Made by a program: the position numbers and the translations under genes. The notes under the pieces are model-generated. The model saw only the letters and a program-made list of their open reading frames with translations, made no database searches and was not told the DNA's origin. Shown in pieces: positions 1 to 64,000 of a stretch of DNA of 64,000 nt. The DNA is taken from the NCBI GenBank assembly GCA_000934665.2, contig KZ538350.1, positions 1-64,000 of the forward strand. The letters run 5' to 3'. The DNA comes from Catajapyx aquilonaris (lineage: Eukaryota). The stretch's first letter is position 1. Each line of letters opens with the position of its first letter.

Positions 1-706
1 TATGCAAATATGTTCGCAAAACATGTTACCTTAGCGAGTAGCTTCATTAACGCCCAGCAGATGAGATTCTGCGAGAATAAATTTTTTTCTTCTTCTCACA
101 CCCCCCACTTTCTCTTGAGCCACACATTTCTGGGCAGTAAAGCGGCTCAATGGAGATAAATTTAAATAAGGAGTGAAGGCCAACTTTTTGGGAACTTCAT
201 TGGGGAGGAAAGCTTGGTGACGTCACATGCGAAGCCCCCCTCTTTTTTCAAAAAAAAAAAAATCCTCCCCCACCCTCCCACTTCCTCCTTCAGAAAGCAC
301 CATCTTGCTGGCGGGGGTTGCTCCTAGCAACGTGAATTTGGGATTCAGTGTCTGAGGAGCGCACAAATTTATGGTCAAAGTTGCCAGAAGGAGCGGGCTT
401 TTCGGAGGCGGGGCAGGCATAGTAGGGGAAGGTGGGGAGGAGGATTCAGGGAGGATAGGGGAGGGTGGCTCAATGCTAAGGAACACTGCTCGCATTATAA
501 GGGAGCACCTTGCATAAATAAAGCTTCACAGTCTTTCGAAACGCAAAGGCCCTGCTGCATTATTTATGTGAAATCAAGTGTTGACTTACACTCTCGCAAA
601 TCCGATGTACGAAATCATTTCCGAGTGTGTACGTGCTCTATTAAAATGCGTCTCTACTGTTCATATTTTAGTATCACTTGACTATATAGTCTTCTGAATG
701 TTTCAT

Positions 707-834
707 GCTGGATGCACTATGGCCCAAACAAGGATTGTCGCGGGTTATCCTGGCTTGGGTGCAACCCATTGCACAGATGTGTGTTGCATCCAAGCCAGGA
801 TGCGACAATCCTTGTTTGGGTGATAGTACCCAGC
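707..834. mobile_element. Fold-back (palindromic) MITE-like element
   Basis: Arms gctggatgcactatggcccaaacaaggattgtcgc..atcctggcttgggtgcaac and gttgcatccaagccaggatgcgacaatccttgtttgggtgatagtacccagc are near reverse complements. Confidence 0.6.
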
Positions 835-1194
835 GCATCAGGCTGTGGTGCTGAAATGATGTCATATTTGCTATCTATACATGGAACCAGAAGACGTGCC
901 AGACGTACAGTTTTCATAATCAATTTTTCAGGAATCCCCATTGTATTGTCACATTAGTTGCACCAGAAAGTCAGACAGCAATATAGTTCTCAACACCAGT
1001 GCTGCGTAATTCTGGCAATAAGAGTCGCTCCAAATTTTGCAGCTACTGTATTGGAAGAATCAGAGCGGAAGGTAATAGCAAGGGTGTACTGTATAGAGCA
1101 TAGACATACTCTGAAGCGCAAGTGGTGAAACAGTATCCGGTTCAATGCACAAGTTTTCCTATACTGCGCGTGCAGACCTGTACTAATATCAATA

Positions 1195-1322
1195 CATGAT
1201 GTTCCAGATTCGCGGGTGACTTTTTGATAACTGATATCGAGGGGCACAACACGCTATTAAAAATTACTGCTATCAGGCGATATCAGTTATCAAAAAGTTA
1301 CCCACGAATCTGGAACACCCTG
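1195..1322. mobile_element. Tc1/mariner-type MITE
   Basis: ~45-bp inverted arms (catgatgttccagattcgcgggtgactttttgataactgatatcg / cgatatcagttatcaaaaagttacccacgaatctggaacaccctg), TA on both flanks; right end reads CAGGGTG on the - strand. Confidence 0.65.
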
Positions 1323-1768
1323 TATATTCACAAAGCACCAAAGTGCATCAATATGTTCCTCTGTACATGCATTTTTATACACACAGGCATCAAATAAACA
1401 AATTCGTAATGTTATAAAATGTGATTTAAAAAAATAGCGCGATATTGTCGCATGCCAGAAAATGTACTCGGATATACCCAGTATCACACGCCACTGACTC
1501 TCCAAATAAGTTACCCTTATAGTCTAGCTGGTATCTACAAGCTTCCTTCATTCTGCTCCAAATTGAGCCATAAAACACAGCACAGCATGGTAAGTAGCCC
1601 TTGAAATTGACTTGCGAAAAGGACGAAAACTAATTCACTTACTTTAACTGCAGTCCACTCCACTACGACTATTTGTAATTGTTAATCAGGCGAAGTATAT
1701 AATCCTACTGGTACGCTGTACTTACAAAATACCATATTCATTTTCCAGTCATTCTTTGAACGCATATA

Positions 1769-1952
1769 CAGTGTTGGACATTAATCGCGTCGTACTCCTA
1801 GCGACATTTTTCTATGCGGCAGACGTGCCGGTGACGTCACCCAAGGCCTACCTCTGCTGATTCGCGCGGCTCGCACTTTATCACTTCGATTTCCACGTCT
1901 TCCGCATAGAAAAATGTCGCTAGGAGTACGAAGCGATTAATGTCCAACACTG
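1769..1952. mobile_element. MITE family A copy 1 (Tc1/mariner-type, palindromic)
   Basis: TA|CAGTGTTGGACATTAATCGC...GCGATTAATGTCCAACACTG|TA; homologous to at least 8 other copies in the window. Confidence 0.85.
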
Positions 1953-2758
1953 TACAAGGCGTTTAAACGGCGTATCAAACAATGTGTTTAAAGTGACTCA
2001 ACAATTCTTCGACATCTTGAAGGTGCATCCCAGTAACTCATCATCCAACCAAATTATGTGATGATTCACGCCCAAAAACTTCACAAGGCAATAACAATAT
2101 AGCACAGCAGTTATAATTCACTGCGAAAGGTGCCAGAAAAAAAACGAAGCACCTGAGCCACTGATGGACGCTAACAGCCATGTTTGCTTGTATCTTACCC
2201 CCATAATTCTTGTGAGGCACATTTAAATTAACTTCAGCTACACCTTTTTGATGGTGCTTACCAAGACGCCTTTTTTTTAAACGGAGTGGAACAGAGTACC
2301 CAGCAGGCTTTTTGGCGGGAAAGCCTCAGGGAGGCGTGACGTCAGGTATTAATATTATTTATGAGAGAGAAGGGCGAGGGACTTGATGGGCATTTAAATG
2401 CATAAGTGAGCTCCGGAGCGCGCCGTGGAGGATATGAGATGGACTTGGCAACGGCCCTCCTTTTTCTTCCCCACTCTTCTCCAACCAGTGTTGTCAGCTC
2501 GCCAAGAATTTTTTTTCTTTTTTTTTTCTTTTTTGGAAACTCTGAGGCGGTTTTCCAACAAGGTGCAAACACGTCCCAGGGCTTCAAGGTAACAGAAGTT
2601 GAGGACAGAAACTTGTCTTGCAGGATTTTCGCAGGATTTGGTGGATGCTTATGTAGTTGGTGTCGACAGGATAACTACTCAGGTAGTGTGCAGCTATATC
2701 ACCGTGCCTCGATAGTTGGAAATGAAAAATCTGCATATATAGTTTCGACATTAATAAA

Positions 2759-3007
2759 CAGTGTTGGACATTAATCGCGTCACATTGTCTGATGCGGCAG
2801 ACGAGCAAATCGAAGCCATGCGAGTAAGAAGAAGTAGGCCTTGAGTGACGTCACTGGCTGGCGGGCAATGGAGAAAAGGCTTGTCCCCAGCCAGTAACGT
2901 CACCCAAGGGCTACCCTTTCTTACTCGCATGGGTCGCACTCCGATTTGAACTTCTGCCACATCAAAAAATGTCGCTAGCAGTATGACGGAATTAATGTCC
3001 AGCACTG
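2759..3007. mobile_element. MITE family A copy 2
   Basis: CAGTGTTGGACATTAATCGCGTC...GACGGAATTAATGTCCAGCACTG|TA with internal palindrome and TGACGTCA. Confidence 0.85.
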
Positions 3008-5881
3008 TACAACCTACACTGTGAACCTGCTGGTCTAAAACCACTTTTTTGCTCCTGACTGTACCTTCACCGACCGTAAAATTTCCGGGAATCTTCAAGT
3101 AGATGCAATATTATTTGTGTCCTCGTCCGAATGGGAAAATCAAACTTGGAAAACTCATTGCACAGTCGGACGGAAATTCAAAGTTCTCGAAAAGTTGAAT
3201 CTGCTTAAAATCTTTTAAATCCGGAAAATGAGGCTCATGTGACTGCTAGGCCAGACCACTGGCGCCAACCCCCGGCAATGTCGCAGTAGTTTGATGTCAT
3301 CTTCTGCCGTGTAACCTATAAGTGTGAATGACTCCAATAGAATTCGTCGAAGAAAGTTCCCGACCGGCTATGAACTTTCCATTCAGCTTCTCAGGAATTA
3401 GTTTTGAGTTCAAGTGCATATCAGAAATGCCTTTCCAGACAACAGCTTGCTGCAGGCCTCAAGCAAGTCTCCTGATTCATTGAAGTTGACAATAATTAAT
3501 TTTTGAGCCCGGGGGGAACTCTTTTGTTCTTCCATTTACATTGTGATACTGTCCAACGCCATTGCGACACCCTGCAGAATGATGTGCATTCATCATCAGG
3601 CGACAATTGTTCATGGATCAATGCTTTTGACAATATGTGACCAAGAATGTTGAGGGTACAGACTGCATTACGCAATGCCCGTTCAAAAAACCTTGGCCTC
3701 AATTTCAAACAATCATTTTCAGAGTATCAAGCCCACGTTTTGAAACAAAACCAACTCATCCGTGACCTGAAATAATTCGGTAGGCCCAGCCTAACAGAGG
3801 GTTAATAATTTTTCAGTATAAATTGCAATATATTCACCACTGCGTGAGAGCCAGAATTACTACAAAGGGCATAAAACCCCACCAATTTGCATTGCTATAT
3901 GTTATATAGCTACATTTACATTAACAATGTTTATATTCAGCTAATATAATGAGCAGAAACAACTCAAGCATATCAGTGAACTGTTTGCTTCTTCTTGCAA
4001 AAGAATGGTCAGTAATAATGTAACAGTTTAACATGTCCAGAGTAGGCTGATTTTTTCTAGACGATATTAATCACAATATGAAGGATTTTTGTGACACGTG
4101 GAAAATGTTTACATTGTACAGTGATTTTGAACAATAGAAAGATATTTAATAGCGTCATGAAATGATCATATTTCCCAACGCAGTGAACAACAATTAGCTT
4201 TGACTTATACACCCAAACTTTCAAATCTGCTTAGCTCCATCGCACTGAAACTGCGGGTCAGACCAGAAAGCGTGACCGAAAATATCCTTAAAATCACTTT
4301 CCATGCTATTCGACCCCCAGTTACTTCCACCAATTAATTTTCAGCATGCGTAAACCCGGATTTTACTATAGGGGTTTCGCTTTGCACAAACACATCATCA
4401 CACACCGAAATACGACCCCCCCCCCCCCCCNTCATTCTTGCTATACTCTGCAACAAAATGTCTGAAATTTGGCAACCGAGTTTTCGGGTGTAGATTGGAG
4501 GGGGGGAGGGGGGACTCAAGAGAACAAGCATAGTAGGAGGGTGGTGGGCTAATTTACCCCCACCTCTCTTCCTCCCCATCTCCTACCCCTACACAGGCTT
4601 TTTACTCTGGTAGCAGCAGAATTACAGCGCAATGTTCCCCTTGGGAATCTGCAGGGAAGTAGGGAAGGGAGGGGGAATGATGGGAGGAAGGGGGAATGGG
4701 CAGGAGAGAGAAGGGAGGGAAGTAGAAGGACGATACTATCGCGCCATAAAACGCCACAAGTTTCAGTAAAGTTCCTAATTCGGCCAATTTTCCCCAGGAG
4801 TCAAACGTGGACGTGGATGGAAGGGGACGCGGGGGGTGGGGGGGGGGGGGGGTAGAAGCACAAAATTTCTCAAGGCTTCACAAAAAAAAAGCGCTTCAAA
4901 AATTTTGCAGCGATATAATGTATGCAACTAAAGTGTTGGGGACCTAAGTTTTTGATGATGCTTTCACGAGAACGTAGCAAAATACTGTAAATTCTCCCAA
5001 CTTTTCAAGATATTGTAAGTTACGTTACAGCCTCGTAGTAGTTCAGAAAAAAAATGCGAAATTCGTACGCATGAACGATGATGAAGCTATGTAACGTAAA
5101 ATGAAAAATCATGCATAAACATTAGTTATACAGAGCAATGATCAAACTTTAAATTATACAGTCGAAGCATGGACCTATAGCGTGTCTAGTCCACACAGAG
5201 CCAGATAGAGCATCTGTGACGTCATGTTATCTACTAAGGGCCGTTGCCATCAACATGGATTAAGCTGATTCCCCGTGTAATCCTGACTTCTAGCACGTTG
5301 CTAGCAGAACTTGACAGCTTGACATCAACCCCTGCTTGGAAACTTGTTGGTAACGAATGTAGCGTGGCTAGCCCTATGTACACTGTAACGGCACTAATAA
5401 CTTATAATTATCAAGACCTCTAATCCACTATCCGTTGTGACGTTCCAGAGAGGAATGGCTATAAGTCCTTGATGCCATGGGCACTTCACAGCCATGTTGT
5501 TCATTACGGTGACATTTAGAAATGGGCTGTGGATCAAGCTCCACATTTCCGTCAAAAATGTCACTGAGGTTACAAGTCTGTGCTTACAACCCGGTTTTTG
5601 CGGAGTTCAAAAGCGGTTACATGCGTCATGTGTAGCGTACAGGGCTAGAGTTGCAATGACCTCGGAGTTGGTTGTAACAGATGATATATTCACGAACTTT
5701 ATTTTTTGTGGGGGTAAACTGTACAGGCCTACTTTATCATCGGTTTCAGAATAACTTATATGGAATCTATATTATTAATACCCTACTGTGATGGCGATTC
5801 CTCCTCGCTGTGTACGGCCTCCAGCATTGGAAGTGATGTCAAAATTTAGCCCGCTTGTACTATATTTGCAATAAACTTTTG

Positions 5882-6125
5882 TTTTTTGGAAATAGTGTCC
5901 AGGGAATTTATAAAACACAAAAAACGCCGACCGCCTTTAAAAAACCAACCACCACGGAGTTCCCATAAACGCCGGTCCGGCCGCGGGCGCTACCTCCGCA
6001 CCGTCTTACTTCGGTACTTCACCGTCGGATGTCGCTGCCTGGTCCGCGTCTTTCTCCCTCCCTCCCTCTCCACTTTCGCAATTTTACCAAATTTTTTGGC
6101 AAATTGTGGCAAGTTGGTACCTAGT
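5882..6125 (+). repeat. Dispersed GC-rich repeat, copy 1 (paralogue at 16795-17007)
   Basis: Collinear shared blocks ggaaa..gtg..agggga, ccacggarttcccat, gggcgcyacctcc, tcttactt, acttcaccgtcggaygtcgct, ggcaagttggtrcctag. Confidence 0.75.
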
Positions 6126-7895
6126 GACACTTATTTCATGGGTGCTAACTTTGCATGTAATTCCAAGTGTTTGCAGCTCCCAAAAGTTTCCTCCAAAATA
6201 CAAGTGAAGTGGTCAAAAGTTTCGAACCCATCCGATCCATCACGCCCCACTTGTACGAAAATGTTCCATACCCGAATATCACAATACCCCCAAAATAATA
6301 AGCCGAATTCCGAGTTTAAAAAATATCAACCACTGCCCCCTACACTTTTCCTATCAGCATTTCCGTACAGAAAGGGACGCGAGCTAGGAATTTTATTGCC
6401 AATGTAGCCAACCTGCTTATTATTTATTGGACAGACTATCGGTATCCGATCCGCGGAAGTGGTATTATTGGTTATTGTGCTCAACCCTCCATATCCCCAG
6501 CCCTCTCCAAATATGTGGAGGTCCGAACTTTCCTCCCATGGGTAAAACCAAGTTACTTGGCTTCCGCACTGATACCAACGCGGTATGCATCATAAATATA
6601 TGCATTCAGCCAAATTTCCCTGCAACTTCCCCCCAAAAAATGTGGCCACAGAAACCGGTCCTGGAGAGACAAAAGGAGCCGGCTGGCGTTTTATGAGTGC
6701 TGATTATGAATTCGGCAGGCGTTTTTTAGAAGACGGATCAAGACTGAGAGGAAGAGAAGGGGAGGTCCTCAGAGGAACCTATGCCAGATCCATACGAATG
6801 TCACTAAAAGAACTTTTCCTTCAGTATGAACGAACACAGTTCACACTCCAGTCATGAAGTCTGCTCCAAAAAAATGGTGAGGTTATTGGCCTGAAGTAGC
6901 ATAAAACTGTCAGTTGTATTATACCTGCAAATTAAGCAGCTTCCACGTTACGTAAGACCCACCACACTATTCTAATAAGAATGCTCCGGCGTTATGGAAA
7001 TACAAAATTTTCTCATACACCGCACACCGCCGCCACCATTCCCGCAGGAAAAAAAAAAAAGTATGGTGGAGGAGAGAATGGAATTTCATAAGGACAAGGT
7101 GGCCAGATGACAAGGAATGCGGATGTGGCCAAATTCAGGCAGCACAGGGAGCACTAGGGTAGGGATAAAAAAAATTTGAGGTTGGGCAGCAGATGCTGTG
7201 GGCTTATATTCTGCCGCCACTCTGGCAAAACTTTGCATATCAGCAGCCATGGTTTTTTTTGGGGGGGGGGGAGGGGGGAGGTCGGTGCATACACCTGAGC
7301 CATATCCGCAGGATAAATCTTCCTTAAAGACAATGTTCGGTGTAAGGCAAGTTGGGCCTCAAAAATCAGTAAAAAGTCCAATGTATCATGTCTACTGCCC
7401 ATAAAATGTGCATGAAGGCAACGTTATTTATATTAATAAAATTAAGTGGAAGTACAGCCATTCACATTAAATAGCACTGCATATTTACACGACATGTGTC
7501 CGTTTCATGCAATTGCCTACATGCATCTATAGGTAACCAATAGGTAAGCTTGCTTAATGCATGCCCAATGGGTACACAGTATTACAAAATGTAGGTTAGT
7601 CCATGTTCAATGTGTAATGCGGCACGCAAATGGCAAATGAATTACCAATAGAGTTTATGCTCCATAATAAAGGTTGCATTTAAATTTGTCAGATAGTAAT
7701 CTAGGTGGGGTACATACAAAATAGCCAATAATATATTGCAATACTTTACCCTGCTGGAAGTACACTTTCAAAATTAATTTCCAAATATTGCAAAAATGCA
7801 GGTGAGAGGCCCTACATTATGGCCTACTCTGTACAGTTTTAAAAAATACTGTCACATTCAATCTGACTATAAAGCTTTAGCACATTCCAGTCACA

Positions 7896-8257
7896 CTTAC
7901 AAGGAAACGACCAAGGTCGGTCGCCTCCGATTTGGTGGAAACTCGCTTGAGGAGTCACTCATGTGCGATAGACACAGTGGTGAAAGTCCTAGATGACACT
8001 GTCCAGCCATTCCGAAATATGAGCGACAGAAACGTCCGAATTTTGGCCGCGCGTATAGGGATATAGGGGCCTTAACGGGCCTTGCACTCGACACCTGTAC
8101 GCGTGGCCAAAATTCGGAAATTTTTGTGCTCATATCTCGGAAACGGCTGGACAGTGTCATCTGGGACTTTCACCAGTGTGTCTATCGCACATGAGTGACC
8201 ACTGAGGCGAGTTTCAACCAAATCGGAGGCGACCGACCTTGGCCGTTCCCTTGTTAG
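7896..8257. mobile_element. MITE family B copy 1 (long fold-back)
   Basis: CTTACAAGGAAACGACCAAGGTCGGTCGCCTCCGATTTGG...CCAAATCGGAGGCGACCGACCTTGGCCGTTCCCTTGTTAG; ~160-bp inverted arms; second copy at 28966. Confidence 0.85.
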
Positions 8258-11200
8258 TATACAGGGGAATGGGGTGCATGCATTGTCGACATTGTCGACA
8301 TCGTCGCAAGTGATTCTCCGGTTCTGCTCTAGTTTCACACAAATTTATTCCTCGCCTTTTAACACTTTCAAGTTGCATAATAAACTGCCATAACACTACT
8401 GCAACATCATAACACTATGGCTAGTACTTTGCTACGCGATGCACAAAGCCTTTTGGATTCAGCAGAATACTGGAGACTTTCAAGGGGAAAAAAGTGCGGT
8501 ACGCTGCAGTATCATAAAATCGGCTTAGTGCTTGTTTATTATCAATAAACTTAAACGTTTACGTATGGAAAGTGCTATCTACAGTTAACAGGGTGTAACA
8601 ACAGCCTTTCCAGAACGATGGTAAGCAATGTACGCATTTAATGTGAAAATGTCGCATAAATATTATATGGTAACCATAACCCTCTGACTTTAACAAAAGT
8701 GTATATAGGAAACGTTAATCTACTTCTAAAAAGTGCACCTTTTCTCCCTATCAAAAGTTATACAGCAACTATTACTCTTATAGAATGCAGTGTATGAATG
8801 AACGCCCCACGGCAGAGTACAAGCGAAGATAAATGATGAAATGTGATCGAAAGGATCTTGCAAAATCTAGTCGAACCATGATTGTGTCGTGATCAAATGG
8901 CCCAATCAATTTCGAATCTGCGGGAAAATGTGATGCTGTGGAGTATATGCTGGCATTGCTGCTCTGGTTAAATCTGAAGACGAGTAGTTATACGATGCGA
9001 TAGAAGCAAAATATCAGGACAATTTGGCTGGATTCATACACATTATTCACATGAAGAACACTAAATAAAATTGCAAAACTTTTTAGCCATATTTTACGCC
9101 TCATGAAGATTCATTCCTTCATTTCCATACTCGGCAAATTTTCATTATGACAATTTATTTCCACTTCAGTTCTCATGTTCTTGAAAATATTTTTGAGCCT
9201 TTTAATTGTTGTGACATATTACCGGTCAGTAAATATTTATTTATATATCACATTGCCATTGTGTACCTAGCATTCGTTCCGTAACACATCCTGTACATTT
9301 GCCACAAACACATCTGGCCTTACGCCAACTGCGCTCAGTAGTGTGAAGGCTATTGAGATATGAGACGTTCCATCCGGAAGTAGTCGGCATTATATTTGTC
9401 TGAATTTTTCTGTTCAAAAGGCAGAGAAATGCGCCTGGTGATTCACCCGGCTATTACGGTCTGGGGTATGCACATTACGAGGTCTTCGTAGTAGGCTGTA
9501 TAATGTCGAGCATAAAATAATACTTCAAAAACTGTTTCTTTTAGCCACTGCTTCGCTTTGTCAGCAACTGCGGCATACTGTATACATTTGTACAGTCCTG
9601 GTTTACGAGTGCAGAGCAAACGAGTATTAAATTCCGCAGCAAATAACTTCTTGACCCGGTTTCATAATAATCTCACCAAAAGTGCACACGTGCAAATTAA
9701 AAACTTTCAAATTATGCGTTGCATGCAGTAGCGTACGTTACAGTATATAGGATCAAAAGTAATCCACATTAATTAAGTTACCTGTTGAAACAGTACAGGC
9801 TGAGGCAAAACAATTAAGTAATAATTTATCTTCCTTCAGGCAATATTTGTGTCATTCCCCGACGTCTACCCATGCCCTCAGCTAGTTCTTAGCTAAAAAG
9901 TGTCTCCCTTAATGTTCCTCAGTCAACACCACAACGTCACTCTTCAATCTTAGTTCCACGCCAAACAACAACAAAACTGTCTTTTGTGTGAGTCAACTCC
10001 GGCAATAAACGCCCAGATAATCCCACCCAAAAAAAAAAAAAAACCCGGAAACGAATGCTCCGGTGACTCCCTGTCTTCGAAGATATTGAGGCGACATCTT
10101 CCATCTCCCACCCCCTCAAACTCGCGACGATCTTTGGAAGCGGAAGTAATTGCGCAAGTTTTTGGCACTTAGCTTGTAATTAGCCAGGAGCGCAATTATG
10201 GAAGGAGGGGGGGACCCACCCGAAGGAATAATTCCCACAGTTAGGCAGGGGTAGGAGAGGGGGGAAAAGAAGAGCAAGTTGCGCAGGGCGTGCTATTTAT
10301 GCCCGTGTTTGTTCCCCTAAACGCAGTTAGGCACTTGGATGTGGGTGTAATAAATAACACTCCCCACCGTGTTTTCCACCCGGAATCCTCCCTATCCCCG
10401 CAGCCCCTACCAACGCCACACCCTGGTCCTCTTCAGGCGCTACCCTGCAAAACCCAAAACCCAAAAACCCGCAGGCCCCAAGAGTCCCCCGGGAAGCATA
10501 CATCCCCCCGTCCCAACCGCAGGGTTTTTGCCGGCCAAATGACGTTGCTGGAAGCAACAGGATTAATTTTACAGCCCAATCTGTGGACAGACGTGAACAA
10601 AAAAAAAGGGACGAACAAATCACTAAATCTGACCCGTATATATGCCCTCGTTTCTAGTTTATGTTGTTTTTTTTCCAGTACAGTACGAGCCTTCCGGGAT
10701 TGTTGTAAAGCAATGGGAAAGTTGGAAGATTAGATAAAATCTAACTGTGGGCAATGTTTAAATCAAAGAACTGCGTACACAATAGTGACATATCAGTACA
10801 CTTTTGAGCGTTATCCGCTGGGTATTTTGGACATAAAATGGCTCCTGATATCAACCGCCATCTAAGAGCTTCATTTTCCCCTAACGTTATGCACAGTCAC
10901 AAAGTCTTCATGTACTGAAAATGACCAAAATCAGTTTAGATCACAAAATCATGCCCAATGCCCAGGGAAAAAAACCCTTCAACACTTCTGGGAGTCTGGG
11001 TACATTCAAACATCGGGATATATACCATCGAACGACCCCTAGAATGTCCTGCTACCAAGCAGGCCATGTAGAGAGGACAGTCCGCGACATTTTGTCAATA
11101 ATCCAAAAATACTCGTTACATACCACATAACAGTTTTTCACAGTAAGCCACCAAAAATAACTGCTTGCAACTCCCCAGCTCCAGACCAGTCTCCAGATTC

Positions 11201-12439
11201 ACCATTAAATTTTCAACCCTCTTTGCAACATTCAGCAATACTGCACCTTTTTTTTTTGCCAATCGCGTTTTACACCTACAAAATGTCGCGCCAAGCAGGA
11301 TAACACGCTTAAATTATGCCAATGTACTAAGCATCTAAATAAGTCATCGCCGTGAAATGAGCACTAAATGATGCAAGTTGACTACAGAATCCGTAATGGA
11401 TGCTTCCCCGCAAAACACTCTGATCTCTGCCAAGATATCAACTCTGAATATTCTAACGCAATGGTTACTTCGAACTAGCACAGCCTAGAACATGTGCACA
11501 TGCAAATTCACACCCGCATCGATCCAAAATGGCCCACCGTTTCATGAAACAAAATTGTAAAGGCCCTTTTGGTGACCTTTCACCTAGTTCCATCCCAACA
11601 GGGGTTTCGAAATAATCCTAAGTGGATGGTGGCAGCACATAGGGCCTGGGGGTTAAAAAAAAAAAAAAGTCTTACAGGAGTCATTTCTCCGGAGATCCCG
11701 GATTAAGTTTGGGTTGTGGGAGGGTATGGGGGGGAGAGGACGGACAGCCGAGGGATTAGCGTCGGATGGTTGGTATCCTAGCAACGACACTGCCCGAAGG
11801 GGATGTCCGAACTTCCAATTTGCCATTTCAGTCAAACTTACGTGTCGCTGTAATAATAACTCGGGTTTAAGCTGCCAAAAGTTGACGGGTCTAGAAATAC
11901 AGGGCCGCAGCTTTAAAGACATGGGCGCGCCACCCGTAAAAAAATAAATCAAATCCGTTCATTTCGGATTTTACATGATATCCCACTTTAGCTTGCAGCC
12001 CACCAAATGCACTGTACTGCCACAACCTAAGGGCACACACTCCCCCCCCCCCCAATTCCCAATTACCCAGAAACGGGCATATCTCATGAAAAGGCATGTT
12101 CCTCTAAATTCCGCAGATAAGGCCTGGGCCCTAATTTAATCTCCATAAAGCACAAAGTTGGTGCAGTAATGGACCCCGAGCCACAAATAGCACGTATACG
12201 CAAAAGCAATAAGAGCTGAAACAGTTGGAAACATTGTACATGCATTAACGCGCGCCATCTATTCTCATCGAGTTCCAGACACCCCTAACAAGAATGCACT
12301 GAAAGCGAAATAGTTCAGATACTGGAATGCCCCTTTACCCTCACTGAAATCACACGTCGCTCTGTAACATAAAGGAAAAAGCTATACTGTTGCTTTTTCC
12401 TTGACTTTTTCAGGGCATCCAAATATAAGTAACATACTG

Positions 12440-12750
12440 TACATAAAAGCATGTGTCCCCCCCCCCCCTCCCTAAAAGATAAGAATGGTGGAATTTTGTA
12501 TGTTTGATATTGTATTGAACATATTATGCTAATTTATTCATAGCTTTCAGTACAATATCAAACATACAAAATTCATTTATTCATTTATTCATGTGGAGGA
12601 ATTTTGTATGTTTGATATTGTATTGAAAGCTATGAATAAATGAACATAATTATGCTCATTTATTCATAGCTTTCAATACAATATCAAACATACAAAATTC
12701 CACCCTTCTTATCTTAAGGGGGGGGGGGGAGAGACACATGCTTTTATGTA
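12440..12750. mobile_element. Double-hairpin fold-back element
   Basis: Terminal IR tacataaaagcatgtgtc / gacacatgcttttatgta; internal unit gaattttgtatgtttgatattgta occurs twice forward and twice inverted. Confidence 0.75.
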
Positions 12751-13556
12751 TTTGTTATTTTTTTCTTCAAAAATGCATTGCAATATGCAATATATAAAAA
12801 TTTTAGTTCAAATTACTACAGGTGAAGCCTTCCTAACACAAACACCCTTACATGCTTTCCCACACACACAAAAAAACATCCCAAGAGCCCAACTTAATCT
12901 AAACGGTGGCAAAAGAGCGTGCAGGGTGGGAAATAAAAACGATCGTAAAAGAGGGACCATCCGTGCAGCCCGAATGAAACTTTCACAAGCTGGATCCCAG
13001 GGAAAGGGGGTGGGAGGGTAGGTTTTGGAGGGGCACTTTCCAGGTGAGAGCCACCAATTTTGGCCCTAAAAACTGGTCCGACAAGCTGGCCCCTCACGGT
13101 TCGGAAAATGGCCTGAAAGCTGGACGTGCCCGGCTACGGCCCCGTGTGGGGGAAAAAAAAGTCTCGTTTGCAAAGTTATCATTTTACGCAACAACGCATG
13201 TTTTAATTTTACACTACACTGGAACATATCCCAGGGAATTTGAATGAAGGCATTGTTTCATATCTGCTATGTAGCTTTTGCTGGCCAAAGTTGCATAATC
13301 TCCACAGACCAGCTCATCTCATATTTATATGCTTTTAATAATCTGTTGAGCAGACCGAATGCACCTGTAGTTGACCTTTGTACCTAATTACGCCAGCGCT
13401 AGTCTACTGTATCGGTGGCCAAGGTCAACTTATCCTAACCACCATACAACCCAAGAGTCTCTCTTGATCGTCACGTTGCATACAACACAGGCGCAACTCA
13501 GTGGAAACATGACGATATGAGTAACAAAATCTGCTGAACAGAAAAACCTGCTGAAT

Positions 13557-13788
13557 GTGTTGGACATTAATCGCGTCATACTGCTAGCGACATTTTCCGA
13601 TGCGGCATACGTGCCAATCGAAGCGATAGAGTGCGAGCCGTGCGAGAAAGAAATGGTAGGCCTTTGGTGACGTCACCCAAGGCCTACCTCTTTTGATTCG
13701 CACGGCTCGCGCTCTATCACTTCGATGAGCACTTCTGCCGCATCAGAAAATGTCGCTAGCAGTATGACGGAATTAATATCCAGCACTG
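13557..13788. mobile_element. MITE family A copy 3
   Basis: GTGTTGGACATTAATCGCGTCATACTGCTAGCGAC...GTCGCTAGCAGTATGACGGAATTAATATCCAGCACTG|TA. Confidence 0.85.
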
Positions 13789-16700
13789 TACCTAATACAA
13801 TTTCACACAGCCTGCTTGAGTTTCACTACAGTTTCTGCGTCATATAACCTGACACCACCGCCAACTACAGCCCACGCACATTCAGGGTCAAACTCAAAAA
13901 GCACTTCATTACATTTACAAAAATGCTCAGCACTCTGCGAACAACTCAACGAGGCTTTGTATTTCCTGCGGCAGAAACAACCTAACCCTTATGTAAACAG
14001 TGCCAAAACCAGCCAAACCGAGTACGTAATGTGAACTACAGCTTGCATAACAAGTATAGTTAAAGAGGCGAATCAGCAGCGCCATGCCGCGGAGGTTTGT
14101 GTTCCGTTCCTCGCTTCGACGTTGCCCGTGTCCTTTGACCCTTGCGCCACTCTCCACTTCAATTTACCTATGACTTCCAAAACACGCTCCGGAAGTTCGA
14201 ATTAGGCACCTGGCTTGGGTCCCTCTGGTGCCTGTTACTTGGTCGCGGTCTAGTCTGTCATTGCCGCAGGATATTTGATGCCTCTCGTTATGCTGTTAGT
14301 GGTGAGGACTGACGTCAAATGCGTTTAATTTTATCCTGTCGCAAAGGATCCAAAATTTGCATCTAATCACGTGCTGTACGCAAAATTAAAATGTGTCAAG
14401 GGGCTCCCTTGGCAGTGTATGAGGCTGAAAAATGTGATGAAATGCACTATGGATTTGTTTAAAGCAGAAGTTGCATTTTATAAATAATAAGTACCCACAG
14501 TGGTGGGTGTAACGAATTCGACTGACATCACAAATTACTGAGTTACATTGTTGATAGACAATGGCTCAATTATGACGACAGTATTGTGACACACCAGTAT
14601 CTAAATTAGTGAGAAGTAGGCAGTTTTGCCAAGAGATGGCGGGATGCGGAGTTGTCAGGTGGCGGACCTGATTAGTCGTGAAACAGCCGGAGACGAAAGT
14701 AGTCAAATAAATAGGTTTTTGGGAGATTGTGCATTATTTGAACACGACCACTACCCTGAGTGACTGCGGGATCAAGAGAGGCAGGTCAGACCTCATCGCA
14801 GGACTACTATTATAAGGTTGAATAATTATAGGTTTTTGCCAAACATATCCTGGTGTTATACAACTATCAGCAGTATCAAGGTTAGGTTATCATTTTTTTC
14901 ATGACCTTCACCTGGCTAGTGATGATGGTTATACAGTCCCAGAATACGTTTGGCCAAAACTTTTTAACAATAGTGTAGAGGCTATATTGTGAAGCACCAC
15001 AATGCACTTGAAATGGCTTCTTCAGACTCCCCCACATAACTCAAAAGTCAGAAATGGCTGCCAACTTTTTGTACGTCCCTCTACTTATTCCGCACACTAA
15101 AGGACCTATCAATAAATTCTAAGCCTTATGAACGCATAAGAATTGCATCCGACCATCAAAGGTCGTCGGGTCATGAAAATACGTTTTTGCAATCTATCTT
15201 TGGCAACATCGATCCCAGAATTTTGCTGACCTGGCCTCTCCCAGCCAGCTTACGAGTCTCAGCAGAAATAAGCACCGTGACAGCAATATAACCGAAAAGG
15301 GTAAATAAGTGGCGCGTAAACTTTCCCAAGATACGTAATAATTTGTAGCAAGAACATCTGCAAGCCTGAAGGGATGGGTAAGAGTAGAATCCGTACAGAA
15401 ACACAGACAAGTCCTTCATAACGAGCCCATAAAGAGGCTCGGGCAACGGTGCCGGTCGTGTAGTTGAAAACCGTGATGTGCAGACACACTTATGACTTAT
15501 GTAGCAACTTCTCCCCCGTCGGCTGCTTGCGTAGTTAGACCCGAAAAGGCAAGCCTATTAATCTCAATTGCAAATTCATAGTCCTTGCTCCAAGCGCGTT
15601 TCTCCCATTAATTACGCCCCGTTTGTGGCTAGCCAACCTTCTTTCCTAGAGCCAAAGTTCACCCTGTGCTGGGTCAAAACATACCCCATGTTTGGCCAAC
15701 ATTTACCTGGTATACATCGCCTCTTCTTCGGCTTCTTTGTTTGGTCCCTGAGCAGGTTAAAGGAATGAATTTATGAGACGGCGAGGGGGTATAATTCGCG
15801 TCTAAATCAAACAAACTTATGACGACTATTTGTTCGGGCCGTAACAGGGGTATGCTGAGAAGTTTTGCTGCACTAAACATCTCTCGTTTCGTTTACTCGG
15901 CGTTGTGTAAATATATGTGCAGAACAAAGGGACAGGTCAAACAAGGAATTCAATCAAGAGTCGTCATTCTTCATGAGAACGTACAATCAACCGAATCCTG
16001 AGACTGCAGTAATAATTTATTGGCAATAAAATTACTTATGTTATAAGGTTCGACAGTGGAAATTGAATATATTGTTGCCATTGTGATATCAGTATCCAAG
16101 TCCATATGCTTTTATTATATAGAGCACGATATGTGTGCATAACACCGCAAAAAATGCATCAGCTATTGGAACCACCAGGTATTGCTCCACCGAGAATATA
16201 AAATCACATTTGGACGATTGGATTTTTAAAGCAAATTATGGCAGTAACTCATTCAATTTTCGTGCATAGAACGATGCCACAGAGTGCAATGCTTTAAAGG
16301 CTATTTTCGCCCCCCAATTTTGACAAACACATGTTTCCATGGTCTCTGAGAAAATCTGCAGGTTTATACACCCGTCACGTTGTATGAAGTGGAACCCTCT
16401 TGACTAAGGCTGTACTTACAGAGTCCACGTACTGCCTTCAAGATCTCTCAGAAAGTAAAGAGCAACCTGAGAGAAGGCTGGAAAGAATATCTCGTTTAAT
16501 CTCTTGAACTCCTACACTGCACCCAGTTGTTGTCGAGTTTAGTCTGCCAGATTAAAGGGATTATTATCTCCTCCCTCCCCCCCCCCTCTGCAAAGCAGGC
16601 AATTGCGCAAGGCCATCAAGAAAGCACATGACCGTTATAAGCGACTTGTTTATTTTCATTTATTTTCATTTAATTTTTTATCTATATTATTAAAAGCCGG

Positions 16701-16794
16701 CTGTCGTGGAAACTCCTCCCGCACCGTACAGTCTACAATTTGAGAGTGGTGTTCAAAATTTGCCCCCGTTTTCTATATTTTCAAAGCACTTTTA

Positions 16795-17007
16795 TTTTCT
16801 GGAAACGGTGCCGAGGGACTTCGTAAAACTTTTAAAAAACGCACACAAAAAAAACCGACCGCGTGCGTTCCACGGAATTCCCATTTCCGCCGTTCCGGGC
16901 TGCAGGGCGCCACCTCCTGGCTGGCGACTCTTACTTTTGCACTTCACCGTCGGACGTCGCTCCGATGCCTAATTTTTTGCCTAATTTTGGCAAGTTGGTG
17001 CCTAGAT
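16795..17007 (+). repeat. Dispersed GC-rich repeat, copy 2 (paralogue at 5882-6125), with CTCF-like site
   Basis: Aligns by eye to 5882-6125; contains gggcgccacctcctgg (rev-comp CCAGGAGGTGGCGC). Confidence 0.75.
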
Positions 17008-17783
17008 TTATTTTCATTATTGCACTGTCAGAATCCTTCATGCTATTTTCGTACAATCCGTTCACTCAGGATATTACGCATTTACAGTTCAGTACGTGAT
17101 ATACCCGCAGGTCCAGCCTTTGCACCAACGGTAAAGACGTTAACTCAGCAAAACGATAGAAGATTGCTACGATTCCACCCTGCAGATAAAGCTCTCCTGA
17201 AACCCCCTGTATTGGGGGAACACTATCGGACGAATTCCTCATGAAAAGTAGCCTAGGTTAAGTCAGATAGACATGTTATTCCCTAAATCGCACGGTCATC
17301 GAATCTTACCAAATGGTGACTGATTCAGCTGAAAAGGGCCATCTCGCGGGTTGCTGAAAAAACTCGTTTAAGGTGGTAATGTATGAGGGAAGGTCGAATG
17401 AGGGAGAAAAGAAGTAGGGAGGGGCGGGATAGAAGAGGGGGGAATTGAGGTAGGGGGAGTGGGGGAGAAGTTGCAAGAGGCTCCACGCTGTCTGGCTCTT
17501 GCAGTCAAGCCAAGATCGACTTTTCTTTTGCTGAGAAAATGTTTCCACCGGGCGAGGTACTTCAATCTTTTCTTTCCATTCGACTGAGCGGAAGAAAATG
17601 CCTTTAGACCTCTCCCACCCAAAATAGATATCGACTTATTAACTTAGGCAGCAGCAATGTTATTGTAACCAAATTACAAGGGCCTCTAGACATTACCGGA
17701 GCCCCCTTAGGAATTTTTTTACCTGCTGACAGTTGGTCCAAAACAATGTCCATATGTGACATCAGTAAGGAACATTGATGGTA

Positions 17784-18197
17784 CAGTGTTGGACATTCAT
17801 CGCGTCCAGCACCCGGACACTTCCCCTACAATCTTATCTTATCGCCTGCCGGGGTGTTTTGCATGAGGTGCTCACCTGAGCGCGCCATGAGACCTTTCAC
17901 TGCTGTATTATGTGGCGAGCCCACCGGACTACGCTGAACTTTACAGGTACAAAAGGGAAGGGCTACATTTGGGGACCCAACATGGTCGCCGGCGGCCATG
18001 TTGGCCCGTATGTAGCGGCTTCTCTTCTGCCTTAGTTCAGCGTAGTCCGGTAGGGTCGCCACATAATACAGCCGTGAAAAGCTGTCTCATGGCGCTCTCA
18101 AGTGAGCACCTCATGCAAAACGCCCCGGCAGGCGATAAGAGGGAGTGTCTAGACCTTAGTATTCTAAGACCATGACCTCGATTAGTGACCAACACTG
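17784..18197. mobile_element. MITE family A' (family-A TIRs, unrelated ~340-bp palindromic interior)
   Basis: Left TA|CAGTGTTGGACATTCATCGCGTC; right GACCTCGATTAGTGACCAACACTG; interior arms ttatcgcctgccggggtgttttgcatgaggtgctcac / gtgagcacctcatgcaaaacgccccggcaggcgataa. Confidence 0.75.
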
Positions 18198-18199
18198 TT

Positions 18200-18409
18200 A
18201 GTGCTGGACATTAATTTCGTCATACTGCTTGCGACATTTTCTGATGCGGCAGATAGAGTGTGAGCCGTGCGAGTAAGAAGAGGTAGGCCTTGAGTGACGT
18301 CACCGGACGTCACCCAAGGGCTACAATTTCTAACTCGCCCGGCCCCACACGTCGTCAGCCGCATCGGGACATGTCGCTACCAGTATGACGGAATTAATGT
18401 CCAGCACTG
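18200..18409. mobile_element. MITE family A copy 4, abutting A'
   Basis: AGTGCTGGACATTAATTTCGTCATACTGC...TATGACGGAATTAATGTCCAGCACTG|TA. Confidence 0.85.
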
Positions 18410-21400
18410 TAGATGGCGGGAGTGTCTGGAGGCGGACCAGTGCTGTACAAGCAGTCGTGAGACAGCCTCGATGGAGGCTATCTTCTGCTGAATGGCCAGT
18501 AGCCTATAGTTCAGACTGTTGTGTGTAATAGACCTAAAACAACTAGGTATAGGTGGGTGTGGTCCGCTTGCGTACACTGGGCATCAAGTAGTGAAGAAAA
18601 CGCGAAAATTGGTGGGGATGCTGCAGCAGGCTTTTCCATTTATCTCCTGTTCCCCCCTCGCCCCTTCGTCCCTTGTGATGGGGGTTTCCATGGTAACCTG
18701 AATTATTGCGAGGGGGAAGGGGGCGTGAGTTTTTTTTCTCTCTCTGGTTTTTATGTTAGGGGGCGAGAGTAGAGTATAGCGGGGGAGCTGGCCCCGGATG
18801 ATGAGGCGCGCCAAACCTTTCCCGCCCGGAATTTCCGGACACCAATTTCAGATTCTGCCACCTCCTTCATTTCCCTTACAAATCCCCGCTGTTTCGCAAG
18901 TTGCGCCTTGATCTTTCGGCCCCCAAAAATTCATATGGGATCCGTGTCATGTTGATATGGGACCTCCTTTTCCCCAGCCGGGAAACAGCACCAGAATAGG
19001 GTCGCTGGCTTGATCACTAAGCAGATTGTGTCGGCTCCCAAAACTTGGTAAAAGGCAAAAATCATTTATGTATGAGCTTAACGAATTTTCGCGCCCAAAT
19101 AGGCCTTCCGCACTGTGCACTGGCACTCGACGCCATTTTAGATCAATTCAGTTGTATATGCCAGAAGCAGCCAGAAGCAGGGGACAATTTAAAATTGTTT
19201 AAAAAAATTACAAAAAATTGTATAACAATCGTAGATATGCATAGGATCCAGCATCAGCACCAGAAAAAAAAATCAGATGGTGAAATATAGGAGGATTGCG
19301 AAATGCAAAAAGTTCTTCCTCTTTTTTTCCTTACCATTCACGACTTAGATATATATAAATGTCCTAGCATGCATTTCTCTCGCTCGATCCCCACTTGGCG
19401 ATTTTATCCCCAGAACCCATCTCTTTTCTTCCTTTTCTTTTCCTTTTCCTTCCTCCCCTTGGGCTTACACACAGGTTCTCGCCATCCGGACCCACATTTT
19501 TCCCCGTCATACGATTATCGCTCTTTGGGACTCGGAAAATCTGTCGCCAGCCTGCGTACTCCGACTCAAATTTAAATCGATTTTATCGTCAGGTGTCCTT
19601 ATGTAACTTTTAGTACCTTCCAAAAATGGCGAGGACACTTTTTTTCCCCTGATCGTCTGTTATTATTTTGACATCTCCACATTTTTCACTTGAAACAAAT
19701 ATTTGGGCATGAGGGCTTAACAATTTTGTCACTGTCATGCAAATTTATAGCCAGTGCTTATCCCCCACTAGAAACTAGCATGGCTCTTGTCACGCATAAA
19801 TGCAAAAGAAGTATTCCCATGCAACTCATTCCTTTTTTTTTCCTCTTCTCTTGAACAGTAGAAGAATCGACCTCCGTATCCACAGCACTTCTGGTTTGAA
19901 TCTCAAAAGAAACACTGCAAAAGGCACCCCCCCAAAAAAATGGAAGTTGAGAAGGGAGGTAGAAATCTCATCCCAAACTACATTTGAGAGTGAGAAGAAA
20001 AGAAGGCGCGAGATTATTCAGAGGGAAAGCCATTTCGCTGGGCTTCCAGCTTATCTTCCCCGAGAGATGGCGCGCCCATTAGTTTCCCATGATGCCTATC
20101 GCCAGAGAAAAACAGATGACGCCCGTCACCCTCCAACCCCCCCTCTCTCCAAAAAGTCCATATCCCACCCCCCATGGACTTGATTTATGCTTTCCGACCA
20201 TTGGCGCCAAGCAGTCTCGCCTTTTTCCAGCACAAAAATCCGACCGTAGATCAATACAAAATTCATTTGTTTTTCTCCTAAATAATTCCGCGCACGAAAG
20301 GACGCAAAATTTCGATACCCCCCCCCCCCCATCAGCAATATTTCACCAGAATTGCAAAAATAGCGCGTTTTCCTGCGCATACGAAGTGATGCTGGTCCGA
20401 ATGTAACGTCACATCGACCTCTTTTTTTTGACAAAAAATATCAGCATATTGAGAAAATAACTAATATTGTGTGTAGTTAGTCTAAATAAATTTGACAATA
20501 CATTTTGTAAGCTATGAACTAATAATTATATCATAGCTTACAAAATATATTGTGGTCCTTGTTTCAGGTCGGTTGATTGGAGTGAATGGGGTCCTAGCCT
20601 ACATTTTGAACACATGTAAAAAAAAAATCGTCCTTATTTTTAAATGAATTTTGGTGTTTTTGTTTGATGAGATAAATATTAGTTGTCGAGCTATGATCAA
20701 TCTAACATTATATACGGTATCGTATTGCCCTCTGACGTCACTGTTGTCCAAATATCAACAAAAGATCGGTGCAGAGGCAGGAATACACCCGGGCTGCTTT
20801 GCTCATTTGCTTTTTTTGTCTAACAACGGAATCGAACGACCGCCAGTAAAGCCGAATCGAACGACAGCGAGACAACGGCCGGCTGACGTCACTGTTGTCC
20901 GAGGCCACGCCCCCATTTTTCTCGCCAATTTTTGAGTGACTTTTAAAGCCCCCGATAATTTATCGAGGAATGACATTTTGGTCCCGATAAGTGGTGGAAT
21001 GCATGTTTATCTATATGGCTGAGCTATTCGTGTACAAATTACCTAAATCCCAGGCTTAAGCTTAGGACTCCATTCAAAATATGAGCTTCCTAATTAGCTA
21101 AGACGGTGTTACCACAGCGTTACGTAACATCAGCAATTCCCTAGCGCCCCCAAACTTTCAATTTTTTTTTCCTCGTGCAACTCAAAATAGGCAACGTGTA
21201 ATTTAAACATTACCTTAAAATCCCTGCCATAACGGAGCGCTCCTAATGCCAAATTTAAAGAAAAAAGGACCGCTTTCAAATGAGTAAGAGGAAATGGCAG
21301 AGTCTTATAAGATTCACGCGTGACTTTGCCACTTAAGCTATCACGATAAGAACTCACATTAGGTGTGAGGCCTCTGGGAAACGAAAAGGACGAGGAAAAG

Positions 21401-22541
21401 GGAAAAGAAACCCCCTTCCCTTCCCTTCCCTATCCCTTCCCTGAAATTACGTCAGGGCCGAGATGAATTATGGGTCTAATTTGCAGGGCGGTGCCAATAA
21501 GAGAAGGCTTTTTCCACAGCCAGCGGGCTCCACTTATCAACTTTTACAGGGGAAAACATGAGCTCCAGTTTCACTCCCCTGCTGCCTCCGGAGGAAGCCT
21601 GAGGGAAAGGGAGGTTATTATGCCTGTCTTAAAGGCCTTTAAGGTGAAGGCATTCTGTTTTAATCAGGCCAGATTTGTGTGGATTGTTTCATAAAGCGAT
21701 AAGTTATGCTGCAGAACAAGGTAAATTAGACAACTTGAGGGGATCTTGTCCGCAACTTTTTTTGGGGAGGGGTGTCCGGGATAATACATTGTAAGCAGTG
21801 AAATATGCTGTATGACAACTGTGGTGTCAGATGCGAGGCTACCTCAAAACCGTGTTACAGTGTTAGTCGTCAATTCAAGTTGAGGCCTTGTTTACAAACA
21901 CAATCAATGTCACTACTCGAAAGTGCTGTTTACATGCATCCCTAACAAAATGTCGCAAGCTATAGCCTGCTATAGCCTAAAGTGCGTTTAGGTTTCACAA
22001 TGTGACGACATGACTTGATCTAGTTTGATGAAGAATAGTGACTGGCAGTAATTATGATATACACATTCAAGTCTCAACAGTATTATTTCAAATTATCGTT
22101 AAATGTTTGAAGGGTGTAAAGAATATTTCAGTTCACAAAACTGCAGGTGTCACAGTTACAAGAAATATTTGACTACAAATTGCATTATTGTTCGATATGG
22201 GCACTTATAGCATTCAACACTTTTAACCCAAAAAACCATACCCAAAATAACGTAGAAATACGGCCAGATAAACAATTCTAAGCTACAAATGATGACAAAC
22301 ATTTGCGCACACAACATAAAATATTAAACCATAAGTCCAACTTTACATTTTCGGACCACAACAATCGACATTCTTGCCAATATGCATTATATGCATTATA
22401 CATAGACAATCAATTTTGGCTGCAAACTTTAATGACCATATTTCACACAGCTATATCTGAGCATTACTTTTTAATGCTGCACGGTTCCCTCAATTCGCTA
22501 TTTTTGTACCCACATGCTTCCGACGTTACCAATGCAGTATA

Positions 22542-22817
22542 CAGTGGGCCATCGCTATCCGCTGGTAATTAGTTCCAATCCCTCCAGCGATTAATACCGA
22601 ACCCTAAACGGTATATCATACGTTTTTAAATATCTAGGATAAGCTTAATCCAAAAATTATGCACATGAAGTCATCAACAAAAAATTAACAATAAAATAGG
22701 ATGTTTATAAGAATACAGTAGGCTACTACACTGAAGTAAAAATATAGGATAGATTGTTTATATTTAATATTTTAAATTTAGGAGATGTTTCAAACAGCAG
22801 ATAACGGGATTTTCACT
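22542..22817 (+). mobile_element. Degenerate pogo/Tigger-like non-autonomous element
   Basis: TA|CAGTGGGCCATCGCTATCCGC..AATTAGTTCC start and cagcagataacggg end resemble Tigger/MER2-type termini (recalled similarity, not searched). Confidence 0.5.
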
Positions 22818-24368
22818 TCATTTTAAATGTGTCTTCCTTTACTTTCACTCTGGGTGTCTCAAAAGTAACCCTAATGAAAGAAATACATGCATGTCACATC
22901 ATGAGAGTTAAATTACAGCCTAAATTCACATAGTGTTGCTCATATTTACTTGCAGCATTAAATCCATACTAAGCTAACTTTCTGTGCATTTTCAGACACC
23001 AATCAGGCTATCGCACACACGTATCTGCATTGGGTTGCGCAGCACAAAAGGTACGCGTCATTCCAACTGCCACACTACTCATTCACATTCGAGCAGTAGT
23101 GGCAGATTTCAGTTTCAATTCGACTGGTCATATTAAAACTGACATGATTTCGACCAGTGACATAGATAAGTACAGACTGCGTAATCGCCTGCCAACAGCG
23201 CCACAGCTGCTAAACAAAGGATGCCATGATATAACGAATCAGGTGACCTGGTCATCAGTTTGTTTTCACACATATGTGTAGCATGTACACACGCATATAA
23301 ATAGGTATATAGTTACGATTGAAAATCATAATCATGCCATGTCAGCCATAAATGCGTGATGTTCCTTACGTGACTGGGATAAGCCATGCAATCGAATGCT
23401 TATGACCCCCTCAATTTTATCCTTGCTTTTCGTAAAATGCATTACGACGTCATAAACCAAAATTGGCTTCAGTTTCAAGCAACACTGTACCATCACATAC
23501 CCAAATTAATTTATCATCCTGAAACTGAGACAACCCACTGTCCCAACAGGATACTGTCGACCACCGCAAATTTTTCATCGCCATATTACATCACCATGCA
23601 AACATCCCAACAAATCGGCCCTGATTTCCGAACACGTGGCATCCCAATTAACCGTCCCCACCTACAGTATGTACCTAATTACGCTCGCGACACAGCCCCT
23701 GCATACACTATCCATAAAAAGATTACCGTTAAAAAAAACTGCCCCATTATCAAGTCCCTTCCGTCCGCAAGATGCAGAGGGGTTTATTACATTTCCATCC
23801 TAATGAATATTAGCTTGTAGAGGTTAATCAGCGCGAGGGGGGCTAACAACAAACCATGACGTTAGGGGGGGGGGGGGGNGGCGCACACGTCCCTTTGGTT
23901 TAGGCCCAGTTTTGAGCTTCGCGGAGGCGCGTTTGCCAGATTAGCGGCAATAATGTAAATTTACGCCCCCGGCCTGATTTAGTGACGGCTTAAAACCCGC
24001 TCATTTGCACTACATGGGGGAGGGAGGGGCAAGGGATGGGTCCCCCTCCCCCTCCCCCCCCGGTTGTTGGTGGAACCAGGAGGTGCATCGGATGTCATCC
24101 GGGAAACGGGTCCGATTCTGCTGGACGGAGAAATGGAAATGGCTTTGTCAAAAACGGGTTCCTGACAGCCGATTTCGGATTATGCGACGTTTTGTGGACA
24201 TTTCCCAAATATGCAGATGGGCTGTCCGCGTTATATTTTAAACCGGATGTTTGCAAATGCCGGCCCCTGTCCCTTTCTAGCCATTCGAATCGCATCGGTC
24301 ATGGTCACAACTGTGACGTCAACAATATGAGCGGTCCTTAGCTGATTGGAACATTTGTGGCTTCTGTA

Positions 24369-24549
24369 CAGTGCGACATTTTCTGATGCGGCAAAAGTGA
24401 GAGTGTGAGCCGTGCGAGTAAGGAGAGGTAGGCCTTGATTGACGTCACCCAAGGGATACCATTTCTTACTCGCACGGCTCGGACTTCGATTTGCACGTCT
24501 GCCGCATCAGATGTCGCTAGCAGTATGACGGAATTAATGTCCAACACAG
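24369..24549. mobile_element. MITE family A copy 5 (deletion in left arm)
   Basis: TA|CAGTGCGACATTTTCTGATGCGGC...GACGGAATTAATGTCCAACACAG|TA. Confidence 0.8.
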
Positions 24550-25395
24550 TACCGCACTTCTAGTTTAAACTAACCACATCTGAACCCCTTAAACTGTCAA
24601 CTTCCTTCATATTTCCGTACATGGCCTACTCCCCAAAACCGCCTTGCAATAAAACCATCCAATAACGTTCAGGCCTCACCCAGTACCCCCCCCCCCGCAA
24701 AAAAAAGCCGAAACCACCACCCAACATGACATTTTTTGTCCGTCCAGCAACAAATTACACCAAGAAACAACTTGTAGCAACTGCTATATTAATCCCAGCT
24801 TTCGGAGGACATTACTTCTGCTTAAGACTGCTGCAGTCTAGGGAGGCAAGCAAGGGCAGGGAGGCGGAGGGAAAAGGAAGCAAGGAGGATCGATCCCAAG
24901 GAGATTACTCCAAATGTTGCCGGTGGATATAGGGAGGGGATTATTATTCCTATCAGGCGTCTTTGGAATCGATCTCCGCCTTCATGCTGCATTTCTAATT
25001 CGTGCAGGAAGGAAAGGGGGGGGGGGGGTGTTCTCTAAATGACACCAAAAACATAGTCCCCAAAATGTGGCGCAGACTTATATACCACATCCCCCAAAAA
25101 AATATTTTGGGCTTCATTTGGTACAACGTCGGGGACAGGATGGAAAAAGTAAGGAGGGTTTGAAACAAGAAAGGCCGTAAAAAGGCGCAGCAAATGGGGA
25201 AATATGAGGGAAAGGAAGGCAATAGGGAGGAAATGGCGGAGAAAATGAGAAGGCCGGATAGGAAGGAAGTTTAGGGGGTGGAGGAAGGCTGGGGTAGTAG
25301 GAGACAGGGTGGGAGAATAGGAGACGACGAAATAAGGGGGGATAAAAGGGAAGGCAAGTGGTCAGGGATGTCCAGTGGTCACGCCCCACATTGTA

Positions 25396-25622
25396 CAGTG
25401 CTGGACATTAATTCCGCCATACTGCTAGCGACATTTTCTGATGCGGCAGACGTGCTAATCGAAGTGCGAGCCGTGCGAGTAAGAAATGGTAGCCCTTGGG
25501 TGACGTCACTGGCTGGGGACAAGCCTTTTCTCCATTGCCTCCCAGCCGGTGAAGTCACTCAAGGCCTACCTCTTCTTACTCGCACGGCTCACACCCATCT
25601 GCCGCATCAGAAAATGTCGCAA
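25396..25622. mobile_element. MITE family A copy 6 (right TIR missing)
   Basis: TA|CAGTGCTGGACATTAATTCCGCCATACTGCTAGCGAC...GCCGCATCAGAAAATGTCGC. Confidence 0.8.
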
Positions 25623-26161
25623 GCTCACACGGATTCCACATCAGTTTTTGTTTTAAATGTGTGAACACCCTGTAGTTCTATCCTTGCCATATAACTCATC
25701 CACGTGCTAGGTGATACGATACCAAAATGAATGTTCCACACGGTGTACATTAATGCTGGAAGGTCACGCTAATATATGAGCACTCCATCAACTATTGGCA
25801 TTTAAGCTGGCTTATGTAATCACGAGGCATTTCGGCGTGGGAATTATAGGGTGCATCCCACGCTTTTAAGATATGAATTATGTGTCCCAGTTGATAAATA
25901 CGCGTATTAGGCACTAATCTAATCCCGCAAAGAACAGGAAATAATCACTCACCCACTTGACGGCTATAGGCCAAAATAATACACTACGGAAGGAACTGTA
26001 GGGAAACTCAAATTACGGCCTACAGAGTACAGTAATTATTACACTGACTTTATTTTCACCTCTTACAGTGTGCATTTCATTAATCATAAGAGCAGATATA
26101 TCATCTAGTGGCATATGTCACACTTGAACTTCGCATGAGCCAGGGAATATTGCAGCATGTA

Positions 26162-26438
26162 CAGTGTTGGACATTAATCGCGTCATACTGCTAGAGACAT
26201 TTTCTGTTGCGGCAGAAGTGCAAATCGAAGTGATAGAGCGTGAGTCGTCCGCGAGTAAGAAGAGGTAGGCCTTTGCAGACGTCACCGGCTGGGGGGCATT
26301 GGAGAAAAGGCTAGTCCCCAGCCAGTGACATCACCCAAGGGCTACCATTTCCTACACGCACGGCTCGCACTTCCATTTGCACTTGTGCCGCAACGGAAAA
26401 TGTCGCTAGCAGTATGGCGGAATTAATGACCAGCGCTG
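26162..26438. mobile_element. MITE family A copy 7 (near full length, ~277 bp)
   Basis: TA|CAGTGTTGGACATTAATCGCGTC...GGCGGAATTAATGACCAGCGCTG|TA. Confidence 0.85.
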
Positions 26439-27184
26439 TACCAAGTGGTGGTATGATATGAGATTCACGTCACTGCATGAAGTTCTGTACTTTGGCGACA
26501 GGGTTTGGGAATTACCTCGCGGAATTCATCTCATTTCTGCCAAAATTAGGAAATGCCAGGTCTAATGCCGTCTCGGGACATAATAGCTAAATTATTTGAC
26601 AAAAATAAAGGCTACACGAATGCGTTGAAATTCCCAAACACTGCTCATAATTACATATAGGACTTAATGGAACTATTTTAAGTCTTGACTCCGTTAAATT
26701 ACAGTCGCATGCTTGCCGTCGGCGTGGAATTTAGAGTAGTTCCCATTACTGTATTATCTTCCGCTGATTCCCAAGACGTTAATCCCTCAAGAGTACGCGA
26801 GGATCACTCGACAGTGCAGTGTTTACATCAACCCACCTAGGATTGCTAGGAAATTAATCCCACTGAGAGGAGTTCAGAACCTAATCAACTACAAAAGTCA
26901 GCGTCTGCTCATTTTGAACCAAAATGTCATTGGTATTATTACTCTTATTCTTAAAATAGTTGGGATTTGAACGGCTGTTTCATTATTTGAGTCGCGCTTG
27001 TGCCTCAAAAGGAGTAATCGCTTTATGCAGATTGTGGAGAAAAGGCAGAACGTTGAGCATTGCCATTTTAGCACAACTGAAATTCACCAGGAGTTGCAAT
27101 ATCATTCTCAAGAATATTTCACCTAATACTGTCAATGATGTTTGTTTGCATGTCCGCTGGAAATTATCTCTCTCCCCAGTGGAT

Positions 27185-27281
27185 GCGCCACCTCTCTGAC
27201 TACATCCCTGCTTAGCTCCCCTCCATACACACCTTCCACCACATTCCGCTAGAAGGTGCTTCACACGCTGCCAGGTGGCGC
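27185..27281. promoter_or_regulatory. Divergent pair of CTCF-like core motifs (candidate insulator)
   Basis: GCGCCACCT at 27185-27193 and AGGTGGCGC at 27273-27281; the intervening sequence is not palindromic. Confidence 0.35.
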
Positions 27282-28965
27282 TCCTGTACAGTTACTGCTA
27301 CGGGTACCCCCTTACCGCGGGCACCTAAGATGCACCCACCACAAGACCTGTTTATGCACCGTATGTGCATTAACATGCTTGTCAGTGATATTTGACAAAT
27401 AGTGCAATCCAGAATGTCACGTTCATGCAGACTGTACCATTGTTTTGCAGCGAACTCCTTGCGATACGTCCCATCTTATTGCTCGTGACTGTACGTTATC
27501 TAGCCATTCTCGTCAACTGATATTCATCTCCTAGCCCATCCCCCTATACCTAACAGAAAAATAAAATCCTGTTTACGCCCCTACTGCTATATATCACCAC
27601 ACTTAAGCCCCAATTACAGCCTGTTTGATATCGCAGCCCTTTCAGTGTAACATAGCGACTAATTGGCCTCGACTACCCAAGAAGTCCTCCACAACTGTCC
27701 GGTAATCTGCCTCCGCCCGCCTAAATTAAATCATTCCGCGACTTCTGAAGTCCCGAACAAAAGGGTAAGTCCAAAGAGACACAGGAACTGAAGTGAAATC
27801 TGGAAGTGTCGAGCAAGGCTCAAGTCCACACTCCTGGAGTTTGAGAACAGACTTGCCAGAGAGCAGAGTGTGGAGGCAGCAGGTGCGATTATGCAAATAA
27901 GTCCTCCCCCTCTATTCCGCCCTACCCCCCCCCCCTCTCCCACGACAAAGGCTGGGATATAGCATCGGCTCAGAATTTCTTTTCCCCTCCACCTACCCAT
28001 GTATATCCGCAGAATAAACTTTTCGAATTTCCCCTTCTGTCTGGCCCAGCATCTACCAGCATATGCTCTCTGCAGGTTGGGATTACAAAGGGAATTCCAG
28101 AAGGAATCTATCCAAGAATCTATCACTTGGTACACCCCGAAAGAATTTTTTTATTGTAATGTCCCTCACTAGATGGCAAGAGAACCCCAAGTGGTCCCCG
28201 CAACCGGCCCACCTACTCTCATAGGTTTTTGTATCCGATGAAGATAGGGCTGTATCCGCAAGGAAGGAAGGTTAGGGCCGGTTGCAGGGACAACTTGGGG
28301 TTTGCCAATATGCATTGGGGGGGGGGGGGGGNNNNNNNNNNGCTTGGATTGGTGTATGCCAGTCAGTCATGGAACGGCCTGGATTCGGGTATGTTCACAT
28401 CTTCCTGCGCCAACAAATAAACAAAACATCATTTGCAAAATGTAACTAATGCATTTAGCTGCTTCAAATAGCATAATAACAGCTACACACGGGCTCTTCT
28501 GGCGTAATGAGAATTAAAACACCCCGACGCTGTTCAAAGTTCATTTCTACGGAAAATGGGTTAATTCTAGGGCATGGTATAATCAGGGCCGAATTTTAAT
28601 GCCCTGCTCATCACGCGGCGTTGCATCGCATCTTCGTTTGTCACAAAGTTATCCCCGCTATTTAAGCAATTCTCTTTGATTGCGCCATCTTTGGTTGCCA
28701 ACACAATTTGTCTTCGTTTTCGCTCACTTGCCTGCGCCTGAATTTTGCATGTCATTTTTGCCGCTTGTGTCCGAGTTACAGCGACTTTTGTTTGCCACCA
28801 GCCCGAAAACTTTTTGCTGAGTCGGATGCTGTCTGATTAAGTATAGTCGAAACTTGGAAAATTTATTTACAACCCGTTCTGGGCACAAGAAATTTAGGCG
28901 AAGGCTGTTGTTTTCAATGCTTGCCACGTGTCGGTATAAACCATAACCCGACCTATACCGTTGCA

Positions 28966-29256
28966 ACTACTAGGGAACTACCAAGGTCGGTCGAATCCGA
29001 TTTGGTTGAAACTCGCTTGAGGGGTCACTCATGTGCGATAGACACAGTGGTGTAAGTCATAGATGCCACTGTCTAGCCGTTTCTGAGTTATGAGCGACAG
29101 AAACATCCGATATTTGTCGCTCATATCTCGGAAAGGGATGGATAGTGGCATCTAGTACTTCCACCACTGTGTCTATCGCACATGAGTGACCCCTCAAGCG
29201 AGTTTAAACCAAATCGGAGGCGACCGACCTTGGTCTTTCGCTCGTTCCCTTGTAAG
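28966..29256. mobile_element. MITE family B copy 2
   Basis: ctactagggaactaccaaggtcggtcg...cgaccgaccttgg..gttcccttgtaag; homologous to 7896-8257 with a shorter centre. Confidence 0.85.
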
Positions 29257-29689
29257 AGTATGAAGCTATAGATCCGAAAAAAAGTAGCATTAGTCTATGC
29301 CAACCTTTACAAAGAACGCGCATAAACTTTGGCATTACAGCATTTCCAAACCCTTGACTTTTACGCCGCTGAAATCGTATTTCGATTAATCAAAACCCTC
29401 TCTAAACGTCATAAACTCCCAAACCGATTTTAAAGTGTGTCAGAATAAAGTGTGCCCACTAATATTTAATCAATTTATGGCATAAGAGACGGGATGGATA
29501 AAAATAACAAAAAAAACTCCAGGTTCCTTTTGGTCGTTTCTTTCCATCTTGGACTCAACGAACCGGCCACAACCAATTGGATTTGCTCCGTCTTCGCCTC
29601 CGGATTTTCTTTCTCCCATGGCCCCACCCACACCATATAAGAGGAACACAGTGAATCTGGAATTGCCGACGTCAACAATAAAAAGTCAA

Positions 29690-29930
29690 GCAGTATTCCT
29701 GCCACCGTATTACCAACTGTTCACTACACAAAATATATGTCAATCTCCTATCCATTCTACCATTACTCTCAAGGACACTACCCAGGTATACAAACTGGTT
29801 GACCTGATCAACCAGTTTTCCTCGTTTGATCATACATCGTGATTCAAAGTGGCGCAACCACACATCGTTTCAAATTCATACTTTTCCACGTTTAATTCAA
29901 CCCTCAGCATAACCCATTTCCATCATGTTT
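29690..29930 (-). mobile_element. Degenerate non-LTR retrotransposon (RTE-like) reverse-transcriptase fragment
   Basis: Minus-strand translation VDQVNQFVYLGSVLESNGRMD matches the LINE RT 'F.YLG' motif; upstream LNVEK resembles the 'GL.IN..KTK' motif; frameshifted. Confidence 0.65.
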
Positions 29931-31765
29931 CACCCTGTGTCTATACACACAATAGATAGAACCAGCAAGAGACGCAAGACAAAAAAAAGAGTGCCGGCGT
30001 CAATTTTCATCAGGAAACCGGGCCCAAAAACCGGAGTTGAACGAAGAAGGAATAAAAGCACAAATTGACAAGTAAAACTGTAAGGAAATTCTATCTTACT
30101 CGGCACGATTCCATTTTCTTTTTCTTGAGGAGCTGCTATAGATGGAAGTGAGGTATGGGGAGGAAGGCATAAAACGCTGCAGACATCAGACAAACTCTAC
30201 AAATTGGTTCTAGGAATTTTAACGTTTGATTTAACCTTGTCCGCTTGGTACGTGCTCTAAAAATAGTGAGTGAAGTTGGCGAAGTAGTGAAAATAGTGCC
30301 ATATTGGGATCGAGTTGTAACTATTAGCATATATGCATTGAATCACATACAAAAAAAAAGAATGTGACCCTTGTCCTTATCTTTTGCGTTGATCCAACCA
30401 ATCAACTCTCGCTTATCCCTTTCACTCATGTCACATCTCATGACTATATAATATATTACCTGTCAAAAATTGGAATCGTCCCGAATGATATTGATCTCAA
30501 AACTTTTCGTGACAGCCGCTTTCTATTTTGCGGTGGACAAGCCATATCTTATATTCAGCGATAAGTTTTTTGATTCCCACCGTGTCGCCGTCAGGCTTTT
30601 TGAAGACAAAATTTTTACCACATATAGTCACTATGCAGCAACAACTACTGCAATATCACCAGAGAGAATTATAGGCCTCAGTTTATCATCACATTCACTT
30701 ACGGCCCGCAAAACGTAACGCTATTGACAATTGCAACACAACAAGGGATTACACATATGCACAAAATGTTATTAAATTAATGCATTTGCTTCGGTGGAAC
30801 CAATTACCATTACTATCATGGAGCAGTTCACTATTGACTCAACATCACCTCGCTAATGGGGCGTAGGTTATGGGTTATTTCGGGCTAAAAATATACGTGT
30901 AGCATGCATCATGGTGTCATCCGTTTTAAATCAAATGGCCTGATTTCCCTATTTGAATATTGATGCTTTTTTTTTTACGAACGAACAAATCGAGCTACTG
31001 CAGTATTTCTCGGCGCGTAAAACGGCAATATATATAGCAGTTCTCCAACTCTGGTCCGGTATTACTTCACTTTTATAACATATTATTGCGCAGTGCAGAT
31101 ATCATGCTATAGTGGTCTTGTTTCATTTGATTACCACGCCATGTCTGTTAATTTCAGGGAATGATATACAGTGAGTGATTACAGACTCAGTTTGTGTGCG
31201 CAACTACAACAACAGCGTGGATATGCGCCCAACTGTGGATGAAAACTGCAAAATTATAGGTTGAAACACATAACTGTATAAATTGACTGTTTACCCGGAG
31301 AGCATATCAAAATTCATAATGTACCTGAAAAAGTTGGCGGTGGAAGGTAAATCGAGTGAAAATATGAGGAATATATTCAAAAATAAATTTATGTTCGATG
31401 TACGAAAATTAAATTGCAACTCGACCAATATGAACAACAGTCAGTTCACTTTTCAAATGTTGTTATCTAGTTGTGACACTCTAAACCACTGTCTAAGAAG
31501 CTCTAGAGGTGTTTCAAGGCTTTGTAATAAAACCTGAGAAGGCTTTTATTACAACTCCTTAGAACAGATTTCAGACCAGGAATACTTATCAAAGACGTGT
31601 AAGCAACAGATCCATCAATCTAAACGGTGTCTATTTCCTTCAATCAAAAGCTACAGTGCTGCGGGACAATACTCTGGATAAATTAAGCGTATCACATGGC
31701 ACAGAACACACTGCCACTCGAATAGATCCAAAATGGCTCCGTTAACACGTGACATATTTGCAAAT

Positions 31766-32011
31766 GAAGACCTCGGGGGAAGAACGATCAAGGTCCACCT
31801 GAGGTGAAACTGAGATAATCCTTTGAATTTCGAAGGTCCATAAGGTTCAATAATATTGTAAATACCACTTTCGGGGCCATCCATAGTGACCTATGATCAT
31901 TACTCCACAACCATGACCAAACCATCGTAGTGAAAGTACTCGTATCTTCAGAGATATGCAACTCGTTTTTGACAAAAAGTGGACCTTGATCGTTGTTTAC
32001 CCGAGGTCTTC
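31766..32011. mobile_element. TIR element with 4-bp AAAT target duplication (Sola-like)
   Basis: AAAT|GAAGACCTCGGGGGAAGAACGATCAAGGTCCAC...GTGGACCTTGATCGTTGTTTACCCGAGGTCTTC|AAAT; 33-bp TIR with ~3 mismatches. Confidence 0.7.
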
Positions 32012-33540
32012 AAATCGCAAAGTGGTAGTGGTAATACAGGCAATGGATGTTGCAAAATTTAATGACTAAGGTGTTTCGAATTTCGATAGTATCATATCAA
32101 AGTGCCATTTTTCTTCTACAAAACATGTCATCTTCATTACTTGCACGACACATCACCATAACACCCATAAGACACATCGCAACATCACACCATTGAATAC
32201 CAAATGCACCAAATACAATGTCAACTGATTGATATATCCTATAGCCAGAACTGTCAATGCAATTTTCTTCCCTGCTGCGAACGACTATAAGAAATACTCA
32301 GGTAAGAAACGATCCCAATTTACCCCTGAAGCTGTTTCCTCGTTAATTGACTTAGGCTCATACGGATACGCCTCTGACTCTTATTTCCGGCCCCTTCCCA
32401 ACCCTCCCAATCAAATAAAGCACCCTAAGAAAATCAGAAATATCCAGAAAATAATCTCATAGGAAGACTCTCGCGATATGAAAATCCCATCCCGGTGTCC
32501 GAAATGAAATCTCAGAAATGCTAGATCCTTTTCCCAAGAAGGAAATATTGTGATGATTATTGAAGAAGTCGGTTATATCGAGAAAAAAAGGGGGGGCAGG
32601 GGTAGACACGATTGGATATCGATTGCTCCGTCTGATAAAGAAGAACCGGCAGACGCACCAAACATAAAAATACGAAGAAAAAATACTTTACCCCCCCCCC
32701 TCCCCCCCTCTCTGTAAAGGAAATCTGTTATGCGGATCACGTGACCCTATCACCCCGATTTCCGGAGCGGCGGCCCAGAAGCAGCCCCAGGAACGTGACG
32801 GGAAAGAAGGGCGGGAAATAAACCAATTGCACACCCCCCCCCTCCACCCTACCGAACCACCTATAGAAAACCCTATAGACTCATCCTCAGCATTTTCTTC
32901 CTCTAGGTCTTACAACACCTATAGATCGCTCTTAATTTGTTGGACACAATCACGTACTGGTCGCGGGTGTCGTGTCGAATATTTGGCAACGGTGACTTCC
33001 GAAGCTTTGCCCAAAAGATTGATCTGTAGTCATAAGATGACATTTTTTTTCCCCCGGGTCCCCAGTAATAAAATTCCAGGCTCGTAATTTCTATGCAAAT
33101 TTTCACGGAGCCGTCAAGAAATAAGAGTGAGAGTGACGTCTGCGATTAATCTGGACCCCACGAGACATAGGGTTCAATGTATTCTTTTTTTGTTGAAAAT
33201 AATGCTTCTCGAGACAGAAGATAAGATTTCGCCTGGCACTCATTAACCTGTATTCACACACCAAACTATGCTGATAATGTATCAACACTATAAGCACTAT
33301 CTATCGCTCATGTCGGTGCATGTTAATGGGTGCAAATTAAGTGCGGCATGGCTAACATAAATGTGTACCTCTCTTACACAGGACAATATTCGGGAATTAA
33401 CTTCATATCAGCCAAATCTGGCAATCCTATTGGATGCATCCAGGTATTACAGGCTACCAAAAGCCAGTTTGTTTCGCATGATCAACAATGTTGATGTCCA
33501 TTATGATCCGGGTTCACAGAGGATTTAGGATATAAGTGAC

Positions 33541-33570
33541 CAAAGAGCTTATACTAGTATAAGCTCTTTG
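33541..33570. mobile_element. 30-bp perfect palindrome with 8-bp TSD (P-element-like footprint or mini element)
   Basis: TAAGTGAC|CAAAGAGCTTATACTAGTATAAGCTCTTTG|TAAGTGAC. Confidence 0.7.
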
Positions 33571-33743
33571 TAAGTGACCTCTCAACCAATAAAATGAGCA
33601 GAATCCCGCTGAAGAGCCTTGGTACACGCCAGAGCCCATGTTTGAATAATGGAAATTTTACATTTTCACATTTACTGTAAAATTTCCAGTATTCACAGGC
33701 GTGTGTAAAAAGGAAATCTAAAAATGTAATTAGAATTCAGAAT

Positions 33744-33887
33744 TTAGTGTTTTTGAATTTTTATTCTTACAGGTAGTCCTACAATTACAGCTAAATATCC
33801 TGCATACCGGTATACAGTATGTGTACATACTGCAGGATTTTTAGCTGTAAAGGTAGGACTAAGCATAAAAATTCATAAACACTCTAA
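33744..33887. mobile_element. Fold-back element
   Basis: tagtcctac..ttacagctaaatatcctgca / tgcaggatttttagctgtaa..gtaggacta, plus outer gtgtttttgaatttttat / ataaaaattcataaacac. Confidence 0.55.
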
Positions 33888-34407
33888 TGTGACACAAGCT
33901 CATACATGACCCCATATGCCCCTTTTCCTCCAAAAAAAAATCAGTGTAATAGTGACGTCACTGCTGGAGGTCTAAAGTATGATGAATGGCAACCTCTCCC
34001 CTCTCCCTACTCACCCCCCTGCCTTAAGTAATTAAGATGAATGGCGCGCAAAGGGGATTGTGGGGAAATGCCGCAAATCTGATCTGATTGGCTTCAACTA
34101 ATCCCTCACGTATCATGTGTGCGGATAGATCCTAATCAATTCTACTTGTGACAATGCACTGCGACGTCAAATATGTTCCATCCATTAAAGAATGACTTGA
34201 TTGTCACTAGGCTCAGAGTGGCGCACCCCCTTTGCTGTTTCCAGCAGACGGCCGCCTAATACACTTAAAATTGATTTCTTGCCAGCAGCCTGCTCTTGAG
34301 ATACAATCAACGGCATACATGAGTGGTTCAGCAGCAACTGGGCCTAAGTGACAGGCAACAGGATGAGAAAAAAATTTCAAAGAAAACGTCAGATACCAAA
34401 AAATTGC

Positions 34408-34429
34408 AATAATAATAATAATAATAATA

Positions 34430-34480
<51 letters not shown>
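34408..34480. repeat. (AAT)n microsatellite
   Basis: About 24 AAT units with one interruption. Confidence 0.95.
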
Positions 34481-34482
<2 letters not shown>

Positions 34483-36180
34483 TACATTAGTGAAGTGGGG
34501 TTGAGAGGCAAGGTACTCAGCCACAAAGTGAAATGGCACAAAAAGCTCTTATGTCAAGTTTACTTTGGCAGAGCGGTATAGGGACGTACTGTTGCTACTG
34601 CCAGAAGTGCTGGCATGTGGGGAAAAAAATATCAAAAGAAGACAGGAGGAAAGCAAACGTTAGCGCATATGCTGTACAAAGTGCTAACACATTCTGTCAA
34701 AACCTCTTGACACATTTTTTTTTCATATTAGTGTGCACGTTCAGGCATATATCATCCTAAAATGAAAATCTGTGATATGTGTCATACCATGGCAAGAAAT
34801 AGTATCCTGCTCTCTAGATAACCCTGCAATACAAAAATGGCGTTATGGTGTCCTGCTTTTCAGGATGACGGAACCTTTTCTGAAGGTTATAGACACAGCT
34901 TCAGCGTATATATGGCAGTTACGCAATGAAAACTGTGAAACGTGTACCCGCCACTCAACTGCCGCTTTACTAAACGATAATTGCATGATAAGTCAAGGTC
35001 TTCAAAAGCAGTATCAGTTTGACGCGACAAAAAAGGGAAGGTAACAATTATATTGGCAATTAAAACGTTCGTTATTCACACCAAGTTTGCAACGACATAC
35101 AGTTCAAATCATACGACGTCGTTTGAAAAATGTCAATGCTTGTAAAAGGCTTTGCAAAATTTCCAGCCTAGAAACAAATGTTATTTCAGATTCCATGTAA
35201 GTCTTTCGCAATCAAATTACTGGTCTTGGTTTAAAGTGGAGTTGAGCAATCCTCCAAGTGCGCCTGAAAACAACGCTGAGCAGTCAAAACATGCCGCCTG
35301 CATCAACCGTGATGCGATTGGATTAAAATACAGTGTTTGGCTTCAATTTTGAGTGCGGGTAGGGATTTTCTTGTATTGTACAGGAAGAAAAATCAGCAAA
35401 GCGAAGACGTCCTGAAGCCCAGAATATCATTTTACGATAAATATTAGATGTGCTTTCCTCAGCCTCCTATAGAACTACAAAGTAGCCTACTTGTTTACAT
35501 TAATATTCTCCTCAACTATACAAGAGAAACAGGAAACATCTCAAACTGCTGCATTTGAATTAGACTGTAATAATTAACACTATTGCATTAAGAATATTTA
35601 CATGAATAACTTAAATACAGTACCCACTTGACCGTTAACGCACAACAACCGCAAGCCCTTTGTACATAGCAAATGCTACAAGCCTAGCATTGTCTCAGTG
35701 ACCTTCTGTACTTGCAATGTCTTCAGATGATTCTACTAAATTAATCGTCGATTTCAAGCACCAGATATCCTCACGTGAATATAGAATTTTTAATTGATAA
35801 TATGCTTTCTGCACAGGCGAATAGTACGCTAATGTTATTTCAAAGCATTTCATTCGATGTTAAACTCCAAACGACATCATACAGTCCATTTACCTACTTC
35901 CATGAAAACCTTAATTAGCGCAATTCACATTTTTTTGCCGCATAAGCAATTAACATCCACCATACTGTTGTGTGCCTGACGCCAATTTTACTGCCGATTT
36001 TATTAAAATACCGCTCTCAAACTTGCAATGTACAAAAGCAGAAATCAACTGACTGAACTCTAAAAATCCACACTAAAAATTACTCTACTGTATGTCATCT
36101 CTTTAAAATCACACACATCCAATAATATCCTCCCAAACAATTGCAATAACATTTTTTTACAAAATACATTGCATTGCAAG

Positions 36181-36323
36181 CACTATCGGTCGCAATTAGT
36201 TTCGGCCACTTTATCCTGGTCTTGAAGCAACCATTCGCACAGTCGCCACGGTGAGGAGGTATGTGTATGAAGGGTTGCTTTACTACCAGGATAAAGTGGT
36301 CGAAACTAATTGAGACAGACAGT
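36181..36323. mobile_element. Fold-back MITE-like element
   Basis: caattagtttcggccactttatcctggt / accaggataaagtggtcgaaactaattg inverted arms. Confidence 0.65.
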
Positions 36324-38694
36324 ACATCTTTACACTAAAATACACTAAATTGCATCTCCTACTTGCAACATGCAAAAATGCGAAAATGAGACTTTTAAAT
36401 GACAATAGCCAAAAGTAACTCCCTCCCCATAGAATTTGGTATCATTTTGCAATAGAGTGTACCGGCTCTGTTATGGTACCCACCCCCATCCCATCCACCC
36501 CCTACCCCATACCATCCTTGAATCTCCCCCAAAAAGTGATGAATTTCCCTCCAACTGATAGGATTGGACGCCGAGCCACGCCCAACAATGTGACAACTGC
36601 GCCTGGGTACCCTATTGGCCAGATCCCACAGTGACGTCTGCACCCACCCACACCACACCTACGATAGACCCACACCCACCCACCCTCAAAAGCTCCCCCA
36701 CCCCACTCTAGTCGGCGCCATGCTGTCTGGGACTGCTGGTCCAGAGGTTGCCAACCTGGCCGAATTTTCGCGCCGCCCAAAAGTTGCCCAAAATTTGGCG
36801 AGTCTGACATGCAAACACTTACGCCATCCAATCGCACGTATCTGTGACTCAACCTGAGTTTAATCAACAATCTTTGTCGAATCAGAACGTGAGATTTAAT
36901 TGGATTGGTATTTCCGGAGGGTTGGCTCCCATGGTGTTATGAAGGGTACTATTTCAAAGGGCGTAATTGGGAAAAGTGTAATAATTGAACCCACCAGTCA
37001 CATTATACGGCATAAACTTCCTGGGTTATGTGACCGCTGGGCCGGTTCGCAGCCGTTNNNNNNNNNNNNNNNNNNNNNNNNNNNNNNNNNNNNNNNNNNC
37101 CCCCCCCCCCCCCCCCCAAAAAAAAAAAAAAACTCCATCCAATAGAAGACTATAACAGGGCACCGGAAATTTTGTTCCTGGTGCATCATAATTGAATGAT
37201 GCGTTTTGAGAGCAGCTGGCTGTCTAATAGTACTAACATCACAATGAGCAACAGCGAGTCTCAACAATGGCCATTAAGACGAAAATAATTTTTTAAAATA
37301 TCAACAATGTGACTTCAATTTTAAAAAAATGTCACCTCATAATGTATACTGATGCTGAATGCACAATTTCTAAATAACTACACTTTTTACCTCAAAAAAA
37401 CTGTGGAACATACCCTTGTACAGGGTGGTCCAACAATATTGCCACCAAAATTGCTGGTATAATTTTAAAACAATCACCATATATGTCACCACTGAGCTGC
37501 ATACATTCCTTGAGATTTTTTTAAATTATTAAAAGTACCGGTGATTGTAACGTGAGCTATTATTACCATTGAACTGTTATTAAAATCTTCATAACCAAGT
37601 TTGTAACAACAATATTTGCCTACCTCTCTGCCTAACGAACATTAAAGCCCAACCTAATTATCTCCCCCACCTTGGCACAGGGCATTCCTGAACACACTGA
37701 CCCCCCCGAGTTACCCCCTCCAAAAATTACGATATCGGAAATTTTTTTATATAAAAAAATAACAAAAGCCCATTAATTCCAAGCCTGGAGAGAGCCAAGT
37801 GCAGCGGGTCCTGGGCGCCAATTTCATTAAGGAAATGGCGTTTGAGAAGTTCCATTAACTAAATCAGACTTTGGGGGAAGAGTGGAGGGGGTTGGGAGGA
37901 GGGCCTCTGGAATCAGAAGCACTACAGGGTTTGTACGCCATAGGGTTTTCCCCTGAAACTGGGATCGATGGGGTAGTTCGCACCCTGGACAGCGATCATC
38001 GCGCCATCCTTTGGGAATATCACAAACTATCCCCCCCAAAAAACTACCCTCTTAATAATATTCGCAGTGGATCACACGTTTCCAAGTCGGTCAATTATTT
38101 CGTATGTACTTCACACGCACATTTATTTTTCCCAATGTCTATAAATAGCGAATTTGATAATCATAATTTTAATTAGCTTCTGAAGCCCGGTTTCGACACC
38201 ATGCTATTCAGTACACTGATTGAGAGCACTTTCCTTGGCCGCTTATTACATAATGATATTGACAGTGTTACTGTAGTCCCTTTCAATCCCCTCCGGTCCT
38301 GTAATACTGCCTACTGCCTGGTCATAAAATAGGCCAACCCACACACCCTCTAATTAACCCCCCAACCACAGTTACAAGTTTTATATCACCTGCACGCATC
38401 ATGTTACTTTTCAAACACACTGTTGTGTATTACGACACCCAACTGCGCCACATCCAAATTAGTTCCCATCCTTGCTTCAACTTCTCCACATATAGGGCAA
38501 CAATTTGAACCACGAATTAGCTTTTTTTTCCCCCTATCGACTCCAACAAAAAAGCATGGGAATGAATAGGAAGTGGTGCCTGGCTCCTAAAGGGCTACTC
38601 ACAGGGGGAGAAAAAAATCCCTTTGAAGTCTCTAGTTGAAAAAAGGGGGGGCTATGCGTTGCTAAGGGCATAGTATTGCAATAGCTGGAGCAAC

Positions 38695-38795
38695 ATGAGA
38701 ATGTTAGGCATTCTGTACCTACTCACATTCTCCGCTTTCAACAGTGAGGCCATCCAATCAAATCAATCCAACCTGGTTGTTATTCTCCTAGATGG
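38695..38795 (+). CDS. ENPP6: ENPP6-like ectonucleotide pyrophosphatase/phosphodiesterase, exon 1 (signal peptide + LVVILLDG)
   Basis: MRMLGILYLLTFSAFNSEAIQSNQSNLVVILLDG then GG|gtgag; first metal-binding Asp of the DGFR motif. Confidence 0.85.
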
Positions 38796-38867
38796 GTGAG
38801 TGTGTCGAGCCTAATTAGACCCCCTTTTTGGGAACGGATATGAAAACGGTACAAAATTATTCAAAAG

Positions 38868-39007
38868 GTTCCGTTGGGATTACCTGCCTGTAAATGCATC
38901 AGAGTTGCCTGGTTTCGGCCTGATATGGAAGGAAGGTGCTACGGCGGCATGGGTTAACCCTGTGTTTCCATCGCACTCCAGTCCTGGATGGCTCACTATT
39001 GCAACAG
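38868..39007 (+). CDS. ENPP6: ENPP6-like, exon 2 (GFRWDY...FPSHSSPGWLTIATG)
   Basis: aag|G...G|gtaag; Ser-type nucleophile motif FPSxS. Confidence 0.9.
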
Positions 39008-39078
39008 GTAAGCCTATAGTGCTTTTGTATCCATTAGAGTGCGGTCGGCACACAAATAGCTGGATATTCCCTGGACAG

Positions 39079-39259
39079 GCTTGTATCCTGAAAGCCACCA
39101 GATTATAGGCGATGTGTTTCAAGACCCTTCGACAGGAGTCATCTTCAATGCTGCGGATGAGGTCAGCCTCTCACGACCGATCTGGTGGCAGGACTCTGAA
39201 CCCCTGTGGGTCACTGCCACCAAAATGGGGATCATCACTTCAGTCTACTCCTGGGGCAG
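39079..39259 (+). CDS. ENPP6: ENPP6-like, exon 3 (LYPESHQIIGD...WWQDSEPLWVT...YSWGR)
   Basis: cag|GC...AG|gtac; conserved GLYPESH and WW..EPLWVT motifs. Confidence 0.9.
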
Positions 39260-39262
39260 GTA

Positions 39263-39474
39263 CAGTTGGACACCAATCGCGTGATAGCCGTGCGAGTAAG
39301 AAATGGTAGCCCTTGACTGACGTCACCGGCTGGAGCCCAATGGAGAAAAGGCTTGTCCCCAGCCAGTGACGTCACCCAAGGGCTACCATTTCTTACTCGC
39401 TTATGGCTTGATTAGCACGTCTGCCGCATCAGAAAATGTCGCTAGCAGTAGGCCGTAATTAATGTCCAGCACTG
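39263..39474. mobile_element. MITE family A copy 8, inserted in the intron-3 splice donor of the ENPP6-like gene
   Basis: AG|gTA-CAGTTGGACACCAATCGCG...AATTAATGTCCAGCACTG-TAcga. Confidence 0.85.
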
Positions 39475-39528
39475 TACGATTCAACCAAGCCCTATCCGAG
39501 CAGTATTACCCATTTGCATTACTTGCAG

Positions 39529-39661
39529 ATGCGAGATAGAAATCGACGGAATCAGGCCCGCCTTTTGCGATCCTTTCCGACCCAATGACTCCAGATTCCT
39601 CCTGGGAAGATTTCTCAGACAAGCGCTCTATGACTTGAAAAACGGATTTCGTCTTGTCATG
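39529..39661 (+). CDS. ENPP6: ENPP6-like, exon 4 (CEIEIDGIRPAFC...)
   Basis: ttgcag|A...ATG|gtaat; matches the ENPP6-type CEVEI.G.RP..C segment; phase consistent with neighbours. Confidence 0.88.
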
Positions 39662-39724
39662 GTAATACCAACTCAGCAGATTCAAATGTAATCGTGCCCT
39701 CTAACTCGCCTTTTTTTCTGTCAG

Positions 39725-39865
39725 ATGCTCACCGATCATGTGGATCGAGTTGGTCACGAATTCGGACCAGAGTCGCCGCAGGTCAAGAAAGCTATAGTTG
39801 AAGTGGATACAGCCATCGCCATATTTCTGGATCGGATTATGCAAGATGGGGTATTGAACACATCG
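39725..39865 (+). CDS. ENPP6: ENPP6-like, exon 5 (DRVGHEFGPES)
   Basis: tcag|ATG...TCG|gtaatg; D..GH..GP zinc-ligand motif. Confidence 0.9.
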
Positions 39866-39927
39866 GTAATGTTTCGCAATAAGCGCGTTTTAAAATTAGC
39901 TACTAATTTTTAATTATCCCGCGCCAG

Positions 39928-40092
39928 ACTAACGTAATTGTGACATCATCGCATGGTATGAGGAGGTCCAGCCGTGATGCCGACGCCACCTATTACCGTC
40001 TGGAAGACTTTGTAGCTCAGGAAGATGTAGATCTCGTGCTGGACCGGGGAGCTGTGATGCAAGTGCTTCCACGGAGCGGCAGAGAGGACAAG
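39928..40092 (+). CDS. ENPP6: ENPP6-like, exon 6 (TNVIVTSSHGM...)
   Basis: ccag|ACT...AAG|gtgac; the SDHGM motif is present as SSHGM. Confidence 0.88.
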
Positions 40093-40748
40093 GTGACTTG
40101 ACCCGCTAGATTTTAAACCATCCCGGTTCAAAATGCAACCCAAAATATTCATTTGAACATACAAAAAAAAACAAATCATAATGATTTGGCATGGAATTCA
40201 TCATTAAAACACTAAACTGCAATTTTTAAACCTCACCTAACCACAATAATTTAAATATAATATATGGCATTATTAGCAATATCAGTGCAACATTAATGCT
40301 GTCATGCAGCGCATCCCCAATGTGTACACATTATCGTCATTTAAGCTACAATGTGCAATTACAATTATGTTTCCTGCTCTTTTTCTGGGACAATGCACAA
40401 CAAATTAACCTACTGCACATATTGGTACAGGAACCTAATTGTAGTTCAATTATTATGCATCTGAATTGCCCAGGGCAACATAATGAGCATGCCATAAAAT
40501 AGTGAAAAAAGTCGGTGTCAACACTACACTACACTTCCACAATAATTAAGTTATGCGCTTTATTATATGTGCAGAACAACAGTAGACAGTGGATGACGAT
40601 ACCAAAGTAGTTTTTAGTCGAACTTGTACCTAATAACCACTGACTGAAAGTGATATTTAATTAAATCAATGCTGGTGGTACCAGGTGGCAATGTATAAAT
40701 GTAGTAAAATGGAGGAGTCATGAGTGGACTCTTCAATTTATTTATTAA

Positions 40749-41031
40749 CACTGGAACCGTGACGTGCCTTAAAGTTACGGACACCGTGACTTGGGGTCTT
40801 TTAGGACCCCATCCATATTTTAATTTTTATTAATTTTTATATAATACTTTTCAATGTATTGACTATATGCAAATGGAATAATTCTTTGAACAATGCTTAA
40901 AATGATAGCTAATTCAAAGTAAACATGCACTTCCTGTTATATACTTTTTTTAAATGGTAAACAGGTCATTGTAATTATTATCATTTTAATTCCTTTGGGG
41001 TCCTGAAAGACCCCACATCACGGTTCCTGTG
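40749..41031. mobile_element. piggyBac-like MITE (TTAA TSD) in ENPP6-like intron 6
   Basis: TTAA|CACTGGAACCGTGACGTG...CACATCACGGTTCCTGTG|TTAA; subterminal tggggtc..gacccca palindromes at both ends. Confidence 0.7.
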
Positions 41032-41642
41032 TTAACATTAAGACTAGCTACTGAATAGTTGAGCAGATTAGGTATAATTTACCATTGGCATGAAAATGAA
41101 AATAAAAATTATGCAAGTTTTTAGCCCCCTCTGTGGCCATTTGAAACGCAAAAAATGGCATTCATGTCTTGCAAGCTTAAATATTCACAACTCAAGAGAA
41201 GCAATGTTTCAAAATGTGTCCCAGGTTTCGTTCCTTGTCACATACCCTATTGTTGGGAACAACTGAGGGCTGTGGAGGAAAAACATGATGACTGACATTT
41301 TTGTCATTTTTTACCTAAACACCTAGCAACTATGTATAAGACATGACAAACAGTTTGGTATACTCCAAGTTCATGTATCATGCATGAGACGGCCACACGG
41401 ACTAAATCAAAACCAGCATTCCCTATGATTTGTTAAGCAAATTCAAACTTCAATTTGCTCTCCTGAAAAATTACTCTCTTGTCAGTTATCATGTTTTTCC
41501 CCCACACCCCTCAACTTATTCTCATCGAGGTGACACTAAACCTGCCATTGGCAACCTGGTTTGACATCATCAAGCCTACTCTCCATAAAATTAAGAAAAT
41601 GTCACCATGCATACAAACAGTAAGTCACATATCTCTTGCTCA

Positions 41643-41877
41643 GGGGGATGTGTGGTGGCCGAGATGGTAACATCTCGGCTTGCTGAGTGATAGGTCCCAG
41701 GTTCGATCCCCGCCTGGGAGTTACCTTTCGCCTGCATCGGGAGAGTCTCTGACCTGCACCTTGGAGGTGTCTGGTAACCTAACCTCCTGGGGGACTGCAC
41801 ATGGCCCAAAGGCTAGGACATTGCACCTGCACAAGTGTCCCCTCCCAAACAATCCCTATCCCTACCCTACATCCCTA
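41643..41877 (+). mobile_element. tRNA-derived SINE
   Basis: Pol III A box TGGCCGAGATGG (41656-41667), B box GGTTCGATCCC (41700-41710), no complete cloverleaf, ~150-bp body and an (ATCCCT/ACCCT)n tail. Confidence 0.7.
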
Positions 41878-42373
41878 ATTATTCCTTGCACGGTGATTGA
41901 AGAAAAAGTAGAAAAAAGTACTCTATATGGTGGTAATCCACTCCCCTATAAACCATAATCGGGTTATCATGGGATAATAGAAAGAAAAAGAAAAAGATCT
42001 CTTGCTCAGATTCTGAATTGCTATTATTCTTTCATTCAGAATAATGTTAATTGATTGTGTAACTTCAATTAAATGTAATGTTTGAATTTTCAAACAAATG
42101 TTATTATTGTTATAACTTTCATTGTTAGTTTGACATTTCCTCATAGTTTTTCTGGGTAAGATTTAATAAAACACATCCCTCAATCGCAGTCTTGAGACTC
42201 ACTGCAGTCTTCTTCCCAGTAAAAAACACAGGTAGTGACTAATTACTATGGACCATAATACAACATAATTATGTAGTACACGATAGTCAGCATGATTTTG
42301 AAGTGAAAATATGCTTAAAATTGTGCTCATGCTTAGCAGGTCTAACTAGCCTGACATTATTTCAATTTTTCAG

Positions 42374-42494
42374 CTGGTTGAGCAGCTGTCCAAGATCCCA
42401 AATGTACAGATTTACACCAAAGATAGCATTCCGGAGTGGTTCCACTATCAAAATGGCAAATACGTGCAAGGCATCCTCCTGCTTGCCTCACCTG
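42374..42494 (+). CDS. ENPP6: ENPP6-like, exon 7 (IYTKDSIPEWFHY...)
   Basis: tttttcag|CTG...CCTG|gtaag; Y.K..IP..FHY motif. Confidence 0.88.
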
Positions 42495-42609
42495 GTAAGC
42501 TATAGTTCCATGGAGCCAGAATCAGTAGTTGGAGTTAGGAGTGTGCATGTGCGGTGAAAAAGTCAAGCGGAATAGTCGTACAGGTGTATTCCTAATTCCA
42601 ACTACTAAC

Positions 42610-42865
42610 CGCGGGCTGAGAATCATCTTCGGTTATCTCCATTTTTCAATGCAATCGAGCCAACAGCGGATTGACATTGGATGTGTTATGTTCGTTCATA
42701 TCCACCCAACGTAGGTTGTAATAATGGCATCATAAACCTTCTGAGAGTTGGAAACAGTTTCGTTCAAGTCCACAAGTTACAGAATTATTCAGTTCTGAAT
42801 ATGCAAATGACTCTCCTGAAAAAAATTAAAAAGTGGAGTTAACCGAAGATGATTCTCAGCCCACG
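42610..42865. mobile_element. TIR element in ENPP6-like intron 7
   Basis: cgcgggctgagaatcatcttcggtta / taaccgaagatgattctcagcccacg inverted termini. Confidence 0.6.
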
Positions 42866-42950
42866 CCTGTCTATGGAAGCATAGCATTAGTTACAGCAGC
42901 TTCTAAATAGCCAAACCTGTAAGTATCATGCAAAATCTTTCACATGAAAG

Positions 42951-43082
42951 GTACAGTCATTGAAGGCCTGCCTTCTCCAAAACAACACCCACGTGACTCA
43001 AGACGTCCCGACTGGGCAGGCCTACATGGATATGACCCTATTATTCCAGACATGCGAGGCATTTGCACAGCATGGGGTCCAG
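42951..43082 (+). CDS. ENPP6: ENPP6-like, exon 8 (GLHGYD...DMRGICTAWGP)
   Basis: aag|GT...CCAG|gtaag; G.HGYD zinc-ligand motif and M..IF.A.GP-like motif. Confidence 0.9.
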
Positions 43083-43317
43083 GTAAGCATATAGCTCAGT
43101 GTGACATTAGAGACACCTCATGTATCGGAATAGAACATGGCGTTTAATGGCGCAAAATCATCAATGGCTATACTGCGCCAAACCTAGTGGTACGTTGGGC
43201 AGCATGTGGCAACCCGCCCCAACGTTACTAAACAAAAGGCAAAAAGTAATTGAATGTAACCCATTTCTGCCCCTGGGTTGCTCCAAGGTCATTGACCTAC
43301 CTCTTCCTCTTGTTCAG

Positions 43318-43529
43318 CATTTCCACCAGGAGTGCAGGGAGGTCCCCTGGAAGCAGTGGACGTCTACCGGCTGATGGCAGATACCCTGGGCCTAGTCCCG
43401 ACCCCGAACAACTCTTCCTGGGAACGAATTGGCTGGATGTTAGGCTCCTCTTGCACCGTCACCCCGTCCAACACGCACCTCGCTCTTCTGGTCCTACCCT
43501 GGCTTGCTCGGCTGTTCCACTGGGCCTAG
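43318..43529 (+). CDS. ENPP6: ENPP6-like, exon 9 (VDVYRLMA..LGL.P.PNNSS + hydrophobic GPI-like tail, TAG)
   Basis: gttcag|CA...; spliced CDS totals 1326 nt = 441 aa + stop with all phases compatible. Confidence 0.9.
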
Positions 43530-43644
43530 GCACCTATTGGAAGCACCTGGTTGTCCGACTAACGTACCGGTACCGCCTTATGCAAAGAGATCACTAGAAG
43601 GTCCGCCGCCTGAAACCGAACGAGATCTGCTAATGATGCTGGAT

Positions 43645-43713
43645 TAGGGGTTGCCAGGTGAAGGTGGCCCCTTCTGGTCGCCATGGCGTACCACTGTTGG
43701 TCTGGCAACCCTG
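43645..43713. mobile_element. Tiny hAT/Tip100-like remnant
   Basis: taggggttgccag...ctggcaaccctg inverted termini; no TSD recovered. Confidence 0.35.
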
Positions 43714-43892
43714 ATGCGCGATTCTCATTGCTGTTTGAATTATTTTAATGCAGTTGTGACGTCACATCCTTTTCTGGCATACCGGTATCACATTCATGAG
43801 AACATTATTTGTCAAAAACAATAATCACGTACATAATATTTAATATTTAATATTAATATTTAATGAAGAAATTAGTTTGCAGATGCATCTAC

Positions 43893-44067
43893 AGCTCTGC
43901 CGTCAGATGTAAGAAGACAGTAACTCAAAAACAAGTAAGGGTGAAAGTCGCATGGATGACCTGCACTAAACCCCTCCGAGTCAGGGGGGATTAGTGCAGG
44001 GCATGCATGCGACTTTCACCCTTATTAATTTTTGAGTTATGGTCTTCTTACATCTGACGACAGAGCT
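43893..44067. mobile_element. Fold-back element downstream of the ENPP6-like stop
   Basis: agctctgccgtcagatgtaagaagac...gtcttcttacatctgacgacagagct; ~80-bp arms. Confidence 0.75.
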
Positions 44068-44464
44068 TCAGGCACTTGATGACTTTGATCTACCTTGGCC
44101 ATACAAGTGATTCAGTCACAAAAACATGAGTTCGAGTCACTGTGTGTAGATAGTTTGGTCTTACGAAAAGTTAATGGCAGTGTAATGTGTGCACAGTACT
44201 GCTTGTGCACATCATTATTTTGTAGATGCGGTAGGGTAATGCAACCAGGAATAAAGAAAGATATGATACACAAATTGTAAAAAAGGTGTGGAAAATCCAT
44301 TCATTATCCTTCAGAAGATAGAAATTTCAGCTTTAGGGAGTCATGGCCCAGGTGACCTCGCCCAATGGCCCCATGTTTGAGAGCACGGGACATCCATAGC
44401 ATCTGTATGAAAGAAAATGCAGCCCAAATCCATTGGTCTTCACTGCAGCAATGAAGACTATGAG

Positions 44465-44582
44465 CCAGTTTCACCGAGCTCGGTATATGATATAACCAGG
44501 GTTCTTTAAGAAAATCCCTACATATTTGTATGGCTTTTCCTAAAGAAACCTGGTTTTATCATATACAGAGCTCGGTGAAACC
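44465..44582. mobile_element. Fold-back element
   Basis: gtttcaccgagctcggtatatgatataaccagg / cctggttttatcatatacagagctcggtgaaac. Confidence 0.65.
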
Positions 44583-44894
44583 AGCCCCCAGTCCCTAGTG
44601 CAAATATATTGTGGATTTATTGTTATTTTAAAAATCAGACAGCTGTCATGCATATCATATCTGACTGAATAAGTATTGATAGATTAACACAAGTACTCCT
44701 TAGAATGGAGAGCCCCTTTTCATGGAATGACAGTCATTACTGTCACACTTAGAATTTTTTTTGTACCAATTAAAGAGTACTACAAAGAGTAAATACGATT
44801 CCATTCTCAAAGACAATCATATCAAAGTCTTAACAAACCTTTGCAAGGGAAGACCTTTTGCTGAACAAAATCAATACAGTAATGCCCATCGATC

Positions 44895-45013
44895 TTGCCA
44901 TCCCATGGAGAACACCCTGCAAAACCAGTAAGAATGAAAGTCACTCACAGGGCCTGTACATGACTTTCGTCCTTACCGGTTTTGTAGATTGGGTGTTCTC
45001 CTTGGGATGGCAA
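44895..45013. mobile_element. Fold-back element
   Basis: ttgccatcccatggagaacaccc..caaaacc.gtaag / cttaccggttttg..gggtgttctccttgggatggcaa. Confidence 0.65.
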
Positions 45014-47116
45014 TACAGTGGAGCTTCCCTATTTTGCAAAAAACATTCCATCTAGAGTAGCCACTAATTGTAGCTTAAAATAAACATTGAGCAATTATGA
45101 TTAGCCTGGACAACTTTGCCAAATCTCAGTCCCCTCTTGAATTGACTCTGAATTAAATCCTTTTAGAATCAGTCTACCTTTCCCATGTATTCAAATGTTT
45201 CACTGAAATTATTTGCTCAGTGTTTTATTAACATTTCCTGGAACTGGACACAACCTGGGTTTGGTTTTTGAAATGCATGGCAATGCCTGCCTGGGGTGTT
45301 GCCATTACGTCAAACAGCACAGGTAAGTAATGTAGCAGCAACACAACTTAACTCCTTTATATCAGTTGTTCACTTATAGACATGCTGAGACTTGGCAACA
45401 TTGTACAAGCTATTTGTAATGGCCATGTTCATTCTGATCTGAAATGGAAACTGTACATTGCTAATCATCGGACAGAATCATACGTTGCATAATGGACATG
45501 TTTCAGGTGAGTCCACAATCCATTATACACCAGATTCATTGCACTAGCACAGGTAGCAAGATTATGATATGGAGTTAGTTTTATATTTAGGCTCCTTTAT
45601 TTCCCATTTTCACACATGTACAACTTGGAAGAAACGCAGGAATAAACCACAAAATTCTCGTATCTACATTTCCATTGCATAAATTGTAATAATGTACGTA
45701 AAAGAGCAGGTAAAATACCAGCAGCTCTCAGAAGGTGTGTATATTAGAAAAGAACTCTGGGAGGGGAAAGTATCTGTTTAAATGAAAGTTGACTCAAAAG
45801 TTAACTTCCTTCTTAATGTACTAGACATATTCCATAACAAGCTGCAGTACACAGGAAAACATGCAGAACGAACACAATGCAATAGCACTGAATAGAACAT
45901 TGGAATGTATTGAGACGTCCATCTAACAGTGACATCACTGAAGAGAACTGAACTGATAGATTAAATCTGGAAAACGATCAAACCATGAGCAGTTCAAAAA
46001 ATATTTGCTAAAAAATTGGAAACTGGAACTCACTTAGGCAATATGACCCTAAATCTGAAACTGTCATATGATATAAAATAAGGGTCATATAAAATATGCT
46101 ACAAAATTTACTGTAGGAATACTAATTTTTCAAAATCAAGTGCCCTGCAACAATATATTGTACTGTGCAGTTCAGTTCATCTGGATGACTTCGTATTTTT
46201 ATGACACCTTCAACAATTCAAATCTATATTTGAAGCAATCTGTCCTCTCTTCCCGCATCAGAAGCTTTGCATAAAATGTAACCTTGAATTATCGTAAATG
46301 CATGAGCTCCTACACTCCCTTAGAGTGGACATCACAATTCAAAGATTGTAATACTAACATAACTCATCACCTTAGCGCTATGTACAATATGGTTGCGCCC
46401 TTTAACTGTAATTGTGCCCCAAAATGTGATGTCTTTCCAGTCATTGACCCCTATTAATTCTAGTAATGCAGGAACCTATCCAAGATGATCTGATTTTTAA
46501 GTACATTAAAAGGCACATTTTTTTTACTCCACAGACTACCTTACTATGGCTGGATGACAACAATGTTGCCTTAACACAGAAGGCACACACAATGGAATTA
46601 TCACTGACACACTCTTAATTCACATTATCATTGTCATGATGGATCTGATGATAGCTTTTAACACACTACCTTCATTTTTCAAATTGATTTTAATTAGGCC
46701 TACATTCTAATATTTGCTTTGAAATCCACTAACATGGCTGTCACAAGCTATCAAAATTAAAATTCAGGAGGCCAAAAATATTTAACAAATGGCTGTATGT
46801 ATGACTTGCATAACAATTCAACAATTGCATTATCATGGTACTTTGCCATACCACATGTGCCACATCCAAACGGGCAGCAATTGAACAGTAGTATCTGTGC
46901 ATGAACATTAGAAGTAAACAGGTTTAGTAGAACTGATCAACTGCTGCATGCATTCCTGAATTGGAAAGGCGACCACTACATGTCACAGAATTCCTAGAAG
47001 AAACCAATAATATTTTTCATTAATTCTTCCTTTCATAATAATAAAAGTCGCATGCTATGGAATGAACAATCATTGATACTGTACCTTATATTTAGAGGAG
47101 GATGTGAGCAGGAAAT

Positions 47117-47320
47117 TCACAAGGTCTGGACAATCTCATACTTCTTGCGCATGTCCATATTCTCCTTCTTGGGGTCATACTTCTTGCGGCGAGACAGCTG
47201 CTCACGCATTTGCTGCGCTGTCATGTTGAGGTTGAGTCCTGCCTTGTTGCCCATTGGTGGAGCCGGAGATGGGGAAGGACTTGGTGAAGGGGATTCCCCT
47301 AAATTCTTCTCATCTTCTCG
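47117..47320 (-). CDS. Sip1: NHERF/EBP50 (Sip1-like), last exon: ERM-binding C-terminus
   Basis: ttaatttcag|CGA; REDEKNLGESPSPSPSPSPAPPMGNKAGLNLNMTAQQMREQLSRRKKYDPKKENMDMRKKYEIVQTL*; the MD..KKYE.....L end resembles the EBP50 C-terminal ERM-binding motif. Confidence 0.85.
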   Translation of the reverse strand, partial: REDEKNLGESPSPSPSPSPAPPMGNKAGLNLNMTAQQMREQLSRRKKYDPKKENMDMRKKYEIVQTL

Positions 47321-48134
47321 CTGAAATTAAATGTCACATGAGTTTCGTGTCATTTGCAACTTTGCAGGAAAAATACCAAATGGAAATACTTGGGCCAACT
47401 AGAATCTATTACTAAATTAATATTCTATTCTGCTACCCATGCAATACACTTGTACTAAAATCTACATCAGAAGTAGTGCTGAACCTGTCATCCTTTGCAA
47501 TAATCTTGTAAATCCTCGATAAGCATAAGAGGTCCTATAGAAAGGGAAAACAGGTTACACAAATAATATTCAGCATGAAACAAGAAGAGCAATGATTGGA
47601 ATATAACAACAAAGGTACCTCTGAACATCAAAGATTACAGCAAACCCCATTCTAGAAATTAGTAATGAGGATAATTAACTTATGCAGTTGTGATTCAGGT
47701 GTCAGTTTTAAAATTCAGACATTCACTGGTAGCACAAAAGAGGTTGTGGAATAGCAAGCAGAATTTCCATTATAATAATGTCTATAAGTCAGCTACAAAA
47801 TCCATGATGACACATGTTTCTGCCCAATATCTCTCTCTTCCCATGTCTAAATTTTACAGTCATAATCTGTGCCTTATCTTCAGCCATCAGAAGGATGCTA
47901 TCTTCTTTCCTCAGATGGAAATACCATATTTAGGGGCCAGATGTTTTAGAAAATAATATATCTTACAAGTTAATTGACCACTCTGAGTGATAGCACACTT
48001 GTCCTGCCCTTTCTGCACCAGAACACATGGCAGGACTTGCTGCTTGGGAGAGTGACTTCACATTTTACTCCAGTCTTAATGTTAGAGGAGATATTGCACT
48101 GCCATTCCTAAACAATATTTCCCAGTGTGTTGTA

Positions 48135-48925
48135 CGAGGTGCAGTCAAAAATTACTTGCGCGTATTTTTTTTTAGCCATTGCGCATGACATTTACATATT
48201 TGTACTTCAAGGAACATGAAATCCAGCCCATGTGGGATTTTTTGATAAAGGTTTCAAATTTCGCGCTGACAGGACGCCTGTTTCGCAGCCCTGCAAACAG
48301 AGGGCCTTACCGACACTAGCAAAATGGCGGACTTCAGCAAAGCCGATCAGCGTGTTGTGGTGAGATTTCTTTTTCTGCAAGGGAAAAGTGTTCCTGTGAT
48401 CCTTAAAGACATGCAGGCCATATGTGGGAACTCCGTCATTTTTAATTGATACAGGACTATGCAATTGATAATTTTAAATCCGTCCATGACAAGCTCCTCC
48501 ACACGGCTGACAGTGGCGTCGTTTGTGGTGGTCAACGGGCGGCCAGCCCCTGAGGAATGCGTCACACTTGTACGCCCTTCCTTGAACTCCTTCACCCACC
48601 ACTGGATCGTCCGTAAGGGCATGACGGAGTTCCCACATATGGCCTGCATGTCTTTAAGGATCACAGGAGCACTTTTCCCTTGCAGAAAAAGAAATCGCAC
48701 CACAACATGCTGATCGGCTTTGCTGAAGTCCGCCATTTTGCTAGTGTCGGTAAGGCCCTCTGTTTGCAGGGCTGCGAAACAGGCGTCCGGTCAGCGCGAA
48801 ATTTGGAACCTTTATCAAAAAATCCCACATGGGCTGGATTTCATGTTCCTTGAAGTACAAATATGTAAATGTCATGCGCAATGGCTTAAAAAAAATACGC
48901 GCAAGTAATTTTTGACTGCACCTCG
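48135..48925. mobile_element. Mariner-derived fold-back element made of two inverted 5' ends; retains N-terminal transposase HTH ORF
   Basis: TA|CGAGGTGCAGTCAAAA...TTTTGACTGCACCTCG|TA; ~300-bp near-identical arms; ORF 48736 (-) MADFSKADQHVVVRFLFLQGKSA...IQWWVKEFKEGRTSV..GAGRP resembles the mariner N-terminal HTH. Confidence 0.9.
48347..48736 (-). pseudogene. Truncated mariner transposase (DNA-binding domain only, ~88 aa, then reads into the inverted arm)
   Basis: HTH signature W...F..GR..V....GRP; no DDD catalytic domain. Confidence 0.75.
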
Positions 48926-48980
48926 TAGTCACAGGTATTTAGCGTAGTTTTTAAATGTAACCAACGCATGATTTTCAAAC

Positions 48981-49091
48981 CTCAATAGCAGAATCTGGTG
49001 AGGAGCATGGACTCCCTCTGCGATCAGTAGATGGTGTTTCTGCAGTGCTGCCATGGCTGCTTGCTTTGTCCGAGGTACGCTCCTGGCGACC
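48981..49091 (-). CDS. Sip1: NHERF/Sip1-like, exon 3 (Ser-rich linker)
   Basis: cttttacccccacag|GGT...GAG|gtttga; 111 nt, phase 0/0, GRQERTSDKASSHGSTAETPSTDRRGSPCSSPDSAIE. Confidence 0.7.
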
Positions 49092-50914
49092 CTGTGGGGG
49101 TAAAAGAACAATATCAGTCAAGCATCCAGGTGTCACATAACACCTGTAGCATATGTTTGGCACGTGTGCTTCAAATAGGTGACTTATTGCATGTAGATAT
49201 TCCTTATTGACCTCTATAAATCAGTTCTATTTCCATCTCAAACTTACATGCAAGTCCACTCTAAATGGGAAAGGGAAAAATAGCTTCAAGTGTGAGTAGA
49301 AACACTTGCAGCTTGACTGCACACCAAAGAGCTGCAGGAATTTAAAAATTGCAATGTGAAAATACTGCCCTTACCCAGAGTCAAAAAAATGCATGCATGC
49401 TGTTTCGCTCTACCAGGTGTAACATGGCCTGGTAAATACCTATAATTAAGATTATCCAGGCTCTAATCTACACTTTATTTTCTAGTAAATGCTACTGCAT
49501 GCTATTCTCCAACGCCACCTACACAATACGCTATCATTCATGAAACTGAAATGACCTCGTACTAGGTGAGATAAGTCCAGATTACACAAAGCAAACCAGA
49601 TATTATAAAGCGCCAGAATCATTTTCTTTCATAATGTTTTACGACCCAATAGAACTTATCACTCTGGCTGCCCAGTGCAAGATTAGTCCCAAGTAACTAA
49701 GCGAGATTAAACCATGTTACCGCAAAGGTGAAAAATAGGGGCACAGCCCTTGGGATCGGAAATGAGCTCTGAAACAATCCTGCTGGAACAAAAGGACAAT
49801 AGTCTGTCAGCGAAAGTTGGCCCCTTGGCTTATGCACTTCCTACACACTGATTTGGGAATTTGCCCGTTTGGTTTCCTTTATAAGAAGCATACCTTACCT
49901 ACTTCCACTGTAACAACTACGCCGCCCTTTACAAAAATGGCACATACTGACATGTCATGCCCATAACTAGTCACACCTTCCTCAAGTCAACATAAATCCA
50001 CTAGGAAAACGTGCACAAATTTTTAAAAAATTGTTGAATAGCATAACATTGCCTGCAGGAAAACCCCTTCCAAGGACATCCCGTGAATAATTTTTTGCCA
50101 AATCTACGCAATGGCAACTTCAAGAAAATCCACCCTACATGAACATTACCTCATTAGGGTAAACTCCCACACATCTGCATAGCCTGATAATATATGGCAC
50201 CACATGTCAACAATGAATCAGCATATGAATAATCAACACCTGAACCCATGTCACCTGTGTGCACAGGGTGGTTCACACCCCATGTCTACACCCCCAATTT
50301 ATTCATTAATTTTATTTGGTCAGTTTTGAATATGGGCTGTACACAATCCCCCNNNNNNNNNNNNNNNNNNNNNNNNNNNNNNNNNNNNNNNNNNNNNNNN
50401 NNNNNNNNNNNNNNNNNNNNNNNNNNNNNNNNNNNNNNNNNNNNNNNNNNNNNNNNNNNNNNNNNNNNNNNNNNNNNNNNNNNNNNNNNNNNNNNNNNNN
50501 NNNNNNNNNNNNNNNNNCCCCCCCCCCCCCCCCCCAAGGCCAATTCAATGCGACAAAACCTACCCACTACAATAAGCCGATTTCCTGTCTGGACCGTTCG
50601 CACCGTTGCCACCTAAGACTGGTTATGCAAGGTACGGCCATTTCCATCGTGAATTGATCCGTGGAGAAACAAAGGGTGTACGGCAGGGAGTGACAGCGCA
50701 TTTTATTCGCTGCAACCATTTATTCCTTCCGCATTGCGTCCCGTTGCCTACCCAATCGACAGCTGTCCGGATAACAAAAGAGCTAGTGATGACCACTGAC
50801 CCAATTCGAGAGAGTGGCTGCACATGCAATACATTCTTCGATTACACCGACAATGGTGGGGGCACGTGCGATTGACTGTGGCAACATCGAACACTCCCAC
50901 GTGCATGATGTTAT

Positions 50915-51379
50915 AGGGACACTCCACTCAAAATGCAAGTTGGGCTCTAAAAATCGGGCAAAAAATCCTGATTCCGAGGGTATAAGCAGTGTTTCTGAGA
51001 GACGAACGGTAAGGCCAGGGCGAGTCGTCAAAATTCGGCAATTCGTATCTGCCGCAAAACAGCAGCGCCTCCCCCGGGACTTGGCAGAAATTTGCATAAG
51101 GTCGCGCCATCTTTGGTCAGTGCCACAGCTTCATCCGGCCACCTCCCGACCCGACTTACGACCCTAAACCAGTTTCACCTAGTACCCGGTGGCGGCGCAC
51201 GCGGCGGTGGCGGACTGGACTGGAGGGGCACCTGGCTAGCAGACAACGCAAATTCTGAGACTTTAACGCCTCGTACTGGCTTTTCCGTTCCGCGTATAGA
51301 AAAACCGATTGCACCTTCGTAATCAGTATTTTTTGCCCCATTTTTAGAGCCCAACTTGCATTTTGAGTGGGCTGTCCCT
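50915..51379. mobile_element. Kolobok/T2-like MITE
   Basis: ttat|AGGGACACTCCACTCAAAATGCAAGTTGGGCTCTAAAAAT...ATTTTTAGAGCCCAACTTGCATTTTGAGTGGGCTGTCCCT|ttaa; ~65-bp TIRs. Confidence 0.7.
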
Positions 51380-54300
51380 TTAACGCCATCAGATCGTATC
51401 TGCATAATCGTCCAAATTATCCCACGTCAGCCATGTGAACTTACCCACATATATATTTTTTGCAACTTCCGGATATGAAACGTCAATGTTTGCAACACTA
51501 CCCATAGAAACAGTGGCAAGATGCCAGACCATGCTATTTACAGGTGGGCACTATTGACCTTTCATCCCTATCAACCGACAGAAGGGGTGGCCGATACCCT
51601 TGTGGACTTATTTACTCGGCTAGACGTTCCCAATCAAACTTCACCTGCCAGTCGATTACAAATCACGTGACACAATGTGACCCTGCATTAATTGGGGTGT
51701 GTCGGTGACTCTCTGCGGCTGGGTAACAGGTCAGGCGGTTCACGTCCGAAAAAGAACAGACAATGGGAACACTCTTGCGAAAACGATTATAAATAGTCCC
51801 ACCATCAATCTCCAGGCATGCAAATTATTAACCGGAGCAACGGCAATTTCTGGTCACCTGTCGCAATTAAAATAAAACCCCAGCTTGTAAGCCACTGATC
51901 TAGAAAACTGCTTTCTGGATTATTACACCTCCCCAAAAAAAACCATTAAAAAATGGTACCGTACGTAATTTGGGTCAAACAAAACACGCCCTCTTTACCA
52001 CGACCTTCACATATTCACCGCAAAAGCTTGACTCTCTTTGCTTTATAAAAAGAAAACTGCGGTCAGCACCCATCTTTGTTCCAGATTCTTTAAACAAACA
52101 GATAACTGATCCAGAATGACAATGCACATATCAGCAAATGTGGCGCACTTATCACTCCATATATCCACGCAGTTTATTCATAGCTTTTTTTTTTTCCTTG
52201 TTCATGTCCTTGGACATCCTAATACGAACGTCCCATGTTTACACTTTACATGTCACAGATGAGTCCTTTTCTATCCATGCCATTTCCTAGAAATGCTCCA
52301 ACATGTAACAAAAAAAAACTTTTTTAGTAAAATGGCAAAGGGGGAGGACCTAGAAAGTTGTACGAAACTTGTCGTTTCAGGCACCGATTTCGCAATTACT
52401 GGTGAAACACGTGTCGAACCAAGAGCTCTCACCTGCGAAAATTATGACAGGACTAATGACGTACGGTGTACAGCGAATATCTTGGTTGTATCCTGTATAC
52501 ATGTTTGATTTTGCGTCTACCTGGACAATTTTGAATCCTAATTCACATGCTAAGAAACAACCGAGTTTCACTTTTCCATCTAATATTCGGAACCAACTTC
52601 CACTATAAAAAATTACAGTGTAGTAATATCAATGTTAGAACATGACTTTCTGAACAAGCTAGATTGACATCCGAGTGTGAGAGTCGGAAACGCTTTTTTT
52701 TATTCCGCTTTACAACCTTCCCACTTTCCCACACGCCTGATTTAATAGAATGCATTCATACGTCATTTATTCCCAGGCGCCTGCATGAGCAATTACGTAT
52801 GCACCATGTGCATAATTATAATGCACTGTCAGCCTTAGATATGCATATGAGCAAGCACACTGGTCAAACGTCACAAAATGATATTTTAACATTTTTTAAA
52901 GAAAAACTACAGGGTGACAAAAATCATGTGACGTCACTCCATGATGAGACAGTAGAAATAATACTCCAGCCAGAAAAAAAACAAAATCCAGGTGCAAAAA
53001 GGATGGGGTGCGGGGGTAGTCTTACCTGACAGGATTCCGTGGGCAAGGTCATAGATTGACCAACGTTGCCAGAACACACTCGTGACTACGGTGTGAGGAC
53101 ATCTGGAGCTAGGTAACATCTTTAGAAAGTAGTTATGGGTGCCCAATGCACGACTTGGCCGTAAAAAGCTATTAGCACCCCCTGTGACTCTGGGAAACTC
53201 ATACTCGGATGTCGGATAGACTACCTATTATATTTCTGCTCAAAGATGTGCAGATACAGGTGTAAACGGTACCGCACATTTTTCACGGCCTCTAATGCGC
53301 AACAGACAATATACAGATAACTGTATGGCAATAAATGGTTATTTGTGCGAATAACCTCCGGCAGCCCATGACCAAAAGATAATTACAGATGTAATCAAAT
53401 ATGTCGTCACCTACCCGCTAGCACCTTATCTACCAGAACGGTTTCACCTTTGAGATAAATATGTAAAAAAAATATATAACGACACTACGTCAAAACCCTC
53501 TAGGCAGTTAACGGGTAATTCCACTGATAATTCGGTAAATAGCGTGTGTAACTGTTAACACTTTAAATGCACTTGCAACAATAGACATATGCGATGCATA
53601 CTTACGCAAATCCCCCAACAAAAAAAGTGACGTACCCTTCTCGTATATTTATAACTCCCAAGCCATACTATAAAAAAATAACGCAAATAGTTGCTGATTT
53701 CCACACAATTAATTACTAGATTTCCTGCATGCAACCGTACAGTCAGCAAATGGGATGGGAGAACCAGGCGTGTTACGCAACGCATTTTCCGTGCAACAGG
53801 TACTGTACGGCAGGCATGCACCACGATTTCGCAGCCGCCGGAGAAACAAGCTGGGGGGAAAAGACGAGGAAGAAGAAAAACACACATGCAGGAAATGTGG
53901 TGAGATAGGTATGAATAATGTCTCGTCAGAAAGCGCTCTGGACTTATCTCCCGAGATACGACCGGTTCCAGGATATAATTAATCACGATACCCTATTGTT
54001 GACGTGATGATTTATTTTTTTTTCTCCCTGGAAGGTAGTTCATGATGGACTGATATGTTGGAATGTTATGCCGAGTAACGCCCAAAAACCATGAACTTTC
54101 TGGTTCGGTCATGTGTATAACTTCCAACACTGATGTCCAAAAAAATATGGCAACCATGACGCCATTATTGGAAGGCCGTCTGCCGATGCTAGACATAAGT
54201 GTGCCAAACACCCATCCCCGCCACTTTTTTTTAAGCTCTTCACCAAACCGTTCATCTTCACCAATTAAACAACCTTGACCCGGCCATGACCCGCTCCTCC

Positions 54301-54546
54301 CCAAATCCTGACCTGTTTAACTGATAAAAAATTAGGCGAGGTCGTGTCAGGAATGCCTGCAAGACACCGTAACCCATGAAGAAGCTTCAGTCACGACCAA
54401 ATGAGACGCCGGTGTACGCTACGAGTGGTACGCACAAGTATGCCAGGTATACGGCAATCAGCCCGTAGGCAAAATAAATTGGTGTTGTCAATAACAATTG
54501 CAACAAAGGTGATGTCAATCCAAACTGGAATTGGAATATACCGTCG

Positions 54547-54806
54547 AGTGTTGGACATTAATCGTGTCATACTGCTTGCGACATTTCTGTTGCGGCATAA
54601 GTGCAAATCGAAGTGATGGAGTAAGAAGAGGTAGGCATTGTGTGACGTCACCGGCTGGGGGACAATGAAGAAAAGGCTTGTCCCCCAGCCAGTGACGTCA
54701 TCCAAGGGCTACCATTTCTTACTCGCACGGCTCGCACTTCTCTTTACACTTCTGCCGCATCGGATAATGTCGCTAGCAGTATGACGGAATTAATGTCCTA
54801 GCACTG
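54547..54806. mobile_element. MITE family A copy 9 (Sip1-like intron 2)
   Basis: AGTGTTGGACATTAATCGTGTC...GACGGAATTAATGTCCTAGCACTG|TA; two TGACGTCA. Confidence 0.85.
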
Positions 54807-56121
54807 TACAAGTAGTCTACGTTAGTACGGTCATGACCGATATAGGCCATATCACATGATATAATGTATTTGCAATATCTGATGCACGAAATTTTTTGAT
54901 ATTAATATTTACGCAACGTCAATTTGTGATGAGAAAATCATGATAGTACACTTGAGGACTGGAGTCAGATTTCACAATTTTGTTGCCTTTTCCCCCCTTG
55001 AAGCTGAAACTCTCCATTTACAACCAGCAATTCAAAACATACACCACATATACTTGAACTGGATTTTAGTCACGCCACTCAAGTCCCCCTAATTAGATTA
55101 CCCCCATTTATTTCCCATTGTCCGTCCTGCTGCATACGCACCCCCAAACGAGACCAATCGCACCGACTATCGCACATTCCTCCCCAACTATTCGCAATCC
55201 CCGACTAAGCTATCTTATCACCAGGAATGCACCACCACTTCACATTCTTCTCGCGCAATTAAACATCACCCAACCACCCACCGCACAATTTTTACCTCCA
55301 GCCCGTTACATGCCCCTGGAATGAAGTAACCTTTTTCTTAGCTTCGTGACTCTGATAATGATGATGGACGCCATCCAAAGAAAAAGTGATGGCGCGAATG
55401 GTGCTGAAAAAAAAAATGCCGATTCCATGAAAAGCGTGATTCATCCTCGATGGCCAAGGACACCATCCAACACCAGACAGAACAAGGGACGTAAGAATTG
55501 GGCTCCAGTCAACCGAGGATCCGCTCGGAAGGACTTTTCCAAATGACCCTTCCTGGGAAAAAATATTGCGTTTTTGTCCGTGAAATTCCGGCAAGGTCTT
55601 CCCAAGAGCCGGTTCTAAAGTTCTGGACGGGTGAATTACTTGGTATCGGGGGAAGTACTTTTTTTTCCATTTGAAGAAGAGCATTGCACACACAACTGGT
55701 TCTGCGAGCTGCCAGCAAAAGATGGGAGATAATCCATAGAAACACATGTACAGACGAAACAAAAATGCTCCAGTCTTTTTGCTCCTGCCTGTACCCACCT
55801 TCAAAAGATATTTATAATAATTTTTTTGCAGGGTTTTCGCGTCATTACAATTTCCCCACGACACCATGGTCACAAAAAAACATGCCTTTTTTGCTAGCCG
55901 CACTAAAGGTTTACTAGAATCGGATGCATGAGTTTGAATCAACAAGTGCCGTGTTTCTGGCACGGTATTCCAGTTTCACTTGTCTGATAGTGCCGAACAT
56001 TCCCTAAATTATATGAGTTTGCTACATACAACCATTATTAATACAGCGGATGAATTATTCATTTGTTTCCTTCCCTTATTACATCACAAAATTCCTGTAA
56101 AGGGTATAGTCAGCAATGACG

Positions 56122-56122
<1 letters not shown>

Positions 56123-56196
<74 letters not shown>
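56123..56196. repeat. (ATT)n microsatellite
   Basis: About 24 perfect ATT units. Confidence 0.95.
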
Positions 56197-56197
<1 letters not shown>

Positions 56198-58685
56198 GCA
56201 CGCCTGGTTACAAGGAAATTGGCCACTCTGATTCAAGACTTCCTTTACCGGGAATTATTCTGCGTTCGTGGTTACGCATTGCGTCCGCAAAAGGTCGCGT
56301 TGAATCCACCACAGTTCTAAAATGACCAATCTTAATTTAGTATGTAGCATGATGTTTTCAAAAAAGAAATCACCAGACCTGAGTCGCATTTTCCAGATTC
56401 TGAACTTTTTAAATGTTACCTGCCAAACACCGTAATCATCTCACACTGTGTGATCATAAAAATGACGTGATGCACACTATCCCGAGTTGACGTTATTATG
56501 TTTTGTTAATTCTAAATATGAAACGCCATCCCACCCCTTCAAACTTTCTCTTTACGTCACAAAGCGCATTAGAAACAGCCCATATCATTTACTGGGCGTA
56601 AATTACTACTCTTCTTCGACTAGTTCGACAGCCATAGTACTTTGACACATATTGTGCCTGGTGGCACCTGCCCGTTGACAACCTTCCTAGCAACAAGCAA
56701 ATATTTAATTGCCTCAGTACGCAACATATCGACGTCCCCTAAACATCCCATCTGTCAGCGACAGTCCCACACAGATAGCACCCTTATCAAGGACCCTGTA
56801 CCTTCCCCACTTCCTCCCCATAAGATAGAAAGCCCTGTACACACTCCCCTGAAACTTTTTCTCCTCCACCCCCCTGAAACCACCTTTCCTAATGCTCATA
56901 CATTACAGGTGAAAGGGGGTAATCCCCTTTCACTTTCGCCAGAACAAAACGGCGAAAAAAAAAATATTGGTAACAAAAAAATAATTCTTGGTAATCGCCA
57001 CTTTGTGACGTCACAAACCGCAAGTACCCTATGGGCGGATCCCCTCGTTAGCGGCTTAATTAAGGCGTCCAGATTATGCATTCTAGCACAGAATTTCGGC
57101 CAAAAAAGATGTGTTCCAGTCACGATCTGATCTGATCCACTTCCGGCCGCCATACCGCCTTGACCCTGGTATGCGTTCCAGAGAGAAACCCTTGTGCGTG
57201 AAAAGGTCGACAGGCCATATTTGGGACACTTTCTTATGCCCTCTCGGACTGTCGACGTCACATTCCAGGGGGGGGCGGATCAACAGGAAACCCATACCGG
57301 CAACATGACACCGCACAATTTGCACGCCGAGTTACATAAAACTCCGGTACACCTAGCCTTGATGCGTTTTTACCTCTCTGAAAAAATGCCGGTGTCCAAG
57401 GAAAAGCAATAAAGGGCTGATTGCACACATGTAAGTTGGTAGGCCTTCGCCGGGGCAGCCCTTGGCAAGGACAACTTCTTGCACATCCTCGTTACTATGT
57501 AGCCATGTGCCAGATCTATCATGGCCGGGTTCTATGCACACGTGCTGACCCGCATATTATATTCCACCGAGCATGCATCCGGATTTTGAGAGCAGGAGAC
57601 ACTGCCCCAGACAACGCGGTCAAGAGTCGCACAATTTTTTTTTTATTATTTCATACTAAACATGCATTCCGATAGCTCACATTCTTGTGACGTCACGTGG
57701 AATGACCACACTATCCTGGTGTAAAATGTTACGCAGTTCTGAGAAACAGAGCGTAAAAACCGCGCTAACTGCACCGTTTACAGGTAGCAACAACCGCACC
57801 ATAATTTAAAAAAAAAAAAAAACGATATATCGATATTCCTGGGTCACCTCCTTAGGCCACCAATTTGCTACCGTACTGACAATGTGGGCACAACATCGTA
57901 TGTGATGCCCAGCCCAGTACACGCATAGCTACGCTCCTTCCGAATACCTTCTCCCCAAATAGTAGGCCAAGTCAACGTCTCGTATCCCAAGCTAAGTGGG
58001 TTATGCTGCACACACGCGCGCAGGGCTGGGGAACAAAAGAGTTTTGTTCCCCGAAAATTCACACATTTTTATGTGTGTGACACTTAGGGAGTCCGCAGTG
58101 TCCTGGTAATAACGACTTTTTTTTTTTGTCAAAATATATATAAAAAATACCCTGCGTGACGAGCATGACATAACCAGTGCCAAGGACGCTTGTCATCCTT
58201 TGAGAGCTTTACATCCTATAAATCGCCTTGCTTCCTACTTCTTGTTATGCTCTGACCGTACCCAATTGCTCTTGTGTAACGTTGGCCCAACAGATCCTCC
58301 AAGGTTAATTCCGATTGATATTACGCCCCCGCTTTGGTGGACCTCATTGTTGGCGGCGGCTGACATTGTGATGGTGTTGTGTAATGGCACGAAGAATGGG
58401 GAATTGCAGGCTGAAATGGTTCCCATACTTAACGTAAAAGTTACCAGGCAGGGGTACACCCACATTTGCATCATTATGGTCATCATCGTATATGGATGAA
58501 AAACCGCGCACGAAGCGTTGGATATGTTGATCGCTATAATGATGCTTGTGTCTGCTGTCACACTGTCACAATACACTGGTTCGGGTAATAGTAGTGCAAT
58601 TCTAGCATCCCGACTTGGTTCAGAGACTCAAATGCGTAGTGTGCAGCCTGGTATGCCTGGTTAGGTAGCGAAATGGACAACTTAC

Positions 58686-58985
58686 ATGTGACGATGACAC
58701 TGAGCTTCTGTCTGAGGCTTGCGAGCGTCTGTCCTCTATATCATTGGTGTCGTGATGGCGGTTTCCGTTCATCTTGCTGGCAGAAACAGTAGTGTTGTTG
58801 GATGGAGGTGTTGTAGGTGGCGTAGGGTTAGATGCAGCCTGTCTGCTAGAAGGAGCTTTAACATACAGGACGGCAGCCATACTGCCCTTTATCACCACGT
58901 TGCGTTCTTTGTAGTAGGCATCTGTGTCGGCGTCTGCTACTAGAAGTTTCGTTTCGTCTGCCACTGCCTTGATGCGCTGCACCAC
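58686..58985 (-). CDS. Sip1: NHERF/Sip1-like, exon 2 (end of PDZ + linker)
   Basis: caacag|GTG...CAT|gtaag; VVQRIKAVADETKLLVAD completes the PDZ fold; 300 nt, phase 0/0. Confidence 0.9.
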
Positions 58986-61900
58986 CTGTTGTTTGCAGCA
59001 GAGAGAAAGTGGCAAATTAGCATCTCAGAAGCTGAGGAGACAACGTTTCTAATGGTCATTGTGGGGGTCCTATTACCAAGTTTTCTGTGGTTTGCATGTG
59101 TTACCATGAGGAAAACCACAAGCATTATTTGACATTATAGCATTAAAGCATACTACAACTGAGCTTCCTGCTTGCATTCAGTGTCACCAGTGGTGAAACA
59201 CAATAAATGTCAAATGAAAGCCTGGTAATGGATTCCGCTATGCAAGGAGAACAACATTAGCTGGAGGCTACAAAGTGAACAAGTTCTCTTTATAGCCTTT
59301 CAAGTTAAGAGCTAAATATATCAGTGTAATGAGCTAATAAATATATTACAGTAATGGAGAAGACCTGTTCCATTGCTTAGTGTACAGCTACTACAGTGTA
59401 AACAAAAGCTACCATTCAGTCTCACGGACATGGGCAAGTAATAAAATATACTTCCTTAATCCATTACTCCAGAAGTTGCAATATAAAGGATCCTAATAAT
59501 GGAACCTAGAATATATTCATTTTTTAAAAAGGTAAAAACATAAAGGAGCAGCAATCTGTTGATGAATATTGGCACACACAACGTCCTCCAACATTTATCA
59601 CTTCTGATAAAGATATCATCCAGGTCACCATAGGTAACCAAGGGAACGCCACTAGTGCAATGACATCACGGGTGTATAAATCACAAATAAGTACTTACAG
59701 GATAGCCGATTACTTTTCTTTCTCCCAAAATAGTGGCTAGTAAGTCAACAGCATATGCTACACCATGGGTTTGATGACCTGTGACAAAACAATCCACCCG
59801 GTTGTTACATTCAATCACAGATTTACATCATGCACAAAGTAGTAGCAAATGGGTGGTACTAATTATCACATATCCACTTTGTTCAATACTATTGTATATA
59901 TTTTTTCCATTGCATTCCATGGCCAGAATGCCATAACTACTGACATAAACATTTTAGTACACACACTACAGCCACAATAGCACTCACAAACTATTTAACG
60001 TCTTGTTAAGAACTGAGGCAATACCAATCTGCATAAGGGTGTGGGGTAACTTCCAAGGAGAAAAATGCGAAAAATGGCAAGCATGTCACGGCTCTGACCA
60101 CATACAGGATATGCCTACTAGGTAATATGATGCTCTGACATTAATTACATGTTTGCAGAGGATTCTGCTTGCAATGAATACAATACAAATCTATATCCAT
60201 AAATGGTCACTCAGTACAATGACCCACGTCACATACATATGCACATCCTCTTCAAAGACTGCACCTGCAGTTGCAGCATCTATGACACATTTCCTTGCTC
60301 TATGATTCGTAATACTGCAGGTGTGCCTCTTGGCAACAAAAGAACCGCCTTAATAAGCCAAAATAATGCCTGCTGAAAAATCAGAATAGTCATCCTTAGC
60401 TTTTTATGGGATAAAAGTTGCAATTATTCTAGGGGGAACCTACAAGCTGCCCAGGTTTGTCCGAAACCTGTCAAGGCCACAGAAAAGAATACGCCGGGGA
60501 ATAGCAGCAGGGTTTTTCCTCTGTACAGGTGCACGCCAATTACTACCAAGATTACTACCCCTGAATTGTCGGTGGTCAGCCCAGTTTAGAGAGAAGGAAC
60601 CCTTAATGATACTCCAGCACGATTTCATATGGTCTGTATCAGCTTAGAAGCCCATTGCAAAATGGCTGGAGGAAATATATATCATTTGTGCGTGCAATTT
60701 TATCACATACCCTGACTCTTTGGTGGTAGTGTGCTACATTGCTCCCTTCAAGGTTGTACACCTAGTAAACCGAACAAGAATGACTTTGTCAATCATTGTC
60801 AGGACTCTGATAAATTAACACCAATGACATCAAATTTCTGCCCACAGTATACAATTCCTGAACTGGTGGGTAGTCACTGACTATTTCATTCTTTGTCACT
60901 TCTCATTTACAAAAGCCATTTTAGTCTCTGAGATTGTAATTTGCTCAAGTTTAACCATCACTTGAACCCAGCAATGAAAATAAACAATAATTTATCATTC
61001 ATAAGCACAAATTGAAAGACCGCTCCAGAAAGACTACTAAAATAATGAGCAAGTCCTATATAGTTTTCTGTCTGACCCCCGCTGGTTTTGTCATTGTGTG
61101 AATGAGGAGGCTAAACTGCAGTGATTAATAATTAGAAAACAAGCACGTCTGGGATTGCAGATGCACTAATTACCCCCCACTAGCGCACACCACTTAATGT
61201 TATTGCACTGGGATTGTTCCATGTACAAGCACAACTTTAATGAGTTGTAATAAGCCATTAATATCCCTGTATGATGCAAGCCATTACAATAACCCTTACA
61301 TAAAAGTTACTGAATGATGTAACAGAAGTTCTGCCTTCGCAAGCGATCATAAGGAATCAATAGGAATATTGGTGTAAATGACATGATGCACTGTCTTCAG
61401 GTAATATATTTATGCACGCACTAACATTCATGGTCTGTCGTAACAGGAAATGTCACATGGTCAGGATATTTTTCTATGTAAAACAGCTCCACGTTTTTTC
61501 TCATAAGTTGCTCTTGTTTACATATCACTCTACTGGTAATGGAAGGGGGTTAATATCATATTTCAATATGGTTCGAACTGCATGACTTGGTACCAATTGA
61601 AGCCTTTTAATTGCATGCACTTCAAAAAAAGCGCTTGTGGTTCCAGTAACTGGTCATAACAATGGCTTCACCCTTGACTTGTTATTAATCCAGTGGTTTT
61701 ATAAAAGTACAACAAAGTTAGCATCCTGCACCCTAGCACTGGACTAAACCACAGTGTCAGTACGTACTGCCTTACCCAGCAACTTATTAATTGGCCTTGG
61801 GCCACTTGCCATCTAGTCCATTCAACAATATCAGCTGTCATAATTTTTGTGGGTCTAAGCTTGTTCTCTGACTTACTTTATCTATATGGTCATATTTATA

Positions 61901-62598
61901 GAGCCATTCAGAAGTGGAACAGTTGTGTAGCTATACTATTACGGCATTCTGAAATACCTTTAGTGCCTCTACTAGAAATTTGGGATAAAGGCCCATTTAC
62001 GCAAGATTGTCCTTATGCTGTTGTTATCGACTAAACAACACTCCCTGTGATTGTTGTATACACAGGCCACTGTTGCCACACCATCAATCAAGAGTCACGC
62101 TGATTCATCACAGCTGCATATGAACAGCCTCAAATGGGCCCTAAATCATTGCAGCAACTTACATAAGGTAAACAGTCTTTACACATGCAACCCATGTACA
62201 CTACAGGAGTATTCTGAGTTTAAAAAATACTTCCACGCTGGGAGTAAAAACGTGCTTGGCACAAACAAGGTTTCTGCAATCAGCAAATGTGTACTTTATA
62301 CTGAAAGGTTCAAATGTAGCATCCAGCTCAACATTGCACGAAGCTGTACTTTTCTGAACCCAACATCCAGCAGCTGTCTTTTCTTCCTTCCCATGCGATC
62401 ATACAATTCTCCCTCCCTCTTTTTTTCAAAGGGCATGATTTCCACATAGGCTACCTTGCACAATGCCTTCTTGTACACACATTCATACTTTACCACACCT
62501 TGTGCGGTGACGTGTGCACCCCCCTTAGGCCTCTAGCTGCAAGGCATGGCATGCCACATCCAAATATCCCTCCCATATGGAGTCCAACCCCCTCTCAC

Positions 62599-62832
62599 CT
62601 GCTTGTGGTTCTCGTTGTTGATGTTGACTCCATTGACCTCCACGATCCTGTCCCCGGTCTTCAGCCCCGCGGCCTCAGCCGGCGACCCCTCGTCCACCTT
62701 CCCGATGTACTGTCCCGGCTTGGACTTTTCGGCGTGCAGGTTGAACCCGTACCCGTCAAAGTCTGCCCACTTGATCAGGTGGGATAGTCGTGGGCGCGGG
62801 GGCATGTCTCCCTCTGGGTCGTGCTCGCCCAT
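62599..62832 (-). CDS. Sip1: NHERF/EBP50 (SLC9A3R1/2 family; Drosophila Sip1-like) PDZ scaffold, exon 1
   Basis: [78 protein letters not shown]|gtgag; the GYGF PDZ motif is typical of NHERF. Confidence 0.92.
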
Positions 62833-62959
62833 GCTTAGGCACCACCAGCCAAGCCTCTGCTGCACTCACTCTCACCACACGATGCCACCACGGCAACTAC
62901 AACAGTACTACACAGACACCTGTCGGGCAGGCTGCTCCGAGGCCAACTGACTCCAGCGC

Positions 62960-63045
62960 CTCACACGCCCGACGTCACAAGTCGATGACAACAAGCTCGC
63001 AACCGATTGGTTTCTCGCCCAGTGTGACGTCACTTCCGTCATTGT
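62960..63045 (-). promoter_or_regulatory. CpG-rich promoter of the Sip1-like gene (CRE half-site, CCAAT, ETS-CRE composite)
   Basis: gacgtcac at ~62971, gattgg (CCAAT on -) at ~63005, GTGACGTCACTTCCG at 63024-63038; 130-200 bp upstream of the ATG. Confidence 0.6.
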
Positions 63046-64000
63046 AGGTCAAGGATGACGTGTATGGCCAGGTGGAGAGACGGCCATATTTGATATTACT
63101 GCGTGCAAGGCGGCAACTGGTCAATATTTCAAATGTGTGTCTATTATACCCAGTCACACTCATGCTTGAGCTTTCCCCTTGAAAAAATGGTACATCAATG
63201 ACTATCTCACTATTTATTTCATTATCCATATATTTACATATTCCCTGCACTGACTTGATACATTACGCTAGGCTACATTCTGTCCGCTACAATGCATGCA
63301 TTCTCCATGTTCTGCAGAATATTGTTTATGAGTACTGCAGTTAAAAATAAAAGCGAAATTGTATAACTCAAGGCAAAAAGCCCAATGCCCACTCCCACAT
63401 GATATTGCCTAGTTTCTGTGTCATAACAGACTGAGCACATGAGATTTTTCATAAACCACTTTTCTGTTGATGTAGTACTTATTGTTATTGAAGTAAATTG
63501 AACTGGTTGATGCATGAACACCACATGTACACTTCACAGGCACAAAAAAACATTCAATGCCACTGTTCTCGCAGGAACCCAGCAATAATACAACAATAAT
63601 ACTAATAATACTTGGAACAAACGCAGCACATGTTAAAATATAAGCTCATCTTTGATGCTGATTTGGTCCATGTACCTATTTACTTTAAAAATAAACTATT
63701 CAGACTGTCATCATCTGTAATGCACTGCACTGGCCTACCAACCCATTAAGTTCATCCGAGGCAACTTAACACTAGCAAAAATAAAATTTTGGTATGATAT
63801 TGTCTTCAAGTACTGTATTTCACAATGTGGCCTGGAAGATCTTTCATGTTGTTGGAACCCCTGAAGTTGATGATATAAATGACCACATCTCAGCGGAGTG
63901 GAATACTGTCGCTGTAGGTCTGCTTGTTCTCGGGGCATTTTACATACTCCTGTTTTATTTTATCACTGGTCACACGTGGACATACTTGCAACTGCAAGCT

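Follow-up and report, generated by a model that had tools for sequence, protein, structure and literature searches.

Few features of the alkaline phosphatase superfamily are as constant as the Asp-His pair that binds the second zinc ion (Zn2). In mouse ENPP1, six Asp/His residues bind zinc, D405 being among those listed, and Ala in place of any of them other than H362 gives an inactive enzyme; NPP catalysis is described as needing two zinc ions (PMC9173814 for both). From the Asp-His pair D405/H406, we take D405 to be the equivalent of the Asp that is expected at position 240 of the protein discussed here. In E. coli alkaline phosphatase (AP), D369N lowers kcat/KM 95-fold and leaves ~1% activity (Table 4 of PMC4420525), and mutation of the phosphate-binding Asn of mouse ENPP1, N259, inhibits both substrates. 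Mouse ENPP6, a GPC cholinephosphodiesterase (PDB 5EGE and 5EGH), has tyrosines in its choline cage, and its mutants Y72A and Y188A are strongly reduced in activity (PMC4757880). This enzyme is also the best PDB match both of exon 2 of our gene, weakly (E 0.016), and of its homologue P0002 (E 1e-76).

The window analysed here is a stretch of 64,000 nucleotides from Catajapyx aquilonaris (assembly GCA_000934665.2, contig KZ538350.1, positions 1-64,000, forward strand), and its ENPP6-like gene lies at 38695..43529 (Table 1). Rebuilt from coordinates, the gene has nine exons, eight of eight introns bounded by GT-AG, and 1326 nt that encode 441 residues and a stop, just as the initial annotation had it; the codons cited there for Ser71, Asp92 and Ser240 likewise read as given.

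Table 1. Exons of the ENPP6-like gene in the window, with the residues that they encode
Exon	Position	Strand	Content	Basis
1	38695..38795	+	Start, signal-peptide-like segment, LDG with Asp33 (Zn2 ligand, codon 38791-38793); intron position same in paralogues	
2	38868..39007	+	His70, Ser71 nucleophile (TCC, 38977-38979), Ser72 (Tyr72 in ENPP6; 38980-38982), Trp75; PF01663 above cut-off	
3	39079..39259	+	Asp92 (GAT, 39111-39113) in place of phosphate-binding Asn; PF01663 above cut-off	
4	39529..39661	+	Insertion loop, Cys142 and Cys154 retained; Phe157 (Tyr157 in ENPP6)	
5	39725..39865	+	Leu187 (Tyr188 in ENPP6), Asp189 (Glu190 in ENPP6), Zn1 ligands Asp192 and His196; PF01663 above cut-off	
6	39928..40092	+	SSHGM: Ser240 (TCG, 39949-39951) for Zn2 Asp; His241 retained	
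7	42374..42494	+		Gene model, alignment
8	42951..43082	+	HGYD with Zn1 ligand His353 (43025-43027)	
9	43318..43529	+	End of catalytic domain, small residues G414-S416, hydrophobic tail (GPI-signal-like), stop	Pattern only

Could an assembly error or a wrong gene model be masking a canonical active site? The model was built from DNA alone. Canonical Asp or Asn codons in reads, which the initial annotation had named as counter-evidence, do not appear in contigs derived from the reads of runs X1-X3, which cover all nine exons with no differences; the runs represent one sample, probably the assembly's own, so that this agreement is not independent support, and the contigs lose rare variants. The Ser240 codon, however, is three base changes away from an Asp codon, the first five intron positions are common to the organism's own paralogues, and the six frames of the 64-kb window contain no other exon bearing a [STAG]DHG motif that could serve as a hidden alternative. 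An error of this kind is thus extremely improbable. The register of residue 187 is fixed by intron 4, whose position and phase are identical in four of the five own paralogue models (the fifth is without this intron), and use of either upstream in-frame acceptor, 39677 or 39680, would introduce a stop. RNA editing that restores Asp240 was rejected by reasoning, as three different base changes would be required.

Exons 2, 3 and 5 each score above 23 bits against PF01663 (type I phosphodiesterase/NPP, alkaline phosphatase superfamily), with exon 6 at 22.6. In a quick tree of 79 rows the protein groups with invertebrate ENPP6-like rows, separate from ENPP4/5/7-like and bacterial rows, and falls within a 19-row pancrustacean group characterised by Trp75 (SH-aLRT 97). 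A careful tree of 24 rows also places it amid Trp75 members, without a resolved sister and on a long terminal branch (1.57 per column); an association with altered ostracod and copepod proteins, seen in the quick tree (SH-aLRT 90), is absent from the careful one and is unsupported. By these comparisons the protein is an ENPP6-like paralogue of pancrustacean type. Its nearest relatives, at 33-39% identity, are Trp75 proteins of Allacma fusca (P0066) and Oratosquilla (P0002, P0003, P0063) and the own paralogues (on contigs C6247, C9348, C1906 and C214), which, unlike it, retain SDHGM and a Tyr at the 187 column. No orthologue was found among the best 150 of 15,513 profile matches (1.84 billion representatives), the best full-length BLAST identity being 37%, nor through exon 3 (three candidates, none scored), exon 6 (16 candidates, none scored) or exon 6 in metagenome contigs (598 pattern matches, none confirmed), searches that could miss short orthologue fragments.

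Much of the ENPP6 active site is preserved. The Zn1 triad is intact, with Asp192, His196 and His353 supplying the Asp, His and His by which these ligands are defined (PMC8808174); Ser71 aligns with the nucleophile Ser71 of 5EGE, and both cysteines of the ENPP6 insertion-loop pair, Cys142-Cys154, are present in the sequence. Mouse ENPP6 and the window protein also have in common Asp33, His241 and a PDE-only architecture. From hydropathy and pattern only, the hydrophobic ends and the small residues at 414-416 suggest a candidate signal peptide and a putative GPI tail like that of ENPP6. They differ by Asp240>Ser, Asn92>Asp, Tyr72>Ser and Tyr188>Leu, and by the conservative Tyr75>Trp, Tyr157>Phe and Glu190>Asp, so that the choline cage of ENPP6 (Tyr72, Tyr75, Tyr157, Tyr188, Glu190) here reads Ser72, Trp75, Phe157, Leu187 and Asp189. 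The residue equivalences given in the initial annotation agree with our mouse ENPP6 alignments.

The replacement of SDHGM by SSHGM, already pointed out in that annotation, is exceptional against all homologues compared. Asp240 is retained in 189 of 189 homologous domains covering all eight core sites; a different residue appears in two of 211 HSP rows (P0174 and P0175), both of them misaligned ends outside the 189. Among the Zn2 ligands and nucleophile expected of an active ENPP, Asp33, His241 and Ser71 are present and the second Asp is Ser240, leaving three of the four Zn2 ligands. It is conceivable that Ser240, or a water molecule held by it, completes the Zn2 site of a two-zinc phosphodiesterase with a non-choline substrate, given the three remaining ligands, the residual activity of D369N AP, and Ser72, which is also found in ENPP7. 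No Ser occupies position 240 in the 189 domains, however, ENPP1 with Ala at the equivalent ligand is inactive, and Asp92 does away with a hydrogen bond to phosphate that ENPP1 cannot lose without being inhibited; we consider such an enzyme improbable.

The other oddities differ in weight. The absence of the Tyr that precedes the D..GH motif was correctly noted, and Leu187 in its place is also rare. Asp92 does replace the Asn that binds a non-bridging phosphate oxygen, as claimed, but this is not special to the gene: 11 of 20 altered relatives show the same change, as does the own paralogue C214. Asp is found at position 92 in 10 of the 18 rows that have lost a metal ligand or the nucleophile (the window protein included) compared with one of 45 others, an association that is strong by rows; when counted over independent pairs (4-5 of them, p 0.25-1) it does not reach significance. 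The SSPGW segment that follows the nucleophile was seen as unusual, yet it is less odd than supposed: Trp75 is present in 21 of 46 canonical clade members and Ser72 has its counterpart in human ENPP7 (alkaline sphingomyelinase, PDB 5TCD), where a Ser directly follows the nucleophile. Human ENPP7 is otherwise unlike the window protein, with a Thr nucleophile, an intact SDHG, and the conserved Asn and Tyr box. A His precedes the nucleophile in the tunicate ENPP7-like protein P0123, as it does here.

Is this simply a gene that is decaying or unexpressed after a recent loss of function? The long terminal branch, the lack of an orthologue in the searches above and canonical paralogues that could cover the function are in keeping with this. 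On the other hand, the replacements of Asp240, Asn92, Tyr72 and Tyr188 amount to at least eight base changes in four codons, yet the frame, the eight splice pairs and 36 of 38 invariant fold columns are intact (canonical mean 0.963), and GC3, at 0.55 compared with 0.39 in introns, lies inside the paralogue range of 0.48-0.64. The retained columns indicate that the fold is under purifying selection, and of simulated neutral copies 0.1% are still intact after 0.1 substitutions per site; we judge decay very improbable. Five runs were listed, none of them an RNA run with the gene, which speaks neither for nor against expression. Six of the eight core residues survive despite the long branch, and in 17 relatives with at least two losses these same six are kept in 5, 9, 4, 3, 14 and 7 of 17, giving a product of 0.002 that is rough, the rows being related and chosen for loss. 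Their retention is what one would expect if catalysis had persisted, and equally if metal binding had.

The explanation that we favour, as an evenly balanced judgement, is that the gene encodes a one-zinc, near-inactive, probably GPI-anchored surface paralogue of the ENPP6 type, selectively maintained and no longer a working choline phosphodiesterase. Zn1 would still be held and Zn2 would bind weakly or not at all, because of which Ser71 would be poorly activated; Asp92 would repel the phosphodiester anion, and the choline cage appears half gone. Phosphodiesterase activity might then be ~100-fold or more below normal, the ordinary activity being supplied by canonical paralogues of the same genome, and the main role could be to bind a non-GPC ligand at the cell surface or to act as partner to paralogues that are active. 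Published mutants of equivalent residues, in which activity is lost or reduced, lend good support to a loss of normal GPC activity, although they carry Ala or Asn where this protein has Ser and were made in different members of the family; the compatibility of Ser72 with activity in ENPP7 and the survival of six core residues on a long branch also count against our reading. The fork proposed in the initial annotation, a dead GPI-anchored binder or an altered enzyme, was the right one, with two of its four oddities not specific to this gene.

The other branch of this fork is a one-zinc hydrolase of changed chemistry, in which His241 and Asp33 would activate Ser71 directly and Zn1 would polarise the substrate; Asp92 and the opened pocket might favour a neutral or cationic ester, amide, triester or lipid over a phosphodiester anion. 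Unlike the altered relatives, this protein retains its nucleophile, Asp33, His241 and the complete Zn1 triad, and Asp240>Ser together with Asn92>Asp leaves the net charge of the sequence unchanged. Changes at codon positions 1-2, under a minimal-change assumption, affect two of 14 metal or nucleophile codons and six of 12 substrate-contact codons, a pattern in line with this chemistry but statistically weak (Fisher p 0.09; overdispersion p 0.02). For D369N AP, a one-metal, histidine-assisted mechanism has reportedly been proposed. No hydrolase of the ENPP family that works naturally with Zn1 only is known to us, however, and the described requirement of NPP catalysis for two zinc ions also speaks against it. 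We regard this chemistry as unlikely though credible, and less likely than near-inactivity. More doubtful is the specific idea of a natural Zn1-only ENPP whose vacated Zn2 site has become a Ser71-His241-Asp33 catalytic unit for a cell-surface, non-phosphodiester substrate.

Loss of metal ligands in ENPP6-like proteins is common across arthropods and molluscs. Examples are found in a tick (P0007), mites (P0103, P0106), a scorpion (P0073), an ostracod (P0086), a copepod (P0112), krill (P0205) and abalone (P0110), and their frequency in invertebrates lowers the surprise of the present case. That such proteins recur, yet are annotated merely as ENPP6-like or left unnamed, is possibly a side result of equal interest. 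Searches of literature outside subscription journals gave no paper on arthropod ENPP6-like proteins, an unrelated review for catalytically inactive ectonucleotide pyrophosphatase pseudoenzymes, transcriptome work for crustacean cholinephosphodiesterase, and no mention of ENPP6 among the matches listed for an inactive tick salivary ENPP6. The present protein is one orphan paralogue from one genome, known here from sequence alone. The altered relatives resemble it in having an intact fold and a damaged catalytic site, but their losses fall on Asp33, the nucleophile, Asp192, His196 or His353, and Asp240 is kept (20 of 20), whereas the window protein does the opposite. Its distinctive pattern, as aligned, is thus the loss of the very ligand that altered relatives keep, with the Zn1 triad and Ser nucleophile intact, and such a protein, lacking by nature this metal ligand and no other, provides a ready test of one-zinc capability in the ENPP fold.

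The ENPP6-like paralogue at 38695..43529, rebuilt from its coordinates, has a 441-residue frame that runs without interruption over nine exons, and its eight introns are all GT-AG. The codons for Ser71 (TCC), Asp92 (GAT) and Ser240 (TCG) are as the initial annotation had read them. The reads were checked for canonical Asp or Asn codons; contigs assembled from three runs, all on a single sample that is probably the assembly's own and hence not independent biology, span every exon with 0 differences, so that a consensus error in this gene is excluded. The window yielded no further DHG-bearing exon, and a search of the 286 Mb source genome with exon 6 returned exon 6 itself and four paralogues at 32-38% (5/5 candidates scored). 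The first five intron positions recur in paralogues of this genome and so settle the alignment register at Leu187 and Asp189. We consider it highly improbable that an assembly error or a wrong model lies behind the noncanonical site.

The sequence identifies the protein as an ENPP6-like member of PF01663, the Pfam cut-off being passed by exons 2, 3 and 5. Its best BLAST matches, among those listed, are springtail and mantis shrimp proteins (34-37%), which points to a pancrustacean host, and the paralogue models of its own genome are 33-39% identical. In trees it forms a long branch among Trp75-type proteins, with no resolved sister, and no orthologue was found among the best 150 of 15,513 profile matches or in searches with exons 3 and 6. 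Five contigs of this genome (C9348, C1906, C12330, C2935 and C19265) carry very similar ENPP6-like copies, which are either products of a recent expansion or haplotypes that were not collapsed.

Of the solved structures, mouse ENPP6 comes closest, and its numbering nearly coincides. PMC4757880 gives its zinc ligands as Asp32, Ser71, His241, Asp193, His197 and His354, its choline pocket as Tyr72/75/157/188 with Glu190, and a Cys142-Cys154 bond. Asp240 is not among the ligands named there; the mouse chain reads SDHGM at this site, and a family review assigns two aspartates to Zn2 (PMC8808174). The window protein resembles mouse ENPP6 in Asp33, Ser71, His241, Asp192, His196, His353 and both cysteines, but differs in Ser240, Asp92, Ser72, Trp75, Phe157, Leu187 and Asp189; it has neither the residue set of an active two-zinc ENPP nor that of the ENPP6 choline pocket. 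His70 (38974-38976), which immediately precedes Ser71, is a rare residue there (2 of about 200 domains) and occupies the position of the ENPP1 phosphate-binding lysine K237 (PMC9173814).

Four oddities had been singled out initially, and two of them are exceptional. The comparison comprised 216 aligned domains (205 proteins). All eight core sites are covered in 189 of these, from 184 proteins: Asp240 is never missing, 165 domains are fully canonical and 24 carry other changes. In an ENPP6-like alignment, Asp240 is kept in all 46 canonical rows, which include four own paralogues, and in all 20 altered ones; the Tyr188 column is Tyr in 45/46 canonical rows. The remaining changes occur in relatives: Trp75 in 21/46 canonical rows, Ser after the nucleophile in human ENPP7, and Asn92>Asp in 11/20 altered rows and in the own paralogue on contig C214. 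That paralogue (L033, G000:C214:90100-92000, minus strand) also has Tyr72>His, keeps all zinc ligands and lies outside the branch of the window protein.

Published mutants predict loss of normal function: in mouse ENPP1, Ala at any zinc ligand but H362 inactivates and mutation of N259 inhibits both substrates (PMC9173814); alkaline phosphatase D369N shows a 95-fold drop (PMC4420525); ENPP6 Y72A and Y188A are strongly reduced (PMC4757880). Zn2 would be weakly bound or absent, the phosphodiester anion disfavoured by Asp92 and choline no longer caged. Retention of the Zn1 triad, unlike in altered relatives, suggests that Zn1 is still bound. We favour, with about even confidence, a one-zinc, near-inactive surface protein that may bind another ligand or partner active paralogues; mouse ENPP6 forms dimers (PMC11677397). 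The main fact against near-inactivity is the kept nucleophile Ser71, which with a weak codon test (p 0.09 and 0.02) points instead to a one-zinc enzyme that hydrolyses a new substrate, a reading we find possible but doubtful. Two-zinc activity on a changed substrate seems unlikely.

The gene is probably not a decaying copy, recent decay being quite unlikely. Of the columns conserved in ≥90% of canonical members the protein keeps 36/38 (means of 0.963 for canonical and 0.898 for altered rows), and at the 75% level 62/69 (0.902 and 0.839); no fewer than eight base changes are required for its four radical replacements. In simulations with indels left out, frame and splice sites survived in 2% of runs at 0.05 substitutions/site and 0.1% at 0.1. 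GC3 is 0.55, compared with 0.39 in introns. We regard the gene as real, under selection and easily tested.

Other features of the window
Feature	Position	Strand	Location	Remarks
Very high-copy repeat	41640-41980		intron 6	summed contig depth >200,000; similar short direct repeats flank
MITE-like high-copy elements with terminal inverted repeats	39292-39400, 40745-41035, 41264-41513, 42610-42865		introns 3, 6, 7	
mariner-type transposase fragment	48347-48790	minus		HTH_48
Exon encoding PDZ domain	62533-62865	minus		profile match

By eye, the very high-copy repeat looks like a putative tRNA-derived SINE. The PDZ exon is presumably NHERF-like. A candidate for a later exon is the open frame at 58620-59024, likewise on the minus strand.

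The altered ENPP6-like relatives are found in ticks, mites and a scorpion, in an ostracod, a copepod and krill, and in abalones. Thirteen (P0007, P0010, P0013, P0073, P0086, P0103, P0105, P0106, P0110, P0112, P0116, P0128 and P0205) are without 3-6 catalytic residues but keep Asp240, with His196>Arg and Asn92>Asp frequent. In a careful tree the ostracod protein groups with the copepod one at 93/94, and the abalone cluster comprises four species; the thirteen probably represent several conserved pseudoenzyme lineages. A quick tree was built without the trait columns from 63 rows, after removal of four partial or near-duplicate ones; it requires 11 changes for ligand loss and seven for Asp92. 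Asp92 occurs in 10/18 ligand-loss rows and 1/45 others, an association that is not significant on independent pairs, these being too few. Among 17 multi-loss rows, Asp192 is kept in four, His196 in three and His353 in seven.

Among the open-licence papers listed, we found none describing loss of Asp240 or invertebrate ENPP6-like proteins that are inactive. The window gene is a single orphan paralogue, and damage to the active site is frequent in its clade. Its real peculiarity is that the ligand lost is the one that even damaged relatives retain: these drop Asp33, the nucleophile or residues of the Zn1 triad and keep Asp240, whereas the window protein keeps the Zn1 triad and has lost Asp240.
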